From positions 38,453-102,452 of the forward strand of contig JBHLOC010000011.1 in the NCBI GenBank assembly GCA_048940925.1: a DNA stretch of 64,000 nt, written 5' to 3'. The notes beneath the pieces were generated by a model that was not told where the DNA came from, made no database searches, and saw only the letters and a list, made by a program, of their open reading frames with translations. This stretch comes from Promethearchaeota archaeon. GTDB taxonomy: Archaea > Asgardarchaeota > Lokiarchaeia > Sigyniarchaeales > SOKP01. A program made the translations under genes and the position numbers. Shown here piece by piece: positions 1-64,000 of the stretch (within the stretch, counting starts at the first letter, position 1; each line of letters opens with the position of its first letter).

Positions 1-1019
1 AAAGGAGTACAAATTAAAATCAGAATTCTATCAAATCTTAATAGGATTCTAAGAGAAAAAGGAAGTGTCAATAAGTTCGGTGTTAGAACTCCAAATAGAA
101 ATAAAAAGAAGAAAAAACCGGGTAAAATAAAAGATACTCCGATTATTATCCAACCAGATATTAAATAGAAATGGAATGGAATAGTCATTTCTTTGACGTG
201 AGCCCTTAGATTCTCTTCATTATATTTCTCTTTGTATTCATCTTCAAAAATTATTTTGTCTATTTCGTTTTTATGGATTAAAGATTCATCGTCTTTTTTA
301 GCGGGAGCTCCACGATATATCGAATCACTTTCTAAATGTTGGTTAATCGTAGTCATTGAGATTGCATCAAGAATGGTATTAGATTCAATTACCGTTCCGG
401 GTAGTACAACTGCATGCGCTCCTATAATTACATTATCCTTTATTATCACCCTTTTTATAATTAATTTATTCTTGATCATAACATTTGAAATTATGAAGCT
501 ACCTTGACCAATTCTGATATTTTTCCCAAGTTCTATAAATTCAAGATCAACCCATCCCTCGCTTAATGAATTTGAAAATGAAGTTTTTACCCCTAAAACT
601 TTAAAAAGGAAAGTCTCAAGTATAGGTAGAGATAACTGTCGCGCCAACCATGCTGGCCATTTTTTTGCAATTGCACGTAAACACCAATAACAATAATCTT
701 TATCATTCTTGTTTCTAAAAAATACGCCCTCCTTTGGTTTATGTACCAAATTAATAAAAAATAGAAAAATTCTTGCTACTATTATTGAACTTAATATCAA
801 GATGATTATACCAATATAAAAAACGATAGGAAAAAGTAAGTAAAAGAGAAATTCAAGGTTATAGAAGAATTGCCAAAAATACCATAACCAGACAATTGTT
901 GGTTGAGCACTTACCACAATTATTATAATATAATGTATTAAATAGCGCTTTTTAACAAGTGTATTTGTTGTTCTAGAACCAACTCTTAAGGATGAGGGAA
1001 TAGAAATTTTGTAATCACT
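1..1019 (-). CDS. Membrane-associated hexapeptide-repeat (left-handed beta-helix) acyltransferase-like protein, partial (runs off window start)
   Basis: Manual translation, not in ORF track. Open frame from ~1019 to position 1: two TM segments, then VIIKDNVIIGAHAVVLPGTVIESNTILDAISM...IYRGAPA, then a new TM block. Start codon unclear (in-frame TGA at 1022-1020). Confidence 0.72.
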
Positions 1020-1129
1020 TCATATTTGTATCATTTCATTCTAATGAAATATTTTAAACTGATTATTTATGTTTATCCTTTTCTTGAAATTAAATAACTC
1101 ATTGGAATAAAAGATTATAATAGAATGAT

Positions 1130-1486
1130 TTATTCCATTTCAAAGTCTTCAATCATATTTACCTCTTTATTAGCATTAATAGTAATAGCAATAAGAGCTG
1201 TTTCCTCATCGTCAGTACTCTCTGGGTCAAACATTACAAAATAAAAAGTCTTTTCTTCATTCTCAAAACCTACTTCCATCTCCCCACAATCGTCCGGTAA
1301 AATTGTTTTGATATTATCCGGTGCGTTTGATTTGAGAATCTCAAATATTGAATCTTCAATATCTTTCTGTTTTTTTCTGATTTCTTTAATATTGGAGAAA
1401 TCAAATTGTCCAAGAGCCTCCTGTGCTTTATCATTCAATTCAATCCATTCTTGAAAGATGGTTTTTAAATCAGGTTCAGATGTCAT
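1130..1486 (-). CDS. Hypothetical acidic protein
   Basis: ORF 1130..1603. Likely true start ATG 1486 (MTSEPDLK); the upstream extension looks non-coding and overlaps the divergent gene. Confidence 0.65.
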   Translation of the reverse strand: MTSEPDLKTIFQEWIELNDKAQEALGQFDFSNIKEIRKKQKDIEDSIFEILKSNAPDNIKTILPDDCGEMEVGFENEEKTFYFVMFDPESTDDEETALIAITINANKEVNMIEDFEME

Positions 1487-1596
1487 ATAAGACACAGTTA
1501 TTTCTATAAAAAAAAGCTTTTGTATTATCAAGAAAATAATTATTAATAGGTTGTTCTTTAGTATATCATAGAGTTTTAAATCAAAAAGATATAAAT

Positions 1597-2169
1597 ATGT
1601 CAATCCAGCTTCCGAAACCTCGCCTAAAAGGTACTATGAGTACTGAAGAATGTATTTATAGTCGAGAAAGTGTGAGACAATATAAAGATAAGAAGATTGA
1701 AATTGAAAAATTATCATTAATTTTATGGTCAGCCCAAGGATTGAAAGGATTTAAAAGAACAGTACCTTCTGCGGGTGCTACTTATCCCTTAGAGATATAT
1801 GTTACATTGAAAGATAACGGTTATTTTCATTATAAAGTTAAAAATCATAGCTTAGAATTAATTAGTAAAGAGGATCTAAGTCTCCAACTAGCTAGAGCTT
1901 CCTGGAATCAGAATTTTATTGCTGAAGCGTACATGAATATAATAATCTGTGCGATCTTCTCAAGAACAACTCAGAGATATGGTCAGAGAGGTGTGCGATA
2001 TGTATTTATTGAAGTGGGTCATTGTGCTCAAAATATTCATTTAGAAGCTGTTGCTTTAGGTTTAGCTTCAGTACCTATTGGGGCTTATGATGATGACAGA
2101 GTTAAAGAAGTTCTGAATCTTCCTAAAAAAACAGAACCGTTATATATTATTCCAATTGGATACTCCTGA
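1597..2169 (+). CDS. SagB/ThcOx-family nitroreductase-like FMN dehydrogenase
   Basis: RESVRQY, RTVPSAGATYPLEIY, EVGHCAQN, IGAY motifs. Confidence 0.9.
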   Translation: MSIQLPKPRLKGTMSTEECIYSRESVRQYKDKKIEIEKLSLILWSAQGLKGFKRTVPSAGATYPLEIYVTLKDNGYFHYKVKNHSLELISKEDLSLQLARASWNQNFIAEAYMNIIICAIFSRTTQRYGQRGVRYVFIEVGHCAQNIHLEAVALGLASVPIGAYDDDRVKEVLNLPKKTEPLYIIPIGYS

Positions 2170-2198
2170 TTATCTCAAGAGATTTTTAAAAAGAATTA

Positions 2199-2729
2199 TC
2201 AGTAAGCTCTTTGGGCTTTAAATTCTATTTTTTCAATTGTAAATAACATTGGATCTGGATTATAATTTTTATATTTAACATGCCCCATATATTTCATTCC
2301 TATTCTTTCAGCAACTTTCCATGATTTGGAATGTTTTGGATTGATGAGTGCGATAATTTTAGATAATTCTAAATCTATAAATGCGTATTCGAAAAGTTTT
2401 TTCATAAATTCTATAGCGTATCCATAACCTCGATATTTTGGTAATAATGCATAAAAAGTTAAAGCGCTTATGGTATCTTCTAAATCTTTCAATCCACAGA
2501 ATCCTAAGAAATTTTCAGTTTCTTTATCTTGGATTACTAAAATAGTAATTGATTTAGGATCGTTAATTAGACAACCAAATAAATTTTTTATTTCTTTAAA
2601 TTTAGCGTTCAAGTAGAGATTTTCCATTGTTTCTTTATTGGATATTAAATTTTGAATAGATTTAATGTCATCTTTGTTTAATGATCTAAGAAATAGTCGT
2701 TTAGTCTCTAATTTTTGTGGAACTGTCAT
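2199..2729 (-). CDS. GNAT N-acetyltransferase, RimJ/RimL type
   Basis: LETKRLFLR start, YRGYGYA acetyl-CoA motif, SWKVAERIGM. Confidence 0.85.
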   Translation of the reverse strand: MTVPQKLETKRLFLRSLNKDDIKSIQNLISNKETMENLYLNAKFKEIKNLFGCLINDPKSITILVIQDKETENFLGFCGLKDLEDTISALTFYALLPKYRGYGYAIEFMKKLFEYAFIDLELSKIIALINPKHSKSWKVAERIGMKYMGHVKYKNYNPDPMLFTIEKIEFKAQRAY

Positions 2730-2835
2730 TTTATTGTAATTTTAAGTTATAAATAAAATAATATTTATAGTAATAGAAAAATGAATTTTTATTAATTGCT
2801 TTATTTAAGATTAACATAATAATAATATAATTATT

Positions 2836-3657
2836 ATGATAAACCAAAATTATGAAATAAAAACAAAGATAAGACACAAAATTATTTATAATTCAACAAT
2901 TTTCTTAATTTTTGAGTTTTGGTTTTTCTATTCAACATACAATAATATTATCAGTTTATACATTATCAGCTTTTCTATTCTCATTCTATTAAGTTGTTCA
3001 ATAATTTACAATTTTAAAAAAGGAGTAGACAAAATTACAATTACTTTTCAGAGTGTATTGCTATTAATTCCAATTTTATTTCTAATAGATATAATTTTCA
3101 TTTATAGACCTTTATCACCTCCTTTTTTTTTTTCTATTTACAATTTAATAGGTTTAGTCCATAGGGTTGATCTCATATCCTTTTCCATATTGTTGGCGTT
3201 GGTCTTATTAAAATTAGGCGTTATTAAAATCTACTTTATGAATAATCTTAAGATTCTTGAAGCAGGTGGAGGTGATGAGATTTTTCAATATTTTACTAAA
3301 GAAATAGATTATCAGAAAATAATAATGTTCTTATTATTATTCCCACTTAGCGCATTTATAGAAGAATTGATATATAGAAGTATCTTATTGAGTTTCTTTA
3401 TATATTATTTTAATTTGAATATATTTATCGGAATTACAGTAATATCAGTAATCTTTGGCTTTGTTCATTATACTGCCTCGAAAAATTGGGGACATGTTTT
3501 TTCAACATTAATATCATCTGTAATTTACTTTTTCGCTTTAATTCAGTTAGGATTATTATTCGCATGGATGTTTCATCTTATAACAAATCTATTTGTTATA
3601 TTATTCTATTATCAAGCCAGAAGGAAAACGAATAAAAAGAATGATAATATGATGTAA
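2836..3657 (+). CDS. CPBP (Abi/CAAX type II) intramembrane protease
   Basis: EELIYR, FGFVH and HLITN motifs; multiple TM segments. Confidence 0.85.
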   Translation: MINQNYEIKTKIRHKIIYNSTIFLIFEFWFFYSTYNNIISLYIISFSILILLSCSIIYNFKKGVDKITITFQSVLLLIPILFLIDIIFIYRPLSPPFFFSIYNLIGLVHRVDLISFSILLALVLLKLGVIKIYFMNNLKILEAGGGDEIFQYFTKEIDYQKIIMFLLLFPLSAFIEELIYRSILLSFFIYYFNLNIFIGITVISVIFGFVHYTASKNWGHVFSTLISSVIYFFALIQLGLLFAWMFHLITNLFVILFYYQARRKTNKKNDNMM

Positions 3658-3684
3658 ATTTCAAAACATATTAGGTAAAGAAAA

Positions 3685-4500
3685 ATGAAAATTAATTTTA
3701 GAGAAGCTAAAAGCATCATAACCAAAAGTAATATTCCATCAATTAATTATGTTATAAATCCATATATAGGTTGCCAGCATGGTTGTGTATATTGTTATGC
3801 GGAATTTATGATTAGATTTACTAATCATAAGGGGGATAAATGGGGACAATTTTTAGATATTAAACAATTCGATTTTAACAAAATTAAACCACAAAAATAC
3901 AATGGGATGAGACTTTTACTTAGTTCAGTTACAGATCCATATATTCCGTTAGAACTAAAATATCAAAATACTAGAAAAGTCTTAGAAAAACTAGTAGGTA
4001 CTACTGCTCACATATCCATATTAACCAAATCGAAATTTGTTGTGAGAGATATTGATTTATTTAAAAAATTTGATAATTTAGAAGTGGGTGTTTCAATTAG
4101 TACATTAGATAATGATTTTGCCAGAGTTATTGAGAGAGGTGCATCAAGACCAAAAGAAAGGCTAGCAGCTCTTGAAGAGATTCATAAGAATGATATTAAG
4201 ACATATACCTTTATTTCTCCCTTCTTTCCTAAAATCACTAATTATAAAGCTATTATTGAAAAATCCAAAGACTATACCGATTCTTATATGTTTGAAAACT
4301 TGAACTTTCGTCCTCATAATGTTCCAAGAATATTTAGAATAATAGAAGAGAATTACCCAAAACTTTTACCCCTATACAAAAAATTTAGAATGGACCATTC
4401 GCAATGGGATTTAATTGAATCTGAAATTGATGTATTTTGTAAAAATCTAAATCTCGAATATGAAATTGAATTTCATCATGGTGGTTTTTCAAAAAGTTAA
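3685..4500 (+). CDS. Radical SAM protein, SplB/spore photoproduct lyase-like family
   Basis: INPYIGCQHGCVYCYA (CxxxCxxC), SSVTDPY, LTKS. Confidence 0.88.
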   Translation: MKINFREAKSIITKSNIPSINYVINPYIGCQHGCVYCYAEFMIRFTNHKGDKWGQFLDIKQFDFNKIKPQKYNGMRLLLSSVTDPYIPLELKYQNTRKVLEKLVGTTAHISILTKSKFVVRDIDLFKKFDNLEVGVSISTLDNDFARVIERGASRPKERLAALEEIHKNDIKTYTFISPFFPKITNYKAIIEKSKDYTDSYMFENLNFRPHNVPRIFRIIEENYPKLLPLYKKFRMDHSQWDLIESEIDVFCKNLNLEYEIEFHHGGFSKS

Positions 4501-4503
4501 ATT
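4467..4503 (+). repeat. Direct repeat copy A (3' end of radical SAM gene); partner at 5830-5866
   Basis: tgaatttcatcatggtggtttttcaaaaagttaaatt vs tgaattttatcgtggtggtttttcaaaaagtgaaatt, 34/37 identical. Confidence 0.8.
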
Positions 4504-4563
4504 TTTTATGAAAACTCGTATAAACGGAAAGTGTATTTTGTTAATACCGAAATTTAAGAGGAT

Positions 4564-5598
4564 TTAATCATTTACTTTAATAATTAATCGTGGCCAACCA
4601 TTAAATCCATCATTTAATATTAAATCATTCTGTGGTTGTGTATTATTATGAATATCAGTTGCTTTAGTGTAAAGAGAAAATGTCCCTGATACATTAAAAG
4701 TAATATTTATTTCCCAAAATACCCATACATGATCTTTATCAATTGATTTTACAATGGTTACTTGAGTCCAATCCAATCCCATATTAATTGTATACTCAAT
4801 TTTTGAAATTCTTGTTCCGCCAAAACCAGCACCCCCTATTGTGAGTGGAATACCAACAGTAATATTTACATTATCGTTAGGAAAAAATATTGTTGAATCA
4901 ACAGGCATAGGAGGGGATGTGTCCCAACCTCTATCGTCCCAATAATCCTCAAGTGGTCTATCTATGACTTCTATTTCTACTACCCATGCTGGTTGTTTTG
5001 CACCGTAATATCCTGGATTTACTATTCTGAGAGGGAAACCTTGATTACGAGGTAAGATTTCTCCATTCATATATAAAGCACCTATGGTTCCATTATTTTT
5101 CAATTGTTCAAGTGTGTGAGAGACATAATATCCATCTGCCGCTTTATACTTTACACCAGTCGCATTTTCCTTTAAACCAAGAGACTTTAAAAAATCGTAT
5201 ATTAGGAATCCTTTCCATACTGCAGTTGATAAAAGGGGTCCTTTAGCTGGATTACCAATACATTCAGTTGTGAGAGTTTGTTCAACTAAATCTAACGCTT
5301 GTAATTCAGTAAGATTAAACTTTTTTGGATTATCGATTTTACCCCATACATTGAGAGTATATGTATTAGAATCAATATAAGGAGCAAATCCTATCCTTGT
5401 TATAAAATAATCTTTATTCTTTGTTATGAAATCTGGAAATCTATCATAATCGTTTTCAGAAGGTTTTTTAGATGTTTTTTCAGATCCTAAAAATGTAATA
5501 CTGATAGCTATGCTTGATACAATTAAGATAACAACCAAGGTTAAGATGAGTAATTGTTTTGTTCCTTTTGATAAAGAAAAACGAGTTTTTAGTTTCAA
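4564..5598 (-). CDS. Membrane-anchored sulfite oxidase-family molybdopterin oxidoreductase
   Basis: N-terminal TM; ECIGN (Mo-ligand Cys), AADGY, QGFPLRIVNPGYYGAKQPAW; C-terminal Ig-like dimerisation domain. Confidence 0.88.
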   Translation of the reverse strand: MKLKTRFSLSKGTKQLLILTLVVILIVSSIAISITFLGSEKTSKKPSENDYDRFPDFITKNKDYFITRIGFAPYIDSNTYTLNVWGKIDNPKKFNLTELQALDLVEQTLTTECIGNPAKGPLLSTAVWKGFLIYDFLKSLGLKENATGVKYKAADGYYVSHTLEQLKNNGTIGALYMNGEILPRNQGFPLRIVNPGYYGAKQPAWVVEIEVIDRPLEDYWDDRGWDTSPPMPVDSTIFFPNDNVNITVGIPLTIGGAGFGGTRISKIEYTINMGLDWTQVTIVKSIDKDHVWVFWEINITFNVSGTFSLYTKATDIHNNTQPQNDLILNDGFNGWPRLIIKVND

Positions 5599-5829
5599 AT
5601 TAATACATTTCTATCTCTATTAGATTATAAGGATATTGATTAACTTTAAAAACTATGAGATTTAAATATACTTTTCAATTACTCTCAAGTATTACAAGAT
5701 AATGTAAATAAGTCATTCAAATAATGTAATGTTTTTAATTCAATTTATAATGAATTCAATCTAAAATAATAATAGAAGATTGAATATATTTACAATTATA
5801 GTTAATAATATGTATGTATTAGCTTGCGA

Positions 5830-5866
5830 TGAATTTTATCGTGGTGGTTTTTCAAAAAGTGAAATT
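5830..5866 (+). repeat. Direct repeat copy B: displaced remnant of the radical SAM gene 3' end
   Basis: Encodes EFYRGGFSKS vs intact EFHHGGFSKS*. Confidence 0.8.
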
Positions 5867-5920
5867 CGTGATAAAAACGTACAATCAAAAATATACAATT
5901 AAAAAAAGTATTTAAGTTAA

Positions 5921-6571
5921 ATGCCGAGCAGTTTATTATCGCATCAAGCGCCAGGATTAATTTTAAAGATAAAATATCCAAATAAATTTGATGGAACAGC
6001 TTTATGTATTAGTACTTTTGTTCCAGATATAGGTGTGGTCATTGATCCATTTATCGCTTTTAACGTCAGAGGAATTACTCATAGTTTATTAGGATTAATA
6101 TTATTTACTTTACCGATATCCCTTTTTTTAACCATAATTTTTTGTGATTATATTGCTCCTCTTTGTGCTAAGCTTGCTAAGAAAAAAGGGATATTATATA
6201 GACCTATGAAATATTTTGGTTTAGATGAATGGGATAACTTAAAGAAAAAGCAATTTGATAGAAGATTTTATTTGATAGCGTCTTATTCTGCCTTAATTGG
6301 AGGTCTAACTCATCTTTTACTTGATCTCCCAGCACATGCTACAATAGAGCTATTTTATCCAATTATATTACAATCCCCTGATGTATTATTATACTCTCTT
6401 ATAGATTTTGGAACTGTTAATGTTGGACCAGTTCAAATTGAACAGAATTTAACTGTATATCAACTTATATGGATTACTGAAACTCTAATTACGTTAGTTA
6501 TAGCTTTATACCTTCTTAGATATATTAAAAAACATAGGCTAATAAGTAAGTGGTACAAACAAATTGAGTAA
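5921..6571 (+). CDS. DUF4184-like membrane protein (putative metal-dependent hydrolase)
   Basis: MPSSLLSH, PD, THS, THLLLD motifs plus TM helices. Confidence 0.7.
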   Translation: MPSSLLSHQAPGLILKIKYPNKFDGTALCISTFVPDIGVVIDPFIAFNVRGITHSLLGLILFTLPISLFLTIIFCDYIAPLCAKLAKKKGILYRPMKYFGLDEWDNLKKKQFDRRFYLIASYSALIGGLTHLLLDLPAHATIELFYPIILQSPDVLLYSLIDFGTVNVGPVQIEQNLTVYQLIWITETLITLVIALYLLRYIKKHRLISKWYKQIE

Positions 6572-6777
6572 AATGTCTTTCTATATCCTTATAATTTTAA
6601 AAAACAAGGTAGGAATGAAATTTGTCAAAAAAAGGTTCAATAAGATTTGAAACTATATTTATTGAATTATCTATAAGACCACATTTGTCATATCGAAAAA
6701 TAGAAATTGTTTCAAATCTTTTTTTTCTAATCAATCAATAATTTAGATAATAAAAATTTAGTATTTGTGCACTGAAA

Positions 6778-7773
6778 TTGAACCACTCCTTAAATATTGA
6801 TAAAAGACAGGAACTTTTTGCCTACTTGTTATTAGTTTTAACTATGGTTATTTGGGGAGGAACTTGGCCATTAGGTCGATGGTTAGTATCTGAAGAAGTT
6901 GGTGGAGCAACAATTCCTCCACTAATGATTGCAGTGATACGCTATTTCTTAGCTATAGTATGTTTTTTTCTCATTCTTAAATATAAAGAAGGAACTTTAA
7001 ATTGGCAATTTGCTAAGGAAAATTGGAAAGTTTTAACTATTATGGGATTATTATCTGTTACAATTTATCAAACAGGTTATCTACTAGGTGAAATCTTTAC
7101 ATCTGCAAGTGATGCTAGTATAATGGTCGCAACAAACGCAGTTTGGGTTGTAATTATTTCCAGCATCTTCTTGAAAACAGAACATTTTAGTTGGAAAAAA
7201 ATTATGGGGACTACATTAGCATTTATAGCCGTGATATTAGTAGTGGGATTTTCTCCAAATGTGGATGTTTTAAATCGTATTCTTGGGGATATTTTAATAT
7301 TGATAGCTGCATTTGCTTATGCGATATATACAGTAATTTCGCGGTTTTTCTTGAATAAAACTCAAAAGAATTCCGAAGCTTATCAACCAAGCTCTTTATG
7401 GATGATTACATGGATATCTTTTTTTGGATTTCTAGTTACTACTCCAATAGCATTAGTAATTAGTCCAGAATTTCTTAATCCATTAGAATATTTTACCATT
7501 CCAGTTCGAGTGTGGATTGGAATTGCATATTTAGCATTTTTATCTACAATAGGAGCATATACATTCTATTTAGAAGGAGTTAAACGTTTAGATGCTAGCA
7601 GGGCTGCAATATTCCAAACATTAGTGCCATTATTCGGAGTAATCTTTTCTGCTATATTTTTACAAGAAAAATTTGATGTATTTATATATCCATTTGCCTT
7701 GATACTAGTAATTTTGGGAATAACTCTTGTGAATCTTAAATCTTCTAGAGATGTAAAAATAGAAATGAGTTAA
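6778..7773 (+). CDS. EamA/DMT family transporter
   Basis: IWGGTW start motif, about 10 TMs, duplicated EamA halves. Confidence 0.9.
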   Translation: MNHSLNIDKRQELFAYLLLVLTMVIWGGTWPLGRWLVSEEVGGATIPPLMIAVIRYFLAIVCFFLILKYKEGTLNWQFAKENWKVLTIMGLLSVTIYQTGYLLGEIFTSASDASIMVATNAVWVVIISSIFLKTEHFSWKKIMGTTLAFIAVILVVGFSPNVDVLNRILGDILILIAAFAYAIYTVISRFFLNKTQKNSEAYQPSSLWMITWISFFGFLVTTPIALVISPEFLNPLEYFTIPVRVWIGIAYLAFLSTIGAYTFYLEGVKRLDASRAAIFQTLVPLFGVIFSAIFLQEKFDVFIYPFALILVILGITLVNLKSSRDVKIEMS

Positions 7774-9133
7774 GTTGTATTTTTTTCTTTATATCAATAT
7801 TTATGAGGTTTTTTATTCTTTTACTTAAACTAACTACTACAATGGCTAGAATACCAAGAAGAATGTAGAGATGATATCCTGGAATAACATCTTTTTTACA
7901 TTTGTTATTTTTAAAAGTGTTACCTTCACAATTTACTTCTTCAATACAATTATCATTTCCAATTAAATTATTTTTCGAAATCACGTTATTATTACTTTCT
8001 GTCAAATGAATACCATACTCATTGTTCGTTGCTGTATTTTCTGAGATTTCGTTATCATCACTACTTTGTAATTGTATCCCATTAGTATTGTGATTGGCAA
8101 TGTTTCCCGAGACCTTGTTATTATTACCATTATCCACCCATATGCCCGATTCTCCATTGTCGCTTGCTTCATTTCCCGAAACATTATTAGAATTACCGTC
8201 TATACGGGCTCCAAAACCACCATTATAGCTTGCGTTATTTTCCGAAAATATGTTATAATGCCCCTCTATGGTTATACCGTTACCATTGTTGTTTGTTATA
8301 TTATTTCCCAAGATATGGTTATAATTACTATTTTCCCATAAATCCATGCCATGTTCATTGCTATCCATTGTATTTTCCGAAATTACGTTATAATCACCAC
8401 CTATACCTATTCCACCTTCCACATTCTTATTTGCAATATTTCCTGAAATAGTGTTATTATTACAACCTGACAGAAATATTCCAACACCATCATTTTCATT
8501 CATAGTATTTTCTGAAATAGTAACATAACTCAAAATGTCTGCATATAGCCCCTGCGCACCATTGTTATCTATACTATTTCCTGAAATTATGATGTTAGAA
8601 CAATTCTCTACGTGTAATCCATCATTTGTGTTGTGCTTTACTAAGTTTCCCAAGATATAATTATTGTTACTCTCTTTGAGGTTTATCCCATAAAAATTAG
8701 AAGTGCAATTGTTCTCTCTTAATGATCCATTATCTGTTGTTTCAAGAGAGATTCCAACATAAGAATTAAAAACCGTACAATTCTCAATCCTAAAGTATAC
8801 ATCAGAATTTTCAATTGAGATGCAACTTCCCGAACCTCCTCCATTTATGATCAGATCTTCTATAATATAAGGATCGGAAGAAGTGCCTGAACCAGTACAT
8901 ATTGTCGCAGCCTTAGCAGCAATCCAACCCGCATTACCATCTATATATATTTTTCCCGAGATTTTTGAATTTTTCAAATTTTCGTCATTAAAAGTAATAG
9001 CATCGCTATAATCTGAAGTTCTTGCTATAAAGTCAGGTTTACAGAAACTTATACCTGTTAAAGCCAAAACAATTCCCAAAGTTAATAATGTCAATATTTT
9101 ACTTTTTGATTTTAAATTTGATTTTGATTTTAT
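7745..9133 (-). CDS. Surface parallel beta-helix (NosD/CASH) protein with IPGY-TM C-terminal sorting signal
   Basis: GSGTSSDPYIIE, many NNxIxGN repeats, C-terminal VIPGYHLYILLGIL..KRIK. Start proposed at ATA 9133 (GGTGA 6 nt upstream, restores basic n-region); ORF track start TTG 9094. Confidence 0.82.
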   Translation of the reverse strand: MKSKSNLKSKSKILTLLTLGIVLALTGISFCKPDFIARTSDYSDAITFNDENLKNSKISGKIYIDGNAGWIAAKAATICTGSGTSSDPYIIEDLIINGGGSGSCISIENSDVYFRIENCTVFNSYVGISLETTDNGSLRENNCTSNFYGINLKESNNNYILGNLVKHNTNDGLHVENCSNIIISGNSIDNNGAQGLYADILSYVTISENTMNENDGVGIFLSGCNNNTISGNIANKNVEGGIGIGGDYNVISENTMDSNEHGMDLWENSNYNHILGNNITNNNGNGITIEGHYNIFSENNASYNGGFGARIDGNSNNVSGNEASDNGESGIWVDNGNNNKVSGNIANHNTNGIQLQSSDDNEISENTATNNEYGIHLTESNNNVISKNNLIGNDNCIEEVNCEGNTFKNNKCKKDVIPGYHLYILLGILAIVVVSLSKRIKNLINIDIKKKIQLNSFLFLHL

Positions 9134-9440
9134 TTTAGGTCACCTAATATTTTTTTAGATGAAATTATATTTATCTTAACTTAATATAAATTTTTTTTAT
9201 AAAAACACGAATACATCTTATGAACTAGCAGTAATTCATACTCTTTAGAAGTAAATATTGAAGAATTATAAAAAATTTCAAATCCTAATACTTTCAATAA
9301 TAACAGACCAAAATAAAAGAGAATTTGTTGTAGTGATTTATTTTTTGCTAAATTATGCAGGAATACTATAAATTTCTATTTGCATTACACCATTTAGAAC
9401 AATTTGTTTCTAATAAGTAACTTTTATATTAGGTAATATT

Positions 9441-9710
9441 ATGACTAATATTTCAAAATCGGACTTAATTAATAAAATAAAATCTGAATACAATAAAAAA
9501 CTGAAAGATCTAGAAGCTCAATTAGCAAAAAAACATAGTGAGTTAAATAATATTGAAAAAACAATTACTCATGAAACCAAAAGGGTTGATCATTTAAAAA
9601 TTTCTAAATTAAAATCAGAAAGGGCAGAACTTAATTCAGATATTATATTATTAAAGAAAAAAATTAAGAAAGTTAATAAAGAAAAAATTAAAAAACTGAG
9701 AAAATTATAA
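9441..9710 (+). CDS. Small basic coiled-coil hypothetical protein
   Basis: 89-aa ATG ORF with Leu/Ile heptad pattern. Confidence 0.6.
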   Translation: MTNISKSDLINKIKSEYNKKLKDLEAQLAKKHSELNNIEKTITHETKRVDHLKISKLKSERAELNSDIILLKKKIKKVNKEKIKKLRKL

Positions 9711-9846
9711 AGAAACTATTTCAGATTAGTAAGAAAAGGAAACTTTTCTGTTTTCCAGTTTGTTAAAGAATATTCTTTTTATTTGGTAATCTTTAGATAT
9801 TCCTCATTATATAAATATATTTTATCGATAAATCCTTGATATAAAT

Positions 9847-9972
9847 ATGGGAGAAGTTACTCAAGAAATGGGAAATTGTGAAGAGTGTGGAGCTGAGATT
9901 AATCTCGCTGAAGCATGGAGAGTAGACGAGAAATATTATTGCCAAAGTTGCTTTGAGAAATTGAACCTTTAA
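9847..9972 (+). CDS. 41-aa CxxC-x17-CxxC zinc-finger microprotein
   Basis: Manual translation MGEVTQEMGNCEECGAEINLAEAWRVDEKYYCQSCFEKLNL*; below the ORF-track size cutoff. Confidence 0.75.
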   Translation: MGEVTQEMGNCEECGAEINLAEAWRVDEKYYCQSCFEKLNL

Positions 9973-10200
9973 CTTTAATGGCTTAAATCTTAATATTTTT
10001 TATATCCCAATTATCCCACAAATTCATCAAAAGATTTCTAAAATTTGAGCTAAATCTGAAATATAGGAGCCTTTAAACTTTAGCTGCAAAAGAATCAATA
10101 CTAAGATGAGAAGGAATTTATACCTAAACCCAATATGAACTTATTTATTATTTTTGATGATAAGTTAAATAAAAGAAAAAGGAATTTTTGTTTTAGTAAT

Positions 10201-11919
10201 TTATTTTTTCCTAAATGAAAATCTTTTGAGTTTATCTAGAGAAATTTTCCCTGTTTTTAAAAGAATTCCCAATATCGCACCTATAATAACTAATCCTCCA
10301 ATAATGGAAAAAACGACGATAATTGCTATGGCACCTGGTTCTAATCCCCTTGGAGCACTTTTGATTATCGTAACACTCACTGATACTTCATTTCCCGCGA
10401 GATCCCTGGCATAGAACGTAATAGTGACCTCTCCATTGGCTAATGCTGCCCATGTTGCCTGGTTAATAGTCCCTGTATCATTCACCGTAAAATTGGTAAC
10501 TCCTTCATCAAGCGAATACCAAATTGTGTCTAAGTTAACGTCAGTCACATTAAGAATAAAAGAAGGTGCCTTTTTACCAAATTTTTTTCCTTCTAACGGT
10601 GAATCGATAACGATTGTCGGCGCTACTGTATCCTTGATTATATTAACCTCAGCAAAAGTGATATTTCCAGCAATATTGCTAGCATAAAACTTAAGTTTAA
10701 TTAAACCATCAACCATAGTATCCCACGCAGTTTGATTAATCTTGCCATTTTCTGTAAATGTATAATTATTCAATCCATTATCAATAGTATACCACTTATT
10801 AAGGAAATAAGCATCTATAATTTCTAAATCGAAAGATGGAGCGATACTACCAAATGCATCTCGAGGATTAGGAAACTTTATTATAATCCTTGGTTCAGCA
10901 ATCGGTAGATAATCTTTACTGTTCGCAGGACCAGCTATAAATATATAAGGAGTATCCACAATGCCATCATTATTGACATCTGGACCAGTATGATTATCCC
11001 AGTAATTTCCAATTATTGTGCTATTCCATATATTATCGCTTCCCTCATCAATCGCATGTTTTTCATTCTCCAAAAAGAAATTTTTATAGATTATATTATT
11101 ATTGCTTCCCTCTAATCTAATGCCATACTCAACATTGTTATAAAGGTTGTTTTCTATGATGGTATTGAAATCACTACTAAAACCTAAAAATATCCCAACA
11201 ACATGGTCATATGCAATATTTTCAAAGATATCATTATATTCACTATGAGATATATACATACCATATTCAAAGTTGGTTACCGTGTTATTGTTGATGCTAT
11301 TATGATTGCTATAAGATACACCAATTCCATTTTCAGATCCATGGACTTTATTATCCTGTATTCCACTAAAGTTACTTTGAGATAAAGATATTCCTACGTA
11401 AGAATTATAAATTGTATTTTTTGTAATATTTATATTTTCACAATCATTCAAATCGATTCCATAGTCTATCTCCTGAATAGTGTTATTAATAATTAAACCA
11501 TCAGTAGAGTTATCTAAATATATAGCTGTTCCAGATGTATAAATACCTCCAATCCAGATAAATGTACAATATTTTATTGTGAAATAAATATCATATGAAT
11601 TGCTTATCTTAATCCCATCGTTAGTATTATCTATCTCTAAGGTGTGACCTTGAATGATATAAGGATTTTCTGAAGTTCCTAAACCAGAACACCATATTTG
11701 AGTCTTTGCCCATTCCCAATTATTCCAACTTCCCGGAAGGTTGTCAATTGTGATATTTGCATAGGTGCCAGAAATTTTTACATCAGTTATATCATCATTC
11801 TGTACATAATTATCAGTCCTAGAATTACTTAAATATCCAGAATTATGAAAATATAAAAATCCTACGATGAGCATCAATTCAATAAGACTTATACACATTT
11901 TACGTAGATTCGGTTTCAT
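10201..11919 (-). CDS. Surface protein: NosD-type beta-helix, two Ig-like repeats, C-terminal TM anchor
   Basis: GLGTSENPYII, PbH repeats, GNYWD, two WY(T/S)(I/L)D.G..N.T...G.INQ..W repeats, TM plus basic tail. Likely start ATG 11919 (ORF track 11997). Confidence 0.85.
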   Translation of the reverse strand: MKPNLRKMCISLIELMLIVGFLYFHNSGYLSNSRTDNYVQNDDITDVKISGTYANITIDNLPGSWNNWEWAKTQIWCSGLGTSENPYIIQGHTLEIDNTNDGIKISNSYDIYFTIKYCTFIWIGGIYTSGTAIYLDNSTDGLIINNTIQEIDYGIDLNDCENINITKNTIYNSYVGISLSQSNFSGIQDNKVHGSENGIGVSYSNHNSINNNTVTNFEYGMYISHSEYNDIFENIAYDHVVGIFLGFSSDFNTIIENNLYNNVEYGIRLEGSNNNIIYKNFFLENEKHAIDEGSDNIWNSTIIGNYWDNHTGPDVNNDGIVDTPYIFIAGPANSKDYLPIAEPRIIIKFPNPRDAFGSIAPSFDLEIIDAYFLNKWYTIDNGLNNYTFTENGKINQTAWDTMVDGLIKLKFYASNIAGNITFAEVNIIKDTVAPTIVIDSPLEGKKFGKKAPSFILNVTDVNLDTIWYSLDEGVTNFTVNDTGTINQATWAALANGEVTITFYARDLAGNEVSVSVTIIKSAPRGLEPGAIAIIVVFSIIGGLVIIGAILGILLKTGKISLDKLKRFSFRKK

Positions 11920-12185
11920 TCTTATAACCGTTATAGAGAAAATTATGTAAGTTGATATGATTTCTTTTAATTTAAATATTATTAGATTAATTGACATAAG
12001 GGTAAGAAATTATTTAGGGTTCACTCTCAGATTAGAGAGATAACACTAACATTTAAAGCAAAGAAATATAGTTATATAAAAAAATCTATTAAGGTAATGA
12101 AAAAGACTCATTAGTTTATTTAAATATTTTAAATGTTCTCTATATATTATATAATAATTATGCTTATAGACCAAACAATAATACC

Positions 12186-12803
12186 ATGAAAAATCTCCAA
12201 GATATATGTGTCTGGAAAAACATTGAAGAGTGCAACAGTTGTCCTATAAAAGGAAAACTAATATGTCATTTTCATGTAAAATATTTGATTAGTTTCATAG
12301 GATTTTTTTTGATTTTTGCCATCACTGCTTTTATTGGTGTTATAATGGCTGGTTTTGGGTGGTTTTTATTTGGATGGGTTGCATTTTGGCTCTTTTTCTT
12401 TGAATTTTGGGAAATTAGAATTCTTTGTAGCCATTGTCCTTACTATGCAGAAGAAGGAAAAACTATACATTGCATTGCCAATTATGGCAGTTTTAAACTT
12501 TGGAAATACCACCCAGAACCTATGAAACTATCTGAAAAAATTCAATTAATGCTTGGTTTTATTATTCTATTTGGATATCCCTTAATTTTTTTAATACTAG
12601 GAAGTCAATTTATTTTTTTACTAATTTCAACTATAGAAATTTTCCTCTTCTTTACTTTCTTATTTACAAAAAGGTGTGGCGATTGCTTAAACTTCTCTTG
12701 TCCCTTTAACCGTGTAAAAAAAGATGTGATTGATACATTTCTCAATAAAAATCCAGTAATGAGAAAAGCATGGGAGGATACAGGATATAAGATTAGAGAA
12801 TGA
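12186..12803 (+). CDS. Four-TM membrane protein with three Cys-rich metal-binding clusters
   Basis: CNSC, LCSHCPYY..HC and CGDCLNFSCPFNRV around the TM pairs. Confidence 0.7.
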   Translation: MKNLQDICVWKNIEECNSCPIKGKLICHFHVKYLISFIGFFLIFAITAFIGVIMAGFGWFLFGWVAFWLFFFEFWEIRILCSHCPYYAEEGKTIHCIANYGSFKLWKYHPEPMKLSEKIQLMLGFIILFGYPLIFLILGSQFIFLLISTIEIFLFFTFLFTKRCGDCLNFSCPFNRVKKDVIDTFLNKNPVMRKAWEDTGYKIRE

Positions 12804-12839
12804 TTATATTATAAAATAAAAAATCCTAATGCTGATATA

Positions 12840-13076
12840 TTGATAGATTTTGAAAATATTAATAAAGATAAAGCTTTAAATCTAATGAAATTAGATTTTG
12901 AAGTCTTTCTAGCTGCATTAGTCAAAATGAAGATGGTAGATAACTTTGATCATACACTCCCTAATGGATTGTCATCATTTGCTAAATTTTACTTTTCATA
13001 TCACAAATTAATTTATAAAAATCAAGAGGATCCGCACAAAATTTATACCGAATTTTTAAAGTGGCTAAATAGATAA
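12840..13076 (+). CDS. Small hypothetical protein (3' half duplicated at 17429-17557)
   Basis: 78-aa TTG ORF; coding status supported by an amino-acid-conserved remnant downstream. Confidence 0.65.
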   Translation: MIDFENINKDKALNLMKLDFEVFLAALVKMKMVDNFDHTLPNGLSSFAKFYFSYHKLIYKNQEDPHKIYTEFLKWLNR

Positions 13077-13381
13077 AATTAAATATATTATCAACTCTTG
13101 TTAAAAGATTATGTTTTATTAAAGGACTTAAGCATGAATCACGCTAATTTATATAAAATTTTCTAATATTGAAATTCTCTTTTTTTTCAAGTTTTATTCG
13201 AGTTAATAATTTTAGATAAAACGTCGATTTCTAGTCTTTTTAAATAAACAAATTCATTATATTCATAGAAATTGCCTGAATAGCCTGAATAATAAACAAA
13301 TTCAATTAGAATGCATATAACATTCATGAGAGAAAGATTTATAATTTTTACGCATAATTATTATAAAAGTAAGAAAACTAC

Positions 13382-14800
13382 ATGTTAGTAATATATTATC
13401 AAAATATGAAAAATATGGTAGCTAAAACGTTAATTCATAGGACGGGGACTAATAGCTTTATTTATATTATTGCGATTGTATCAGGGTTAAGTGGAATGTT
13501 ATTTGGTTATGATACTGGTGTTATTTCTGGTGCTATTCTTTTTATTAAGCAAGAATTTTTTCTCTCATCATTTTTACAGGAATTAATTGTTAGTGCTGTA
13601 TTAATTGGAGCAATAATTGGAGCATTTATAGGTGGATCGTTAGCTGATCGTTATGGACGAAGAAAAATGATTATTGTTGCAGCAATTATATTTGCTGGGG
13701 GTGCTATTGGGACCTCATTAACACCAAATATAATTTTATTGATCATAGGGAGAATAATTGTAGGAATTGCTATAGGAATGGCATCTTTTATTGCTCCACT
13801 CTATATCTCTGAAATGTCTCCACCAAGGATTAGAGGATCATTAGTATCCTTAAATCAATTGTTTATTACCATAGGTATTGTTATATCTTACTTGGTTGAT
13901 TATGCATTTACTCCTCTAAATGGTTGGCGTTATATGCTTGGTTTAGCAGCTATTCCTGCAACTATATTATTAATAGCCATGATCTTCATGCCAAACAGCC
14001 CACGATGGCTAATAAATTATGGAAATGTGGATAAAGCGCGTACTACATTGATGAAGATCCGAAGGACTGATAATATCAATGATGAGCTCAATGAAATCGT
14101 GACCAGCTTAAATAAGCAAAAAGGAGGGAGGAAAGAATTGTTAAATCCTTTAATAAAACCTGCAATGATCGTGGGTATATCATTAGCTATTTTCCAACAA
14201 GTTACAGGAATTAACACCGTGATATATTATGCTCCAACTATTTTTGAATTTGCGGGATTTCAATCTTCTGCGGCTGCTATCTTTGCGACAATTATAGTAG
14301 GAATAGTGAATGTAGGTTTTACTCTTGTTGCAATATTTTTGTTGGATCGTGTCGGACGGCGTAAATTATTGTTACTTGGTTTAGCTGGCATGAGTGGAAT
14401 GCTCATAATGCTAGGGATAGTATTTGTTTTACCTAGTTTGTTAAATCAATTGGGAACATTAGCCGCAATTAGCTTAATGGCGTATGTTGCCTTTTTTGCT
14501 ATTGGCTTAGGACCAGTCTTTTGGTTATTAATATCCGAGATATATCCTCTAAAAGTGAGGGGTCTTGCAATGAGCATTGTAACAGAAGCAAATTGGGGAT
14601 CTAACTTAATAATCGCTTTAACTTTTTTAACCTTAATTCAATTATTGGGACGTTCAGGTACGTTTTGGCTTTATGCTGCTGTAGGGATAATGGCATTAAT
14701 CTTTACGTATATTTATGTTCCAGAAACTAAGGGAAGAACCTTAGAAGAAATTGAAGAACATTGGCGTGGAAGAAAACATCCACGAGAATTGGGGAGATGA
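13382..14800 (+). CDS. Sugar porter (MFS, SP family) transporter
   Basis: FGYDTGVISGA, DRYGRR, YISEMSP..RG, PNSPRWL, QQVTGIN..IYY, PETKG. True start may be a few codons later. Confidence 0.95.
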   Translation: MLVIYYQNMKNMVAKTLIHRTGTNSFIYIIAIVSGLSGMLFGYDTGVISGAILFIKQEFFLSSFLQELIVSAVLIGAIIGAFIGGSLADRYGRRKMIIVAAIIFAGGAIGTSLTPNIILLIIGRIIVGIAIGMASFIAPLYISEMSPPRIRGSLVSLNQLFITIGIVISYLVDYAFTPLNGWRYMLGLAAIPATILLIAMIFMPNSPRWLINYGNVDKARTTLMKIRRTDNINDELNEIVTSLNKQKGGRKELLNPLIKPAMIVGISLAIFQQVTGINTVIYYAPTIFEFAGFQSSAAAIFATIIVGIVNVGFTLVAIFLLDRVGRRKLLLLGLAGMSGMLIMLGIVFVLPSLLNQLGTLAAISLMAYVAFFAIGLGPVFWLLISEIYPLKVRGLAMSIVTEANWGSNLIIALTFLTLIQLLGRSGTFWLYAAVGIMALIFTYIYVPETKGRTLEEIEEHWRGRKHPRELGR

Positions 14801-14806
14801 TATTTT

Positions 14807-17224
14807 ATGAACAAAAAAAAGGTTTATGACGGTGAAGCACCAGGACATCCGGGAAAAGATCCAAGTTGGACATCGAGCGCAAAAGATGGAGTAGGAACAT
14901 CTATATCTCGTGGAAGCCTAGTTTGGTTTACATTATCTGGTGGTATAATTAATGAGGTATATTATCCCCGAATTGATCAAGCAAATATTCGGGATTTTCA
15001 ATTTCTTATTACCAATGGTACTGATCTTGTCGAAGAAGAAAAAATTGATTGTGATCATAAGATTTCCATGTTAGAAGAAGGAGCTCCGGCGTATAAAATC
15101 ACAAATACATCGCATCAAAAAAGATATGCGATAGAAAAAATAATTTTAACTGATCCTAGAAGGGATGTACTATTGTTAAAAGTAAAGTTCACTCCCCTAA
15201 AAGGACAATTAGATGATTACCGTCTTTATACAATTTTGAATCCTCATATCAAGAACTTTGGCTATGGAAACGATAGCTGGGTAGGTGATTATAAAGGTAT
15301 TCCCATGCTTTTTGCTCAGAGAGAGGATATTGTACTAGCCTTAGCATGTTCTACACCTTTTATCAACATGAGTTGTGGATATTATGGTATAAGTGATGGT
15401 TGGCAAGACATTAATAAAAATCGTACCTTAACGCAATATTATTCCCACGCATCAAATGGAAATGTTGTTATAACGGGGGAAGTTGATTTAAAAGCAAGTA
15501 ATGGAAACTTTATTTTAGTTGTCGCATTTGGAAATAATCCTGCAGAAGCTGGACAACTTGCCCGTACTGCTTTGTTTAATGACATCGATCAAGTAATTAA
15601 GGATTATATGTCTTATTGGCTAGAATTTCAGCAAAAATGTAAAAACTTAGATCAAGTTGGAGAAAAAGGATTCAATATTTACAGGTTAAGTACGATAGTC
15701 TTGAAAACTCACATGGATAAACGCTTTTCGGATGGCTCAATAGCGAGTTTATCAATTCCTTGGGGATTTGCCAAAGGTGATGATGATTTAGGGGGTTATC
15801 ATTTAGTATGGCCAAGGGATCTTGTTGAAACTGCAGGTGGACTTCTTGCAGTGGGAGCCAATTTAGAAGCTCTCCAAATCATGATTTATTTAATGACTAC
15901 TCAAAATGAAGACGGACACTGGCCTCAAAACATGTGGTTAGATGGTACCGAATATTGGCCTGGTATACAAATGGATGAAACTGCTTTTCCAATATTACTT
16001 GCAAATGCTCTAAAAGAGAATGGACTCCTTCAAAAGATCAATATTTGGCCTACTATAAAGAAAGCTGTGAGTTTCTTAGCATGTGATGGGCCTATTTCTC
16101 AAGAAGATCGATGGGAAGAAGATCCAGGTTATTCTCCCTTCACTTTAGCAGTAGAAATTGCTGCTCTTCTTATTGCATCAGAATTTGCTCGAGGTGCGGG
16201 GGAACCTCAAATTGCTAAATATTTAACAGAACTAGCAGATTATTGGAATTCCAATATCGAAAATTGGACTTACATTAGGGACTCAGAACTAGCGAAGAAA
16301 CTAAATATTGAAGGTTATTATGTTCGAATAGGTCCCCCTGATCTTCCTGATGCTGCTTCACCTAAGAATGGGTATGTCCCTATTAAGAACAGACCTCCTA
16401 ATGAAAGTAAAGCTCCTTTTGAATATATTGTAAGTCCTGATGCCTTAGCCTTAGTACGATTTGGATTACGAGCTGCTGATGACCCAAAGATCGTTAATAC
16501 AGTGAAAGTTATTGATTCTATGCTAAAAATAAAAACTTCAACAGGTCCTGTATGGCATCGTTATAATAGAGACGGATACGGAGAACATTTAAATGGAGAT
16601 GCTTTTGACGGTACTGGAATTGGTAGGGGTTGGCCACTACTAACTGGTGAACGTGCTCATTATGAACTAGAGAAAGGAAATATTGAAAGAGCAAAAAAAC
16701 TTTTAAAGGTGATGGAAGCACAGACCGGTCCGGGAGGACTTATTCCTGAACAAGTTTGGGATGCCAAAGATATTCCTCAAAAAAATCTGTTTAATGGACA
16801 TCCTTCAGGTTCTGCTATGCCCTTGGTTTGGGCGCATTCTGAATATGTAAAATTAGTGCGTTCATTAGAAGATAGCAAAATTTTTGATATGCCCCTTCAA
16901 ACTAAACAGAGATATGTTAAAGAAGACCATCCATCAAATCTAAAAATATGGAAATTTAATCATAAATGTTCTAAAATAAATACAGGAAAGATTTTGAGAA
17001 TTGAATTGAGAGCAGAAGCGAATATTCGATGGTCTATTGATGATTGGAATACATTTCAAGAGTCTGAAACAATTGATACAGGATTAGGTATCTATTATGT
17101 AGATTTACCTACAAAAGATTTAGTTAAACCAAAAAAATTGAGTTTTACAATTTATTGGTTAGCTCAAGATAAGTGGGAAGGTTCTAATTACGAAATTCAA
17201 TTAATTTCTGAGAGCTTTGACTAA
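14807..17224 (+). CDS. GH15 glucoamylase/glucodextranase (glucan 1,4-alpha-glucosidase)
   Basis: Glucodextranase N-domain, GYHLVWPRD, QMDE, DRWEE (acid), LIPEQVW (base), SAMPLVWAHSEY. Confidence 0.92.
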   Translation: MNKKKVYDGEAPGHPGKDPSWTSSAKDGVGTSISRGSLVWFTLSGGIINEVYYPRIDQANIRDFQFLITNGTDLVEEEKIDCDHKISMLEEGAPAYKITNTSHQKRYAIEKIILTDPRRDVLLLKVKFTPLKGQLDDYRLYTILNPHIKNFGYGNDSWVGDYKGIPMLFAQREDIVLALACSTPFINMSCGYYGISDGWQDINKNRTLTQYYSHASNGNVVITGEVDLKASNGNFILVVAFGNNPAEAGQLARTALFNDIDQVIKDYMSYWLEFQQKCKNLDQVGEKGFNIYRLSTIVLKTHMDKRFSDGSIASLSIPWGFAKGDDDLGGYHLVWPRDLVETAGGLLAVGANLEALQIMIYLMTTQNEDGHWPQNMWLDGTEYWPGIQMDETAFPILLANALKENGLLQKINIWPTIKKAVSFLACDGPISQEDRWEEDPGYSPFTLAVEIAALLIASEFARGAGEPQIAKYLTELADYWNSNIENWTYIRDSELAKKLNIEGYYVRIGPPDLPDAASPKNGYVPIKNRPPNESKAPFEYIVSPDALALVRFGLRAADDPKIVNTVKVIDSMLKIKTSTGPVWHRYNRDGYGEHLNGDAFDGTGIGRGWPLLTGERAHYELEKGNIERAKKLLKVMEAQTGPGGLIPEQVWDAKDIPQKNLFNGHPSGSAMPLVWAHSEYVKLVRSLEDSKIFDMPLQTKQRYVKEDHPSNLKIWKFNHKCSKINTGKILRIELRAEANIRWSIDDWNTFQESETIDTGLGIYYVDLPTKDLVKPKKLSFTIYWLAQDKWEGSNYEIQLISESFD

Positions 17225-17428
17225 CTAATAGTTCAATTAAACCATGAATTATGAGAAATAAGCCTAAAATTCAAATTTTCTATTCTTATGAAAATTTATA
17301 ATTTCTTTTTTTGAATTATTAATATCGTGTCTTCTTTTATGAGATTTAACACCATTTGAGTTTTATTATTTCAACTCTGGATAGATATCATGTATTTTTG
17401 ACTGAAAATTTCGCATATTTTTGATCTG

Positions 17429-17557
17429 GATGATTTTGATCATACATATCCTAAAGGAATGTCATCATTTGTTAAATTTTATTATTCACATCATGAAATA
17501 GTTTATCAAAATCTAGAAGATCCACAAAAAATCTATACTCTATTTTTGAAAATTTGA
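17429..17557 (+). pseudogene. Start-less 3' remnant homologous to gene 12840-13076
   Basis: DDFDHTYPKGMSSFVKFYYSHHEIVYQNLEDPQKIYTLFLKI* vs DNFDHTLPNGLSSFAKFYFSYHKLIYKNQEDPHKIYTEFLKW. Confidence 0.82.
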
Positions 17558-17641
17558 TAGGAAATACTTAATATTTTTAATAAATTAGATTAAGCAATTT
17601 AGATAGCAATTTCAATTAAAGCAAATATAAATTACAAGAGA

Positions 17642-18070
17642 ATGGCAAATAATTATTTTCTCCCTGAAATTAATCTAGCAGTGATGGCGATAACTACTGT
17701 ATTTTACACATTAGGATGTGTATTTTACGGAAACAAAAGATTTTCTAAAAAACTACACTTTCGATTTTCATTTTTAGGATGGATTAGTACATTAATTTTT
17801 TTTCTTATCTATATGCTTCAACGAAGTCTAATTGGAAGCTTATCACCACCTTCATATTTAGAGGGGCTGTATACTCCTTCTCTCATCGTACATATGATAA
17901 CAGCTACAATAACATTAATCGTTCCAGCATTACTATTAACAATTGGAATTTTACAAAGAAAAGAAAAGACTAAAATGAGCATGAAAAAAATAGGAAATGT
18001 TAATGTAATTTTGTGGTATATTACTTTTATTAGCGGTATTATTATCTATCTGTGTCTTCATATCCTATAA
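17642..18070 (+). CDS. DUF420-like four-TM membrane protein
   Basis: 4 TMs, His residues in KKLH and LIVHM, WYITFISGIIIY C-terminal motif. Confidence 0.6.
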   Translation: MANNYFLPEINLAVMAITTVFYTLGCVFYGNKRFSKKLHFRFSFLGWISTLIFFLIYMLQRSLIGSLSPPSYLEGLYTPSLIVHMITATITLIVPALLLTIGILQRKEKTKMSMKKIGNVNVILWYITFISGIIIYLCLHIL

Positions 18071-18101
18071 TTATAAATCTTGCTTATCTTTGTCCGATAA
18101 A

Positions 18102-18569
18102 CTACTCAGGTATAATTATTGAGTGATCCTCTTTTATACGGTCTAAAACAATCTCTGTTTTGACCTCATCTACTCCTGAAAGATTGCGGAGTGTTTCTAT
18201 AAGATCCATGGAGTCTGAATGATCTAGACATTTTGCCATAATGAACAGTGGATATTCTCCAGTAACTACATATGCATATTTTATTTTTTCCATCCCCTCA
18301 ATCTCTTGTTTTAAATGCTCCAATGGTTTTGTAGCATTTACTCTCAGAGATGCCATCACCATTTCTCTATATCCCAATTGATGACAATCGATTAAAGCAA
18401 CATATTTTTTTATTAATTCTTTTTCAAGCCGTTGAATTCGTGCTCTTATCGCAGTAGCACTCTTTTTTGTTTTATGAGCAATTTCTCTTATAGTTAATTT
18501 TGCATCATTTTGTAATAAATCAAGAATTTGACGATCTATATCATCAAGAGTTCCATTTGTTGATACCAT
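18102..18569 (-). CDS. Lrp/AsnC family transcriptional regulator, divergent from the sulfur-relay/Hdr cluster
   Basis: LDDIDRQILDLLQNDAK N-terminal HTH, VVTGEY in the RAM domain. Confidence 0.92.
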   Translation of the reverse strand: MVSTNGTLDDIDRQILDLLQNDAKLTIREIAHKTKKSATAIRARIQRLEKELIKKYVALIDCHQLGYREMVMASLRVNATKPLEHLKQEIEGMEKIKYAYVVTGEYPLFIMAKCLDHSDSMDLIETLRNLSGVDEVKTEIVLDRIKEDHSIIIPE

Positions 18570-18631
18570 AAAATCAATCCTTTTGATAATTTTTCAAGTT
18601 TTATTATTACTAATTATAATATATTAATTTC

Positions 18632-18651
18632 TTACTTTTTTCAAAAAGTAA
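18632..18651. promoter_or_regulatory. Perfect 9-2-9 inverted repeat, candidate Lrp operator
   Basis: TTACTTTTT-tc-AAAAAGTAA in the divergent lrp/tusA intergenic region. Confidence 0.4.
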
Positions 18652-18879
18652 TATATTCTATTTTTAATATATAAGTTTTGATTTATAATTTTTTTCACTA
18701 CTAACTTATATTGCTATAGTTTTATTTGGTTATTAAATTATTTGTTTATAGAAATAAAAACTATGATTTAAATATGATTTTGCATTTTTAACTATTAAAG
18801 TTATCATATGTAAACTATTATGATAACAAAAGTAAAAAAAATAAATAAAAAAACTAAAAAAAGTAAAAATGTGAAAAAA

Positions 18880-19104
18880 ATGGCTGTTCAAACATTTGAT
18901 TATACTGGACTGAAATGTCCAATGCCAGTTTTGAAAACTAAAAAAGAATTAAGAAATTTGGAATCAGGAAAAGTTATAGAAGTAATTGCAGATGATGTTG
19001 GCGCCAAAAAAGATATTCCTGCGTTACTTAACAAATCTGGCGATGAATTGGTTGATATTCGAGAAGATAATGGAAATATAACATTTGTTATTAAGAAAGC
19101 TTAG
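18880..19104 (+). CDS. tusA: TusA/SirA sulfur carrier protein
   Basis: DYTGLKCPMP (CPxP), ADDVGAKKDI. Likely start ATG 18880. Confidence 0.93.
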   Translation: MAVQTFDYTGLKCPMPVLKTKKELRNLESGKVIEVIADDVGAKKDIPALLNKSGDELVDIREDNGNITFVIKKA

Positions 19105-19133
19105 ATCGTACGATATTGAGAGTAGAGATTGCG

Positions 19134-19502
19134 ATGAGTAAATATATTTTCTTTATTAGTACGGAGCCTTACAAGTATCAGTCTATTGACTCTATGATAG
19201 AGCTAGGGAAAGCTGCAATAAGAAAAGGTCATGAAATAAAAGGAATATTCTTCTTTGGAACAGGTGTATACAATCTTAAAAAAGATATTAGTTGTGGAAG
19301 TTCTATTAGAAATATTCCTGAGAAAATCGAACAATTTAGCAGAGAGTACAACATTCCTGTTTCTGGTTGCAGCACTTGGGTGAGTTTAACTGGATTAAAA
19401 GAATCAGAATTCATAGAAGGAGCGACTGAAGAAGGATTAGGAGACCTCTCTAACTGGGCAATAAATGCTGATAAACTTATTGTATTTGGAGCAGGAGGTT
19501 AA
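19134..19502 (+). CDS. dsrE: DsrE/TusD sulfurtransferase subunit
   Basis: EPY, GHEIKGIFFFGTGV, conserved active Cys (GCSTW), GLGDL...ADKLIVF. Confidence 0.85.
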   Translation: MSKYIFFISTEPYKYQSIDSMIELGKAAIRKGHEIKGIFFFGTGVYNLKKDISCGSSIRNIPEKIEQFSREYNIPVSGCSTWVSLTGLKESEFIEGATEEGLGDLSNWAINADKLIVFGAGG

Positions 19503-19507
19503 CTCTT

Positions 19508-19876
19508 ATGGTAGAATCAGTATTAATTATAAGTGATCAATCTCCAATTGGGAGAAATTATGCAATAGAGGCAATTCGCATTGGATCAGGATTTACTGCT
19601 CTCGGAGAATACATTGATTGCAAGGTTGTATTTATGGGAGATGCTATCTATCTGTTCAATAAACATTCTAAACCTGAGAGCGTGGGATTAGATCCATTTA
19701 CAGAAGTTTTAGAGATGGCTGATTTGTCCGATTTAGAGGTATATCTCATTGAGTCTGCTTTAACCGATGTGGGGGTATCAAGGGATGATCTGATTGAATA
19801 TGAAAACTTGAAGATTATCAATTATGATGATTTAGTAGAGTTAATTGCCAATGCTGACACATGTTTTAGATTTTAA
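19508..19876 (+). CDS. dsrF: DsrF/TusC subunit
   Basis: SPIG...EAIR, VFMGDAIY; position between dsrE and dsrH. Confidence 0.82.
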   Translation: MVESVLIISDQSPIGRNYAIEAIRIGSGFTALGEYIDCKVVFMGDAIYLFNKHSKPESVGLDPFTEVLEMADLSDLEVYLIESALTDVGVSRDDLIEYENLKIINYDDLVELIANADTCFRF

Positions 19877-19891
19877 TGGAGGTTGGAAATA

Positions 19892-20233
19892 ATGAACACC
19901 GAACTTGAAATAATTTATTTATTTGGATTTAGCTCAAATACAGGATCTCATTTACGGAGATTATTACCTATTTTAAAAGCTCAACTCAATAAACAAACAA
20001 AACTTGGAATTGTTTTAATTCATGATGGAGTAATTGGTATATCCACAAAGGGAAAAGTATCGAAGCAAATAGAAGATCTGTTAAATTTAGACGTAACTAT
20101 ATTTGCTATGAAGCCTGACATGATGGCTCGCGGAATTGCTCCCGAATTTGCTCAAAATAGAGTCAAATGTATAGAGTATGATAATCTTATAGATCTAATT
20201 GACGCTACACCAAAGATTATATCCTGGATGTAA
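19892..20233 (+). CDS. dsrH: DsrH/TusB subunit
   Basis: LIHDGV, DMMARG, IEYDNLIDLI..ISW; GGAGG SD before ATG 19892. Confidence 0.85.
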   Translation: MNTELEIIYLFGFSSNTGSHLRRLLPILKAQLNKQTKLGIVLIHDGVIGISTKGKVSKQIEDLLNLDVTIFAMKPDMMARGIAPEFAQNRVKCIEYDNLIDLIDATPKIISWM

Positions 20234-20343
20234 GTAATATATAAAAAATCTAAATAAAATATTTTTAAAAACGATCTGGAGTTAACCAGATAAAAAATAA
20301 CTTAAAGTAAATAAATTGGAAAAAAAATTAAAAAACTAAAAAG

Positions 20344-20775
20344 GTGGTATATGTGGCTGAAACAGAAACAATAAATTTTATTGTTAAGGATAAATCATTC
20401 GAAAAGTTCGCAATGATGATGATCCTTGGAACAACAGGTGACGCTATGGATACTAAAATGAATTTTTTCTTTACTTTTTGGGGTTTAAACCTTCTAAAGA
20501 AGAATTTTAAACCTAAAGTTGCTGGGATGCCTGCTCCAATGAAAGGTATGGCAACAAAGATGTTTAAGAAAAGAATGAAAAAATTTGGAATTGAAGATCC
20601 ATGGGGAATGATTAAAGATGCTGTTGATAACGGGAATGTTAAATTATATCCATGTCAAATGACTATGGAGTTAATGGGGATAAAACGGGAAGAATTGCTT
20701 GATTGGGTAGAAGAACCTGTTGGTGCTGCTTCATTTTTAGAAATGAGTAATGGCGGTAGAATAGTAAGTTTATAG
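20344..20775 (+). CDS. DsrE2/DrsE-like sulfur-transfer protein
   Basis: FFFTFWGL, LYPCQMTMELMG (conserved Cys), GAASFL. Start may be GTG 20353. Confidence 0.88.
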   Translation: MVYVAETETINFIVKDKSFEKFAMMMILGTTGDAMDTKMNFFFTFWGLNLLKKNFKPKVAGMPAPMKGMATKMFKKRMKKFGIEDPWGMIKDAVDNGNVKLYPCQMTMELMGIKREELLDWVEEPVGAASFLEMSNGGRIVSL

Positions 20776-20824
20776 ATTTAAACAAAATTTTTTTTATTTT
20801 ATATTTCAAAAATGGTGATGATAA

Positions 20825-21382
20825 ACGTCTGAAGTAAAAGAAGAAATAAGAGAATTTAAAACAGACGAAGATTTTGATACAGAATTTTTTAAAGATATTG
20901 AAAGAAGGTCAAATATTTGGCAGTGCATCCAATGTGGCACATGCACCGCTAGCTGTGAAAGTGGGAGATGGACTGCTTTAAAAACTCGTATAATTGTGAG
21001 AAAAGTTGTTTTAGGAGATTTATCGGTATTAAAAGATCCTGATATTTGGTTGTGTACAACATGTTATCAGTGTTATGAACGATGTCCGCGTGATGTAAGA
21101 CCTACAGATGTAATTATGGAATTGCGAAATTATGCAACTAAGTTGGGTAACATTTCTCCTAATCATAGGGCTGTAGTAGGATATTTAAAGAATTTTGGAC
21201 ATGCTGTTCCAATAAATGAAGAAGTAAGAAAAAGACGAGTTGAATTAGGGTTAGAAGAATTACCCCCTACTGCATTTAGATTTAAACAGGAAGGGGACGA
21301 TAAAGATTTGAAAAATATAGAAGAAAATTTGTTTTATTTACCTCCAATTAAGGAGGGCAAAAAAAGTAAAGAGGAGTCTTAA
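20825..21382 (+). CDS. hdrC: Heterodisulfide reductase subunit C
   Basis: Frame is open 57 codons upstream of the ORF-track GTG and includes CIQCGTCTASC; second motif IWLCTTCYQCYERCPR. Apparent ACG start behind GGTGA. Confidence 0.9.
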   Translation, partial: TSEVKEEIREFKTDEDFDTEFFKDIERRSNIWQCIQCGTCTASCESGRWTALKTRIIVRKVVLGDLSVLKDPDIWLCTTCYQCYERCPRDVRPTDVIMELRNYATKLGNISPNHRAVVGYLKNFGHAVPINEEVRKRRVELGLEELPPTAFRFKQEGDDKDLKNIEENLFYLPPIKEGKKSKEES

Positions 21383-21385
21383 AAT

Positions 21386-22303
21386 ATGACGAAAGAAAAT
21401 ACATTTGCTTTTTTTCTTGGATGTATAATGCCTAATCGATATCCTGCGATTGAAAAAGCGACTAAATTTGTCATGGAAAAGTTAGGATACGAGTTGTTAG
21501 AAATGGAACGTGCGACTTGTTGTCCAGCGCCTGGTGTTTTCCGTTCGTTTAACAAAGTAGATTGGATGGTAACTGCCGCAAGAAATCTATGTATTGCGGA
21601 AAAGTTGGATGCTGATATCTTGACCGTGTGCAATGGATGTTTTGGTACGCTTCAAGAAGTAAATAGGCATTTAAAAGAAAATGAGGAACATCGAGAATTA
21701 GTGAATGAAAGGCTTAAGCTGATTGGTGATTACGAATTTAAAGGGACTATTAACGTTCGACATGTTGCAGAAGTCTTAGGATATGAAGTAGGACCTTGGG
21801 GAATTGAGGATCATATTGTAAGAAAAGTGAATGCTAATGTTGCAGTTCATTACGGTTGTCACTTCTTAAAGCCAACAAGGATACGTGAAATTGAAAGTTC
21901 AGAAAATCCAACTATCATTGAAGAATTTATTGGAGCTTTAGGAGTACAATCAGTTCGATTTAAAGAACAACTTACTTGTTGCGGTGCAGGAGGCGGCGTT
22001 AAGGCATATTCTGGGGATTCAAGTATGACAATTTTCGCAGAGAAAATGAAAAACATTGACGAAGTAAAACCAGACTTCATATTGGATATCTGTCCATTCT
22101 GTCATTTACAATTTGAAACGGGGCAGGATTACTTAAACAAGAATAAAGCATGCAATTACGATTATCCTGTAATTCACCTTTCCCAGCTTGTTGCGTATTG
22201 TATGGGAATGGACCAAGAATTTGTAGGATTACAGTATCAATTAATGGGAAGAGATTATATTTTTGGCGGAGAAGAAGTTAAAAAAGGGGAGGAGGCTATT
22301 TAA
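21386..22303 (+). CDS. hdrB: Heterodisulfide reductase subunit B (two CCG domains)
   Basis: FLGC, CCPAPG, CNGC, HYGCH, CCGAGGG, CPFCHLQ. Confidence 0.96.
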   Translation: MTKENTFAFFLGCIMPNRYPAIEKATKFVMEKLGYELLEMERATCCPAPGVFRSFNKVDWMVTAARNLCIAEKLDADILTVCNGCFGTLQEVNRHLKENEEHRELVNERLKLIGDYEFKGTINVRHVAEVLGYEVGPWGIEDHIVRKVNANVAVHYGCHFLKPTRIREIESSENPTIIEEFIGALGVQSVRFKEQLTCCGAGGGVKAYSGDSSMTIFAEKMKNIDEVKPDFILDICPFCHLQFETGQDYLNKNKACNYDYPVIHLSQLVAYCMGMDQEFVGLQYQLMGRDYIFGGEEVKKGEEAI

Positions 22304-24340
22304 ATGACAATCAAAGAAGAAAAGCTAAAAGAAACAAGCGAAATTCGGAGCGAAATAGAACAAATAAAAGAAGAAGACCCACGAATTGGAGTTTTTATAT
22401 GTCATTGTGGGCATAATATTGCAGGGACCGTTGATGTGGCGGATGTTGCTGAATACGCAAAAACTTTACCCAATGTTGTCAATGCAGAACATTATATGTT
22501 TATGTGCAGTAAACCAGGAGTTCAAATGGTTAAGGATTCTATTAAAGAGTTAGGAGTTAACAGAACAGTAGTGGCATCGTGTTCAAAAAATCAGCACGGA
22601 AGAACATTCGCTAATGCTATTCAAGAAATGGGATTAAACAAACATCGGCACCAGCAGGTAAATATAAGAGAATTTGACAGTTGGGTGCATCAAAAAGAAA
22701 AAGAAAAAGCTACGTTAAAGGCAAAACGATTAGTTGAAGCAGGAGTTAATAGAGCGAGAAAACTAAAGGATGTGGAAACACGTAGAATAGGAACCACAAA
22801 AGCTGCCTTAGTAATTGGTGGGGGTATCGCTGGTCTTCGCGCATCTCACGATCTAGCGGAATTAGGAATTCCAGTCTATCTCATAGAGCGAGAATCAACG
22901 ATAGGAGGTCACATGACCCAATTGAATAAAACATTTCCTACTTTGGAATGTCCACAATGTTCAATATCTCCACTTACTAATGGAGTTGCGAACCATCCAT
23001 TAATCGAACTTTATACGAATGCACAGATAAAAGAAGTTGAAGGCTCGATGGGTAATTTTGAAGTGGCAGTAGAGATTAAACCACGATATATTAAAGATAA
23101 TTGTACTTCATGTGGAGAGTGCGCAATTCATTGTCCAGTGGAAGTTCCTAGTGAGTGGGATAAAGGCATGTCAATGAGACACGCTATTTATAAAGCCTAT
23201 CCACAAGCAATTCCCGCTACTTATGTAAGAGACAAAAAGAATTGTATTGAGTGTAATACTTGCATTAATGTATGTCCCGTACAAGCTGTTGATTTTTCAA
23301 TGCAACCGGAGACCAAAAGGTTTAAAGTAGGCTCAATAGTAGTAGCTGCAGGATACGAAGAATACGATCCTTCAGAGATTGAGCCATATCATTATAAACA
23401 AGAAGGATACGAAAATGTTATAACGCAACTTCAATTAGAACGAATGCTGGCTCCAGGGTCGCTTACTAACAGTCAAGTATTACGCCCATCGGATGCAAAA
23501 GTACCAAAGAATGTGGTAATGATTCAATGCGTAGGAAGCAGAAACGATCAAGTAGGAAACCAATATTGCACTGGTGTTTGTTGTAAATTTGCTGTTAAAA
23601 ACGCAAGAATTGTTAAGGAAATGTATCCTAACACAAATGTTACCATTTGTTATATCGATGTTAGGACACCTGGATTGAATTTCGAGGAACTATACAAGTC
23701 TGCTCAAGAAGTTGGAGTGCGCTTTATTAGAGGGAGACCGTCAGAAATCATTAGAGATCCTGTCTCTGGAGAGTTAAAAGTTAGCGTTGAAGATACCTTA
23801 AGTCAAACACCTTTAAGACTTAAAGGCGATTTAGTTGTACTCTCCGCAGCGATGGTTCCACCACAAGGAATTGGTCCTTTAGGGTCAAAACTACAAGTTC
23901 TAAGGTCAAAAGAAGGATTTCTAAAAGAATTTCATATTAAAATGAATCCTACTTTAAGCAGTAAAGGGGGTATCTTTTTAGCAGGAGCAATTCAAGGACC
24001 GAAAGATATCTCAGAATCGGTTGCTCACGCAGGAAGTGCTGCAGCGATAGCAGCTGCTCCGTTAGTAAAGGGTTATATTGAAAAAGAAATGCTAATCCCG
24101 TCTGTAGATTTAGATTTATGTGTTAGATGTGGACTGTGCAAAACCGTTTGTTCTCCTGCAGCTATTCAAATGAGTGGGGATGGAACGCCCGTGATTAACG
24201 AAGTTGCGTGTAAATCTTGCGGTATGTGCATGCCTGCGTGTCCAACTGGAGCAATACAATTGTTAAATTTTAGTGACGAACAATTATTAGATGAAATAAT
24301 CGCCGTATCAGGCGGAGGTGTTATTTGCGAAAATGAGTGA
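22304..24340 (+). CDS. hdrA: Heterodisulfide reductase subunit A (FAD, Fe-S)
   Basis: IGVFICHCGHNI, VNIRE, GGGIAG, KTFPTLECPQC, inserted and C-terminal 2x[4Fe-4S] domains, QCVGSR, YCTGVCC, QGPKDI. Confidence 0.97.
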   Translation: MTIKEEKLKETSEIRSEIEQIKEEDPRIGVFICHCGHNIAGTVDVADVAEYAKTLPNVVNAEHYMFMCSKPGVQMVKDSIKELGVNRTVVASCSKNQHGRTFANAIQEMGLNKHRHQQVNIREFDSWVHQKEKEKATLKAKRLVEAGVNRARKLKDVETRRIGTTKAALVIGGGIAGLRASHDLAELGIPVYLIERESTIGGHMTQLNKTFPTLECPQCSISPLTNGVANHPLIELYTNAQIKEVEGSMGNFEVAVEIKPRYIKDNCTSCGECAIHCPVEVPSEWDKGMSMRHAIYKAYPQAIPATYVRDKKNCIECNTCINVCPVQAVDFSMQPETKRFKVGSIVVAAGYEEYDPSEIEPYHYKQEGYENVITQLQLERMLAPGSLTNSQVLRPSDAKVPKNVVMIQCVGSRNDQVGNQYCTGVCCKFAVKNARIVKEMYPNTNVTICYIDVRTPGLNFEELYKSAQEVGVRFIRGRPSEIIRDPVSGELKVSVEDTLSQTPLRLKGDLVVLSAAMVPPQGIGPLGSKLQVLRSKEGFLKEFHIKMNPTLSSKGGIFLAGAIQGPKDISESVAHAGSAAAIAAAPLVKGYIEKEMLIPSVDLDLCVRCGLCKTVCSPAAIQMSGDGTPVINEVACKSCGMCMPACPTGAIQLLNFSDEQLLDEIIAVSGGGVICENE

Positions 24341-24785
24341 ATGCGAATATATTGAGCCAGAAGTACTCGAGAAAATGGAAAATATAGTTGTATTTATGTG
24401 TAACGAATGTGGTCAGGGATCAGCAAATACGGCTGGTGTAGCCCGAATGTCCTATAATCCAGCTATACGTATAGTTAGGGTTCAATGTACGGGACAAGTC
24501 GGTCCTATTCAAATAATGGATGCACTTGATAATGGTGCTGATGCTGTGGCCTGCATAGGCTGTTGTTTGGGTGCTTGCCACTTCTTTAACGGTAACATTC
24601 TTTCAATGCACAGAATTAAACTTTTGAAAAAATTATTCAAAGAATTAGGGTATAGCGATCAATTTGTAAATCAGTATACTTCACGAGCCGCGGAAGCAGA
24701 AACTGCGGTTGGGGATTTTGAGGATTTAGTAGAGCGTTTAGCTACAGCAATTAGAGAGGAGGGAACATTTAAAGATGGATGTTAA
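24333..24785 (+). CDS. mvhD: MvhD/FlpD-type [2Fe-2S] subunit
   Basis: FMCNEC, RIVRVQCTG, GADAV..GC..GACHF..GN. ATG 24333 overlaps the hdrA stop. Confidence 0.9.
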   Translation: MSECEYIEPEVLEKMENIVVFMCNECGQGSANTAGVARMSYNPAIRIVRVQCTGQVGPIQIMDALDNGADAVACIGCCLGACHFFNGNILSMHRIKLLKKLFKELGYSDQFVNQYTSRAAEAETAVGDFEDLVERLATAIREEGTFKDGC

Positions 24786-26010
24786 AGTGTTTCAATTTAA
24801 CGGATGCAATAAATGTTTTAATGAAAGCATATTATTGAAAGGTGATTCAAGCTATAAAGTAGAGTTTGTCTCTGATCCCAGAAGTTGGAAAGAGGAAAAA
24901 GCAGATGTCTCTATAATTACTGGTTATCTATTACCGGATGATAAGGAGATATTGAATAAAATAAAATTAAATTCAGATAAAATTATTGCTTATGGGGATT
25001 GTACGACCACAGGAGGAGTCTTTGCCTTATCAAATCAACGAGGACATGAAGTGACGCCATTGCAAGACTTAATTGATGGCGTTATAAATATTAATGGTTG
25101 TTTAGGTGAGATCGAGGAACTTCAATCTGAAATAAAAGGTGAAGAATTACCAAAGTTGAAGAATCTATGCACAGTGTGTGGTCGTAGGAAAACTTGTGAT
25201 TACCTAGAACAAGTTAATCGTCAAATAGAATTAGATGACGAAGAAAAGTGTTTTAATGATCTTGGATACCTATGCAATGGGTTTATTGCTAAAGAATGTA
25301 AAGAACGATGTATAGATTACAATGCTCCATGTCGTGGCTGCAAGCCAACAATTGAACGCTCGGGAATTCGAATGTTAGGGATGTTTGGTACACTAATGGG
25401 TAATATCGAAGTTGCCACAGAACATTCTGAAAAAGGAGCCACAGATAAATTAGCAGATAAAGACGACGAAATTACAGCGAGCTTACCAGATGTAATTGGA
25501 AATTTCTTTAGATTCACACTTCCCAAATCAGGTTTACCTAAAGGGAGGATACCCTCTTCGGGAAGTTTATTAGAGGACGTATTTACGGGTAGATTAATTG
25601 AAGAATTACCATTAATTTCAGGTTTATTAGGTGGAGATCATTCCATATCTTTATCGCTTAAAATTCTGGAAACCTACGAACAAGCTAATAATATAGAAGT
25701 GAGTGAAACAACAAAACTATACAGAAGGAATTTACTGAATTTAGAATCGGAGTTAATAGAAGCAATAAAGGATAAAGATCCTAAGAAGTACAAAGAAGTG
25801 ACTGATAACATTCGAAAAATAGGGGGAAACATGAATTTATCTAATCTATATTATGGGGGATTCAAAACGCAAATTGACGATAAAGATAATTTTGAAGAAT
25901 ATAAAACCCACATTTTTGATGTGGTTGAGGGAACCTATAAAAACGGTTCAGTTGAATTTACGATTGATTCAACGGGTATTGTAAAAAAAATTAAAATAAA
26001 AGAGGGATAA
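24775..26010 (+). CDS. MvhG-like [NiFe]-hydrogenase small-subunit homologue with ~150-aa C-terminal extension
   Basis: GCNKC, AYGDCTTTGG, INGC, CTVC, CFNDLGYLCNG, CRGC, DVIGNFFRFTLP, then the extension. Confidence 0.85.
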   Translation: MDVKVFQFNGCNKCFNESILLKGDSSYKVEFVSDPRSWKEEKADVSIITGYLLPDDKEILNKIKLNSDKIIAYGDCTTTGGVFALSNQRGHEVTPLQDLIDGVININGCLGEIEELQSEIKGEELPKLKNLCTVCGRRKTCDYLEQVNRQIELDDEEKCFNDLGYLCNGFIAKECKERCIDYNAPCRGCKPTIERSGIRMLGMFGTLMGNIEVATEHSEKGATDKLADKDDEITASLPDVIGNFFRFTLPKSGLPKGRIPSSGSLLEDVFTGRLIEELPLISGLLGGDHSISLSLKILETYEQANNIEVSETTKLYRRNLLNLESELIEAIKDKDPKKYKEVTDNIRKIGGNMNLSNLYYGGFKTQIDDKDNFEEYKTHIFDVVEGTYKNGSVEFTIDSTGIVKKIKIKEG

Positions 26011-26012
26011 AC

Positions 26013-28481
26013 ATGAGTTTTGCATTATTAAAAGCTGAAATAGTAGACGCGGGATTGTGTCAAGGGTGTGGATTATGTTCTGGATCTTGTAAGCACATTG
26101 AAATGGAGGTAAGGCGCCCAACTCTTAAAGATTATTGTATTTTAGAGAGAGATGGTCAAGATTGTGGAAAGTGTTATCAATTATGCCCTCAAGTAATCCA
26201 GAAGAAGTTTAAAGAAAAGCAACCGTTAGCAATATATTCCTTGAAAAGTAAAAATCCTGAGATTCTTACCAAAGCTTCTAGTGGAGGATTTGTTACTACT
26301 TTCGTTAAAGAATTATTAGAAAATCAAATCCTTAAGAAAGTTGTCATGGTTAAAGAGGAAGATGAGAAACCAACCGCTGAAATTGTTAGCGATCCGGACG
26401 AAGTAGTTCAGAAAGCGGGAGTCGTTTATGGTAGATCAGGAGTTTTAAAGCGATTAGTTGAAGTAACGGGTGAAACATTTGATCAAATAGGAATCGTTGG
26501 TGTTCCGTGTGAAATGCGTGGAGCTTCTGAAATTGAAGAAGAAATGAAAAGAGATATCTTAAAGATAGGCCTATTTTGTAACTCTCAAATTCGAACTGAA
26601 GAGACAGATAAAGGTTTAGTGTGTTCACCATGCTGTAATAACTGTCCTTCGGGAGTTAATGCTCAAGGGTATATTTCGCTGATACGTCAAGGCAAATATC
26701 AGGAGGCAGTAAATTTAATAAGAGAAAACAATCCACTTCCTTCTATTTGTGGTAGAATTTGTACAAACGAATGCGAATTTGGATGTACTTTGATAGGGGA
26801 TGATCATCCTGTTGCAATTCGAGAATTAAAGAAATTTGTAACAGAATGGGAGATTGAACAAGCAAAAACGACTCCGAAGAAGGGATTAAAATTAAAGAAG
26901 AACGCAAAAAAGGTTGCTATTATAGGTTCTGGTCCCGCAGGACTAACTGCTGCCTTTTATTTAAGAAAAAGAGGATATGCTCCTACTATCTTTGAAAAAA
27001 CCGATAAGACTGGTGGTATGCTACGATTTGGAGTTCCCCAATTTAGATTACCCAACTATGTGTTAGATTACGATGTTCAAAGAATCATAGATTCTGGAGT
27101 TAAAGTAGAGTTTAATAAACCATTAGGGCCTGATATGACAATAGAAGACTTAAAAAATAACGGATATGAAGCTATTTTCATTGCTACTGGTCAATATAAA
27201 CCTCGAACCTTACATTTAGAAGGAGAAGACTTTCCAAATGTATTCGTCGCAATAAATTTTCTAATAGACAGAAAATATCGATATTGGGAAAATAAAGAAG
27301 AATTTAAAGGAAAAACCATTGGTGTAATCGGAGGAGGACCCGTTGCTGTAGATGTTGCTCAAACAGCTCTAAGATTAGGTGCTGAAAAAGTCCATTTAGT
27401 AGACATCATGTCTGAAAAAGAATTAGAATTAGTTTTAAGGGAAATCCCCGAAAATGAAATGGCCTTTATACAATATCATTTCGAGAGTTCCACCTCAAAA
27501 ATCACTCAGAATACTAAGGGTAAATTGTTATTGAATTGCTATAATATCGAATGGGGAATACCGGATGAGAATGGAAGAAAACCCTTGAATAAAGTTGAGA
27601 GTTCTGATTATCAAATCCCTGTTGATATTATAGTGATAGCGGTGGGTCAAGCAGTAGATTTTGACCAAATAGACGATGCAACAAACAATAAATTGGAAAA
27701 AGAGCGAAATAAGATCAAAATAAACGAGATAACTTTTGAAACCAACATACCTGGAGTTTTTGCAGGTGGAGACATCGTTAATAATTCTAAAGCTGTAGCT
27801 ATTGCTGCGATCTCTCACGGAAAAGAGGCAGCAATTTCAATTGATAGGTATCTAAAGGGAGAAAACTTAGTGGATGGGAGATATAAGAGGGTAAATGCAT
27901 TTTTCAGTGGACCTAGAAAACCTCCGAAAGATTACTCCTTAAAACCAGAATCATTAGAAGATGCGACTGAGGAGATGAATTGGTCGTTTGATGAGATAGA
28001 TAAAATATTTAACGAAGATATGGCTCTACAAGAGGCAAGAAGGTGTTTAAGTTGTAATCATTTCTGTTCTCATTGCCAAGATTTCCCCGCAATATATTCA
28101 GATCTTACTGCGGGTGAAGTAGGTTCAAAGAAAGGCTATACTACAGTTGTAGCATGGACTCAACGAGGTAAAGAGCTTGTTGAGAAAGCAGTTGAAAATG
28201 GATTATTTGAACAAGGAAAAGTTGATGAAGAAGAATTAAAAAAGGCAATCAATCTAAAATCAAAACGCAAATTGATTACCTTTGAAAAAACTCCAAGACA
28301 ACAGGTGTTAAACTATATATCACTTCAGGGTCCTAGCACGATTACAAAGATCGCAAGCCAGACAGGTCTTGAACCTAAGAAAGCAAGATATGAAGCCCTG
28401 CGATTAGTTCAATTAATGCAATTAGAAATGAAAGCTGAACCTGATATGGAAGAACCAATATTTTCTATTATATGTGATTAA
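26013..28481 (+). CDS. Fusion: ferredoxin + FrhB/FdhB (F420-binding) domain with inserted GltD/NfnB-like FAD/NAD(P) oxidoreductase + C-terminal winged helix
   Basis: CQGCGLCSGSC, SSGG, GVPCE, IGLFC | PCCNNCP, CGRIC, GSGPAG, GGGPVA, FAGGD, EARRCLSC | CSHCQDF..DLTAGEVGSKKGYTTVVAWTQRG | HTH-like tail. Confidence 0.85.
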   Translation: MSFALLKAEIVDAGLCQGCGLCSGSCKHIEMEVRRPTLKDYCILERDGQDCGKCYQLCPQVIQKKFKEKQPLAIYSLKSKNPEILTKASSGGFVTTFVKELLENQILKKVVMVKEEDEKPTAEIVSDPDEVVQKAGVVYGRSGVLKRLVEVTGETFDQIGIVGVPCEMRGASEIEEEMKRDILKIGLFCNSQIRTEETDKGLVCSPCCNNCPSGVNAQGYISLIRQGKYQEAVNLIRENNPLPSICGRICTNECEFGCTLIGDDHPVAIRELKKFVTEWEIEQAKTTPKKGLKLKKNAKKVAIIGSGPAGLTAAFYLRKRGYAPTIFEKTDKTGGMLRFGVPQFRLPNYVLDYDVQRIIDSGVKVEFNKPLGPDMTIEDLKNNGYEAIFIATGQYKPRTLHLEGEDFPNVFVAINFLIDRKYRYWENKEEFKGKTIGVIGGGPVAVDVAQTALRLGAEKVHLVDIMSEKELELVLREIPENEMAFIQYHFESSTSKITQNTKGKLLLNCYNIEWGIPDENGRKPLNKVESSDYQIPVDIIVIAVGQAVDFDQIDDATNNKLEKERNKIKINEITFETNIPGVFAGGDIVNNSKAVAIAAISHGKEAAISIDRYLKGENLVDGRYKRVNAFFSGPRKPPKDYSLKPESLEDATEEMNWSFDEIDKIFNEDMALQEARRCLSCNHFCSHCQDFPAIYSDLTAGEVGSKKGYTTVVAWTQRGKELVEKAVENGLFEQGKVDEEELKKAINLKSKRKLITFEKTPRQQVLNYISLQGPSTITKIASQTGLEPKKARYEALRLVQLMQLEMKAEPDMEEPIFSIICD

Positions 28482-28521
28482 AAAAATAATTAAAAACAAT
28501 AAATACCAAGAGGTAAAAAAT

Positions 28522-28758
28522 ATGAAATTCGATATGGAATTAAATGTCTGTGGGTCTATATGCCCTGTTCCTGCTTTAAAAACTAAAAAACAACTCATGA
28601 AAATGAGACCTGGAACAGTTTTAAAAGTAATAACAGATTACAAACCCGCTAGTGAATCTGTTCCACGTGATTTGGCAAAAACAAAACATAAGCATTTAGG
28701 AACAGAATATATTGATGATGATGAGCAATGGTATATCTATTTTGAAGCAGTAAAGTAA
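28522..28758 (+). CDS. tusA: Second TusA-family sulfur carrier
   Basis: NVCGSICPVP (CPxP), LKVITD; GAGGT SD before ATG 28522. Confidence 0.9.
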   Translation: MKFDMELNVCGSICPVPALKTKKQLMKMRPGTVLKVITDYKPASESVPRDLAKTKHKHLGTEYIDDDEQWYIYFEAVK

Positions 28759-28770
28759 GTATCTTTAAAC

Positions 28771-28810
28771 TTATTTTTTTTATTCTTTCTTTTTTTATAA
28801 TTTCTTTTTA
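28771..28810 (+). terminator. U-tract archaeal-type terminator closing the Hdr cluster
   Basis: Several T runs directly after the tusA2 stop, in front of a convergent gene. Confidence 0.5.
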
Positions 28811-28811
28811 A

Positions 28812-29423
28812 CTATATATTAAAGTAAGAATCTCTTTCTAGGCGACCTTCATATTTTTTAGACACTGCTCTTTTTTCTCTATATAGAATTTCAAGCTCTA
28901 AATTTTCAAATAATTTGTCAGGTTCTTCATCATCAAGATAAGTGTGCATAACCTCCTCATCGTCATAAATTTCAACACATTCACCTGGATTCGGTTCTTT
29001 GCCTTTTCCATAACGGTCTGAATCTTTAGAGAGAAAGTTAACGAAACAGAACCCTCTAGGTTTTAATACCCAAATCATTTCATCTATGCTTTTCTTAATA
29101 TCTTTTTTATTCATATGAAATATAGTGTTCCAAGAGTATATATAGTCGAAATAATTGGATTCAAATGGAATTTTACGCATATCTCCTAGCTGCATATTCA
29201 ATTCCAAGTTATGTTATTTAGCATAATCCTGTGCCATATTAATTCTTTCTTCTAAATGTTCGATGCCGAGTATTTCAAAATCTAATTTAGCAAAAAGTGC
29301 TTGTTTTGGATAGGGTCCACCTGAACCACAATCTAGAATTGGTCCAGTAATATCAGATTCAGATATATAATTTAAAAAGTTGTAAAAAGGGGGAGGATAT
29401 AGCATCTCATTTGGTATGTTCAT
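28812..29423 (-). pseudogene. Class I SAM-dependent methyltransferase interrupted by an in-frame TAA
   Basis: ORFs 29214..29423 and 28812..29207 share one frame: ILDCGSGG...DYAK*HNLELNMQLGDMRKIPFESNYFD...VLKPRG. Confidence 0.8.
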
Positions 29424-29462
29424 GATAATTTAATCTCTGTATCTTGATTTATTAAATAAATG

Positions 29463-29501
29463 TTTTCATTTTACATTATATTTAAAATAATAATTAGTTT
29501 A
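29463..29501 (+). promoter_or_regulatory. Conserved upstream (TATA-like) motif shared by the three TPR-RING paralogues
   Basis: 36/39 identical to 33630-33668; core attatatttaaaa also at ~31992-32004. Confidence 0.55.
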
Positions 29502-29722
29502 TTCACCATAACTTCATAATCCAACTTATTCTAATATCTAAATAGAAAATCATATGTCCTATTCGATTAAACGTGTAAATTAAATAGATTTAATACTGCA
29601 ATTAACTTAATATAAGGTTAATAGAATTCATACGGTTATAATCCAATTCAGATGCTTTAATAATAGAAATTGGCTCAAAAGAATTAGAGTAAGCTAAGAA
29701 ATGTTAAGAGTGAAAAAAAGTA

Positions 29723-31267
29723 TTGACAGATAATGGAAAAAGTATAGGAAAATTATTGTATTTATCAGAAGAATTAAAGCATGTAAATAATCTTCTAGGA
29801 GAAGGAAGAATTGATGAAGCTTTTCAAGAAATAGAGGAATTAGAAAAAAGAAAGGAGCTTTCTCCTCATAATCGACTTTCTATAAAAATATTAAGATGCA
29901 AATATTATAATAAGGCTGCAAAATATCTGGAAGTACTTACCTATTCCAATGAAATTTTAAAGGAAAATCAACAATATGGGGATTTGTTAATAGATTTTGA
30001 TACGTATTTGAATCAAGCGCATGCATATTTAATGATTGGGAATTTATCTAAAGGCGAAGATTTTCTCAATCAAAGTGAAATTTTATTTGAAAAACTCAAA
30101 GGAATTCCAAATAATGAATTAAGAGAAAGGGAGTCTTCTATGATAAGAAATAAATCTATCATTAGTAGTTTTAAGGGAGATAGTCATCAAGCCATTATTC
30201 TAAATAAAAAAGCTTTAGAACTCGCTCAGGAATGTCAAGATACTTCTTTAATCAGTTTTAGTCTTATAAATATTGCGGAGGGATATCGAAACCTAGGAGA
30301 TTATGATAAAGCTATATATTTTGCAAAACGTTCTGTAGAAGTCCCCAATCCTCTTGCATTAATGTGGCGAATGGGTCATTTAATTGATAGTTACCTTAGT
30401 AAAGGTGATATTGCTAACGCAAAATTATGCTTCCAGCAAATGAAAGAGCAAAGAGAGAAAGATCAGAGTGATAGAGGTCTTAAAGCATATAAATTTTTTA
30501 AAGCAAAAATCTTAAAAACAAGTTTGAGAGCAAAAGATAGAGTTAAAGCGGAAGAATTATTCAAGCAATTTTTAGAAGAAAAGGCTGATTTTCAATTCAT
30601 GGTTGAAGCAATCTTTAACATTTGTGGCTTACTCCTTATAGAATTACGTATTACCAACGATAGAGAAATTTTTCAAGAGATAGATTTTTATGTTAATAAA
30701 TTACTACAATTTGCTGAACATCAAAAAAATTATACGCTCCTTGCTAAGACTTATCTTTTACAATCAAAAATAGTATTATTAAACTTTAATATAAAAGCCT
30801 CTAAACGATTTTTGATTCAAGTCCAACAAATAGCTAAACGATTCAGTATCAAAGAATTCTATGAACGAATTGATGAAGAGAAAAAAAATATCATCAGTAA
30901 ATCAAATTCATGGGAAAAATTAGAGGAATTAGATGCTCCAATGGCTGATAGAATGGAATTAGCTCAAATTGATGATTTAATTGGTGAAGTATCTCATAAA
31001 CGTTTTAATATAATTCCTCAAGTTACTGAAGAAAAAGTTGCAATTCATGAGGAAAAAAAAATTTGCATAGTATGCAGAGGTGAAGTATTTAGATTCTCTT
31101 ATATATGTGAATGCGGCTCGATTTATTGTGAAAATTGTGCGCGAGCGTTAATCAATTTAGAAAATGTGTGTTGGGCTTGTGATGCTCCAATTGATTATTC
31201 AAAACCAATTAAGCCATATAAAGAAGAAGTAACCCTAAAACCTGACAAAAAAAAAGATAAAGATTGA
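29723..31267 (+). CDS. TPR-repeat protein with C-terminal C4C4 RING-like zinc finger (paralogue 1)
   Basis: TPR motifs (LGDYDKAI); CIVC-x10-CEC-x4-CENC-x10-CWAC. Confidence 0.85.
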   Translation: MTDNGKSIGKLLYLSEELKHVNNLLGEGRIDEAFQEIEELEKRKELSPHNRLSIKILRCKYYNKAAKYLEVLTYSNEILKENQQYGDLLIDFDTYLNQAHAYLMIGNLSKGEDFLNQSEILFEKLKGIPNNELRERESSMIRNKSIISSFKGDSHQAIILNKKALELAQECQDTSLISFSLINIAEGYRNLGDYDKAIYFAKRSVEVPNPLALMWRMGHLIDSYLSKGDIANAKLCFQQMKEQREKDQSDRGLKAYKFFKAKILKTSLRAKDRVKAEELFKQFLEEKADFQFMVEAIFNICGLLLIELRITNDREIFQEIDFYVNKLLQFAEHQKNYTLLAKTYLLQSKIVLLNFNIKASKRFLIQVQQIAKRFSIKEFYERIDEEKKNIISKSNSWEKLEELDAPMADRMELAQIDDLIGEVSHKRFNIIPQVTEEKVAIHEEKKICIVCRGEVFRFSYICECGSIYCENCARALINLENVCWACDAPIDYSKPIKPYKEEVTLKPDKKKDKD

Positions 31268-31360
31268 ATATGAATAAATTAATTATATCTATTTTCATTC
31301 TACAGTGTAGGTGTTAGGATTAGCATATTCATACAGTATAGGGAGGTTTCACATATAGAT

Positions 31361-31918
31361 ATGGTCTTTCATGCATTAGTTTGTATTCCTAACATTAATA
31401 CAACCAAGATAGAAGCCCTTAGAAAGAAATATGATCCTCATTATAATTTAATAAAACCACATATAACTCTTATTTTTCCAATTAATAACATATCAATTTC
31501 AAGGAAATCACTTTCAAAACATGTAAGATCGATAGTAAATAATTGGAAGCCTTTTGATATTGAACTTGGCGGTTTTACAAAATCTTGGGATCATTGGTTA
31601 TTTCTCCTTATTAAAAAGGGGAATAAGGAAATGATTCAATTACATAATGAGTTATATAAAGGAATTTTTTCACCCTATCTCAGAAATGATATTGAATATA
31701 TTCCTCATATAAGTTTGGGACATTTCATAAAGGAAAACTATCAAAATAGTCAAAAAACTTCAAATAATGACGTATTTGACGAATCTAAATATAAATTAGC
31801 ATTAGAAGAAGCTGAATGTCTCAATTTGATTTATCTAACTAAGGTAAAAACGATTCAATTAATACAAATTAACGAAAATTTTACCCAAACAATAAATCTT
31901 TTGGAATTTTTTTTATAA
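31361..31918 (+). CDS. 2H phosphoesterase (2'-5' RNA ligase family, YjcG-like)
   Basis: LRKKYDP, PHITL and PHISL. Confidence 0.88.
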   Translation: MVFHALVCIPNINTTKIEALRKKYDPHYNLIKPHITLIFPINNISISRKSLSKHVRSIVNNWKPFDIELGGFTKSWDHWLFLLIKKGNKEMIQLHNELYKGIFSPYLRNDIEYIPHISLGHFIKENYQNSQKTSNNDVFDESKYKLALEEAECLNLIYLTKVKTIQLIQINENFTQTINLLEFFL

Positions 31919-32069
31919 TTAAATCAAGAAATCCAAATTAAAGAGATCCATTCCCCCCTAGAATATAGATTCTAATTTTTATTGAATTTCAATTATATTT
32001 AAAACACAAATTCGCTTATATTAGTAAATGTATCTAAAATAGTATAGAACAATCAAATTTATCAATTAT

Positions 32070-33596
32070 ATGTCTCATACTGAACTTAAAGAATTAAAGC
32101 AAGCAGACCAATTAATGAGAGAAGGAATGATTAACGAAGCCTTACAGATAGTTTTAGAGTTAGAGAAGAGGGGTGATCTTTCCAATCAAGATTTACTCTC
32201 CTGTAATCTATTGATAGGAAAACTTTTTCGCAGATCAGCGCAATATTCAGAAGCTCTCAAATATGCTGACCAAGTATTACAAGAGAGTCAAAAGCAAGGA
32301 GATTCAATCTCATATTTAGATGGTCTGTTGATTCAAGCATACTCTTTTCTAATGATGGGAAATTTAAATCAAAGTAATACTATACTTAAGCATGCTGAGG
32401 AAGTATTTGAGAATCTTAAAGGAGTATTAAAAATAAATCTCAGAGAAAGAGAATCTTTTTTGGTCAGAATAAAGTCTCTTATTATGGGACTTACAAGAGG
32501 ACCTCATGAACTCTTGTGCCTTAAGTTGAATGAAAGAGCGTTAGAACTCGCAAAAGACAGTGATGATAAAGACTTAATAATAACTTGTCTTTTAAACATG
32601 GCTGAAGATCATCAAGCTTTAGGAGATTATGATAAAGCTATAAACTATGCAAAACGTGCTATAGAAATTCGTTATCCTCCTCTGTTATTAGCGTCATATG
32701 GACAATTAATTGAAATTCTTCTTAGTAAAGGTGATGTAGCTAATGCAAAATTTTATTTCCAACATATGAGAGAAGAAAAAGACATATCCAAAAAAAATAA
32801 TTTTTTGTATCAATACTATGAAGCTTTAATTTTGAAAACAAGTCTACGGGCAAGAGATCGAATTAAAGCAGAAGAAATTTTTAAACAAATTGTTAAAGAA
32901 AAGGAAAGTTTCGAGTTTGTGGCTAAAGCCCTAATAAATATTTGTGATCTACTCCTTATCGAATTAAGAATAACTAACGATTCAGATCTAATAAACGAGA
33001 TAAACTCTTATATCACAATGTTATTAAACTTTGCTGAACAACATCAAACTTTTTTTAATTACTATTTTGCTGCCGAGACATATCTCTTACAAGGAAAATT
33101 AAATCTGTTAACCTTTAACATAAAGAATGCTAAACGATTTTTGACTCAAGCACAACAAATCGCTGAAAGGTATGGTACTACTAAATTAGCCACTAAAATC
33201 ACTAAGGAAAGTGATGATTTAGCTAAAAATGAAGATTTATGGAAGAAATTAAAGGAAGAAGGTGCAACAATGGCTGATCGTGTTGCGTTAGCTCGTTTGC
33301 ACGAACAAATTGAGGGAATGATTCGAAATCCTACTATTACAACTGTTTATATTAAAGATGAAGAAGTGGCGATTACTGAAGAGACTAAAATTTGCTTAGT
33401 GTGTAGGGGTAAAGTAATGAAATTTTCTTATATTTGTGAATGTGGTGCCATTTATTGTGAAAATTGTGCGCGGGCATTGTCTAATTTAGAAAATATATGC
33501 TGGGTTTGTGATGCTCCAATTGATTCTTCAAAGCCAATTAAACCATATAAAGAAGAGCGAATAGGCAAGTTTGATAAGAAAAAAGATAAAGGCTGA
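32070..33596 (+). CDS. TPR + C4C4 RING-like protein (paralogue 2)
   Basis: Same architecture; CLVC...CECGAIYCENC...CWVC. Confidence 0.87.
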   Translation: MSHTELKELKQADQLMREGMINEALQIVLELEKRGDLSNQDLLSCNLLIGKLFRRSAQYSEALKYADQVLQESQKQGDSISYLDGLLIQAYSFLMMGNLNQSNTILKHAEEVFENLKGVLKINLRERESFLVRIKSLIMGLTRGPHELLCLKLNERALELAKDSDDKDLIITCLLNMAEDHQALGDYDKAINYAKRAIEIRYPPLLLASYGQLIEILLSKGDVANAKFYFQHMREEKDISKKNNFLYQYYEALILKTSLRARDRIKAEEIFKQIVKEKESFEFVAKALINICDLLLIELRITNDSDLINEINSYITMLLNFAEQHQTFFNYYFAAETYLLQGKLNLLTFNIKNAKRFLTQAQQIAERYGTTKLATKITKESDDLAKNEDLWKKLKEEGATMADRVALARLHEQIEGMIRNPTITTVYIKDEEVAITEETKICLVCRGKVMKFSYICECGAIYCENCARALSNLENICWVCDAPIDSSKPIKPYKEERIGKFDKKKDKG

Positions 33597-33724
33597 ATTA
33601 ATGAAAAAATATATGTTTTTCAGTAATAATTTTCATTTTTCATTATATTTAAAATTATAATTAGCTTAATGTATTCATAAAATTATAATCCAAGATTTTA
33701 GATCTATCATTTAGGGAAAAACCT

Positions 33725-35509
33725 ATGAATTACGTAGAACCAAAGGAATTAATTCTAACAAAACAATTTATTAATGAAGGTAAATTTGATGAAGCCCTCC
33801 GATTAATGAAGAATTTTGAGGAGACAGGTAAACCCACTCTTAACGAGATAGTATCATGTCATCTCCTTAAGTGTGAAATTTTGTTCCAACAAAATTTACA
33901 TAAAGAACTTTTCGAGTGTGCTGAACAAACATATAATGAGAGTTTAAGATTAGGGAAAAGTCTTCTAACAATTGATGCTTTATATTACATGGCTTTTCCT
34001 TTAATAATGTCAAACAATCTAGAAAAGGCAGAGGATTTAATAAAACATGGAGAAGCTCTGTTAAAAACACTTACACATGAATTACCAAAAGAGTACAAAC
34101 AAAGAGAGGCTTCTATAGAGTTTCTTAAAGGCATATTTTACCATCCAATAGCCGTAGGAGAAGGTGATCCCGATTTGGCATTAAAGATTCTTGAGCAGTG
34201 TTTAGTATTAAGAGAAGAATATGATGAAAAACATAAAATTGCTTTTACTATTTTGGTAATTAGTTGGATACTTTTGATTTATAAGGGGGAATTAGACCAT
34301 GCCTTTGAATACATGAAGCGTGCTTTAACACTTGCCAAAGAGGTTAACCGAAAGTTCACCATTGCAGTAGGTCTTAATACCATGGCGGCTTATTATCATT
34401 TCAAGGGGGAATTAGACCGTAGTATTACTCTTTATAAGCAGAGCTTGATGTTATTCAAAGAACTCAACAACAAATTTTATATAGGGCAAATTCTTAACTC
34501 CTTGGCGGAGGTATATAAAATGAAAGGAGAAATTGAATGTGCGCTAGAGTATTCAGAACAATCTGTTGCGCAATTTGTTGAAGTGGGAATTTTAAGATTT
34601 ACAGCTAACGCCTATGATTTTTTAATTCAAATTTTAATTGAAAAGGGAGATCTTGAGAGAGCACAGGAAAATTTAGATCAATTGGAGCAAATGAAAAACA
34701 AATTAAACCACAAATCAACAAATCTACTGTATCTCTTTGATAAGGCTTTACTATTGAAATCAAGTAATCGAGTCCGAGATCGTGGTAAAGCTGAAGAAAT
34801 ATTAAGAAAAATCCTTGAAGATGATCCACATTATGAAAGTAAAATACGATCTCTACTTCATATAAGTGAATTGCTCCTAACTGAATTACGGATGACTGGC
34901 GATTTAGAAGTTTTAGAGGATATAAATTCCTATATTGCTCAATTATTGGATATAAGTGAAAAAATACATTCATATTGGGTCTTAACGGAAATCTATCTTT
35001 TACAAGCCAAAATCTCACTTTTAACTTTTAATATAAAAAAGGCTCGGCGGTTCTTGACTCAAGCACAACAAATAGCTGAAAGATTTAACCTTAATCAACT
35101 TATAAGTAAAATAACTAGTCAGAAAGAAGATTTGCTTAAAAAATTAGATTTGTGGAATAAATTGAAGAATGTCGAGGCATCAATGGCAGATCGCTTTGAA
35201 TTAGCACAATTAGAGGAACAAATCAGTGGGATGGTTCAAAATCGTGCTTTATTAACTACTCAAGTCATTGAAACAGAGGTGGCAATTCATGAGGAAAAGA
35301 AAATTTGCTTAGTATGCCGGGGTGAAGTATTAAGATTCTCTTATATATGTGAGTGTGGTGCGATTTATTGCGAAAATTGTGCGCGAGAGTTGACCAATTT
35401 GGAAAATATATGCTGGGTTTGTGATGCTCCAATTGATTCCTCAAAGCCAATTAAACCATATAAAGAAGAGGGAATAGTAAAGATCGATAAAAAAAAGAAG
35501 AAAAGTTGA
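33725..35509 (+). CDS. TPR + C4C4 RING-like protein (paralogue 3, extra TPR units)
   Basis: Repeated KGELD/KGEIE/KGDLE TPR motifs; same C-terminal Cys8 domain. Confidence 0.87.
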   Translation: MNYVEPKELILTKQFINEGKFDEALRLMKNFEETGKPTLNEIVSCHLLKCEILFQQNLHKELFECAEQTYNESLRLGKSLLTIDALYYMAFPLIMSNNLEKAEDLIKHGEALLKTLTHELPKEYKQREASIEFLKGIFYHPIAVGEGDPDLALKILEQCLVLREEYDEKHKIAFTILVISWILLIYKGELDHAFEYMKRALTLAKEVNRKFTIAVGLNTMAAYYHFKGELDRSITLYKQSLMLFKELNNKFYIGQILNSLAEVYKMKGEIECALEYSEQSVAQFVEVGILRFTANAYDFLIQILIEKGDLERAQENLDQLEQMKNKLNHKSTNLLYLFDKALLLKSSNRVRDRGKAEEILRKILEDDPHYESKIRSLLHISELLLTELRMTGDLEVLEDINSYIAQLLDISEKIHSYWVLTEIYLLQAKISLLTFNIKKARRFLTQAQQIAERFNLNQLISKITSQKEDLLKKLDLWNKLKNVEASMADRFELAQLEEQISGMVQNRALLTTQVIETEVAIHEEKKICLVCRGEVLRFSYICECGAIYCENCARELTNLENICWVCDAPIDSSKPIKPYKEEGIVKIDKKKKKS

Positions 35510-35664
35510 ATGGAAAAATTGGAATTATGATTTTTATCTTTCTGCGATATAAGTTCTAGCCACAAATCTAAAATTTAAACTTCTAAAAAGTATTATAGAA
35601 AATCCAAACAAATAAAATTTTTTTCTGATTTTATCAATTATACTATTATGTATTTATAAATATT

Positions 35665-36399
35665 ATGGAACTAATCGAAGACTCTTTTAAAAAAGTAAAA
35701 GAATCTAAAAATCCTGAAGAACTCAATAACTTTTTATTAGAATTAGGTAAGGATCCTAATGTTAAATACCTTAATTTCATAGATTATTTTATTAATACTT
35801 TAGAACCACAAATCTTAGAAAAAATAATAATAAATTTAATTTTTGTTCTTGGTGAAATCGGCAAAAATGTATCATTGGATGATAAATATTTAAGATTTTT
35901 ATCAAACACTTATTATACTTCAGACAGATGGATACGAAGAGAAATAATCCAAGCGTTCCACAAAATCTCTGAAAACACAACATTAACAAATAAGATTATA
36001 AAATTAGTGGGATATGCATTAAACGATGATTATATTCCTATTAAAATTGATGCTCAGAAAGTATTATTGACCTTAAAAGTGCTTCCAAATAAAATTTTAA
36101 AAAACATTTTTCACACGTTAAATTCCAAAGACTCCGAAGTGATCAATTATAGTTCAAAAATTTGTGAGAAGCACTTTAAGGATACTGACCAATTATTTAC
36201 TTCATTAAATGAATCAGAAAATTTTAGGATTTTAAAACCACACGGAGTTAGAGCCCTTCTTTTAAGTTGCTTCAAATCTCTAATTAATTTGGAAGCTTTT
36301 AGAGAAACAATTTTAAATTCGAAATGGTCAGATACTTCTAAGAAGTTGTATTTAAAAGAAATTGAAACATATGAAAGTATTCTATTAAAAAATATTTAA
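35665..36399 (+). CDS. HEAT/ARM-repeat protein
   Basis: LIFVLGEIG, DRWIRREIIQAF, ALNDD..IKIDA. Confidence 0.7.
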   Translation: MELIEDSFKKVKESKNPEELNNFLLELGKDPNVKYLNFIDYFINTLEPQILEKIIINLIFVLGEIGKNVSLDDKYLRFLSNTYYTSDRWIRREIIQAFHKISENTTLTNKIIKLVGYALNDDYIPIKIDAQKVLLTLKVLPNKILKNIFHTLNSKDSEVINYSSKICEKHFKDTDQLFTSLNESENFRILKPHGVRALLLSCFKSLINLEAFRETILNSKWSDTSKKLYLKEIETYESILLKNI

Positions 36400-36409
36400 T
36401 TTATATTTG

Positions 36410-37642
36410 CTATTGATAATTGCTAAGAATATTTTCCAATTTTTCATCGGATAAAACAATCTCATTAAAGATTTCTATTAAAAGCTTTATTATTTCTCTA
36501 GGATTGCCATTTGCTTTTTTGAATATATATTTTAAAATGTTTTCAGTTAAGGGATAATAGGAATCTGAAAAATCCTCAAAATAATCATTATAGTTAATAC
36601 TAGCAAAAAAAAAGTCTAAATTTCTCTTATAGAATTGAAAAATGTCACTTTCTGTGAAGTCTAAGAGAAATACAGGTTCTTTTAGGAGAGGAATAAGATC
36701 TTTATTTTCTTTTTCAATTTCTTTTTTAAATTCTCTAAAAAATTCAATTGATTTAAGAGTTATAATTATTCTTAATCCCTTTATTTTTTGTAATTCAACT
36801 ATTCTATCTAGTATTTTTCCCGCAGAAGATTTCTCTGATGTTTTTGTACTTCCATATAGCCATCGAGGATCAAAAAATTCTTCAATTTCTTCTGCTTCTT
36901 CAGTTGTCTCATAAGCTTGTTTTCGAATCGAAGTAATTTTTTCAACATCATCAAGAAAAAGTACACTTTTTATTTTCGAATTTTCAATCAATATTTTTAA
37001 CATTGTAAATGCATTTTTAGTTTTTCTAAGGTCATTTGTCAAATTTAAGCGAGAAAGATCTCTAAAATCCATTAATTCGCCGATAAGCCAACTCTCTGCT
37101 TCTCTCTTTTTATATGGATCAATTTGATGTGTTGTTATAGCATTAATTGCATCTTTCAAAGCATCAACGTCATCAAATTTTTGTGCACATTTTTCTAAAG
37201 CTACTTTTCTTATCTTATCAATATCACCTAAATGAAAAAATCCAAAACTTCTTTCTGAAGCGCCCCATTCATTACATAGTTGTTTAGTTATATTTCTTAA
37301 TGGTTCTATCCCCATATTTTCAATGAATTCAGAATATAGCTTATAATAAAATTTCTTATAAACAGTTTCTAATGAGATATAGATAATATTATAGTAATAT
37401 AACCTGTGTTTTAATGCCCAATATAAATGAGTTTTTCCAGATCCAACATTCCCAATAACAGGTAAAATAAAATTTTCATTTTCTTCAATTTCATTAACAA
37501 TGGATTCTAGAAATTTTTCTCTTGATGGTACTACTCCAAGATCTTCTTCAATTTCACTAGTAGAAACGAACTTTTTAAAAGGAGAAGCAGTAAATTTTAA
37601 AAGACTTAGTAATTTTTGTTTTTTATTTTCAAATAAGAGCAT
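36410..37642 (-). CDS. AAA+/P-loop ATPase (BrxD/DUF2791-like architecture)
   Basis: Walker A GNVGSGKT, Walker B LFLDDVE, GNPRE. Confidence 0.75.
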   Translation of the reverse strand: MLLFENKKQKLLSLLKFTASPFKKFVSTSEIEEDLGVVPSREKFLESIVNEIEENENFILPVIGNVGSGKTHLYWALKHRLYYYNIIYISLETVYKKFYYKLYSEFIENMGIEPLRNITKQLCNEWGASERSFGFFHLGDIDKIRKVALEKCAQKFDDVDALKDAINAITTHQIDPYKKREAESWLIGELMDFRDLSRLNLTNDLRKTKNAFTMLKILIENSKIKSVLFLDDVEKITSIRKQAYETTEEAEEIEEFFDPRWLYGSTKTSEKSSAGKILDRIVELQKIKGLRIIITLKSIEFFREFKKEIEKENKDLIPLLKEPVFLLDFTESDIFQFYKRNLDFFFASINYNDYFEDFSDSYYPLTENILKYIFKKANGNPREIIKLLIEIFNEIVLSDEKLENILSNYQ

Positions 37643-37670
37643 TTTTTCAAAATAAAGCAGATTTTGTATT

Positions 37671-38297
37671 TTATTTTTTCAATTCTTCAATGCCTAGTAT
37701 TATTATATATTTTACAACTTTTTCATCTACATTAATAAAAGATTCATAACTTACGTTAAGTTCCTCATTTCTATCCCTTCCAATGATTAGACAATCATAA
37801 AAAACAGGATCTCCATTGTGATCAATAACTACTCTATCCGCAACAATAATTCCATTCGTAATTAATGCAACAGGATTTTTCAAAATTTCATCTTTAAAAA
37901 AATCAAGATGATTGATTTGGTATTCTTGATCATTCAAATATAGTCCTGCTGTATGTAACAAGTTGATAGTATAAGGAAAGTCATCAGAAAATTGTTCTTT
38001 ATCATAACGTTCCATGGTTTTCTCAGGAATTGAAATAGAGTATTCTAATGGAGATGATTTTAAATCAGACCAATTGAAATCAGATGTTTTTGAGAACGCC
38101 TTTGTTTTATTAACATCCTCTTCAAACCCGACTAACAACCCTTGAGATATCGATATTCTTTCAGATTCAAATATGTTTAGATTATCAGAAAAAATAATTT
38201 CATCTTGACATTTTGAAATTATTGATCCTGTGAATTCTCCTATATTTTTCCTATTTTTCAATGAATCATACAGTATAAAATCTGTCAATTCTTTCAT
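37671..38297 (-). CDS. Hypothetical acidic protein, probably co-transcribed with the ATPase
   Basis: 208-aa ATG ORF, 28 nt upstream of the ATPase. Confidence 0.65.
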   Translation of the reverse strand: MKELTDFILYDSLKNRKNIGEFTGSIISKCQDEIIFSDNLNIFESERISISQGLLVGFEEDVNKTKAFSKTSDFNWSDLKSSPLEYSISIPEKTMERYDKEQFSDDFPYTINLLHTAGLYLNDQEYQINHLDFFKDEILKNPVALITNGIIVADRVVIDHNGDPVFYDCLIIGRDRNEELNVSYESFINVDEKVVKYIIILGIEELKK

Positions 38298-38560
38298 GAC
38301 AACTGTTTATCCATGAATGTTTTTTACTTGTACTTTAAATGGTACTTTAGGTATTTAACATTCATCCTATATATAATAGTTGGTTTTATTTATTGAAATA
38401 TTTTTTTGAGATTTTTTTTGTTTATTCGCTTAAATTTATAAGATTCTAGTATCAAGCTTTCCTTTTTTTTTAATTATCTATGTGCAATAATTATAAATTT
38501 TTTCGTAAAAATATAAAAAGCAAACTTTCAATATATATAATGGTAGGAATATAGTCAATA

Positions 38561-39838
38561 TTGTCAATAAAACATAAATTTTCTAATAATATGCACTCCA
38601 CTGCTTTACATCAAAAAGTTTCAGAATTATCAAAACTAGATCTCTTAGAAAGAGCAAATCAATTTATATTTTCAACAGGTCTTAATGATGGTACCTCAAA
38701 ATTATGTAAAGCTAATATGAAATATGGTCTTGCACAATTTCAAATTATTCAAGAAAAGTACGGGTTTGAACCTAAAGCTACATTTATTTCTTCTCCTGAT
38801 GAAACAATATCAAGAAATAAATATAGGTGGAACTCTGGATTAGGGTATGGAGGAAGATTGAATTGGGGAGATGGAAATGAAAAAATAATATTCTTGAATG
38901 TAAAACCAAATTGTTGTGGAATATTAGTAGGAGGTTTGGAAGAGTTACCTGACCCTTTTGATTTGATTAGAAAAATAGATAAAATAAAATCACAAGAACT
39001 ATACCTCAATAAGGTACTAATAAATTGGGATTATGGGATATCTAATCATTTTATTAATTGCTTTGAAACAAAAAAGTTATCTGATATAGATCTACCTCCT
39101 TATATATTTTTAATCCATGGTTCTGCTCCTGAATTTCGAGATGATAAATACGGAGGAATTGGTCTTTATATCGATAAATCAAAAACATTAAAAGAAATGG
39201 CTAAAGAAGAGCACACTAAATTTGGGATACAGCACATACTATTAGATTCTGATGCTAAGGCTTATCTTAAATTCCATAAAAAAGCTTTAGAATTTTCAAA
39301 TAAAAAGAGAGAAACTATTGCCAATCACCTTTTCGATTATGGATATAAGGTTATTTGTAATCAGCCGCACCAATTCCTTAAAGATTATAATAATATGTAT
39401 TTAGGTAGTAATTGTACTGATATTAATTGTAAATTAATCACATCAAATTTATTTCCGACCACATTAAGGGCAGATATCGCAGCTTATCTTTTTAAAGGCA
39501 AAAAAAATCTTACTGAAATTACATTAAAGAATCAGGATTTATACGAAAGAGGAAAAGATTTAGAATTATTAGAATTACTCATGAATGCTTTTATTCTTCC
39601 CCATGGTGGAGGATATGATTTTAGAGATGTTAAAGATGTATTAGATGTTTTAGAATATAAGGACCAGAGATATTTTGTGACTTCTCTTAAATCAAATATT
39701 AGTAGACTGAAAATAATTAGAAATGTTGGAGAATTACAGTTCGAATATCGAGGAAGAGATATTGTACTTAAAACTATTCAATTAGATCTAGGAGATATAA
39801 TCGCTCGTTTAAATCCATTATTCTCTTTGAAATTATAA
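38561..39838 (+). CDS. Divergent RtcB-like protein (putative RNA 3'-P/5'-OH ligase fold)
   Basis: Ordered motifs SPD, NCCG, GISNHF, IHGS, PHQ, PHGGG match RtcB PD, DxxCG, GxGNHF, HxGS, HN, HGAG. Confidence 0.6.
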   Translation: MSIKHKFSNNMHSTALHQKVSELSKLDLLERANQFIFSTGLNDGTSKLCKANMKYGLAQFQIIQEKYGFEPKATFISSPDETISRNKYRWNSGLGYGGRLNWGDGNEKIIFLNVKPNCCGILVGGLEELPDPFDLIRKIDKIKSQELYLNKVLINWDYGISNHFINCFETKKLSDIDLPPYIFLIHGSAPEFRDDKYGGIGLYIDKSKTLKEMAKEEHTKFGIQHILLDSDAKAYLKFHKKALEFSNKKRETIANHLFDYGYKVICNQPHQFLKDYNNMYLGSNCTDINCKLITSNLFPTTLRADIAAYLFKGKKNLTEITLKNQDLYERGKDLELLELLMNAFILPHGGGYDFRDVKDVLDVLEYKDQRYFVTSLKSNISRLKIIRNVGELQFEYRGRDIVLKTIQLDLGDIIARLNPLFSLKL

Positions 39839-39839
39839 T

Positions 39840-41900
39840 TCATTCTACTTTTGAACCGAGAGAAATATCTTTATCTAGGGTTAAAATTGATACATTATCT
39901 CCTTCTACAGCGGCAAGCAACATTCCTTTACTAGTAATTCCTCTTAGTTTCCTGGGTTCTAAGTTAGCTAAAATAACAATCTTTTTTCCTTTCAATTCAT
40001 TTGGATTGTAATGTTGAGCTAAACCTGCTACTAGAGTTCTTTTTTCCGTACCTAAATCAACTGTTAATTTGTATAACTTATCAGCTTTAGGTACCTTTTC
40101 AACCTCTTCTATTTTAGCAACTCTTATATCTAATTTTTGGAAATCTTCATAAGATATCAGTTCTTTCTCACCTTTTTTTGATTTTCTTTCTTTCAATTCT
40201 AAATATTCTTTTTTTATTTCTTCAATATCTAATTTTTGAAAAAGTGGTTTTGGTTTTTTAATATTTTGTCCTGCTTTCACGGAATTCTCATTTATACTAT
40301 CCCATGTAAGGTCTAAGAGTTTCTGAGAATTCAAATAAGACAAAATCTTTTCAGAAGTCTCTGGAATGAAAGGTCCTAATAGAATCGCCAAAGCATATAC
40401 CGCTTGGGCACATATATTAAATACATTTCCCGCTGCTTTTTTATTTTTTTTGATTAAATGCCAAGGAGCCTTTTCGTTTAAATAAATATTACAACTTTTT
40501 CCAAAACTGACTATATCTCTTAATGCCTTTCTTAATTTAAAATTTTGTAGACTTTCTCCTATTTCTATACTAATTTTATTTAATTTCTCTACAAATTTTC
40601 TGTCTATATCATCAAGTTCTATCCTTTCTGGAATCCTAAGATTAAATTGCTTTTCAATAAAGGATAATGTTCGATGGATAAAGTTGCCAATATTATCATT
40701 TAATACTTTTATATTATTTTCAAATTCAGACCACAAGAAGGACGTATCACTAGTTTCTGGACGGTTGAATATAAGATTAAACCTCCAATAGTCTAAGGGT
40801 GCCAATTCTAAAGCATCATCAATCCATATACCAATTCCTCGTGATTTAGAAAATTTATCATTTTCAAACATTAAAAATTCCGTGGAAGAGACATTATAGG
40901 GTAATACAAGTTTTTCATTATCTTCTTTGTCATCATTATATGCTATTAATAATCCAGGAAATACAATTAAATGAAATATAATATTATCTTTTCCTATAAA
41001 ATAGACTGTCCTAGTGTTAGGATCCTTCCAAAAATAGGCAAATTTATCCGGTTCATTAATTATTTTTTCAGCCCATTCTTTAACAGCAGTTATATATCCC
41101 AATACAGCTTCAAACCACACATAAATAGTCTTTCCAGCAGCATTTTCGAAAGGTGCTGGAATTCCCCATTTTAAATCTCTTGTAATTGCTCTTTCGGGTA
41201 AACCCTCTTCTATGCTATTAAGACACATTTGTCGAGCATTATCAGGTATGATATCATTCTCTTCTATTAATTTACTCAACTGATTCTGTAATTTAGGTAA
41301 ATCCAAATACCAATGCTTCGTTTTTTTTATTATGGGCGTATTTCCGCAAATTGCACATCTTGGTTTTATCAATTCTAAAGGTGTTAATAACTTTTGGCAC
41401 CGATCACATTGATCTCCTCTAGCTCCATCATCTTTACAATTTGGACAAATCCCTTCTACAAATCTATCAGGTAAGAATAAACCATCATTTTCACAATATA
41501 GTGATTCTATTTCTTTCTCAGTGATATATCCATTTTTTTGTATATCTAAATACATTTTTTGTACAAATTTGATGTGTATAGGATTATGAGTTATCGTATA
41601 ATTATCAAAAGATATTTGCCATTTTTTATGTAAATCTTTTATAATTTTGTGATATTTGAATGCAAGTTCCTCAGCTGAAACGCCTAATTTTTTCGCTTCT
41701 ACCGAAATAGGTGTTCCATGAGAATCAGAACCTGAAACAAAGACCACTTCTTCTCCTTTCATTCTCAGGAATCTTGCAAATACATCTGCTGATAATGTAC
41801 TGCCAATTAGATTACCTAAATGAGGTGTAGCATTTACATAAGGCCACGCAGATGTGACTACCCATTTACCTTTATAATTATTAGTTAAATGAATCACCAA
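39840..41900 (-). CDS. metG: Methionyl-tRNA synthetase with C-terminal tRNA-binding (Trbp111-like) domain
   Basis: TSAWPYVN..HLGN, zinc knuckles, YVWFEA, GKDNI.FH, KFSKS, NLEPRKLRG..S.GMLL. Confidence 0.97.
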   Translation of the reverse strand: MVIHLTNNYKGKWVVTSAWPYVNATPHLGNLIGSTLSADVFARFLRMKGEEVVFVSGSDSHGTPISVEAKKLGVSAEELAFKYHKIIKDLHKKWQISFDNYTITHNPIHIKFVQKMYLDIQKNGYITEKEIESLYCENDGLFLPDRFVEGICPNCKDDGARGDQCDRCQKLLTPLELIKPRCAICGNTPIIKKTKHWYLDLPKLQNQLSKLIEENDIIPDNARQMCLNSIEEGLPERAITRDLKWGIPAPFENAAGKTIYVWFEAVLGYITAVKEWAEKIINEPDKFAYFWKDPNTRTVYFIGKDNIIFHLIVFPGLLIAYNDDKEDNEKLVLPYNVSSTEFLMFENDKFSKSRGIGIWIDDALELAPLDYWRFNLIFNRPETSDTSFLWSEFENNIKVLNDNIGNFIHRTLSFIEKQFNLRIPERIELDDIDRKFVEKLNKISIEIGESLQNFKLRKALRDIVSFGKSCNIYLNEKAPWHLIKKNKKAAGNVFNICAQAVYALAILLGPFIPETSEKILSYLNSQKLLDLTWDSINENSVKAGQNIKKPKPLFQKLDIEEIKKEYLELKERKSKKGEKELISYEDFQKLDIRVAKIEEVEKVPKADKLYKLTVDLGTEKRTLVAGLAQHYNPNELKGKKIVILANLEPRKLRGITSKGMLLAAVEGDNVSILTLDKDISLGSKVE

Positions 41901-41997
41901 TTTACTCTCGTTTATTTATAAAACGAACAGTAGCTTAAATATTTTAAAGAAAAAGCTATTTTTGTATTATTTTTGCTTATTCAATTTTTTTTTAGTT

Positions 41998-43173
41998 TCA
42001 AATGATTTTCGCTCCGCAAAATCGGCATGCCTTAAGTTCTTTATTCATTTTTTCCAAGCAAGGTTCATGATAAAATGCCCCACATTTTTCACACTGATAT
42101 ACCTTGAAATCTCCTAAAAAAATACTATGACAATAAGAACAAGATGCATCAATTTGATCTATCTCTTGATTTGGAATTAACGCCATCCTAGTTTCTAATG
42201 CCTTATCTTCTTCTATAATTTTTATTTCCTGGAGTACTTCTTCTTTATCTTTAATGAATTTTAACGCTGCTGGGGGTAATTCTAATAGAAAAAAGCAGAA
42301 AGGACATCGAAAAACATGTTCTTTATATTCAGTTTTTTTTGCCCACATTGCCGCGCACGATAAATGCATAGCTCTTTCACAGGAAGGACAATAACGACCT
42401 TCACTATAGAAGTCCGCTCCTGTTACTGGAGCTTTAATTGAATGACATATTTGACATCTTTCTTGTGCTCTTTCTTTTCCACTCATTATTAATCGAATTT
42501 CTAAAATTGAAGGTCTTCTTAATGGTAATGCTATTTCACTAACTAATGGGGCAATTTTTTCTTTTCCTTCTGGAGAAAACGGATCTATTTTCTCTTTCGC
42601 TTCTTTTTTTGAAGCAAACGCTTTACCAGCATTAATTAATGCTTTAGAATTAGTGAAATAACCATATTCCCCATTTGTCAATTGGGTGATTCGTTTTAAC
42701 ATATTATTGTCGATATCTTGAGAGCCTCCTAATTGGCAAGCATCAATGAAAACTCCTAATCCTTTCGCGATTTTAATGATTTTCTCAAGTCTTGCTGGTA
42801 CAATAATTAATTTATTATCACTGATAATGAATACTCGGAATGTTTTACCTCCGATTTTACGCATTTCTTCTACTAGAACCTGTAGAGAAAATGCAATTCC
42901 TTCATGTAAAATCCCTCTACCGGAGATTCGCACACTTTTTAATGATTTGATTAGTAATTCTTCTTCAAAGGCAAAATTAATCAACTTTTTTGGAATTTCT
43001 CCGAATGAAATTATAGAAATTCTGTCTTTCATGTCAATAGACAATTTTGTTTGAATAAAATTTTTGGCAGCCTGAAGTTCAATTGCTAATCTACTTGGTT
43101 TAAAATCTTTTCTAAGCATTGATCTCGATGTATCTAAAAGAAGAATTGTATCTTCTATTTTTAACTCTCGCAA
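41998..43173 (-). CDS. vWA-domain protein with two C-terminal C4HC3 RING/PHD-like fingers (Ssl1/p44-like layout)
   Basis: DTSRSM..KDFKPSRL MIDAS; CQIC..CPSC..H..C..W..CPFC; CSYC..CEKC..H..C..CRFC. Confidence 0.8.
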   Translation of the reverse strand: MRELKIEDTILLLDTSRSMLRKDFKPSRLAIELQAAKNFIQTKLSIDMKDRISIISFGEIPKKLINFAFEEELLIKSLKSVRISGRGILHEGIAFSLQVLVEEMRKIGGKTFRVFIISDNKLIIVPARLEKIIKIAKGLGVFIDACQLGGSQDIDNNMLKRITQLTNGEYGYFTNSKALINAGKAFASKKEAKEKIDPFSPEGKEKIAPLVSEIALPLRRPSILEIRLIMSGKERAQERCQICHSIKAPVTGADFYSEGRYCPSCERAMHLSCAAMWAKKTEYKEHVFRCPFCFFLLELPPAALKFIKDKEEVLQEIKIIEEDKALETRMALIPNQEIDQIDASCSYCHSIFLGDFKVYQCEKCGAFYHEPCLEKMNKELKACRFCGAKII

Positions 43174-43297
43174 GTTTCTTTAATGATGTATTAGATGTTT
43201 AAAATTAATAAAATAATAGAAGGAAAATCTTATAAATTTCTATATTAACCTTGGAAATTACATAAAACCACGAGTATTTTTTAAAGGTTTTCAATTT

Positions 43298-44644
43298 TTA
43301 TTTTAGAAAATTATAAGCAAATATAGAATAAACTTTAATAGCATTAATAAAATCCTGAATTACTATATTTTCGTTGACTGCATGAGCAGTCCCAGCCATT
43401 CCAGGTCCAAATATTATTGTAGATTTACAATAATCAGTGTTACGGTAATAAGCTGCATCTGCACTTGCAGGTAAAAAGAAATATATTGGGGTTCTTCCAT
43501 AAATCTTTTCAACAATATTCTGAAAATTTGGTAACACTGTTGAATTTTTCCATTCTTCCCAATATGATGCTTCACCTTGCTTAAGTACTTCTAAATACAC
43601 AAAAATTTCTTCAGGTCTCCCTTTAGATTCTTTTTTGATTTGATATCCTAGGTCGTGGATCAATTTTTGTAGGGCATTTAATATCATTTCAGTTGTTTGG
43701 CCAGGTAATAATCTAAAATCCATTACTGCTTCACATTTATCAGGGATAACATTTGGTTTTATACCTCCCTTAATCATTGTTAAGCTTTTCGCAAAAAGAG
43801 TATTTGCTTTAATAACATTCTGAAGTAAAGGTTGTTCACTTAAAATTTTCTCAAAAACATCCTTACTGGGAAAGGCAATACTTATTTGTTTTTTTAATTC
43901 ACTTGAAGACATTGGAGGGTCAATTTTTGGAATTTCCTCTTCTAATTTATCTAAATTCTGAATTATCTCACTCATCATGTAAATGGCATTTTTTCCCATA
44001 AAGGGTGCAGATGCATGACAAGAGACTCCATTAGTAACTATCTTTATCTCAATACGCCCTTTTTCTCCAAGTATTATAGCTTTTGGTAATGGATCTAATC
44101 CTGATGGTTCACCAATAACTACAAAATCACATCTTTTGGCAGACAATTTATTTTTAAGGAGCCACCCAGTTCCAAGTAACCCCCCCGTTTCTTCATCTGC
44201 TACAGCCGATAAAATTAGATTTCCAGACAGATTTAGATTTAGCTTCCTTAATAATTTTAATGTAATAACCATTGCGGTCAATCCCCCTTTCATGTCAGCA
44301 GCGCCTCTACTAAAAATTTTTTTTCGCTTTATAGTCGCTGAAAGAGGAGGATTATTCCACTCTTCTTCGGAACCAGGAGGAACAACATCCATGTGTCCGT
44401 TGTATAAAAGAGTCTTCCCTTCAAAATTATCATTTAAAAATGCAACTAAATTAGCTCGATTGTCACCGAAAGGATAAATTTCTGATTTGATACCTGCATC
44501 TTTCAAATACTTATCAATAATTAACGCTACATTTTTCTCATTTCCAGGAGGATTGTATGAGTCAGCTTGTAAGAGTTCTCTTAATAATTGAATATATTCT
44601 TCTTTATTCTTTTCAATCTCATTTAGTATTTGATCTTCACTCAT
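43298..44644 (-). CDS. M20 family metallopeptidase/deacylase (ArgE/DapE-like)
   Basis: NGHMDVVP, RGAADMKGG, DEE, GEP, AHAVNE. Confidence 0.92.
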   Translation of the reverse strand: MSEDQILNEIEKNKEEYIQLLRELLQADSYNPPGNEKNVALIIDKYLKDAGIKSEIYPFGDNRANLVAFLNDNFEGKTLLYNGHMDVVPPGSEEEWNNPPLSATIKRKKIFSRGAADMKGGLTAMVITLKLLRKLNLNLSGNLILSAVADEETGGLLGTGWLLKNKLSAKRCDFVVIGEPSGLDPLPKAIILGEKGRIEIKIVTNGVSCHASAPFMGKNAIYMMSEIIQNLDKLEEEIPKIDPPMSSSELKKQISIAFPSKDVFEKILSEQPLLQNVIKANTLFAKSLTMIKGGIKPNVIPDKCEAVMDFRLLPGQTTEMILNALQKLIHDLGYQIKKESKGRPEEIFVYLEVLKQGEASYWEEWKNSTVLPNFQNIVEKIYGRTPIYFFLPASADAAYYRNTDYCKSTIIFGPGMAGTAHAVNENIVIQDFINAIKVYSIFAYNFLK

Positions 44645-44717
44645 TTTTAATTTCCCTCAACTTAATGATGTATTTTGGTACTAAGAAATCATTGTAGTTT
44701 TTTAATATTTTGTCATA

Positions 44718-47700
44718 ATGACTTCTCACGCAATAAACTTAAAAAAATTAGGAAATTTTAATACTTTTAAATTATTTTATAAACAAAAAATAGCTATTAC
44801 GGATATTCTCTTGATTCGACGAAATAAAGAAATAAAACGCAAAATAACTGTCTTAATTTTCATTTCAGTAATCCTCCTATCTAACGTGATAATTTTCTAC
44901 AATTTCACTAAAAATAAGGGAATAGACGATAAATACTATGATAAAGATGAAAATCTTAAAACTTCTGTTCCAAATTTATATGAAAATATTAACGGAACAG
45001 GAGTAAATCAAGATATAAGAATTTACGGAAATAATAAATCTAAAAATTTTAATAATAATAAAGAATATTTTGAGATTCCCACATATAATTCCGATGATAT
45101 GTATCTCACATATGGAGATTTTAATTGTACGCTTCAAAATAATTATACTACAGACTACGTCATAGAAGATATTGATGCATTACACCCCTTAGGACAATTT
45201 ATTGATTTTAATTTTAACACAAGTACTAGTTATACTAATATTACTATTCACAATGGAACTTTGATTTCTGGGCAACCTAATCAGTGGCACGATAATAATA
45301 ATGCAACAGAATGGTATATTCTTGCTAATTTAGGTCTTATCAATTTTACAATAGCCGCAAACTTTTTTGGAACTGAATATTCTCCATTTAATCTTGAATT
45401 CAATAGATCACATATATTAGGACTTATTTCAACTCTAGATTTTCGAGTCGGACAAAAAGTTAACTTAACTATTAGATTAAAAGATACAGATTCAAATTGG
45501 AAGACAGTTGTAGGTCCCATTGAAGTTGATAATAGTATAGGAAATCAAAGGATAAGAAATAGGCTTATTAACACCAATTTAAAGTATATCGATACGCTTA
45601 ATAGTACCTTTATACAGTTTATTTTTGAAAATACCACCAGTAGTGGTACTATCCAGCTTTATATGCGGGAATACAACATGAAAGCTACTTATGGAATTGA
45701 TTTACCCATTACAAATACTAGTTATGTTGCATTAGAATTCGATTTAAAAGGTCTTAAGTCTACTGTCAATGGATTCTATGCGTGGATAAGGACATTAGAC
45801 CTTCAAGAAGCCTCCAATGCTAAATTAAATATTACTCTCTTTAGAGCCAATGGTACAGTTATACGAGATGATGAATTGCGTCCGGATGGCAGAAATTTAC
45901 GAGATCCCAGTGACCCACTATATAGAGACATTAAGCCTAATATGAGTTTAATCTCTTTAATTGACACAAACATAACAAAATATAATCAAGATAGGCTATT
46001 TTACTTCAGATTTAATCCTGATGACACATCGAACTTAATGTTATATAATTACTTCATTGTTATTAAATCCAATATCTCCAAACCGATTTATAGCTTAGTG
46101 ACCCTTCCCTGGACAGCCTTTGGAGATAATAAAACTGAACAACAATTAAAAATTTCAAATAATGGTGGAACTGATTGGAAAAATGCTAAAATTAGCATAA
46201 ACGGAAATCCAATTCCTCAATTAGATGCTAGCTCTTTTAGATTAAATGTTAAAAGAGGTTATATGCCCTCTGATTTTATTATTAATCATAATCAAACATT
46301 AAGAATTCAAGATCTACCTTTTGAGAATTTAGTGAATAAATCAGCCCCTTATAATGAAAGTTCTTATCTCACTTGGGGTTTAGGACGATGGAACCATAAT
46401 TTTTCTACTCCAATCGATGATAAATTCGCTAATAAATTCCAAATTTACCTTAAATGGAATAAAACAATAACTAAAGGATTCACTTTTAATGTCACATTTT
46501 CAGTTAATGCATATTGGATTGAAAATGCTACTGCTAATTATTATGCAAAATATAATGAAGATCCCAAATGGATATTTGAATATAATTTAAGTAAAAGTGA
46601 TCAAAGTTTTACAAATTGGAGTTTTCTTGAATTCTGGTATGTATATCATAATTATTTCAATGCACTAAATTTAACTAATCCAAAAGGTGAAAAAATTCTT
46701 AACAGAACAGTTGAACAGACAATTTTAGAAAGGAATCCAAGTAAGTATAAAATTGTTATTCCTAATAGCACTATTTATCCAAGCGGTCTATACATCCTAA
46801 ATTTGACTAGCTTCAATTTCATAAATAAAATGCATAGTTATATCAATTATAATGGAACATTATGGGAAACGAATGGCTTTATGTATGGAGATAATATTTC
46901 TATAAGTGCTGCGATTCAAGATCATATGTTAAAAGCGCCTAAAACTGGTGATATGAATGCTACACTTTTTTATCCCAATGGTACAACCTTTCCTACTCCA
47001 ATATTTACATCTTCCTCAGGGATAATTAATGAATCTATTTTGTTTTATGACTTTAATGATCATACAATTCTAAATTTAACAAATGATGTAACTGAATTTG
47101 GAGAATATCATTTAGGATTCTTTTGGTTTAATGGATCTGCAATAGGATGTAAAGAGTTAACAATCTATATAGATACTTATGATGTTGAATTGGAGAATTT
47201 TAACTATTCGTCCAATTTGAAAAAAAACATATTTAGTGGAAAAATGAATAATATGGTATATGATAATTATACTATTTTAGTTGCCTCTGTAAATGAAACT
47301 ACTAACAATCCCGACACAGATTTTTATCCCATAAATAATAATGAAATTAATAAACAATTTTCTTTAGAGATTGGAGATCAGGTATTACCTGTCGAGATAA
47401 AAACGTTTAATCAGAGTGAAAATATTTTAAATCCTGGTGAAACTATTAATATTAAAACCTCAATTCAAAATACTCATCCCTTCATACCTTTTGATGTAAA
47501 AATTCAGGCTAATTTAGTATCTTGTGCTAATGATAAATGGATAATAACACAAAATACCTCTCAATCAGTAACACTAAACTTTTCTGGCCATCCGGATGAT
47601 ATATATGAATTTAGTATTAATTTAACCATTCCAGAATTAGATAATATTACCAAAATATGGCCCGGAGTTAATGCACCTGTTAGATTAGGAGGAGCAAAGA

Positions 47701-48932
47701 CTATAATAACCGTATTCATAGAAGATACAGATGTTGGGAATTTTATTTCTGAAGATTTTTCATTATTGAGTAATCAGACAAAAGATATTTTTGATGGATA
47801 CATAATTGCTTTAAGAACCGTTGAAGAAACAGGATCACCCAGTATAATTAACCTTTTTGAGAGAAATGAATCTATATATTACCCCAATCAGTCCCTAATT
47901 ATGGCAAATGTTTATGACCGTAATTTTGTGAGCAGTTATGATCAATTTTACTCAAAATTCACTCTAAAAAAAAATAGTAAATTTGTAAATATAACATTAA
48001 TGCCTAATAAACCTGTTAAGGGTCAATTAATCAATATTAATTCTTATTTAGTTACGGAATTCGAAGACCCAATATCAAATAGAAACATCACTTGTCAATA
48101 TTACAATAATAATGAATGGATAATAATTGATACAAAATTAAGTGATGATAAGGGGTATACATCCTTTTCAATAAATACTCTAAGCATTAATTTTACGGAG
48201 GATTTAGTTGTTAATTTGTCATGGAATGGAGATACTATTAATGGTGTTTCAGAAAATATAACGATTAACGTAATACATCAAGTAAATGAATTGTCTATTA
48301 ATGTTAAACAAAATATTCCTCAAATTTATAGAAATCAAAAGACTACCTTAACTATTTATCTTGATAACACTGGTGATTCAAGTCTAAGAATTTCAACTAT
48401 AAATATAGTTTTAAATAATGAATTAAAATATTCTATTGTTGGAGCAGATTACCTGCAACTCGATTCGCTATCTCCTGGTGAAAGCACACATTTAATTATT
48501 GATATAGAAATTAAAGATATAAATAAATTAGAAATGAACCTCTCCATTGTAGCACAAAATATTATAAGTAATGAAAATATAACCTTTTCTCACGAATCAT
48601 CATTCAAAGTTTTTGAACCTCCAATTTATGAGAATTTCATCAAATTCTTCAGCATTTTCATGATATCTCTAATTATCTTACTATGGATTATTTCAATTTT
48701 ATATTCAAGGAGAACAATGAAAAAAATTGAAGCTCCAATTGAAGAAGCTCCAAAGAAGCCTAGAAAAGCTAGATATGTTAAAGTATCAGAGTTAAAAAAG
48801 CCTACTCCTCCTAAAAAGATCATAAAGAAAACAGAAGAGACAAAAGAAATTGCACCCAAGGAAAAAACTGATTTAGACACCCTTCTAGAAGAAAGAGGGT
48901 TAGCAGAAAAAAAGAAGAAACAGAAGAAATAA
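44718..48932 (+). CDS. Large membrane-anchored surface glycoprotein
   Basis: N-terminal TM/signal, Asn-rich beta-strand body with many N-x-S/T sequons, CARDB-like NTG domain, C-terminal TM and Lys/Glu-rich tail. Start possibly TTG 44811. Confidence 0.8.
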   Translation: MTSHAINLKKLGNFNTFKLFYKQKIAITDILLIRRNKEIKRKITVLIFISVILLSNVIIFYNFTKNKGIDDKYYDKDENLKTSVPNLYENINGTGVNQDIRIYGNNKSKNFNNNKEYFEIPTYNSDDMYLTYGDFNCTLQNNYTTDYVIEDIDALHPLGQFIDFNFNTSTSYTNITIHNGTLISGQPNQWHDNNNATEWYILANLGLINFTIAANFFGTEYSPFNLEFNRSHILGLISTLDFRVGQKVNLTIRLKDTDSNWKTVVGPIEVDNSIGNQRIRNRLINTNLKYIDTLNSTFIQFIFENTTSSGTIQLYMREYNMKATYGIDLPITNTSYVALEFDLKGLKSTVNGFYAWIRTLDLQEASNAKLNITLFRANGTVIRDDELRPDGRNLRDPSDPLYRDIKPNMSLISLIDTNITKYNQDRLFYFRFNPDDTSNLMLYNYFIVIKSNISKPIYSLVTLPWTAFGDNKTEQQLKISNNGGTDWKNAKISINGNPIPQLDASSFRLNVKRGYMPSDFIINHNQTLRIQDLPFENLVNKSAPYNESSYLTWGLGRWNHNFSTPIDDKFANKFQIYLKWNKTITKGFTFNVTFSVNAYWIENATANYYAKYNEDPKWIFEYNLSKSDQSFTNWSFLEFWYVYHNYFNALNLTNPKGEKILNRTVEQTILERNPSKYKIVIPNSTIYPSGLYILNLTSFNFINKMHSYINYNGTLWETNGFMYGDNISISAAIQDHMLKAPKTGDMNATLFYPNGTTFPTPIFTSSSGIINESILFYDFNDHTILNLTNDVTEFGEYHLGFFWFNGSAIGCKELTIYIDTYDVELENFNYSSNLKKNIFSGKMNNMVYDNYTILVASVNETTNNPDTDFYPINNNEINKQFSLEIGDQVLPVEIKTFNQSENILNPGETINIKTSIQNTHPFIPFDVKIQANLVSCANDKWIITQNTSQSVTLNFSGHPDDIYEFSINLTIPELDNITKIWPGVNAPVRLGGAKTIITVFIEDTDVGNFISEDFSLLSNQTKDIFDGYIIALRTVEETGSPSIINLFERNESIYYPNQSLIMANVYDRNFVSSYDQFYSKFTLKKNSKFVNITLMPNKPVKGQLININSYLVTEFEDPISNRNITCQYYNNNEWIIIDTKLSDDKGYTSFSINTLSINFTEDLVVNLSWNGDTINGVSENITINVIHQVNELSINVKQNIPQIYRNQKTTLTIYLDNTGDSSLRISTINIVLNNELKYSIVGADYLQLDSLSPGESTHLIIDIEIKDINKLEMNLSIVAQNIISNENITFSHESSFKVFEPPIYENFIKFFSIFMISLIILLWIISILYSRRTMKKIEAPIEEAPKKPRKARYVKVSELKKPTPPKKIIKKTEETKEIAPKEKTDLDTLLEERGLAEKKKKQKK

Positions 48933-48986
48933 AACTTTTTGAAATTATTCCCTCTATTTTTGTTTAAATAAAAGGAGAAAATAAAG

Positions 48987-49340
48987 TTATAAATTAGATA
49001 TTGAAATAAGATTACGCTTAAGAAGGCCAAGACTGGCTTTCCCATCAAGACCAGCTAGCCCAATTAACAATAAATCTTTAGAACCTACTAAAACAGCAAA
49101 TCCCTTCTGAAGTTCTATAGTAGTAGTTTTAAGAGAACCTTTACCTATATCATTCCCCAAATTATTGGAATCCCTTATGATTGTTGCACATGCCTTCGCA
49201 ATTTTAGCATGATCCATATCAGTGATCGTTTGGCCTACCAATACTTTACCATTCGCATCAGCAGCAATTAATCCTTCTGTTTCAGGCACGATATCCATTA
49301 ATTCCGCTAATTTTTGTTCTACAACCTTCTTATCAACCAT
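48987..49340 (-). CDS. Roadblock/LC7 domain protein
   Basis: EGLIAADANGKVL, alpha-beta roadblock pattern, SLGLL C-terminal helix. Confidence 0.8.
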   Translation of the reverse strand: MVDKKVVEQKLAELMDIVPETEGLIAADANGKVLVGQTITDMDHAKIAKACATIIRDSNNLGNDIGKGSLKTTTIELQKGFAVLVGSKDLLLIGLAGLDGKASLGLLKRNLISISNL

Positions 49341-49488
49341 AATAAAAAATCCCTATAAAATTATTTCAATAGATTTGACTTCTGAAATTGGGAAAGAATT
49401 TAAAATTAATAAATATATAGTTTGAAGGAATTTAAATTTATCAAAATATATAAAAAAGGAAAAGTGAAAAAATTACATTTTATAGAAT

Positions 49489-49785
49489 TTATTTCAAAAT
49501 AATTAAAATGAGATTCTCCTCCAGTGCGACCATGGTTTCACGTGATTCCCCTCCTTCAGTCGTTTCTAACCGTATAAAGTTCAATTTACCCTCTCCTAAT
49601 GCTTCAACTACTTGTCTTCCCTTTCCAATCAGCGATGTAACATAAGCTGCAACTTCTTCACTGAGTTCTATTTTCATGTTTGAATCAATTGGTAAACCAC
49701 TAGAATCACAAATAATGACTCCACGAATCCCCTCCCTTTCTTCGAAGCGCCGGATGATAGCCTTCACTTCTGCTCTATTTATGAT
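49489..49785 (-). CDS. Roadblock/LC7 protein resembling eukaryotic dynein light chain roadblock
   Basis: AEVKAIIRRFEEREGIRGVIICDSSGLPIDS...LNFIRL..E.MVA. Start proposed at ATC 49785 (ORF track GTG 49767). Confidence 0.85.
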   Translation of the reverse strand: MINRAEVKAIIRRFEEREGIRGVIICDSSGLPIDSNMKIELSEEVAAYVTSLIGKGRQVVEALGEGKLNFIRLETTEGGESRETMVALEENLILIILK

Positions 49786-49929
49786 AGTTTATCACACCTT
49801 AAGAAATATATTCTAAATTTTTAATATTATAATAGATTTAATGTTTTTAAAAATTTATATTAAAGTTTTTAGAGTTAGTTATTCAGAATATTTTACTCTT
49901 TGAAATGTATAAAAAAAATTAGTGTTTAA

Positions 49930-49998
49930 CTAAAGAAAGTAATTTTTGAACATATTATGTTTTCTCTCTTCTCCTACAGAAATTAGAAATCCTAGGTA
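49930..49998 (-). pseudogene. Displaced 3' remnant of the MBL-fold hydrolase gene (51494-51562)
   Basis: YLGFLISVGEERKHNMFKNYFL* vs YEGFLTSVGEERKHNMFKEYFL*; similarity continues ~40 nt past the stop. Confidence 0.88.
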
Positions 49999-50321
49999 AT
50001 TGTTTTTACAGGATTTACAAGAGATATACTATCATAAAAAATTTATTAATTTTAATATGAACTATTGATTCAGAGGGCTGAGTTGTGAATTTATTCATTT
50101 AATCAATTTTATTATAAAATAAAATTTTTGCACACAGAAGTTTTTACTTTAAATAGCAGTGAAAAGAGCAAAAAATTAAGTTCTTTCAATAATATTAGCT
50201 TTATCTGCATAAAGGTTAATAAATTCTACATTACTATGGATTTTCTAAATAAAAAAAATTTAAGAAAAGAATAAATTTTTATAATCAATATTTAATAGGA
50301 GTTTAATTTTGAGCATTAATA

Positions 50322-50855
50322 ATACCCTTTACACCTTTTCACCTTGATCCTGGTTTAGGCATAGGATTACCGCTTAAGAATTATATACACACACCAACTT
50401 TTTTATTATCTAATGTAATCCTTGATGTAGAACCATTTATTGTAAGCTTTTTCGAATTAAATTATCCCTTACATGGTTATTTGCATACTTTTTTACTTGC
50501 ATTCGTTGCTGGGTTGTTAGTAGGATATATAATGTTTTTACTTGAAAAATTTTTACGTCCAGTCTACGAATTTCTCGTATTAGAGTCGTCAAATAATAAT
50601 TTAAATTTAAAATCTTTTATATTTGCTGGAAGTTCAGATACAATTCTTCATGTATTGCTGGATTCACCTCTTTATAGTGACATTTTACCTTTTTTTCCAT
50701 TACAAATAAATCCATTATATTATGCCTCGATCTCCTCTGAAATTTATAGTCTATGTATATTAATGGGATTATTTGGAATATTATACTATGTAATTTTATT
50801 TTTCCTCTTTCACTTCAAGAAATTAAAAGAAACTAATGATAATAATAATTATTAA
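50322..50855 (+). CDS. Membrane-bound metal-dependent hydrolase-like protein
   Basis: Frame extends upstream of the track start: (ATA)PFTPFHL...NVILDVEP..YPLHGYLHT..HVLLDSPLYSDI.P. Confidence 0.72.
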   Translation: MPFTPFHLDPGLGIGLPLKNYIHTPTFLLSNVILDVEPFIVSFFELNYPLHGYLHTFLLAFVAGLLVGYIMFLLEKFLRPVYEFLVLESSNNNLNLKSFIFAGSSDTILHVLLDSPLYSDILPFFPLQINPLYYASISSEIYSLCILMGLFGILYYVILFFLFHFKKLKETNDNNNY

Positions 50856-50928
50856 GTAGATTTTCTTCATATTAATCAAATATAAAAGGTTTAAATTTAT
50901 GATAAAACTTTAAGATTTAAATAATATT

Positions 50929-51429
50929 ATGGAAAAGTCAAAAAAGGTTTATGAAAGTGCATTAATTTTTTCTGTTTTTCTGGTTTTAGTTGGAGTGATA
51001 GGGTTAAGGTTCACTTACCTTATCTATCCCTCTTTAATAGCATCTTATGGGGGTGAAGAACATTTTTATTTGGATTATAATAATGACTTTACAGAAAATT
51101 TTCCTTTTATCACAGATACAAGGCTTACCTTAAAAATTGAGGCGAATGATACAATACAAATTTATATAGATGAAATTAATGTTTATAATGGAACTAAATA
51201 TGAAATTATAATAGAACCTAAAAATATTGTTTTAATAAAATTCAAATCCGAGTGTCGAGTTGAAGGAAAATTTACTGCCCGACAAGAAATCCCGTGGGTT
51301 ATGAAATTTGGATCTTATGGATTACTTTGTATCGGGATTATATCAACTGGATTATCAGTATTATTATTTATTAGGTCAAAAAAAAAATATTGCTTGAATA
51401 AACTCATAAATTTATCACATTCATCTTAA
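50929..51429 (+). CDS. Two-TM membrane protein with an extracytoplasmic beta domain
   Basis: N- and C-terminal TM helices. Confidence 0.6.
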   Translation: MEKSKKVYESALIFSVFLVLVGVIGLRFTYLIYPSLIASYGGEEHFYLDYNNDFTENFPFITDTRLTLKIEANDTIQIYIDEINVYNGTKYEIIIEPKNIVLIKFKSECRVEGKFTARQEIPWVMKFGSYGLLCIGIISTGLSVLLFIRSKKKYCLNKLINLSHSS

Positions 51430-51493
51430 TATATTCTATTGAAAAAGTGAAAATTTCACTCTTTTAAAGAGAATAAAAAAATTAGTTTCTTTA

Positions 51494-52138
51494 CTAAAGA
51501 AAGTATTCTTTAAACATATTATGTTTTCTTTCTTCTCCCACAGAAGTAAGAAATCCCTCGTAAGAATGACCTGAAAAAATAAGAAAATTATCCGTAATGT
51601 CGGGATTATACATAATTTTATTCCTAATTGAATCAAATAATTCTTTTGGGTTTCCTCCTCCGAAATCCGATCTCCCGATACTCCTTCGAAAAATTAAGTC
51701 ACCTGTGAAAATAATACCATCAATTTTTTGCCCCTCATACTCTTTTACATCCTTTGAATAGAAACATAATGAATCAGGGGCATGTCCTGGGGTCTCTAAG
51801 ACATGTAAAGTGAACTCACCAACTTTAATAGTATCTCCTTCTTTCAATTCTTTATTAGCTCCACTACCAGAAAATCTTCTAGATTTTTTATGAAACATAA
51901 TTGGAATATCAAAATAATTTGATACGACTCCAGCTGCTCCTACATGATCCCCATGCCCATGCGTAATCAAGATAGCGATTGGCTTTACGTCTAATTGTTC
52001 GATTGTTTTGATAATCTTCTCTGGTTCACTGCCAGGATCAATCACTACAACTTCTTTGGTTTCTGATGAACCAAATATGTAGGTATTGGTAATAAAAAAT
52101 CCAAGAACTAAATGTTTTAATATCAAAAAAAAAATCAC
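51494..52138 (-). CDS. Metallo-beta-lactamase-fold hydrolase (glyoxalase II-like)
   Basis: THGHGDH, TPGH, FTGD, GRSDF.GG, SGH. Confidence 0.92.
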   Translation of the reverse strand: MIFFLILKHLVLGFFITNTYIFGSSETKEVVVIDPGSEPEKIIKTIEQLDVKPIAILITHGHGDHVGAAGVVSNYFDIPIMFHKKSRRFSGSGANKELKEGDTIKVGEFTLHVLETPGHAPDSLCFYSKDVKEYEGQKIDGIIFTGDLIFRRSIGRSDFGGGNPKELFDSIRNKIMYNPDITDNFLIFSGHSYEGFLTSVGEERKHNMFKEYFL

Positions 52139-52174
52139 TTTTTAGGGAATAGAGGTTTAAATGTAAGAGAGCAT

Positions 52175-52459
52175 TTATTTCTTAATTAAATTGTTAATTT
52201 CATTTAATTTATTATAAACTTCTAATCCCTTTTCTGTTAATTTTATGTATTTAACCTTATTAGTATTTTCAACTTCTATCAAGCCCTTTTTAATGAGCTC
52301 GTCTTTTACTCGAAAAAATGAATTGTAGTAACTGAATTTATTGAGTTCATTATAGAACGTATGCTTATCAGTCTTGTAGTCTTTCTGATTAATCAACACA
52401 TGAAAGGTATCCTTGAATCCTTTCTTTTTTAGCAAACCTATTAATTCCTTAAAAATCAT
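52175..52459 (-). CDS. Small winged-helix DNA-binding protein
   Basis: ELIKKGLIE...IKLTEKG wing motif. Confidence 0.75.
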   Translation of the reverse strand: MIFKELIGLLKKKGFKDTFHVLINQKDYKTDKHTFYNELNKFSYYNSFFRVKDELIKKGLIEVENTNKVKYIKLTEKGLEVYNKLNEINNLIKK

Positions 52460-52788
52460 ATTCTATACCTAATTAAAATGATAATTATGTTATACTTAAT
52501 TGTAATTGAAAATTAAATGTGCTTAAAAAACCTTTTGATGATATAATATTCAAAAAAATTTTCACAAAGAACCTCATTTCTTTTAATTCGATGTTAAAAA
52601 TTTCATCTACAAAAGGAATAGCATGAACATTGTTTAAATATAATTTTTATGATTCTAAGTTATCTATCCAAATCGTGTGGCGTGGGAAAATTATGGGTAA
52701 AATTTAAATATGAGAAACACAATATGATCAATTAAAAAAAATTAAAAAATCTAAAAAATATTCGGAGGAATGATAAAAAGAGTAAAAA

Positions 52789-52944
52789 ATGTTAAAAAAA
52801 GATATAAAGCATATCAGTTCAGATATAATTAAAAGTGTTGAAAAAAGTGATAGGAAAGTCAATAAAATCCCTAATTTAGAATATTCTAAAATTAAAGAAA
52901 GAATAGTAGAAAATTTTATTGAGTGTATAACCAAAATAGGGTAA
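52789..52944 (+). CDS. Possible 51-aa small protein
   Basis: Manual translation MLKKDIKHISSDIIKS...KERIVENFIECITKIG*; no family recognised. Confidence 0.35.
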   Translation: MLKKDIKHISSDIIKSVEKSDRKVNKIPNLEYSKIKERIVENFIECITKIG

Positions 52945-53053
52945 ATTGATAATCCATTAAGAGTCTGAACAAATTACTAAATCTTTTTTACCTTTCTATA
53001 TTTTTTCAATATGCTATTTTATGATGATTATTTTAATAAATTTGATTTGAGAA

Positions 53054-53950
53054 ATGGTACTCGAATCTGATATCATAATTTTAGGACATTTAGCTAAAGA
53101 TATTATTGAGGTAGATAGAATAAGTTATACCTCATTAGGTGGTGCTGTTTATTACGGTGGAATTGCTGGTTCTCATATGGGATTAAAAATTGTGGTAATC
53201 ACGCGATTAAAGGAAGAAGATTATTCACTTTTAGAAGTTTTTAAAAAAAATGGAATAACTTATTACGTGCATCCCTCAGAGGAGACATCAGGTTTAAGGA
53301 ATATTTATTCATCTCAAAATATGGAGTTTAGAGATTATAAACCTCTTGGATTTGCAGGTTTATTTAAAAAAGAAGAGATCCCAGCCTCTCTCAAAACAAA
53401 GATATTTGTTATTGGTCCTATTATGGTAGGCGAAATCAATTTAGATTTATTACAATATCTTAAAAAGGAATATCCTAAAATTTTATGCCTAGATGTCCAA
53501 GGATTTATAAGATGTAGCGACACTAAAAAAGTGTTTTATTCTCAATTATCGATTAAAGAAAAGAAAGAAATTATTTCAGATATTTATGTGCTAAAGTTAG
53601 ATCAAAAAGAAGCTGAAATTCTAACAAACCAAGAAAATATTGGAAAGGCAGCAAATAATCTACTTAGATTTGGACCCAAAGAAATTCTTATCACGCATGA
53701 GAAAGGTATTAGTGTTTTTACTCGTAACAATTCTTTTTATTTTCCTTGGAGAAATAAGAATACAAATGGTAGAACTGGAAGGGGGGATACTGCATTTATT
53801 AGTTATTTGGGTTCTCGCCTAACCAAGAATCCCGAGCAATCCTTAAAATTTGCAGCAGCGCTTACATCACTAAAATTAGAATCTCCTGGACCATTTAATT
53901 TACCTTTATATCAAGTTAAAACTTTAATAAAAAGAGAGTATGAGATATAA
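53054..53950 (+). CDS. PfkB/ribokinase-family carbohydrate kinase
   Basis: GHLAKD, GGAVYY, LDVQG, TGRGDT anion-hole motif. Confidence 0.88.
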   Translation: MVLESDIIILGHLAKDIIEVDRISYTSLGGAVYYGGIAGSHMGLKIVVITRLKEEDYSLLEVFKKNGITYYVHPSEETSGLRNIYSSQNMEFRDYKPLGFAGLFKKEEIPASLKTKIFVIGPIMVGEINLDLLQYLKKEYPKILCLDVQGFIRCSDTKKVFYSQLSIKEKKEIISDIYVLKLDQKEAEILTNQENIGKAANNLLRFGPKEILITHEKGISVFTRNNSFYFPWRNKNTNGRTGRGDTAFISYLGSRLTKNPEQSLKFAAALTSLKLESPGPFNLPLYQVKTLIKREYEI

Positions 53951-54696
53951 TGAAGATTGGGGGCTTAATTGATATTTCTACTAAAGATATACCACAAAAG
54001 TCAGCTATGGTTATCTTTACAGTTGGATGTAATTTTCAATGTGATTATTGTCATAATAAATATTTATTACAACCTAATGTAGGAAGAGACTATGAAATCA
54101 CTGAATTAATGAAAACAATAAAAACTAACGTGCTTGTAAATGGAATAAGCATAAGTGGAGGGGAACCTACTTTACAACCTGATTTAATGGAATTATGTAA
54201 AGAAATTAATCGCATAGGAAAATATATCAGCATTGATACAAATGGTTCGAATCCTGAAGTTATAAAGGAAATAACACCCTATATTGATAGAGTCGCTTTA
54301 GATTTGAAAGGTCCAATGAATAAAGAAAAAATGGAAAAAATTACAGGAGTAAGTGTGGATCTTAATAAAATAATCGAAACAATCACATTCTTAAATCAAC
54401 AGAAAGAGCTTGATTTTGAAATTCGAACCACTTATGTAGGAAAATTATTATCTCCCAATGATTTTGAAGAAATTTTAATCTTTCTTGAAGATAATGGATT
54501 TACTGGAAATTTTGTGCTTCAACAATATCAATTTTTAGAGGGGGTAGGAGAACCATTTAAGAAAGTATTTTCAAAACCAGAACATGATTTTCTTCTTAAT
54601 CTTTTGAAACCATATAAAAATAGAAATTTTCCCTTTCAAATTTATTTAAGGGATGAAATTGTTGGGTATTGCAGCCTTGATGAAATATCAGTTTAA
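53950..54696 (+). CDS. Radical SAM glycyl-radical activating enzyme (NrdG-like)
   Basis: IFTVGCNFQCDYCHN, SGGEPTLQ, DTNGS, DLK, EIRTT; overlaps the kinase stop codon. Confidence 0.88.
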   Translation: MKIGGLIDISTKDIPQKSAMVIFTVGCNFQCDYCHNKYLLQPNVGRDYEITELMKTIKTNVLVNGISISGGEPTLQPDLMELCKEINRIGKYISIDTNGSNPEVIKEITPYIDRVALDLKGPMNKEKMEKITGVSVDLNKIIETITFLNQQKELDFEIRTTYVGKLLSPNDFEEILIFLEDNGFTGNFVLQQYQFLEGVGEPFKKVFSKPEHDFLLNLLKPYKNRNFPFQIYLRDEIVGYCSLDEISV

Positions 54697-55022
54697 AAAA
54701 ATAAGAGGTTTTACTGAATTTTTAACTTTGTGTTTTACTCAAAGATTTTATCTCTAGTTTTGAACAGATAATTGTTCCTTTTGGAGAGTCAATCTTATGA
54801 ATTCTTTCTGTTTGCTTTTTGTATTTCCAGAAGTTTTTAGTTGGTACAAAAGATTTTTCATGAAATTTGTCTGGAAAATTAGGAAAAAACTTTTCTTTAA
54901 ATTTTGGAATATTACTATTTTATATCCACTTTAAATGCAATTATATAATTGAATCATTAATTATAAATAGTATTTAGCTTTCAAATTAATTTAAATGAAT
55001 TACTAATTTAGTTGATTATTAA

Positions 55023-57422
55023 TTGGCTACTGACTCTATGTCACCAAGGACTTTAAAATTAAAAAATCAGCTACTCTCCTGCAAATACGAGTTATGTATA
55101 GAACGTATGAAATATTTCACAGAAATCTATAAAAAGTATCCTAACGATCCTGAGATAATAAAAAGGGCAAGGGCTATAGCACATACCCTAAGAAATATGT
55201 CCATTTTCATTAGAGAAGATGAATTATTAGTTGGAAATGAAACAAGTAAAGATCTTGGTGAAAAAATTAATCTTGATTTATATCGTTATGACGGAACCTT
55301 TGATAAACGAAATAGTATTCAAAAATATGGTAAAAGGAAATTACAACCCTTTTTCATGGATGATAATGAGATTGATGAATTGTTTAAGATTATTCCTTTT
55401 TGGAAAGGAAAAGCTTTATATAGTGATTTAATCTCACAAAAACTTTTAGATCAAAAGTTAGTTGCTGGATTAAATAGAATAGTAACTGCAGCTCCGAATA
55501 TTGCAATAGTAAATGGAACTAATGAAGGTCATATATGTGTAGGATATCCAAAACTGCTAAAAAAAGGGTATATAGGAATTATAAAAGAAACAGACTCATA
55601 CCAGTCAAAATTGAATCAAGATGACAATGATTATCAAGATAAATTTAATTTCTATGAATCTGTAAAAATTTGTTATAATGCAGCTATACAATTTTCGAGG
55701 AGATATTCTGAACTTGCATATAAGATGGCTTCAAATGAAAAAAAAGAGAAAAGAAAGAAAGAGCTTGAAGACATTGGAGCCATGATGGAGAAATTTACTA
55801 GGGGAACTGTTGAGTCATTCTTTGAAGCAGTTCAACTAATCCATTTTACTCAAAATATTATAAATATAATTTATCAAAGAAGTGTAGTTGCACTTGGTAG
55901 ATTGGATCAAATTCTATGGCCATATTACAAAAAAGATTTAGAAGAAAAAAAGATTACGAAAGAATTTGCTTTAGAGCTTATTGAAGAACTAAATCTAAAG
56001 CTCACTTGGAATGTCACATTACTACCCTCAGATTATACTACAATAGCAAATGCACTTGGACAGAATACGCAGACAATAACTATCTCAGGTATAAATAAAG
56101 AGGGGCTTGATGCAACAAATGAACTTTCTTATTTATTTCTAGAAGCTTATAAGAATATTAAAGTATTAACCACTGATCTCTCAATAAGAGTGCAAAAAAA
56201 TACACCAGCCAAATTCTTAAAAGAAGCAATAAAGGTTTTTCAATTCACATCAGGTATCGCTTTTTATAATGATGATATAATTATTCCTGCTATGAAAAAA
56301 GCTGGATATACTATAGAAGATGCTCGTAATTATGCAATAATAGGATGTGTTGAGCCCACAAGTCAAGGGAATACATTTGCAGCAACAGGTCGCATGTTTA
56401 TAAGCTTACCCGGTGTGCTTGAGCTCACTTTAAATAATGGATATTGCAATTTAACCCAACAGATAAGCGGATTGATAACAGGAGATCCTAGTAAATTTCT
56501 AAAATTTGAAGATTTTAGAAAAGCCTTTATTCAACAATTACGCTACAATATCGAAAAGGCTGTAAAAATAGCAGAAATAGGAGATAAGGAAACATTCAAT
56601 TATTTTCCTCAACCCTTTGTTTCTGCTATGATTGATGGATGTATGGAAAAAGGAAAAGATTATACTGGAGGAGGAGCGATTTACAACTTTTCTTCTATTA
56701 CAGCTTATGGTTTTGCTACTCTGGTAGATTCATTTTATAATTTGAAGAAGATTGTATATGATGAGAACATGATGCATCTACAAGATTTTGTAGAAATTTT
56801 AAATTCTAACTTTCAAGGGCAAGAAGAACTAAGACAACGATTAGTTAATAAATATAACAAATGGGGAAATGATAAAGAAGATATAGATCAGTTCGCTAAA
56901 GAGTTATGGGATTTATTTTGTCATGAAGTAGTAAAACATAAATCTATAAGAAGTGGAAGTTATAATCCAGGAGCGTATTCAATGGGAATACATGTTTTAG
57001 AAGGAATGTTTACTAAAGCTTCTGCGGATGGTAGAAAAGCTACGCAACCATTATCAAACAGTTTATCCCCTGTAAATAGAGTTGAGAAAAATGGTCTTAC
57101 AGCTACATTGAATTCGATTGCTAAACTAAATTATGAAAACGCACTCAATGGAGTTGCTGTAAATATTAGAATCCATCCCCAGAATCTTTCAAATAAAGAA
57201 AATATTGATAAGTTTTATCACCTTCTCAAGGGTTACTTTAATTCAGGAGGAATGCAATTACAACCTACAGTCGTCTCAACTGAGACATTAAGAAACGCTC
57301 AGAAACATCCGGAAAAATATAATGATTTGATAGTAAAAGTTGGGGGTTACAATGCTACATTTGTAGATCTTGGCACCCCTATTCAAAATGATATTATTAA
57401 TAGGTTAGAATATAATTTTTAA
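55023..57422 (+). CDS. Glycyl radical enzyme, PFL2/eliminase type, substrate unknown
   Basis: GRLDQ, IGCVEP Cys loop, KWGND, DGR, LIVKVGGYNATF glycyl motif. Confidence 0.92.
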   Translation: MATDSMSPRTLKLKNQLLSCKYELCIERMKYFTEIYKKYPNDPEIIKRARAIAHTLRNMSIFIREDELLVGNETSKDLGEKINLDLYRYDGTFDKRNSIQKYGKRKLQPFFMDDNEIDELFKIIPFWKGKALYSDLISQKLLDQKLVAGLNRIVTAAPNIAIVNGTNEGHICVGYPKLLKKGYIGIIKETDSYQSKLNQDDNDYQDKFNFYESVKICYNAAIQFSRRYSELAYKMASNEKKEKRKKELEDIGAMMEKFTRGTVESFFEAVQLIHFTQNIINIIYQRSVVALGRLDQILWPYYKKDLEEKKITKEFALELIEELNLKLTWNVTLLPSDYTTIANALGQNTQTITISGINKEGLDATNELSYLFLEAYKNIKVLTTDLSIRVQKNTPAKFLKEAIKVFQFTSGIAFYNDDIIIPAMKKAGYTIEDARNYAIIGCVEPTSQGNTFAATGRMFISLPGVLELTLNNGYCNLTQQISGLITGDPSKFLKFEDFRKAFIQQLRYNIEKAVKIAEIGDKETFNYFPQPFVSAMIDGCMEKGKDYTGGGAIYNFSSITAYGFATLVDSFYNLKKIVYDENMMHLQDFVEILNSNFQGQEELRQRLVNKYNKWGNDKEDIDQFAKELWDLFCHEVVKHKSIRSGSYNPGAYSMGIHVLEGMFTKASADGRKATQPLSNSLSPVNRVEKNGLTATLNSIAKLNYENALNGVAVNIRIHPQNLSNKENIDKFYHLLKGYFNSGGMQLQPTVVSTETLRNAQKHPEKYNDLIVKVGGYNATFVDLGTPIQNDIINRLEYNF

Positions 57423-57464
57423 AATATTTTGATTAACAAAATTAAGAATCATAATCAATGGTAA

Positions 57465-58121
57465 TTATTTAGAAGAAAAAAGCAAATTAATCTTCTGTTT
57501 TGAAAAGTATTGAATTGCATAAGCAGTATATCCCCCGAAAAAAGCATTAATGATCATCCAGGGTAGACAGAAATATGCTACTCCAAGAAAAGAGCCCGGA
57601 TCTGTAAATGATCCTGCACCCCATCCAGTTTTATAAAAAAAACCGATTGCAATAATAACAGTAATAAAATAAACAAGACTCATAATAACTCCTGTACAAC
57701 CTGCAACTAACTTTTCATTAATACTGGTTTTTTCTTTAAGTAATTTATAAGATATATCAGCAGAAAATCCTGTTATTAGCCCAAATATACAATATCCAAC
57801 TACTCCCCAAATACTATTCAAATATTCTAATTCAAAATACGCTTCTACAAAAAAACCGATAACAGCATAAGGAAGCCAAAGATAAAATCCCATCCCAAAT
57901 GTTTTACTTCTTAAAATTGCATAAACAACAATCAAACTACTAAAATAAGAAATCATGTATACATAGAACATAGCTAAACCGTAATAAGGCTCCAAAACAC
58001 CAAATCCCTTTGTATCGGTGCCAGAATAAAAATCCCAGAAAAAGATCGAGAAATTAAGTAATAGCATCAATAAAGTGCTGTATATTAACCAAATCTTAAT
58101 ATTTGCATTTTTGATTTTCAT
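57465..58121 (-). CDS. Six-TM membrane protein (possibly ECF S-component-like)
   Basis: Hydrophobic, Gly-rich helices; function not recognised. Confidence 0.6.
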   Translation of the reverse strand: MKIKNANIKIWLIYSTLLMLLLNFSIFFWDFYSGTDTKGFGVLEPYYGLAMFYVYMISYFSSLIVVYAILRSKTFGMGFYLWLPYAVIGFFVEAYFELEYLNSIWGVVGYCIFGLITGFSADISYKLLKEKTSINEKLVAGCTGVIMSLVYFITVIIAIGFFYKTGWGAGSFTDPGSFLGVAYFCLPWMIINAFFGGYTAYAIQYFSKQKINLLFSSK

Positions 58122-58223
58122 TTTTGATATTTAATTTTTAAGTGCTCATTATTTATACTAAAATTTACTATATTTATTTGATTATTGGAGACCATTTTTT
58201 TTTATTATTGTGAATGAATAAAT

Positions 58224-58736
58224 TTGCCTGATTGCTATTTTTGTAAAAAAAATATTGATGATATTCCCTATAGATGTACATTCTGTGGTATGTTATTCTG
58301 TAATGCACATCGCTTACCTGAAAACCATAATTGCCCATTTGATTTAAAGAAATCATCTGAATTTGAAGATTTAATTAATAAATGGGATATACTTTATCAA
58401 GATGCTCTTGATTTTATGAACAAAGATTTAACAGTTGCCAAGATTTATGAATACTTCACTACAAAACAATTGAATGATGAAGAAGCAATAGAATTATTAA
58501 CATATATCTTAGAAAATAGTGATGACACTGAAATTCGAAGAATAAGTATTTTGGCGTTCAAAGTATTGGAGCTGAAGAAAGATAAAGCCTTTACTACCCT
58601 TGAGAACTGTATTCTTACAGAAGAAGATATAACTGTGAAAAAAACAGCTATAGAGGTAATTCAATATATTTTTCCAAAAAAAAGTAAAGATCTTATAAGA
58701 TGGGTTAATACCCATAATAAGAATTTTCTTGATTAA
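58224..58736 (+). CDS. AN1-type zinc finger + HEAT-repeat protein
   Basis: CYFC...CTFCGMLFCNAHRLPENHNC followed by HEAT-like helices. Confidence 0.85.
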   Translation: MPDCYFCKKNIDDIPYRCTFCGMLFCNAHRLPENHNCPFDLKKSSEFEDLINKWDILYQDALDFMNKDLTVAKIYEYFTTKQLNDEEAIELLTYILENSDDTEIRRISILAFKVLELKKDKAFTTLENCILTEEDITVKKTAIEVIQYIFPKKSKDLIRWVNTHNKNFLD

Positions 58737-58767
58737 ATAAGAGAAAATCTTTAAAAAGTGAGTTTTA

Positions 58768-59595
58768 ATGAGTATATCATACGAATTAGAATCTATCACT
58801 CCTTTAACAGTAGCTAATACTACTGGTGAAGGTCGTGGTAATGCGGGTGGTCTTTCTTTACGTAATTTTTGTGTTGCTATTGACAGTACGATGTATGTGA
58901 AAACGGGAGAATTGCTTAGAAAGAATTTAGAAAGTCATTTTGATGTTCCAGTTAAATATCTAGTTGTTACTCATTATCATGGAGACCACATATTTGGCTT
59001 CAAACCCTTTAAAGATGTCTGTATCCTAAGCAGTGAATTGACATCAAAGCTGATGCTGAATAAGGAAACTAAATCTCGTTATCAAGGCTTTATTAAAGAA
59101 TTAGCAAAAGAAGGGCCAATTGGTGAAGATATTGAATATATCGTTCCCACACTTCTGTTTACAGATAAATTAATTATTCAAGATGATGATTTATACATTG
59201 AGATTTTCCATACAGGTGGACATACTGCCGGTAGTTCTTTTGTCAATTTCCCTCATGAAAAAGTTGTTTTCGCAGGAGATCTAATTTTTGAAAATACATT
59301 TCCTTATGCAGGTGATCCTACTTGTAGCCCTGAACTTATAATTAAGGCATTGGAGAAAATGCAGGACATCAAGGCAGATATCTATATTCCAGGACACGGC
59401 CCGATTTTAAAAGGACCTAGTGCACTAGATAGACACATTAAATTCTATAAAGATCTCAGGAATATTATAAAGGATGCTATAAAAGACAACCTTAAACCAG
59501 CAGACATTTCTGTTCCAGATGTTTTTGGAGAACCTGAAGTCGGACGCAAAAATATGACCGTAAATACGTGGTTAAATTTTTATAAAAGCAAATAA
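58768..59595 (+). CDS. MBL-fold metallohydrolase (cyclase-like)
   Basis: GNAG, THYHGDH, GHT, FAGDL, PGHG. Confidence 0.9.
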   Translation: MSISYELESITPLTVANTTGEGRGNAGGLSLRNFCVAIDSTMYVKTGELLRKNLESHFDVPVKYLVVTHYHGDHIFGFKPFKDVCILSSELTSKLMLNKETKSRYQGFIKELAKEGPIGEDIEYIVPTLLFTDKLIIQDDDLYIEIFHTGGHTAGSSFVNFPHEKVVFAGDLIFENTFPYAGDPTCSPELIIKALEKMQDIKADIYIPGHGPILKGPSALDRHIKFYKDLRNIIKDAIKDNLKPADISVPDVFGEPEVGRKNMTVNTWLNFYKSK

Positions 59596-59799
59596 GCACG
59601 AAAAAATCAACTTTCTATATTTTTTATTTTTTCATTTAATTCTTTAATTATATTCAATTAAAATGAAAAGACAGAACTTTATATGAATATTATTAATTAT
59701 TAATTTAAAAATTCTAATCATAAATTTCTTTAATAAATTTTCTAAAAGAAATAAGCTAAAAAGAGATGTGTCTATCTTTTCTCCTTTATTAATTGAAAA

Positions 59800-61056
59800 T
59801 TAATTTTCAGGTATTGCGAATTCAAATTCCTTATCATAATCAATATGCCTTAAACTAGTAAAAAAATAGGATAATATTCCAATAATAATTCCAATAATGG
59901 CACAATATAAATATAGATTGGTTAATCCGAATAATATACTTAGTGGTCCTGATATAATTGCACCTAAAGGTGATATCACCATCGAAAGCGTAATAATTAT
60001 AGAAGAAACTCTTCCAAACTTGTCTTTTGGAATTACAGTTTGAAATATGGTCTGAGCAATTGAATTTATGATAGGTAAAACAACTCCAAGCATAAATGCT
60101 CCAATACTTATAATAATAAATGAACCATTTGGAGCCAATGCATATATTAAATAGCCAAGATTCACTATCATTAAACCAGTGAATATTACGCTAATTTTAT
60201 TTTTCCAACTCTTTTTAATGGAAGTAATTACAGCGCCTAAAAGTGAAGAAGCAGGTATAATCATTTCCATTAAGCCCAAGATAAACACAGTCCCACCATG
60301 TTTATTCAGAATATAAAAAGGCATCAATACAAATAAGGGTTGAAGAAAAAAGTTGACCAACATGGCTATGACCAAAAGCACTAAAAGTCCTGGAATTACT
60401 CTGAGTGTCTTAAAACCTAATTTAAAATCCTTTAAGAAAGAATTTTTCTCTGGGGCTTCCGTAAGCTCAGTAACAATAGGAATTTTAATCAGTAGCAAGG
60501 GCACTAAGGCAATAAGAAATGTGATTACATCTACCCAAAGAATATATTGAATGTGAAAAAATATTAAGAGAGTTGCTCCAACAGGTGCACCTATTATTTG
60601 AATAAGCCCCGAAAATAGGAAATCAAGCCCATTCATTCTACTTAATTTATCTTTCGGAACCATTGTAGGTACTATTGCCATTACTGCAGGGGAATGAAAT
60701 GCTTGACAGGAACTTCGAAGAGAGATAAATAAAAAGATAATTATTATATTGATCAAATTGAGAGCAAAACACCCAATTAGAATAATTGTTAAAAATGCCT
60801 GCGTGGAATCAACGATTATTATAATTTTCTTACGATTATACCTATCCGTAAATACTCCTGCAATTGGGGCTATAATTAGTGTCGGAAACATGAAAAAGAA
60901 ATTTGCTAGTGATAACATTAAAAGACTACCCGTTTCAAGGGTAATCCATACAATTATGACAAACTGGACAATTAACGAACCTAATATTGAAACTAACTGC
61001 CCTGACCAGAAAAATAAATAACTCCGAAAAGTATTTTTTTCTACTAACTCTTCCAC
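59800..61056 (-). CDS. MFS efflux transporter (MefA/DHA3-like), paralogue 3
   Basis: FWSGQLVS..GS, DRYNRK, PTMVPKDKLSR.NG, GRV. Confidence 0.9.
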   Translation of the reverse strand: MEELVEKNTFRSYLFFWSGQLVSILGSLIVQFVIIVWITLETGSLLMLSLANFFFMFPTLIIAPIAGVFTDRYNRKKIIIIVDSTQAFLTIILIGCFALNLINIIIIFLFISLRSSCQAFHSPAVMAIVPTMVPKDKLSRMNGLDFLFSGLIQIIGAPVGATLLIFFHIQYILWVDVITFLIALVPLLLIKIPIVTELTEAPEKNSFLKDFKLGFKTLRVIPGLLVLLVIAMLVNFFLQPLFVLMPFYILNKHGGTVFILGLMEMIIPASSLLGAVITSIKKSWKNKISVIFTGLMIVNLGYLIYALAPNGSFIIISIGAFMLGVVLPIINSIAQTIFQTVIPKDKFGRVSSIIITLSMVISPLGAIISGPLSILFGLTNLYLYCAIIGIIIGILSYFFTSLRHIDYDKEFEFAIPEN

Positions 61057-61080
61057 TTTTAATCCATCTTTTTAACTTCT

Positions 61081-62370
61081 TTAATCTGTTGAATTTTGTT
61101 TTACCTCTTCAATATATTTATCATAATCTACATGTCGAATTCCAGTAAATAGGTAAAGCGAAACTGTGATGATAATAATCGCTAAAGCACTAAAAAAGAA
61201 TAAATTATGAATTCCAATTAATTCAGCTATAGGTCCTGCTAAGATCGTAGCAAGAGGAGTAATGACCATAGAAAGAGTGTTATCAATCGATGTTACCCTC
61301 CCTAACTTATTGTGGGGTACAGTAGTTTGCAAAATTGTCTGATATATAGTATTTATGATTGGTAATACAAATCCCATTATCATTAATACAATCCCAATAT
61401 AAAAGAAGAATCCAATAGGAGCATACGCTAAAAATGCATACCCCACTCCTGCAATCCCAATCCCGATAAATGAGACTACAATTTTATGTTTCCATTCTCT
61501 TTTTATAGAAGTAAAGAATGCTCCAACCATTACACCTGCTTGTAGAAATATTACAACTAATGCATACTCAATTACGCCCCCACCATGTATAGTATATATA
61601 AAATATGGTAATAAAGTCCCTAATGGTTGTATGAAAAAATTTACAAGCATCCCCATAAAAAGAAGAATTATCAAACCAGGGATTGCCTTTAAAATAACTA
61701 TCCCTTCTTTGAAATCTTTTATGAAATAACTTTTTTCTTTTACCTTCTTTTCTTCTCTTATTACTGGTATACTAATTAAGAGTAAAGGAATAAGTGCGAT
61801 GAAAAATGTAATTACATCAACCCATAAAATTTCTCCAATAGTAAAGAACTGTAGTAGTAAAGCTCCTATTCCTGGACCAAGTAATTGTACTAATCCAATA
61901 AATAAATAGGTTATACCATTTATTCTACTTAGTTTATCTTTCGGAACCATTGAAGGGACAATCGCAGCTACTGTCGGTTGATGGAATGCTTGAAATATAC
62001 TTCTTATTCCGATAAACATGAAGATTATCCAAATATTTACTGCATCGAATATAAAAAATAAAATAAGAATAAAAGTGGTAAATGCTTGCAATGAGTCCGC
62101 TGTCAGAATAATACTTTTACGTTTCCACTTATCTGATAACACTCCTGCGATTGGCATAAATAATATTATTGGTAAAAAATAAAAAAATTGACCTAAAGAC
62201 AGAAATGTGGGACTCTCCGTCTCTATTTCTATCCACCATACCAATATAAAATGAACGACCATCGATCCTAATAAAGAAAATAACTGCCCGCCCCAAAAAA
62301 ACAAATAGTTTCTAAAACTTTTTCGTGTTGGCTCTACATCCAATTTATATCCCTTTGGCTCTACATCCAT
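61081..62370 (-). CDS. MFS efflux transporter (MefA/DHA3-like), paralogue 2
   Basis: Same motifs as its neighbours. Confidence 0.9.
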   Translation of the reverse strand: MDVEPKGYKLDVEPTRKSFRNYLFFWGGQLFSLLGSMVVHFILVWWIEIETESPTFLSLGQFFYFLPIILFMPIAGVLSDKWKRKSIILTADSLQAFTTFILILFFIFDAVNIWIIFMFIGIRSIFQAFHQPTVAAIVPSMVPKDKLSRINGITYLFIGLVQLLGPGIGALLLQFFTIGEILWVDVITFFIALIPLLLISIPVIREEKKVKEKSYFIKDFKEGIVILKAIPGLIILLFMGMLVNFFIQPLGTLLPYFIYTIHGGGVIEYALVVIFLQAGVMVGAFFTSIKREWKHKIVVSFIGIGIAGVGYAFLAYAPIGFFFYIGIVLMIMGFVLPIINTIYQTILQTTVPHNKLGRVTSIDNTLSMVITPLATILAGPIAELIGIHNLFFFSALAIIIITVSLYLFTGIRHVDYDKYIEEVKQNSTD

Positions 62371-62381
62371 TTTATATCCCT
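62328..62381. repeat. 27-bp tandem duplication spanning the start codon of MFS paralogue 2
   Basis: ttggctctacatccaatttatatccct / ttggctctacatccattttatatccct (26/27); gives MDVEPKGYK-LDVEP. Confidence 0.9.
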
Positions 62382-62446
62382 TAATCTCTAAAACTTTAAA
62401 TGAAATTAGAAAAGATTTGATAATAATTGGTTTTTATGCATTCTTT

Positions 62447-63739
62447 TCAGTCTACATTAATTTTATTAATTTTGTCAGTTATAGCCGCAAGCTCAAACTT
62501 ATCATCATAATTTATACGGCGGATTCTCGTAAAACGCCAAGTCAAAAATGTAATTATCACACCTATAAACGCACTATAAATAAACAAATTTTGCACTCCC
62601 ATAAGTTCAGCTAAAGGTCCAGATATTAGTGTTCCAATTGGAAATATTGCCATTGATAATGATTGATCAACAGAGGTCACCCTCCCCATTTTATCAGGCG
62701 GAACTACTGTTTGGATAATTGTCATGTAAATAGTATTAACTATAGGCAACATCATTCCAGTGATAATTGTTACCCCCGCCATTAATAAAAAGAATCCCGT
62801 TGGCGCAAATCCTAAAACTGATAATGTACCCATTACAATTATTAATCCTGAAAAATAGACCAGAATTTTATGTTTCCAAGTTTTTTTCAATGTAGTTATT
62901 ACCCCTCCGAGTATCATACCTATATTTATTCCTACCATAATAAGGGCTAAATCTGAAGCAGTTCCCCCATGTGTAACATTTACAAAGTAAGGAAGCAATA
63001 CATTAACTGGTGTAACTAAAAAATTAAGCAACATAGACAAAAGTATAAGTGTAATTAATCCTGGTATCAATTTGATTGTAAACATTCCCTCCTTGAATTC
63101 TTTCCTAAATGACAATTTTTCCACTAACTCTGTCTCAGATATGTTTCTTACAATTGGAATTTTAATTAATAACAATGGGATTATCCCAATAATGAAAGTG
63201 AGTACATCCACCCAAAGAATTAATTTAATCGGAAAGAATGCAAACAAGACCGCACCTATTACAGGTCCTATCAATTGGATTAAACTTGTAAATAAGTAAC
63301 TAATCCCATTTATCCTACTTAGCTTATCTTTAGGCACCATTGATGGCATGACTGCTGATACCGTGGGTTGGTGAAACGCTTGACATATGCCTCTTAAACT
63401 ATTTATCATGATAATAACTAAAGGATTAGCATTATTTGAATAAAATTGCACTATAATCCAAACTGTAACTAATGCCTGTAAAGAATCTGCAGTAAAAATT
63501 ATAGTCTTTCGATTCAATCTGTCTGTAAGCACTCCAGCAAATGGCATAATAAATACCATCGGAAAAAAATATAAAAACGTGCCTAATGATAGATAAAGCG
63601 CACTTCCCGTAACTACTGTTACCCACCAGGTAATAACAAATTGAACTATTAATGATCCCATTAATGAAAATAACTGCCCTGACCAAAAAAATAGATATCT
63701 TCTAAATGTGCTTTGGTTTGCTAACTCTTCCATTTTCAA
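62447..63739 (-). CDS. MFS efflux transporter (MefA/DHA3-like), paralogue 1
   Basis: Same motifs; true start probably MEELAN. Confidence 0.9.
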   Translation of the reverse strand: MKMEELANQSTFRRYLFFWSGQLFSLMGSLIVQFVITWWVTVVTGSALYLSLGTFLYFFPMVFIMPFAGVLTDRLNRKTIIFTADSLQALVTVWIIVQFYSNNANPLVIIMINSLRGICQAFHQPTVSAVMPSMVPKDKLSRINGISYLFTSLIQLIGPVIGAVLFAFFPIKLILWVDVLTFIIGIIPLLLIKIPIVRNISETELVEKLSFRKEFKEGMFTIKLIPGLITLILLSMLLNFLVTPVNVLLPYFVNVTHGGTASDLALIMVGINIGMILGGVITTLKKTWKHKILVYFSGLIIVMGTLSVLGFAPTGFFLLMAGVTIITGMMLPIVNTIYMTIIQTVVPPDKMGRVTSVDQSLSMAIFPIGTLISGPLAELMGVQNLFIYSAFIGVIITFLTWRFTRIRRINYDDKFELAAITDKINKINVD

Positions 63740-63802
63740 TCCCCTAATCTCCTAATTTCATATTCCTTCCTGTTTTTTAAACTATTCTTTTTTTATAATA
63801 CG

Positions 63803-64000
63803 TTAAGATTGGTCTATCTTCCATTTACCTTCTTCATAAAAAACTTTACCATCTGCAATTAGTTTGGATCCTGATACTTTCATGTCTTTTAAAATATCCC
63901 AGTGAATTGATGAAATATTCTCAGAACCACATTCTTCAAAACCAGTGCCAAGAGCACAATGTATTGTACCTCCTATTTTTTCATCAAAAAGCATGTTTTT
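63803..64000 (-). CDS. M29 (AmpS/aminopeptidase II) metallo-aminopeptidase, C-terminal part only
   Basis: LFDEKIGGTIHCALG...SSIHWD; 5' part lies outside the window. Confidence 0.88.
   Translation of the reverse strand, partial: KNMLFDEKIGGTIHCALGTGFEECGSENISSIHWDILKDMKVSGSKLIADGKVFYEEGKWKIDQS

Follow-up and report, generated by a model that had tools for sequence, protein, structure and literature searches.

A Lokiarchaeal (Asgard) genome retains a heterodisulfide reductase of the methanogen type whose hydrogenase has decayed to a metal-free stub, whose plausible electron input is an F420/NAD(P)H flavoprotein, and whose genes lie next to those of small sulfur-carrier proteins, which makes carrier-delivered sulfur a testable candidate for the substrate of this enzyme in archaea that make no methane. 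The locus occupies positions 18102 to 28758 of the stretch of DNA that we analyzed (the window: 64,000 nucleotides of contig JBHLOC010000011.1, assembly GCA_048940925.1, from a Promethearchaeota archaeon) and comprises a divergent lrp gene followed by tusA, dsrE, dsrF, dsrH, dsrE2, hdrC, hdrB, hdrA, mvhD, an mvhG-like gene, a gene for an FrhB protein with a GltD/NfnB insert, and a second tusA gene. That a hydrogenase-less HdrABC-MvhD complex is encoded between two TusA carriers, with all carrier cysteines intact, had been proposed from the sequence alone, and our analysis bears this observation out. The accompanying interpretation, that of a distinct Asgard system exchanging electrons between F420H2/NADH, ferredoxin, and protein-bound persulfide or disulfide, is only partly supported by the data.

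Gene content of the locus

Searches with Pfam and NCBIfam models confirmed every gene, and the genes from hdrC to the FrhB-GltD gene abut or overlap. The Fe-S cysteines are intact, and the carrier cysteines are both present and invariant in relatives. Four points of the original prediction required correction: hdrC contains no ATG, GTG, or TTG codon before its first [4Fe-4S] motif, and its frame opens at an ACG codon; tusA2 most likely starts at ATG 28522 rather than GTG 28474; the mvhG-like gene carries a dead relic of MvhA; and this type of cluster is not confined to Asgard archaea.

Features of the locus (positions in the window) and the evidence for their assignment
Feature	Position	Strand	Characteristics and evidence
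lrp	18102-18569	-	Lrp/AsnC-family regulator, divergent from the carrier genes; Pfam HTH_AsnC + AsnC_trans_reg; C62 and C114 invariant from Loki to Thor; at a module boundary in every cluster variant
tusA1	18820-19104	+	Sulfur carrier, CPMP motif; PF01206, 86.9 bits; Cys33 invariant; median identity 55%; relatives align from residue 21 onward, and the real start may be the ATG at 18880
dsrE	19116-19502	+	With dsrF and dsrH, a TusBCD/DsrEFH-type sulfur-transfer trio (PF02635 twice and PF04077), all three far below the TusBCD equivalog cut-offs; Cys85 kept in 49/49
dsrF	19508-19876	+	Member of the trio; Cys38 kept in 50/51
dsrH	19883-20233	+	Member of the trio
dsrE2	20344-20775	+	DsrE2-family carrier; PF13686, 92 bits; Cys104 in a PCQMT motif, kept in 58/58; median identity 81%
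hdrC	20825-21382	+	Two [4Fe-4S] motifs; TIGR03290, 173 bits (cut-off, 160); starts at ACG 20825 directly after a TAA stop and a GGTGAT ribosome-binding-like motif; same codon position ATG in 28 and ACG in 16 of 52 relatives; all eight Cys invariant
hdrB	21386-22303	+	Methanogen type; two CCG domains (PF02754 twice) for two non-cubane [4Fe-4S] clusters; TIGR03288, 375.8 bits (cut-off, 345); E 6e-92 to PDB 5ODC_B
hdrA	22304-24340	+	Full-length bifurcating flavoprotein with N-terminal, inserted, and C-terminal ferredoxin domains (Pfam); NCBIfam HdrA2/HdrA models, 737/618 bits, below their cut-offs; 27 conserved Cys
mvhD	24318-24785	+	MvhD/FlpD, [2Fe-2S] connector to HdrA; PF02662, 110 bits; median identity 84%
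mvhG-like (mvhG')	24775-26010	+	Oxidored_q6 (PF01058) Fe-S wire, 13 invariant Cys in residues 1-189; matches MvhG chains 9SW2_E and 5ODC_E
Relic of [NiFe] large subunit	25528-26010	+	Cysteine-free C-terminal part of the MvhG-like protein, residues about 252-411
frhB::gltD	26013-28481	+	822 aa; Pfam FrhB_FdhB_N, Fer4_20, Pyr_redox_2, FrhB_FdhB_C; FrhB-type F420 flavoprotein split by a roughly 495-residue NfnB/GltD-type NAD(P)H-FAD-[4Fe-4S] insert, with a winged-helix tail; PDB matches to NfnB/GltD (E 1e-87 to 1e-52) and to FrhB/Fsr
tusA2	28522-28758	+	78 aa, CPVP motif; PF01206; most conserved carrier and the one present in every cluster variant; median identity 87%, Cys invariant

The loss of the hydrogenase was apparent from a structural model of the C-terminal part of the MvhG-like protein (pLDDT 91). 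When it was compared with known structures by VIA-align, the top 15 hits were all large subunits or complex I homologues, with Z scores of 9.5 to 13.4; 5ODC_F gave a Z score of 12.2 and an rmsd of 2.5 A over 148 residues, and the next fold scored only 5.4. The FrhB/GltD flavoprotein is the plausible point of entry for F420H2 or NAD(P)H, and the plain FrhB of Methermicoccus aligns to its residues 1-189 and 685-800. The original prediction had called for a check of the genome for F420 synthesis, CoM/CoB synthesis, DsrC, and MnmA. F420 synthesis genes are present, with CofH scoring over its equivalog cut-off and a CofG-like gene and CofE also found, but no ComA, no DsrC/TusE, and no true MnmA (only weak PP-loop hits) were detected in this genome, which is estimated to be 100% complete. 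The absence of mvhA, fdhA, lbpA, dsrC, dsrAB, and mnmA, claimed for the window, was upheld there and mostly extends to the whole genome: no NIR_SIR sulfite reductase was found, [NiFe] large subunits and molybdopterin enzymes are encoded only on other contigs (the former on two, C48 and C85), and the two GcvH genes lie on C62, in a glycine-cleavage context, and on C3. The locus is neither an sHdr system nor a DsrC or TusE/MnmA relay.

Conservation of the association between carriers and Hdr

Lack of synteny in relatives had been named in advance as grounds for rejecting the prediction, but the 12-gene order is kept in 68 Promethearchaeota species genomes, including those of the cultured MK-D1 and Lokiarchaeum ossiferum, and the ortholog is present in 72 genomes of the order, including 63/135 of the family. 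The association persists through at least four different gene orders. In MK-D1 and L. ossiferum, lrp lies between dsrE2 and hdrC; in Thorarchaeota, the arrangement is lrp | hdrCBA-mvhD-mvhG'-frhB-tusA-dsrEFH; in a further variant, designated L127, it is dsrE2-lrp-hdr...-tusA; and in the methanogen Methermicoccus, it is dsrE-dsrE-hdrCBA-mvhD-mvhG'-frhB-tusA. TusA2 lies inside the hdr module, is translationally close to it in every variant, and follows the input module in Thorarchaeota, Methermicoccus, and L127. TusA2 and DsrE2 are as conserved as the Hdr core (84 to 88%). A phylogeny of HdrB, also suggested beforehand as a test, placed the carrier-linked Loki, L127, and Thor proteins in one clade (SH-aLRT 99 on a quick tree), with Methermicoccus as its sister with weaker support (81), and HdrB groups with methanogen HdrB. 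Published RNA data for Methermicoccus show that TusA, both DsrE genes, and the hdr/frh genes rise and fall together, while the flanking genes do not.

Other observations speak against the reading favored below. The cluster is missing from about half of the related genomes, several of them nearly complete, and is thus accessory. One genome (designated G240) has cleanly deleted hdrC through most of tusA2 yet keeps lrp-tusA1-dsrEFH-dsrE2, so the carriers can stand without the enzyme. Separate transcription of the carrier and hdr genes had likewise been named as evidence against the prediction; the 49-nt dsrE2-hdrC spacer holds a T-run and a TATA-like box in the window and its relatives, and the two modules may therefore be separate transcripts, although no Asgard expression data, and no biochemical data, were found.

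Interpretation and alternative explanations

We tentatively favor a two-module locus under an Lrp-type regulator. In this view, the first module (hdrCBA-mvhD-mvhG'-frhB::gltD-tusA2) would build a cytoplasmic, flavin-based electron-bifurcating heterodisulfide reductase of methanogen type that no longer uses H2, in which MvhG survives as a three-cluster Fe-S wire capped by a nickel-free remnant of MvhA. Electrons would enter as hydride from F420H2 at the FrhB part of the 822-aa subunit, with NAD(P)H able to enter or leave at the NfnB/GltD insert in Lokiarchaeales, and would pass over MvhG' and MvhD to the HdrA flavin, where they would split, one going uphill to ferredoxin and one downhill over HdrC to the two non-cubane clusters of HdrB. 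The second module (tusA1-dsrEFH-dsrE2), together with tusA2, would pick up sulfane sulfur as cysteine persulfides, likely from polysulfide/S0 or cysteine desulfuration, and hand it towards HdrB, where an S-S bond holding that sulfur would be reduced, with release of H2S and regeneration of a thiol. Because the HdrB pocket still looks like the CoM/CoB pocket, we consider a small anionic thiol carrying the sulfur (a persulfide or mixed disulfide) to be at least as likely to enter it as the carrier protein itself. The net effect would be that a fermenting, syntrophic archaeon reoxidizes F420H2/NAD(P)H on a sulfur sink and gains reduced ferredoxin. The gene content, its conservation, the loss of the hydrogenase site, the FrhB-type input, and the covariation of RNA levels in Methermicoccus are established by the data; the electron donor, bifurcation itself, the sulfur substrate, and the direction of the reaction are inferred, and nothing shows that a protein-bound persulfide is the substrate of HdrB.

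The strongest competing explanation, which we regard as possible but less likely, is that HdrB reduces a low-molecular-weight mixed disulfide similar to CoM-S-S-CoB (CoM-S-S-CoB itself in Methermicoccus and an unknown thiol pair in Loki and Thor), with the TusA/DsrE proteins in a supporting role, for example, putting the thiol sulfur into that cofactor or supplying sulfur for other syntheses, rather than delivering the substrate. Both HdrB and HdrC pass the corresponding equivalog models, that of HdrB being the CoB-CoM model; HdrB is about 50% identical to solved methanogen HdrB; and it keeps five of six named CoM/CoB contact positions, R18, G50, G203, K206, and F238 being the counterparts of R14, G46, G198, R201, and F233, which hold CoM and CoB in 5ODR. 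The sixth position also varies among methanogens, whereas the paralogue beside the real MvhAG in the same genome has lost four of the six. The presence of the homologous cluster in a true methanogen that has CoM-S-S-CoB points the same way. However, the genome lacks ComA, Lokiarchaeia are not known to make CoM or CoB (a point not tested further here), and a purely biosynthetic role explains neither why carriers follow this one Hdr lineage through several rearrangements nor why TusA2 is as conserved as HdrB.

The remaining possibilities appear unlikely. The two modules may be neighbors without shared chemistry, held together only by shared Lrp regulation, with the carriers serving tRNA thiolation, molybdopterin, or Fe-S synthesis and the Hdr complex acting as a general F420H2/NAD(P)H-ferredoxin redox balancer with some other acceptor; the G240 deletion, which removes only the Hdr module, the likely internal promoter and T-run before hdrC, and stand-alone tusA-dsrE2 pairs elsewhere in some genomes are compatible with this view, but there is no TusE/DsrC or true MnmA to receive sulfur from DsrEFH, and the position of TusA2 and the persistence of the association across Loki, Thor, and Methermicoccus, with covarying RNA levels, argue against it. 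A role in reductive sulfur assimilation, in which thiosulfate, sulfite-derived sulfur, or sulfane sulfur is turned into sulfide for biosynthesis in place of the missing sulfite reductase, as proposed for Nerearchaeum, is about as doubtful: a second locus joins TusA and DsrE to NifS/NifU, but absence of the cluster from about half of close relatives would be odd for an essential route, no YeeE/YedE thiosulfate importer was found, the habitats are typically sulfidic, and a bifurcating enzyme of this size is costly for a trace need. Least likely is operation in the oxidative direction, with carrier-bound sulfane sulfur oxidized at HdrB and electrons leaving to NAD(P)+ or F420. TusA and DsrE-family carriers do feed the sulfur-oxidizing sHdr complex in bacteria and Sulfolobales (PMC11094781), but there is here one HdrB and one HdrC, no lipoate-binding protein lies in or near the cluster (the GcvH gene outside the glycine-cleavage context being unrelated), HdrB groups with methanogen HdrB, and the hosts are strict anaerobic fermenters.

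Relationship to known systems

The general idea is not new: a 2025 preprint on Nerearchaeum marumarumayae (bioRxiv 10.1101/2025.07.22.663070) proposed that a cytosolic Hdr of an Asgard archaeon reduces TusA- and DsrE-bound persulfides, but only as a figure-legend hypothesis with H2 via the group 3c hydrogenase as donor and sulfur assimilation as the purpose, and it does not describe the hydrogenase-free cluster, its synteny, or its FrhB/GltD input. The sHdr-LbpA sulfur-oxidizing system, with its TusA/DsrE3/rhodanese cascade (PMC11094781, PMC6067878), also has TusA and DsrE-family carriers encoded beside an Hdr-like complex to which they deliver sulfur, but its order is hdrC1B1A-hyp-C2B2, its HdrA is short, it has no MvhD, its lipoate-binding proteins are obligatory, and it works oxidatively; none of these features is present here. 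The DsrEFH-DsrC and TusBCD-TusE-MnmA relays share a DsrE/F/H trio with the active-site cysteine of DsrE and TusA as the upstream donor, but they differ in their DsrC/TusE acceptor, DsrAB, and MnmA, which are missing from this genome.

The Lokiarchaeal complex, as yet uncharacterized, is a heterodisulfide reductase of the methanogen type. In comparison with MvhAGD-HdrABC of hydrogenotrophic methanogens (PDB 5ODC/5ODR, 9SW2), HdrB, HdrC, HdrA, and MvhD are clear homologues, MvhG is retained with its three clusters, and the same subunit order of electron flow can be assumed, but MvhA is reduced to a 160-residue cysteine-free relic fused to MvhG, so there is no H2 site, an FrhB/GltD flavoprotein is added, five sulfur-carrier genes are attached, and the host is not a methanogen. 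That the same cluster might already have been characterized had also been anticipated as an objection. The homologous cluster of Methermicoccus shengliensis (hdrC2B2A2-mvhD-frhG-frhB1, flanked by TusA and two DsrE genes; Amam_01016-01024) was published as FrhBG-HdrA2B2C2, a putative F420:CoB-S-S-CoM oxidoreductase (Kurth et al. 2021, PMC8630106), and the claim of a distinct Asgard system thus fails; its HdrB is 57% identical to that of the window, and it is expressed in culture, but it has a plain FrhB without the GltD insert, its host makes CoM and CoB, the authors assigned it to CoM-S-S-CoB reduction without discussing the flanking carriers, and its activity is untested there too. Hydrogenase-free, F420H2-driven Hdr has precedents in HdrA2B2C2 of Methanosarcina acetivorans (Yan et al. 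2017) and in ElpABC-HdrABC of Methanothermobacter marburgensis (Nomura et al. 2025, PMC12350162). In the latter, as here, an FrhB/FdhB-type subunit, which in Elp oxidizes F420H2, is combined with an MvhD-type connector and a truncated, cofactor-free remnant of the former catalytic subunit, which serves as a scaffold; however, that remnant derives from FdhA, whereas the one described here derives from MvhA and is fused to MvhG, and Elp, which has neither a GltD/NfnB insert nor TusA/DsrE genes, acts on CoM-S-S-CoB, as shown biochemically and by cryo-EM.

Gene content, gene starts and conservation of the locus

Listing of ORFs, combined with Pfam and NCBIfam scans, confirmed the gene content described in the original prediction. 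The locus lies in a 4.8-Mb Promethearchaeota (Lokiarchaeia) genome with about 30% G+C (coordinates of it and of the other features discussed are collected in the table below), and lrp is followed on the plus strand by tusA1, dsrE, dsrF, dsrH, dsrE2, hdrC, hdrB, hdrA, mvhD, a gene for a 411-aa protein with an N-terminal hydrogenase small-subunit domain (MvhG'), a gene for an 822-aa protein built as FrhB_N, Fer4_20, Pyr_redox_2 and FrhB_C (FrhB::GltD), and tusA2, which closes the run. From hdrC to the gene for the 822-aa protein, neighboring genes overlap or lie 0 to 3 nt apart; tusA1-dsrEFH is similarly tight, and dsrE2 stands between two short spacers of 110 and 49 nt. Downstream lie two adjacent short ORFs of 131 and 69 aa, the first of which holds only the C-terminal half of a class I methyltransferase domain and is possibly part of a disrupted gene. 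The Lrp/AsnC regulator keeps two cysteines (C62 and C114) in every variant from Loki to Thor, which hints at thiol- or persulfide-based sensing; this is not a usual feature of the family.

Two gene starts required correction. The hdrC frame has no ATG, GTG or TTG before its first [4Fe-4S] motif and opens with ACG, directly after a TAA stop and a GGTGAT motif; the same codon position is ATG in 28 relatives and ACG in 16 of 52, so this is a recurrent feature, probably a genuine but weak non-canonical start that lowers HdrC translation, and not an assembly error. The tusA2 gene most likely begins at an internal ATG, giving 78 aa; the upstream extension runs into a stop in MK-D1 and in another relative (locus L039), and a selenocysteine reading of these stops was rejected, as they lie upstream of the true ATG.

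Coordinates of features of the locus and of related loci
Feature	Sequence	Position	Strand
Region analyzed	Source genome (G000), contig C55	38453-102452	
lrp	Window	18102-18569	minus
Start region of hdrC (TAA, GGTGAT motif, ACG)	Window	20812-20830	
hdrC start codon (ACG)	Window	20825	plus
Relatives with ACG at the hdrC start	L023, L025, L029, L030, L034, L038, L042, L050, L051, L053, L055, L058, L059, L063, L073, L089		
C-terminal large-subunit relic of MvhG'	Window	25528-26010	plus
tusA2 start codon (ATG)	Window	28522	plus
Two adjacent short ORFs	Window	28812-29423	minus
Second sulfur locus (L018)	Source genome (G000), contig C7	146900-155500	
Electron-input subunit, Thor locus	L115	10781-11824	
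Electron-input subunit, Methermicoccus-type contig	L126	11196-12377	
Electron-input subunit, 36% G+C contig	L127	6251-6685	
hdrC-tusA2 deletion junction	L135, genome G240	9812-9960	minus
Stand-alone tusA-dsrE2 pair	L131	9700-10370	
Stand-alone tusA-dsrE2 pair	L132	9650-10376	
Stand-alone tusA-dsrE2 pair	L062	321-1000	
HdrB, 89% identical to that of the window	Genome G073, contig C137	8242-9156	

Synteny of the carrier and hdr genes in relatives, on which the original prediction had staked its reading, was borne out. A scan of one genome per species with HdrB returned 68 Promethearchaeota loci with HdrB of 65 to 90% identity, the next best hits being Methanobacteriaceae HdrB at about 49%, without sulfur genes. 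Mapping of the window's proteins onto those loci shows the whole order lrp | tusA1-dsrEFH-dsrE2-hdrCBA-mvhD-mvhG'-frhB::gltD-tusA2 wherever the contig is long enough, and these loci include Promethearchaeum syntrophicum MK-D1, Lokiarchaeum ossiferum and Sigynarchaeum; in MK-D1 and L. ossiferum, lrp sits between dsrE2 and hdrC. A phylum-wide search found the ortholog (65% identity or more) in 72 genomes of the window's order, among them 63 of 135 in its family and 7 of 14 in the family of MK-D1, but it is missing from several nearly complete genomes, so the cluster is widespread but accessory. One genome from a different family of the phylum (G073) holds an HdrB 89% identical to that of the window, through either a mis-binned Loki contig or a recent transfer. 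An exhaustive representative search with HdrB added paralogue clusters but no context, and a homolog search with MvhG' returned only close Loki relatives. Every Fe-S cysteine and every carrier active-site cysteine is invariant.

Median identity of relatives' proteins to those of the window
Protein	Median identity
HdrB, HdrC	88%
TusA2	87%
HdrA, MvhD	84%
DsrE2	81%
FrhB::GltD	78%
MvhG'	72%
DsrE	71%
DsrF	66%
DsrH	59%
TusA1	55%

Nine genomes of another large family, placed in Thorarchaeota by the names attached to near-identical proteins, have HdrB at 51 to 56% identity. The Thorarchaeota order is lrp | hdrCBA-mvhD-mvhG' (419 aa)-frhB (347 aa, plain)-tusA-dsrEFH, sometimes with further DsrE genes. 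The contig L127 (36% G+C) reads dsrE2-lrp-hdrCBA-mvhD-mvhG'-(144-aa ferredoxin plus winged helix)-tusA. A 263-kb metagenome contig, L126, reads dsrE-dsrE-hdrCBA-mvhD-mvhG'-frhB-tusA; its lysyl-tRNA synthetase is 93% identical to that of Methermicoccus shengliensis, and its gene order, including the Fae/Hps neighbor, matches Amam_01015-01024 of that methanogen. The electron-input subunit is therefore exchangeable between lineages: Thor and Methermicoccus have a plain FrhB, L127 has a 144-aa remnant keeping only the N-terminal ferredoxin part and the winged-helix tail, and Lokiarchaeales have FrhB with the GltD/NfnB insert. A TusA of the tusA2 type and at least one DsrE-family carrier stay attached in most variants, although two Thor loci show TusA only. 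The HdrB phylogeny, proposed at the outset as a test against methanogen and sHdr sequences, was addressed by a quick maximum-likelihood tree that contained no sHdr sequences; it puts the carrier-linked Loki, L127 and Thor HdrBs in one clade (SH-aLRT 99), with Methermicoccus as its sister with weak support (81) and Methanobacteriaceae next, and the other HdrB paralogue of the window genome lies far away.

Hydrogenase relic, electron input and sulfur-related genes

The genome has true [NiFe] large subunits only on contigs C48 and C85, and on C48 mvhG-mvhA-hdrC-hdrB form a separate locus; no PF00374 hit was found on the contig of the window, and no true MvhA lies adjacent to the cluster in the 21 kb of the MK-D1 locus that was examined. 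The 411-aa MvhG' protein aligns to MvhG of solved Mvh-Hdr complexes and keeps 13 invariant cysteines, enough for three clusters, but it has no cysteine after residue 189. Its last 160 residues, modelled alone (pLDDT 91), match the [NiFe] large-subunit fold in a structural alignment with VIA-align: the top 15 chains are all large subunits or their complex I/Mbh/Mbs homologues (Z 9.5-13.4; Z 12-13 to MvhA, FrhA and others), MvhA 5ODC_F gives Z 12.2 and an rmsd of 2.5 A over 148 residues, and the next fold scores Z 5.4. Foldseek gave no match at E <= 0.001 for the same C-terminal model, although its top ten rows were all hydrogenase large subunits, and with the whole MvhG' model it matched only small subunits because residues 129-255 were modelled poorly. 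The segment is a metal-free relic of MvhA fused to MvhG, and it is conserved from Loki to Thor and Methermicoccus.

The 822-aa protein is an FrhB whose two halves (residues 1-189 and 685-800) align to the plain FrhB of Methermicoccus, with a roughly 495-residue NfnB/GltD-type module between them. Genes for F420 synthesis, which were to be sought in the genome as a check on the original prediction, are present: CofH scores above its equivalog cut-off, and a CofG-like neighbor and two CofE genes are encoded. F420H2 is thus a plausible donor in all variants that have an FrhB, with NAD(P)H added in Lokiarchaeales; this is an inference from domain content, and F420H2 oxidation was not assayed, whereas the FrhB-type domains themselves (FrhB_FdhB_N and FrhB_FdhB_C), encoded together with hdrABC and mvhD as in the F420H2-dependent, hydrogenase-free Hdr of the Elp-Hdr/HdrA2B2C2 type, were found directly.

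The same genome-wide check, which had also called for a search for CoM/CoB synthesis, dsrC and mnmA, returned no DsrC/TusE (no PF04358 hit), no ComA and only weak PP-loop hits for MnmA (PF03054) in a genome estimated to be 100% complete with 8% contamination; no NIR_SIR sulfite reductase and no YeeE/YedE were found in it either. Its two GcvH-family genes lie on other contigs and are unrelated to the cluster, one between gcvT and gcvP and the other beside MptE-like and NAD kinase genes. The usual DsrEFH and TusBCD acceptors, and the sHdr hallmark LbpA, are therefore missing. A second sulfur locus in the genome (L018) holds, in order, a B12-binding protein, TusA and DsrE, a NifS-type cysteine desulfurase and a NifU-like protein, an HdrD-like CCG/ferredoxin protein, a 796-aa CoA-disulfide-reductase-rhodanese-TusA fusion, and rubrerythrin and desulfoferrodoxin. 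The genome as a whole yields 53 CCG-domain matches, roughly 27 HdrB/HdrD/GlpC-like proteins, an unusually large family for a non-methanogen.

Possible substrates and the link between carriers and Hdr

The HdrB protein passes the CoB-CoM HdrB equivalog model and is about 50% identical to solved methanogen HdrB. A 2026 study names the contacts of CoM and CoB in 5ODR as Arg14, Gly46, Gly198, Arg201, Phe233 and Arg240; the window has R18, G50, G203, K206, F238 and T245 at these positions, of which the first five are invariant or Lys/Arg in 31 Loki and Thor sequences, and the sixth is Val in Methanobacteriaceae as well. The paralogue beside the real hydrogenase has lost four of the six. This argues that a small anionic thiol compound, not a folded carrier protein, enters the pocket, and it keeps in play a CoM-S-S-CoB-like disulfide as the substrate. 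A predicted complex of HdrB with TusA2, a type of model that had been suggested beforehand as a test, scored 0.00, gave no answer and is no evidence either way. Activity on CoM-S-S-CoB was not assayed here; the contact residues are largely kept, but the genome has no ComA.

Separate transcription of carriers and hdr genes had been named in advance as an outcome that would count against a shared system, and we found it to be possible: the dsrE2-hdrC spacer carries a T-run followed by a TATA-like box in the window and its relatives. No RNA runs were listed for window positions 18800-28758, but RNA levels from a relative are available in Table S2 of Kurth et al. (2021) for all M. shengliensis genes. 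TusA (Amam_01016), FrhB1, FrhG, MvhD, HdrA2B2C2, a "predicted peroxiredoxin" (DsrE2-like, 01023) and "TusD" (01024) are all low in strain AmaM (about 0.06-0.45) and several-fold higher in strain ZC-1 on methanol (0.6-1.4), and each drops by roughly a third to 60% on trimethoxybenzoate (0.24-0.87), whereas the flanking Fae/Hps gene and Amam_01025 behave differently. The modules are separable, since in genome G240 a natural deletion fuses the first four codons of hdrC in frame to the C-terminal 35 or so codons of tusA2 and removes everything between, while lrp-tusA1-dsrEFH-dsrE2 stays intact. An apparent loss of the hdr module in another genome (G189) was rejected as evidence because it is a run of N at a scaffold gap, and four more genomes with DsrE2 but no HdrB ortholog proved to be contig ends. 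Some Loki genomes also carry a stand-alone tusA-dsrE2 pair, a paralogue of the cluster's carriers, away from or beside the main cluster.

The observation that sulfur-carrier genes and a hydrogenase-free HdrABC-MvhD complex share this locus is thus confirmed, and we regard as only partly supported the interpretation that a bifurcating Hdr exchanges electrons between F420H2/NADH, ferredoxin and protein-bound persulfide or disulfide. We tentatively suggest, as the most likely reading but one held with less than even confidence, that the cluster encodes an F420H2/NAD(P)H-driven, ferredoxin-reducing Hdr that reduces an S-S bond holding carrier-delivered sulfane sulfur. Reduction of a CoM-S-S-CoB-like small disulfide, with the carriers in a supporting role, is less likely but a serious rival. 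A further reading, also less likely, is that carrier-delivered sulfane sulfur is the physiological acceptor of this Hdr lineage, which would make it a flavin-based electron-bifurcating sulfur reductase (F420H2 or NAD(P)H plus S0/persulfide giving H2S plus reduced ferredoxin); this would be a new energy-conserving electron sink for syntrophic Asgard archaea and could also be the never-identified sulfur-reducing activity of some methanogens.

HdrABC is central to published metabolic models of Asgard archaea, the closest known relatives of eukaryotes, yet these organisms are not known to make CoM-S-S-CoB, so that nobody knows what the enzyme reduces. The cluster, present in the cultured strains MK-D1 and L. 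ossiferum, ties one specific, highly conserved Hdr lineage to five sulfur carriers and removes H2 from the picture, and this brings the question within reach of experiments with defined proteins and available cultures. If sulfur is the acceptor, Asgard fermenters would have a sulfur-linked, ferredoxin-yielding electron sink, which bears on hydrogen/sulfur syntrophy models of eukaryogenesis and on sulfur cycling in anoxic sediments; if the acceptor is instead a small thiol disulfide, Asgard archaea would possess an unknown CoM/CoB-like cofactor pair, which would be equally notable.

Relation to known Hdr and sulfur relay systems

A prior characterization of the cluster would also have counted against the original prediction, and no paper in the library searched describes it; a Desulfurivibrio paper and a selenoprotein review were not relevant. 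The MK-D1 paper treats Hdr only as part of MvhADG-HdrABC. A 2025 preprint on Nerearchaeum proposes, in a figure legend, that Hdr reduces TusA- and DsrE-bound persulfides with H2 as donor. Kurth et al. (2021) named the Methermicoccus enzyme FrhBG-HdrA2B2C2, a putative ferredoxin-dependent F420:CoB-S-S-CoM oxidoreductase, and did not discuss the carriers.

The defining features of known systems were compared with the cluster in turn. The DsrEFH/TusBCD relay is represented by the DsrE/F/H trio (PF02635 twice and PF04077), in which DsrE Cys85 is kept in 49/49 sequences, although scores are far below the equivalog cut-offs; of the downstream proteins, neither an acceptor of the DsrC or TusE type nor DsrAB or a true MnmA was found in the genome. 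The sHdr-LbpA sulfur oxidation system has the arrangement hdrC1B1A-hyp-hdrC2B2 and an associated lipoate-binding protein, whereas the window has a single hdrC, hdrB and hdrA in the order CBA followed by mvhD, and no LbpA.

The subunit features of the methanogen-type bifurcating HdrABC-MvhD are present. HdrB has two CCG motifs (PF02754 twice) that bind two non-cubane [4Fe-4S] clusters, and scores 375.8 against a cut-off of 345 for TIGR03288, with ten motif cysteines invariant in 68 sequences. HdrC, with two [4Fe-4S] motifs and eight invariant cysteines, scores 173 against a cut-off of 160 for TIGR03290 when read from the ACG, the first motif being included only if translation starts at this non-canonical codon. 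HdrA has the Pfam domains and conserved cysteines of a full-length protein (FAD, N-terminal cluster domain, inserted and C-terminal ferredoxin domains) and aligns to the HdrA/HdrA2 models over residues 27-668, but its scores fall below the curated cut-offs; MvhD is identified by PF02662. The large subunit of the group 3c [NiFe] hydrogenase MvhAG, with its N- and C-terminal cysteine pairs that bind Ni-Fe, is lacking, and the cysteine-free relic that stands in its place parallels ElpA, the cofactor-free FdhA remnant of the F420H2-driven ElpABC-HdrABC complex of Methanothermobacter.

Follow-up and report, generated by a model that had tools for sequence, protein, structure and literature searches.

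A single gene in the window (the whole stretch of DNA analysed, 64,000 nucleotides) encodes a flavoprotein in which an NfnB/GltD-type cassette is nested within an FrhB-type core. We propose, with a probability of about 0.55, that electrons enter a hydrogenase-free HdrABC-MvhD complex of the methanogen type through this protein as its input subunit in one Asgard (Loki-type) family, and that the protein is NAD(H)-linked and possibly F420-linked. Asgard energy metabolism underlies syntrophy models of eukaryogenesis, and the usual reading of the Hdr/Mvh genes of Asgard archaea is a hydrogenase complex that evolves or consumes H2. Judged from its sequence, the operon described here suggests that in one Loki-type family a nested two-flavin subunit instead connects a methanogen-type Hdr to NAD(H), and possibly to F420 as well. 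The interpretation in the preliminary description of this DNA is, as a whole, partly supported.

The open reading frame is intact and its product has 822 residues. It starts with a predicted 2×[4Fe-4S] domain, continues with an FrhB-type FAD/[4Fe-4S] core that is split by an NfnB/GltD module between its halves, and ends with a winged-helix tail (Table 1). A Pfam scan, named in the preliminary description as a check, finds all four expected domains above their cut-offs: FrhB_FdhB_N (PF04422) at residues 75–146 with 52.7 bits (gathering cut-off 22), FrhB_FdhB_C (PF04432) with 67.1 bits (gathering cut-off 23.3), Fer4_20 at residues 194–283 with 79 bits and Pyr_redox_2 at residues 299–603 with 100.7 bits. 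FrhB_FdhB_C is matched in two pieces, profile positions 2–49 by residues 157–200 and positions 79–149 by residues 667–739. Both the Pfam matches and the alignments to PDB chains agree with the earlier view of one chain carrying two flavin modules that are nested and not arranged end to end. The more specific claim of a complete GltD-like module inside FrhB holds for the nesting; however, the order of the module is permuted, and about 50 FrhB residues have been replaced and not merely supplemented. Permuted order and replacement together rule out both an end-to-end fusion and a canonical GltD insertion.

Table 1. Features of the nested flavoprotein gene and its neighbours, with positions in the window.
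Feature	Residues	Positions	Strand	Basis and remarks
hdrC-like, hdrB (CCG ×2), hdrA (678 aa), mvhD		20996..24785	+	Pfam and NCBIfam matches; upstream context, same order in locus L001
MvhG-like Fe-S subunit (P0271)	411 aa	24775..26010	+	Oxidored_q6 and VhuG matches; ends 2 nt upstream of the nested-flavoprotein gene
FrhB::NfnB-like nested flavoprotein gene (P0001)	822 aa	26013..28481	+	Open frame, Pfam architecture, homologous clusters of the same length
N-terminal ferredoxin-type domain	10–60	26040..26192	+	Weak Fer4 family matches; alignment with Fsr residues 8–60
FrhB N-half	62–203	26196..26621	+	PF04422 domain; FAD loops A..GG..T and AG..YGRSGV; ligands C166 (GVPC) and C189 (GLFC)
Inserted permuted NfnB/GltD-like cassette	204–681	26622..28055	+	PDB sequence matches, fold match, Cys conservation
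VHLVDIM, end of strand β2 of the second Rossmann fold	460–466	27390..27410	+	D464 where relatives carry the YRR triad
Junction RC678LSC681NHFC685SHC688		28044..28076	+	Distal-cluster ligands of the cassette, then CxxC of the FrhB cluster
FrhB C-half	682–752	28056..28268	+	CxxCQDF, SD.TAGE.GS FAD loop, C-terminal surface helix
Winged-helix tail	760–822	28290..28478	+	Predicted fold and invariant residues
TusA-like gene		28474..28758	+	Pfam TusA, 66.6 bits; downstream, overlaps the nested-flavoprotein gene by 8 nt

Independent assemblies agree on the architecture, so the junction is not an assembly artefact. It is carried by more than 100 protein clusters of about 820 residues (819–825) and by the genomes of about 35 species among 301 sampled Asgard genomes, nearly all from one family, which rules out misassembly or a chimera. 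All 20 cluster cysteines are conserved in 59 of 59 family members. Eight of them (C16, C19, C22, C26, C42, C51, C54 and C58) lie in the N-terminal domain and are predicted to bind two [4Fe-4S] clusters as in Fsr, FpoF and ElpB. Both flavin modules fold in the AF2 model; the N-terminal ferredoxin domain has a pLDDT of 31–46 and the junction loops fall below 50.

The tail was described earlier as winged-helix-like, and the predicted model is consistent with this: three helices are followed by a two-strand wing (H-H-H-E-E, pLDDT 92.7), and Foldseek matches it to the winged helices of MarR, ArsR, Z-alpha and AspA at TM 0.75–0.78. Searched alone, the tail of the 822-residue protein has no Pfam match at E ≤ 10, and 28 of 38 relatives' tails give weak winged-helix matches; the assignment rests on these together with the fold. 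Residues R762, R792, L796, R797, L798 and Q800 are invariant, and the crown group conserves Cys821, the last residue but one. From its predicted fold the tail may serve either in docking or in DNA binding.

The host of the insertion is a recognisable FrhB core. The [4Fe-4S] ligands of FrhB are Cys104, 134, 192 and 195 (PMC3591093), and the Fsr cluster follows the pattern PCX40CX54CX2C. By alignment the ligands here are C166, C189, C685 and C688, each present in 59 of 59 members, and the insert, which splits the core at residues 189|685, therefore divides them two and two, as had been noticed in the sequence beforehand. FrhB and Fsr chains align with residues 9–174 and then again from F684-C685-S-H-C688 (FrhB 191 onwards), and the C-terminal half aligns with FrhB 3zfs_C 191–257, 8rja_E 272–340 and others. 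Whether a core split in this way can refold had been raised as a point to check. In the AF2 model it does: comparison with FrhB 9r51_B gives Z 23.3 at an rmsd of 2.7, with 208 residues out of 282 aligned, and comparison with ElpB 8rvu_E gives Z 21.8.

What the cassette has displaced bears directly on F420. Residues 128–188 of FrhB are a subdomain that supplies one wall, or half, of the channel proposed to give F420 access (PMC3930138), and its counterpart in Fsr is the lid, residues 204–253. This subdomain is missing here: 14 residues lead from C189 to the cassette and three from the cassette to C685, and profile positions 50–78 are unmatched. On these alignments the cassette stands in for the lid subdomain, a stretch of about 50 residues that runs between ligands two and three. 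The cassette occupies the place of the channel subdomain, and the FrhB flavin pocket is not canonical. With one channel wall replaced the use of F420 is a possibility only, although the FAD/Fe-S core has been conserved and comes together again in the model. The F420 link claimed in the preliminary description is weaker than it was stated to be. Residues near FAD in F420 enzymes are also altered: QDGG has become SSGG, which varies within the family, and K/R-Y has become V-Y. In the literature we found no residue-level F420 contacts for FrhB.

It is possible, though clearly less probable than our main reading, that the cofactor was swapped, i.e. that replacement of the lid abolished F420 binding, so that the FrhB core would be only a folded relay of FAD and Fe-S, or lead to a dead end, and Hdr would receive electrons from NAD(P)H alone. 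What was replaced coincides exactly with the F420-channel subdomain, QDGG and K-Y are lost, and complexes of this sort commonly contain vestigial cofactor domains, such as the FdhF-like domain of StnC or the truncated ElpA. FrhB-fold proteins that do not use F420 also exist, such as HCAR (5dqr in the structure comparison), and family matches occur in bacteria as well, as a control search found. Set against this, the PF04422 domain is intact, and the FAD motifs of the core (GG..T, YGRSGV and D.TAGE.GS) and its cluster motifs are invariant among family members at 46% to 90% identity; it would be odd to conserve a flavin without its substrate. Moreover, the genome encodes CofG (382 bits), two copies of CofE and at least 12 FrhB paralogues, from which the presence of F420 in the organism is plausible. 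We put the odds at about even that the conserved FrhB FAD is a second hydride port, for F420H2. If so, the protein would be a dual-donor inlet in which F420H2:NAD+ exchange is possible.

The cassette itself is a circularly permuted NfnB-like module with the order seen in StnC and NfnA. It is about 480 residues long and has predicted 2×[4Fe-4S] ligands C207, C211, C246, C250, C254/E255 and C258 together with C678 and C681, its ligand cysteines being conserved in 59 of 59 members and E255 also conserved. The FAD Rossmann motif GSGPAG lies at residues 305–310 and the second Rossmann motif GGGPVA at residues 440–445. Sequence matches in the PDB include NfnA (9n5u, 9bov), StnC (8oh5_C) and NfnB (4ylf_B), the best in both sequence and structure being StnC/NfnA (E 7e-87, Z about 40); the model reaches Z scores of 40.1, 39.6 and 35.3, the last with NfnB 4ylf_B. 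The canonical NfnB/GltD order, with the leader at the N-terminus, is absent. More specifically, the RCLxC leader sits after the FAD and NAD domains, at the cassette's C-terminal end, where residues 645–684 match NfnB 10–47 and positions 4–35 of the Fer4_20 profile, and in the comparison with the AF2 model NfnB 4ylf_B aligns over residues 203–621 only. As in the StnC type, the EA.RCLxC segment is C-terminal and the cassette is inserted in a host Fe-S protein. The NCBIfam model PRK12771 scores 397.1 bits, below its cut-off of 516. Bifurcation at the cassette FAD, as a second site, was considered; it is unlikely, since an NfnA-like high-potential branch or partner is missing from the operon. Another permuted NfnB cassette occurs in the same genome within an HdrC/HdrB-like fusion. 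The cassette may thus be described as a portable hydride inlet, found here in FrhB and in the HdrC/HdrB-like fusion and in published work in StnC/NfnA and in HdrA of ANME-1.

The position of the gene argues for a role in electron input. The order hdrC-hdrB-hdrA-mvhD-mvhG-like-nested flavoprotein-tusA is held even in members with 46% and 55% identity; at the loci L001 and L002 the MvhG-like neighbour is kept and a TusA-like gene again lies directly downstream. The neighbours include TusA, DsrE and DsrH, and the organism is no methanogen. The conserved synteny fits the proposal, already made in the preliminary description, of an input module in place of the hydrogenase, and through the cassette the Hdr complex probably gains an inlet for electrons that works without a hydrogenase. 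The scaffold would be an F420H2-oxidase module of the FpoF/ElpB/Fsr type, i.e. an N-terminal 2×[4Fe-4S] domain and an FAD/[4Fe-4S] core, in which the lid, about 50 residues lying between ligands two and three, has been swapped for a permuted NfnB/GltD-type cassette with FAD and 2×[4Fe-4S]. A nicotinamide cofactor would pass a hydride to the cassette FAD, and single electrons would move to the proximal and then to the distal cluster of the cassette. From there they could reach the adjacent FrhB cluster, since C681, the last cluster ligand of the cassette, and C685 of FrhB are three residues apart. The onward route would run through the ferredoxin domain at the N-terminus, the MvhG-like subunit and MvhD to the bifurcating FAD of HdrA. 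Such a path through cassette, FrhB cluster and exit domain would make the FrhB cluster a three-way junction. In its fullest form, with the cluster joining a port for F420, one for NAD(H) and the Hdr exit, the protein would be an Fe-S-wired F420H2:NAD+ oxidoreductase unrelated to Fno and Hdr could use either pool; we regard this as rather unlikely. If it is true, a hydrogenase-free bifurcating Hdr in Asgard archaea could draw on or fill either the F420 or the NAD pool.

A soluble Fe-S-wired F420H2:NAD(P)+ oxidoreductase with a role like that of Fno, tied to Hdr by co-regulation only and not an integral subunit, would also have two hydride ports connected by three clusters. The genome has no Fno homologue above the cut-off (71 vs 149.8 bits), and the basal members of the architecture have an NADPH-type site, like Fno. 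We nevertheless consider this improbable: the genes are tightly coupled, the nested-flavoprotein gene lying 2 nt from its upstream neighbour and overlapping the downstream one by 8 nt, the synteny is kept over deep divergence, and the N-terminal 2×[4Fe-4S] exit domain, which hands electrons onward in solved complexes of the F420 type, would be pointless in a pure transhydrogenase.

With regard to the nicotinamide site, it had been claimed that VHLVDIM in place of YRR is an NAD-type fingerprint, and the substitution has proved to be a conserved feature of the family: D464 is found in 57 of 59 members, while 41 of 45 relatives of the module have Y-R-R at that place. It is accompanied by R450Q, by a change from GGGN to GGGP and by loss of EMPA. 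In E. coli PreT, annotated as NAD-dependent, A-R-E replaces Y-R-R, so that here too an acidic residue stands in the triad. The tree used here is a quick one with SH-aLRT support. Basal members of the same architecture (G273, G288 and P0122) keep YRR, and P0121 has VEIR; the L001 protein too counts among the basal YRR members. Because the basal members keep YRR and the crown group has DIM, the fusion predates the switch, and NADH use would be a derived state and no property of the architecture; the change from an NADPH-type to an NAD-type motif occurs within a single FrhB::NfnB-like architecture. An acidic residue at the end of β2 predicts NAD preference only statistically, and on this footing the cassette would take NADH both here and across the crown group, and NADPH in the basal members. 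That the second Rossmann site of the crown group no longer binds nicotinamide, and takes another hydride carrier such as F420H2 or is inactive, is very improbable: YRR, R450 and EMPA have all gone together and there is an analogy in the F420-dependent thioredoxin reductase of methanogens, which is related to the cassette fold, but GGGxxA is kept, the strictly conserved Asp at the β2 end is the classical ligand of the NAD adenosine ribose while F420 contains no adenosine, and the NAD-dependent PreT has a comparable change. PMC8518648 gives F420-dependent thioredoxin reductase a class of its own among the F420 enzymes.

We found no description of an FrhB::NfnB-like architecture in the openly available literature on Asgard/Lokiarchaeota Hdr, Prometheoarchaeum F420 and permuted NfnB. 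The FrhB/FdhB/FpoF/ElpB/Fsr-N family (PF04422 and PF04432; 4OMF, 9R51, 7NP8, 8RVU, 8RIU) shares the PC...C...CxxC ligands, the FAD loops and the core fold (Z 21.8–23.3), and Fsr, FpoF and ElpB also share the N-terminal 2×[4Fe-4S] domain. The nested protein differs from this family in having a 478-residue flavoprotein cassette instead of the lid of about 50 residues, in the loss of QDGG and K-Y and in the added winged-helix tail. ElpB together with a truncated (vestigial) catalytic subunit feeds HdrABC from F420H2 (PMC12350162).

NfnB/NfnL, GltD and the N-terminal module of DPD (4YLF, 5JCA, 6S6S, 1GT8) resemble the cassette in having two [4Fe-4S] clusters, FAD and a nicotinamide Rossmann domain. 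With NfnB 4ylf_B the cassette has 34% identity (Z 35.3); it shares Cys246 and Glu255 with NfnB and has retained the FRLP arginine (R345). Unlike NfnB/GltD, the cassette is permuted with a C-terminal RCLxC leader, has DIM for YRR, lacks an NfnA-like partner in its operon and is nested in another domain. The same permuted order is found in StnC and in NfnA of the Bfu-type NfnABC (8OH5, 9N5U/9N5V, 9BOV), the match running to residue 684. The permuted NfnL-like domain of StnC is an insertion at residues 102–565 and a non-bifurcating NADPH inlet (PMC10482914). The host in StnC/NfnA is NuoG/FdhF-like, whereas here it is FrhB, and the site there is NADPH-type whereas here it is NAD-type. StnC and Tsi NfnA also have L or I in the column of C246, which is C here and in 34 of 45 relatives, and StnC/NfnA have a Lys ligand on the proximal cluster.

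HdrA9-11 of ANME-1 carries an NfnB-like insertion of 500 residues through which NADPH has been proposed to feed Hdr (Chadwick et al. 2022, PMC9012536). By description it is alike in nesting such a cassette within the Fe-S domain of an Hdr-associated protein; the host there is the ferredoxin domain of HdrA in Halobacteriota, whereas here it is an FrhB-type subunit in Asgard archaea. Finally, the locus resembles the bifurcating Mvh-Hdr, Fdh-Hdr and Elp-Hdr complexes in that the hdrABC-mvhD core genes adjoin the gene for the donor module. It differs from them in its TusA, DsrE and DsrH neighbours and in its donor, which would be NAD(H), possibly together with F420H2, acting through a nested two-flavin subunit.

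The FrhB core of the 822-aa protein is split into two halves by a nested NfnB/GltD-like cassette (aa 204-681). All Pfam domain calls are above cut-offs, and FrhB_FdhB_C is found in two pieces. At the N-terminus a pair of ferredoxin motifs (Cys 16, 19, 22, 26, 42, 51, 54 and 58) aligns with the ferredoxin domain found at the Fsr N-terminus. Chains of known structure (FrhB, Fsr, ElpB-like and F420 reductase) align with aa 9-174 and then again from F684-C685-S-H-C688 onwards. The cluster ligands of FrhB are Cys104, 134, 192 and 195 (Mills et al., PMC3591093), and the Fsr cluster follows the pattern PCX40CX54CX2C (Jespersen et al., PMC10229431). In the alignment their equivalents are C166 (GVPC), C189 (GLFC), C685 and C688, each kept in 59/59 full-length relatives. 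Thus the domains named in the preliminary description are present, and its claim that the insert parts the four FrhB [4Fe-4S] ligands two and two is correct.

Domains of the 822-aa protein, its gene and neighbour, and further frames carrying a related cassette (G000, genome of the window)
Feature	Position	Strand	Remark
FrhB_FdhB_N	aa 75-146		Pfam
FrhB_FdhB_C, piece 1	aa 157-200		Pfam, profile 2-49
Fer4_20	aa 194-283		Pfam
Pyr_redox_2	aa 299-603		Pfam
FrhB_FdhB_C, piece 2	aa 667-739		Pfam, profile 79-149
MvhG-like gene		+	411 aa; ends 2 nt before the 822-aa gene
822-aa FrhB/NfnB-like gene	26013-28481	+	8-nt overlap with tusA
920-aa paralogue	L003:5914-8676 (G000 contig C29)	-	permuted cassette between Fer4 and CCG domains
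~1650-aa frames with YRR-type cassette	G121:C13:22562-24022, G008:C26:57452-58918 and similar (L020, L021)		

The cassette itself is a circularly permuted NfnB/GltD module. For aa 203-684 the best sequence matches are Thermococcus sibiricus NfnA, in its NfnL-like domain (NfnABC, 9n5u, E 7e-87), a Caldicellulosiruptor Nfn-ABC subunit (9bov), Sporomusa ovata StnC (8oh5_C) and canonical NfnB (4ylf_B). Outside the family, all matches among the 1.84 billion cluster representatives searched cover only aa ~204-690. Permutation is concluded because the segment NWSFDEIDKIFNEDMALQEARRC678LSC681, which is similar to the leader at the N-terminus of canonical NfnB (4ylf_B 10-47) and to Fer4_20 profile 4-35, stands at the C-terminal end; because RCxxC has the same C-terminal place in 45/45 aligned relatives; and because canonical NfnB aligns structurally to model aa 203-621 only, while NfnA and StnC align out to aa 684-703. 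The same segment also matches a stretch of StnC and 9bov located after their FAD/NAD domains. The two ends of the cassette meet at one [4Fe-4S] cluster, and therefore nesting in a loop is possible. A complete GltD-like module had been proposed earlier; the nested module stands, but its order is permuted, and it replaces a stretch of FrhB rather than being simply added. Our literature search found no description of the module as permuted.

In the junction sequence RC678-L-S-C681-N-H-F-C685-S-H-C688, the last two cysteines are assigned by homology to the FrhB cluster. We take C678 and C681, together with C207 and C258, to be putative ligands of the distal cluster of the cassette, by homology and following the NfnB/DPD pattern. 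Ligands of the two clusters are three residues apart, a spacing which implies that the clusters would be neighbours.

At the nicotinamide site the sequence of the second Rossmann fold is GGGPVAVDVAQTALRLGAEKVHLVD464IMSEKELEL. An acidic residue in place of the usual YRR had been noticed before, and position 464 is indeed Asp in 57/59 family members, whereas 41/45 relatives have the Y-R-R triad, with GGGN..D.AR before and EMPA after it. When beta2 ends in an acidic residue and the two arginines are lost, NAD rather than NADP is the textbook expectation. E. coli PreT served as a control: annotated as an NAD-dependent dihydropyrimidine dehydrogenase subunit and characterised with NADH, it has A-R-E for Y-R-R. 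Preference for NAD at this site is a reasonable prediction from the sequence.

It is less clear whether the FrhB half uses F420, as was suggested earlier. There are 57 residues between FrhB Cys134 and Cys192 (54 at the Fsr equivalent), while the cassette is flanked by only 14 and 3 residues and FrhB_C profile 50-78 is without counterpart. The Fsr counterpart of the replaced stretch is a flexible lid (residues 204-253). Because the lid region is replaced, the cassette occupies the expected place of half of the F420 channel, and this is the main caveat. Moreover, of two motifs located near FAD and conserved among F420 enzymes, QDGG has SS for QD (aa 90-91, window 26280-26285; both positions variable across the family) and K/R-Y has become V-Y (aa 140-141, window 26430-26435). 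Note that HCAR (5dqr) is an FrhB-fold protein without F420 chemistry. On the other hand, the PF04422 domain is intact, and A..GG..T, AG..YGRSGV, GVPCE.RG, GLFC, C.HCQDF and D.TAGE.GS do not vary in members of between 46% and 90% identity. The question whether the split FrhB refolds is answered positively by the AF2 model (mean pLDDT 79.8), where the halves rejoin as an FrhB core (Z 23.3, rmsd 2.7 A, 208/282 residues aligned to FrhB 9r51_B; Z 22.1 to 8riu_E; Z 21.8 to ElpB 8rvu_E). Also in favour of F420 use, genes for CofG (382 bits) and for two copies of CofE are present in the genome, and a search of it found no Fno homologue above cut-off. It does have at least 12 FrhB paralogues, as further complete FrhB_FdhB_C domains on contigs C84, C19, C41, C40, C45 and C85 (open frames 371-933 aa), some of those on C85 adjoining a [NiFe]-hydrogenase large subunit; such an F420-type flavoprotein repertoire is unusually large for a non-methanogen. 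Taken together, the odds of F420 use by this protein are about even.

The C-terminal domain was correctly described as winged-helix-like, and its partner may be DNA or a protein. The tail (aa 760-822) is conserved as PRQQVLDYI..QGPSTI..IA.....KKVRYEALRLVQL...EMK......EPIFS and modelled as three helices and a hairpin (pLDDT 92.7), with structural matches to MarR, ArsR, Z-alpha and AspA winged helices; 28/38 tails weakly match winged-helix Pfam families. The penultimate residue, Cys821 (window 28473-28475), is Cys in 54/59 family members, which end in ...FSIICD/E, and is absent from basal members. With TusA, DsrE and DsrH encoded in the same operon, a Cys at a flexible C-terminus might recall the C-terminal arm of DsrC, which is pure speculation.

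Of the 301 genomes sampled from the phylum, ~35 have full-length copies; nearly all belong to the GTDB family of the window, two to a sister family and one to a distant family. The last (G295:C137:2056-4533, L010) is 78-80% identical and comes from a genome with 9% contamination, reflecting either mis-binning or recent transfer. At 50% identity there are only two further full-length representatives, P0121 (55%) and P0122 (46%). In a quick maximum-likelihood tree, with SH-aLRT support only and read with the motif table, all FrhB-nested cassettes fall in a single clade (support 100). Basal members (G273, G288, P0122) keep YRR, P0121 has VEIR and the crown D-I-M/L. Nesting in FrhB is thus older than the switch from YRR to the acidic motif. 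With support 90, the sister group of the crown is the cassette of another protein from the same genomes. In the genome of the window this protein is 920 aa long and joins an HdrC-like Fer4 domain, the cassette (56% identical, VDLVDIL) and two HdrB-like CCG domains; ORF length is the only ground for assuming this architecture in other genomes. The derived cassette was apparently copied into this second scaffold, of which older versions carry a YRR cassette of their own. The 920-aa gene adjoins genes for an aldehyde:ferredoxin oxidoreductase and a small Fer4 protein. A third, YRR-type copy (~40% identity) is found in ~1650-aa open frames of many related genomes.

In the window (G+C ~30%) the gene lies in a tight plus-strand operon: DsrH-like, DsrE-like, hdrC-like, hdrB, hdrA, mvhD, MvhG-like, the 822-aa gene and TusA-like. 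Gene order is the same around P0121 and P0122. An Arf/Ras/Roc-type small GTPase gene a few kb downstream of the former (L002:8107-9183) is consistent with Asgard origin. Homology and synteny suggest that this is the donor subunit of an Hdr complex that works without hydrogenase, and the whole electron path proposed here has the same basis. NAD(H) would enter at the cassette FAD, and the electrons would cross both clusters of the cassette before reaching that of FrhB. The latter is the likely junction at which the FrhB FAD, the cassette and the N-terminal ferredoxin domain meet. From the ferredoxin domain the electrons would proceed through the MvhG-like subunit and MvhD to HdrA. The FrhB FAD may act as a relay or else as another port, taking F420H2.

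In function the nearest precedent is the Methanothermobacter Elp-Hdr complex, where HdrABC is fed via MvhD by an FdhB-like subunit, which oxidises F420H2, together with a truncated catalytic subunit (PMC12350162). The individual modules and the principle of nesting are already known: the same domain is inserted in StnC (aa 102-565), functioning as a non-bifurcating NADPH inlet (PMC10482914), and ANME-1 HdrA has a 500-aa NfnB-like insertion (Chadwick et al., PMC9012536). As far as the searchable literature goes, what is new is the combination of FrhB host, replaced lid, NAD-type site and winged-helix tail, the confinement of nearly all copies to one Asgard family and the change of cofactor motif within the lineage.
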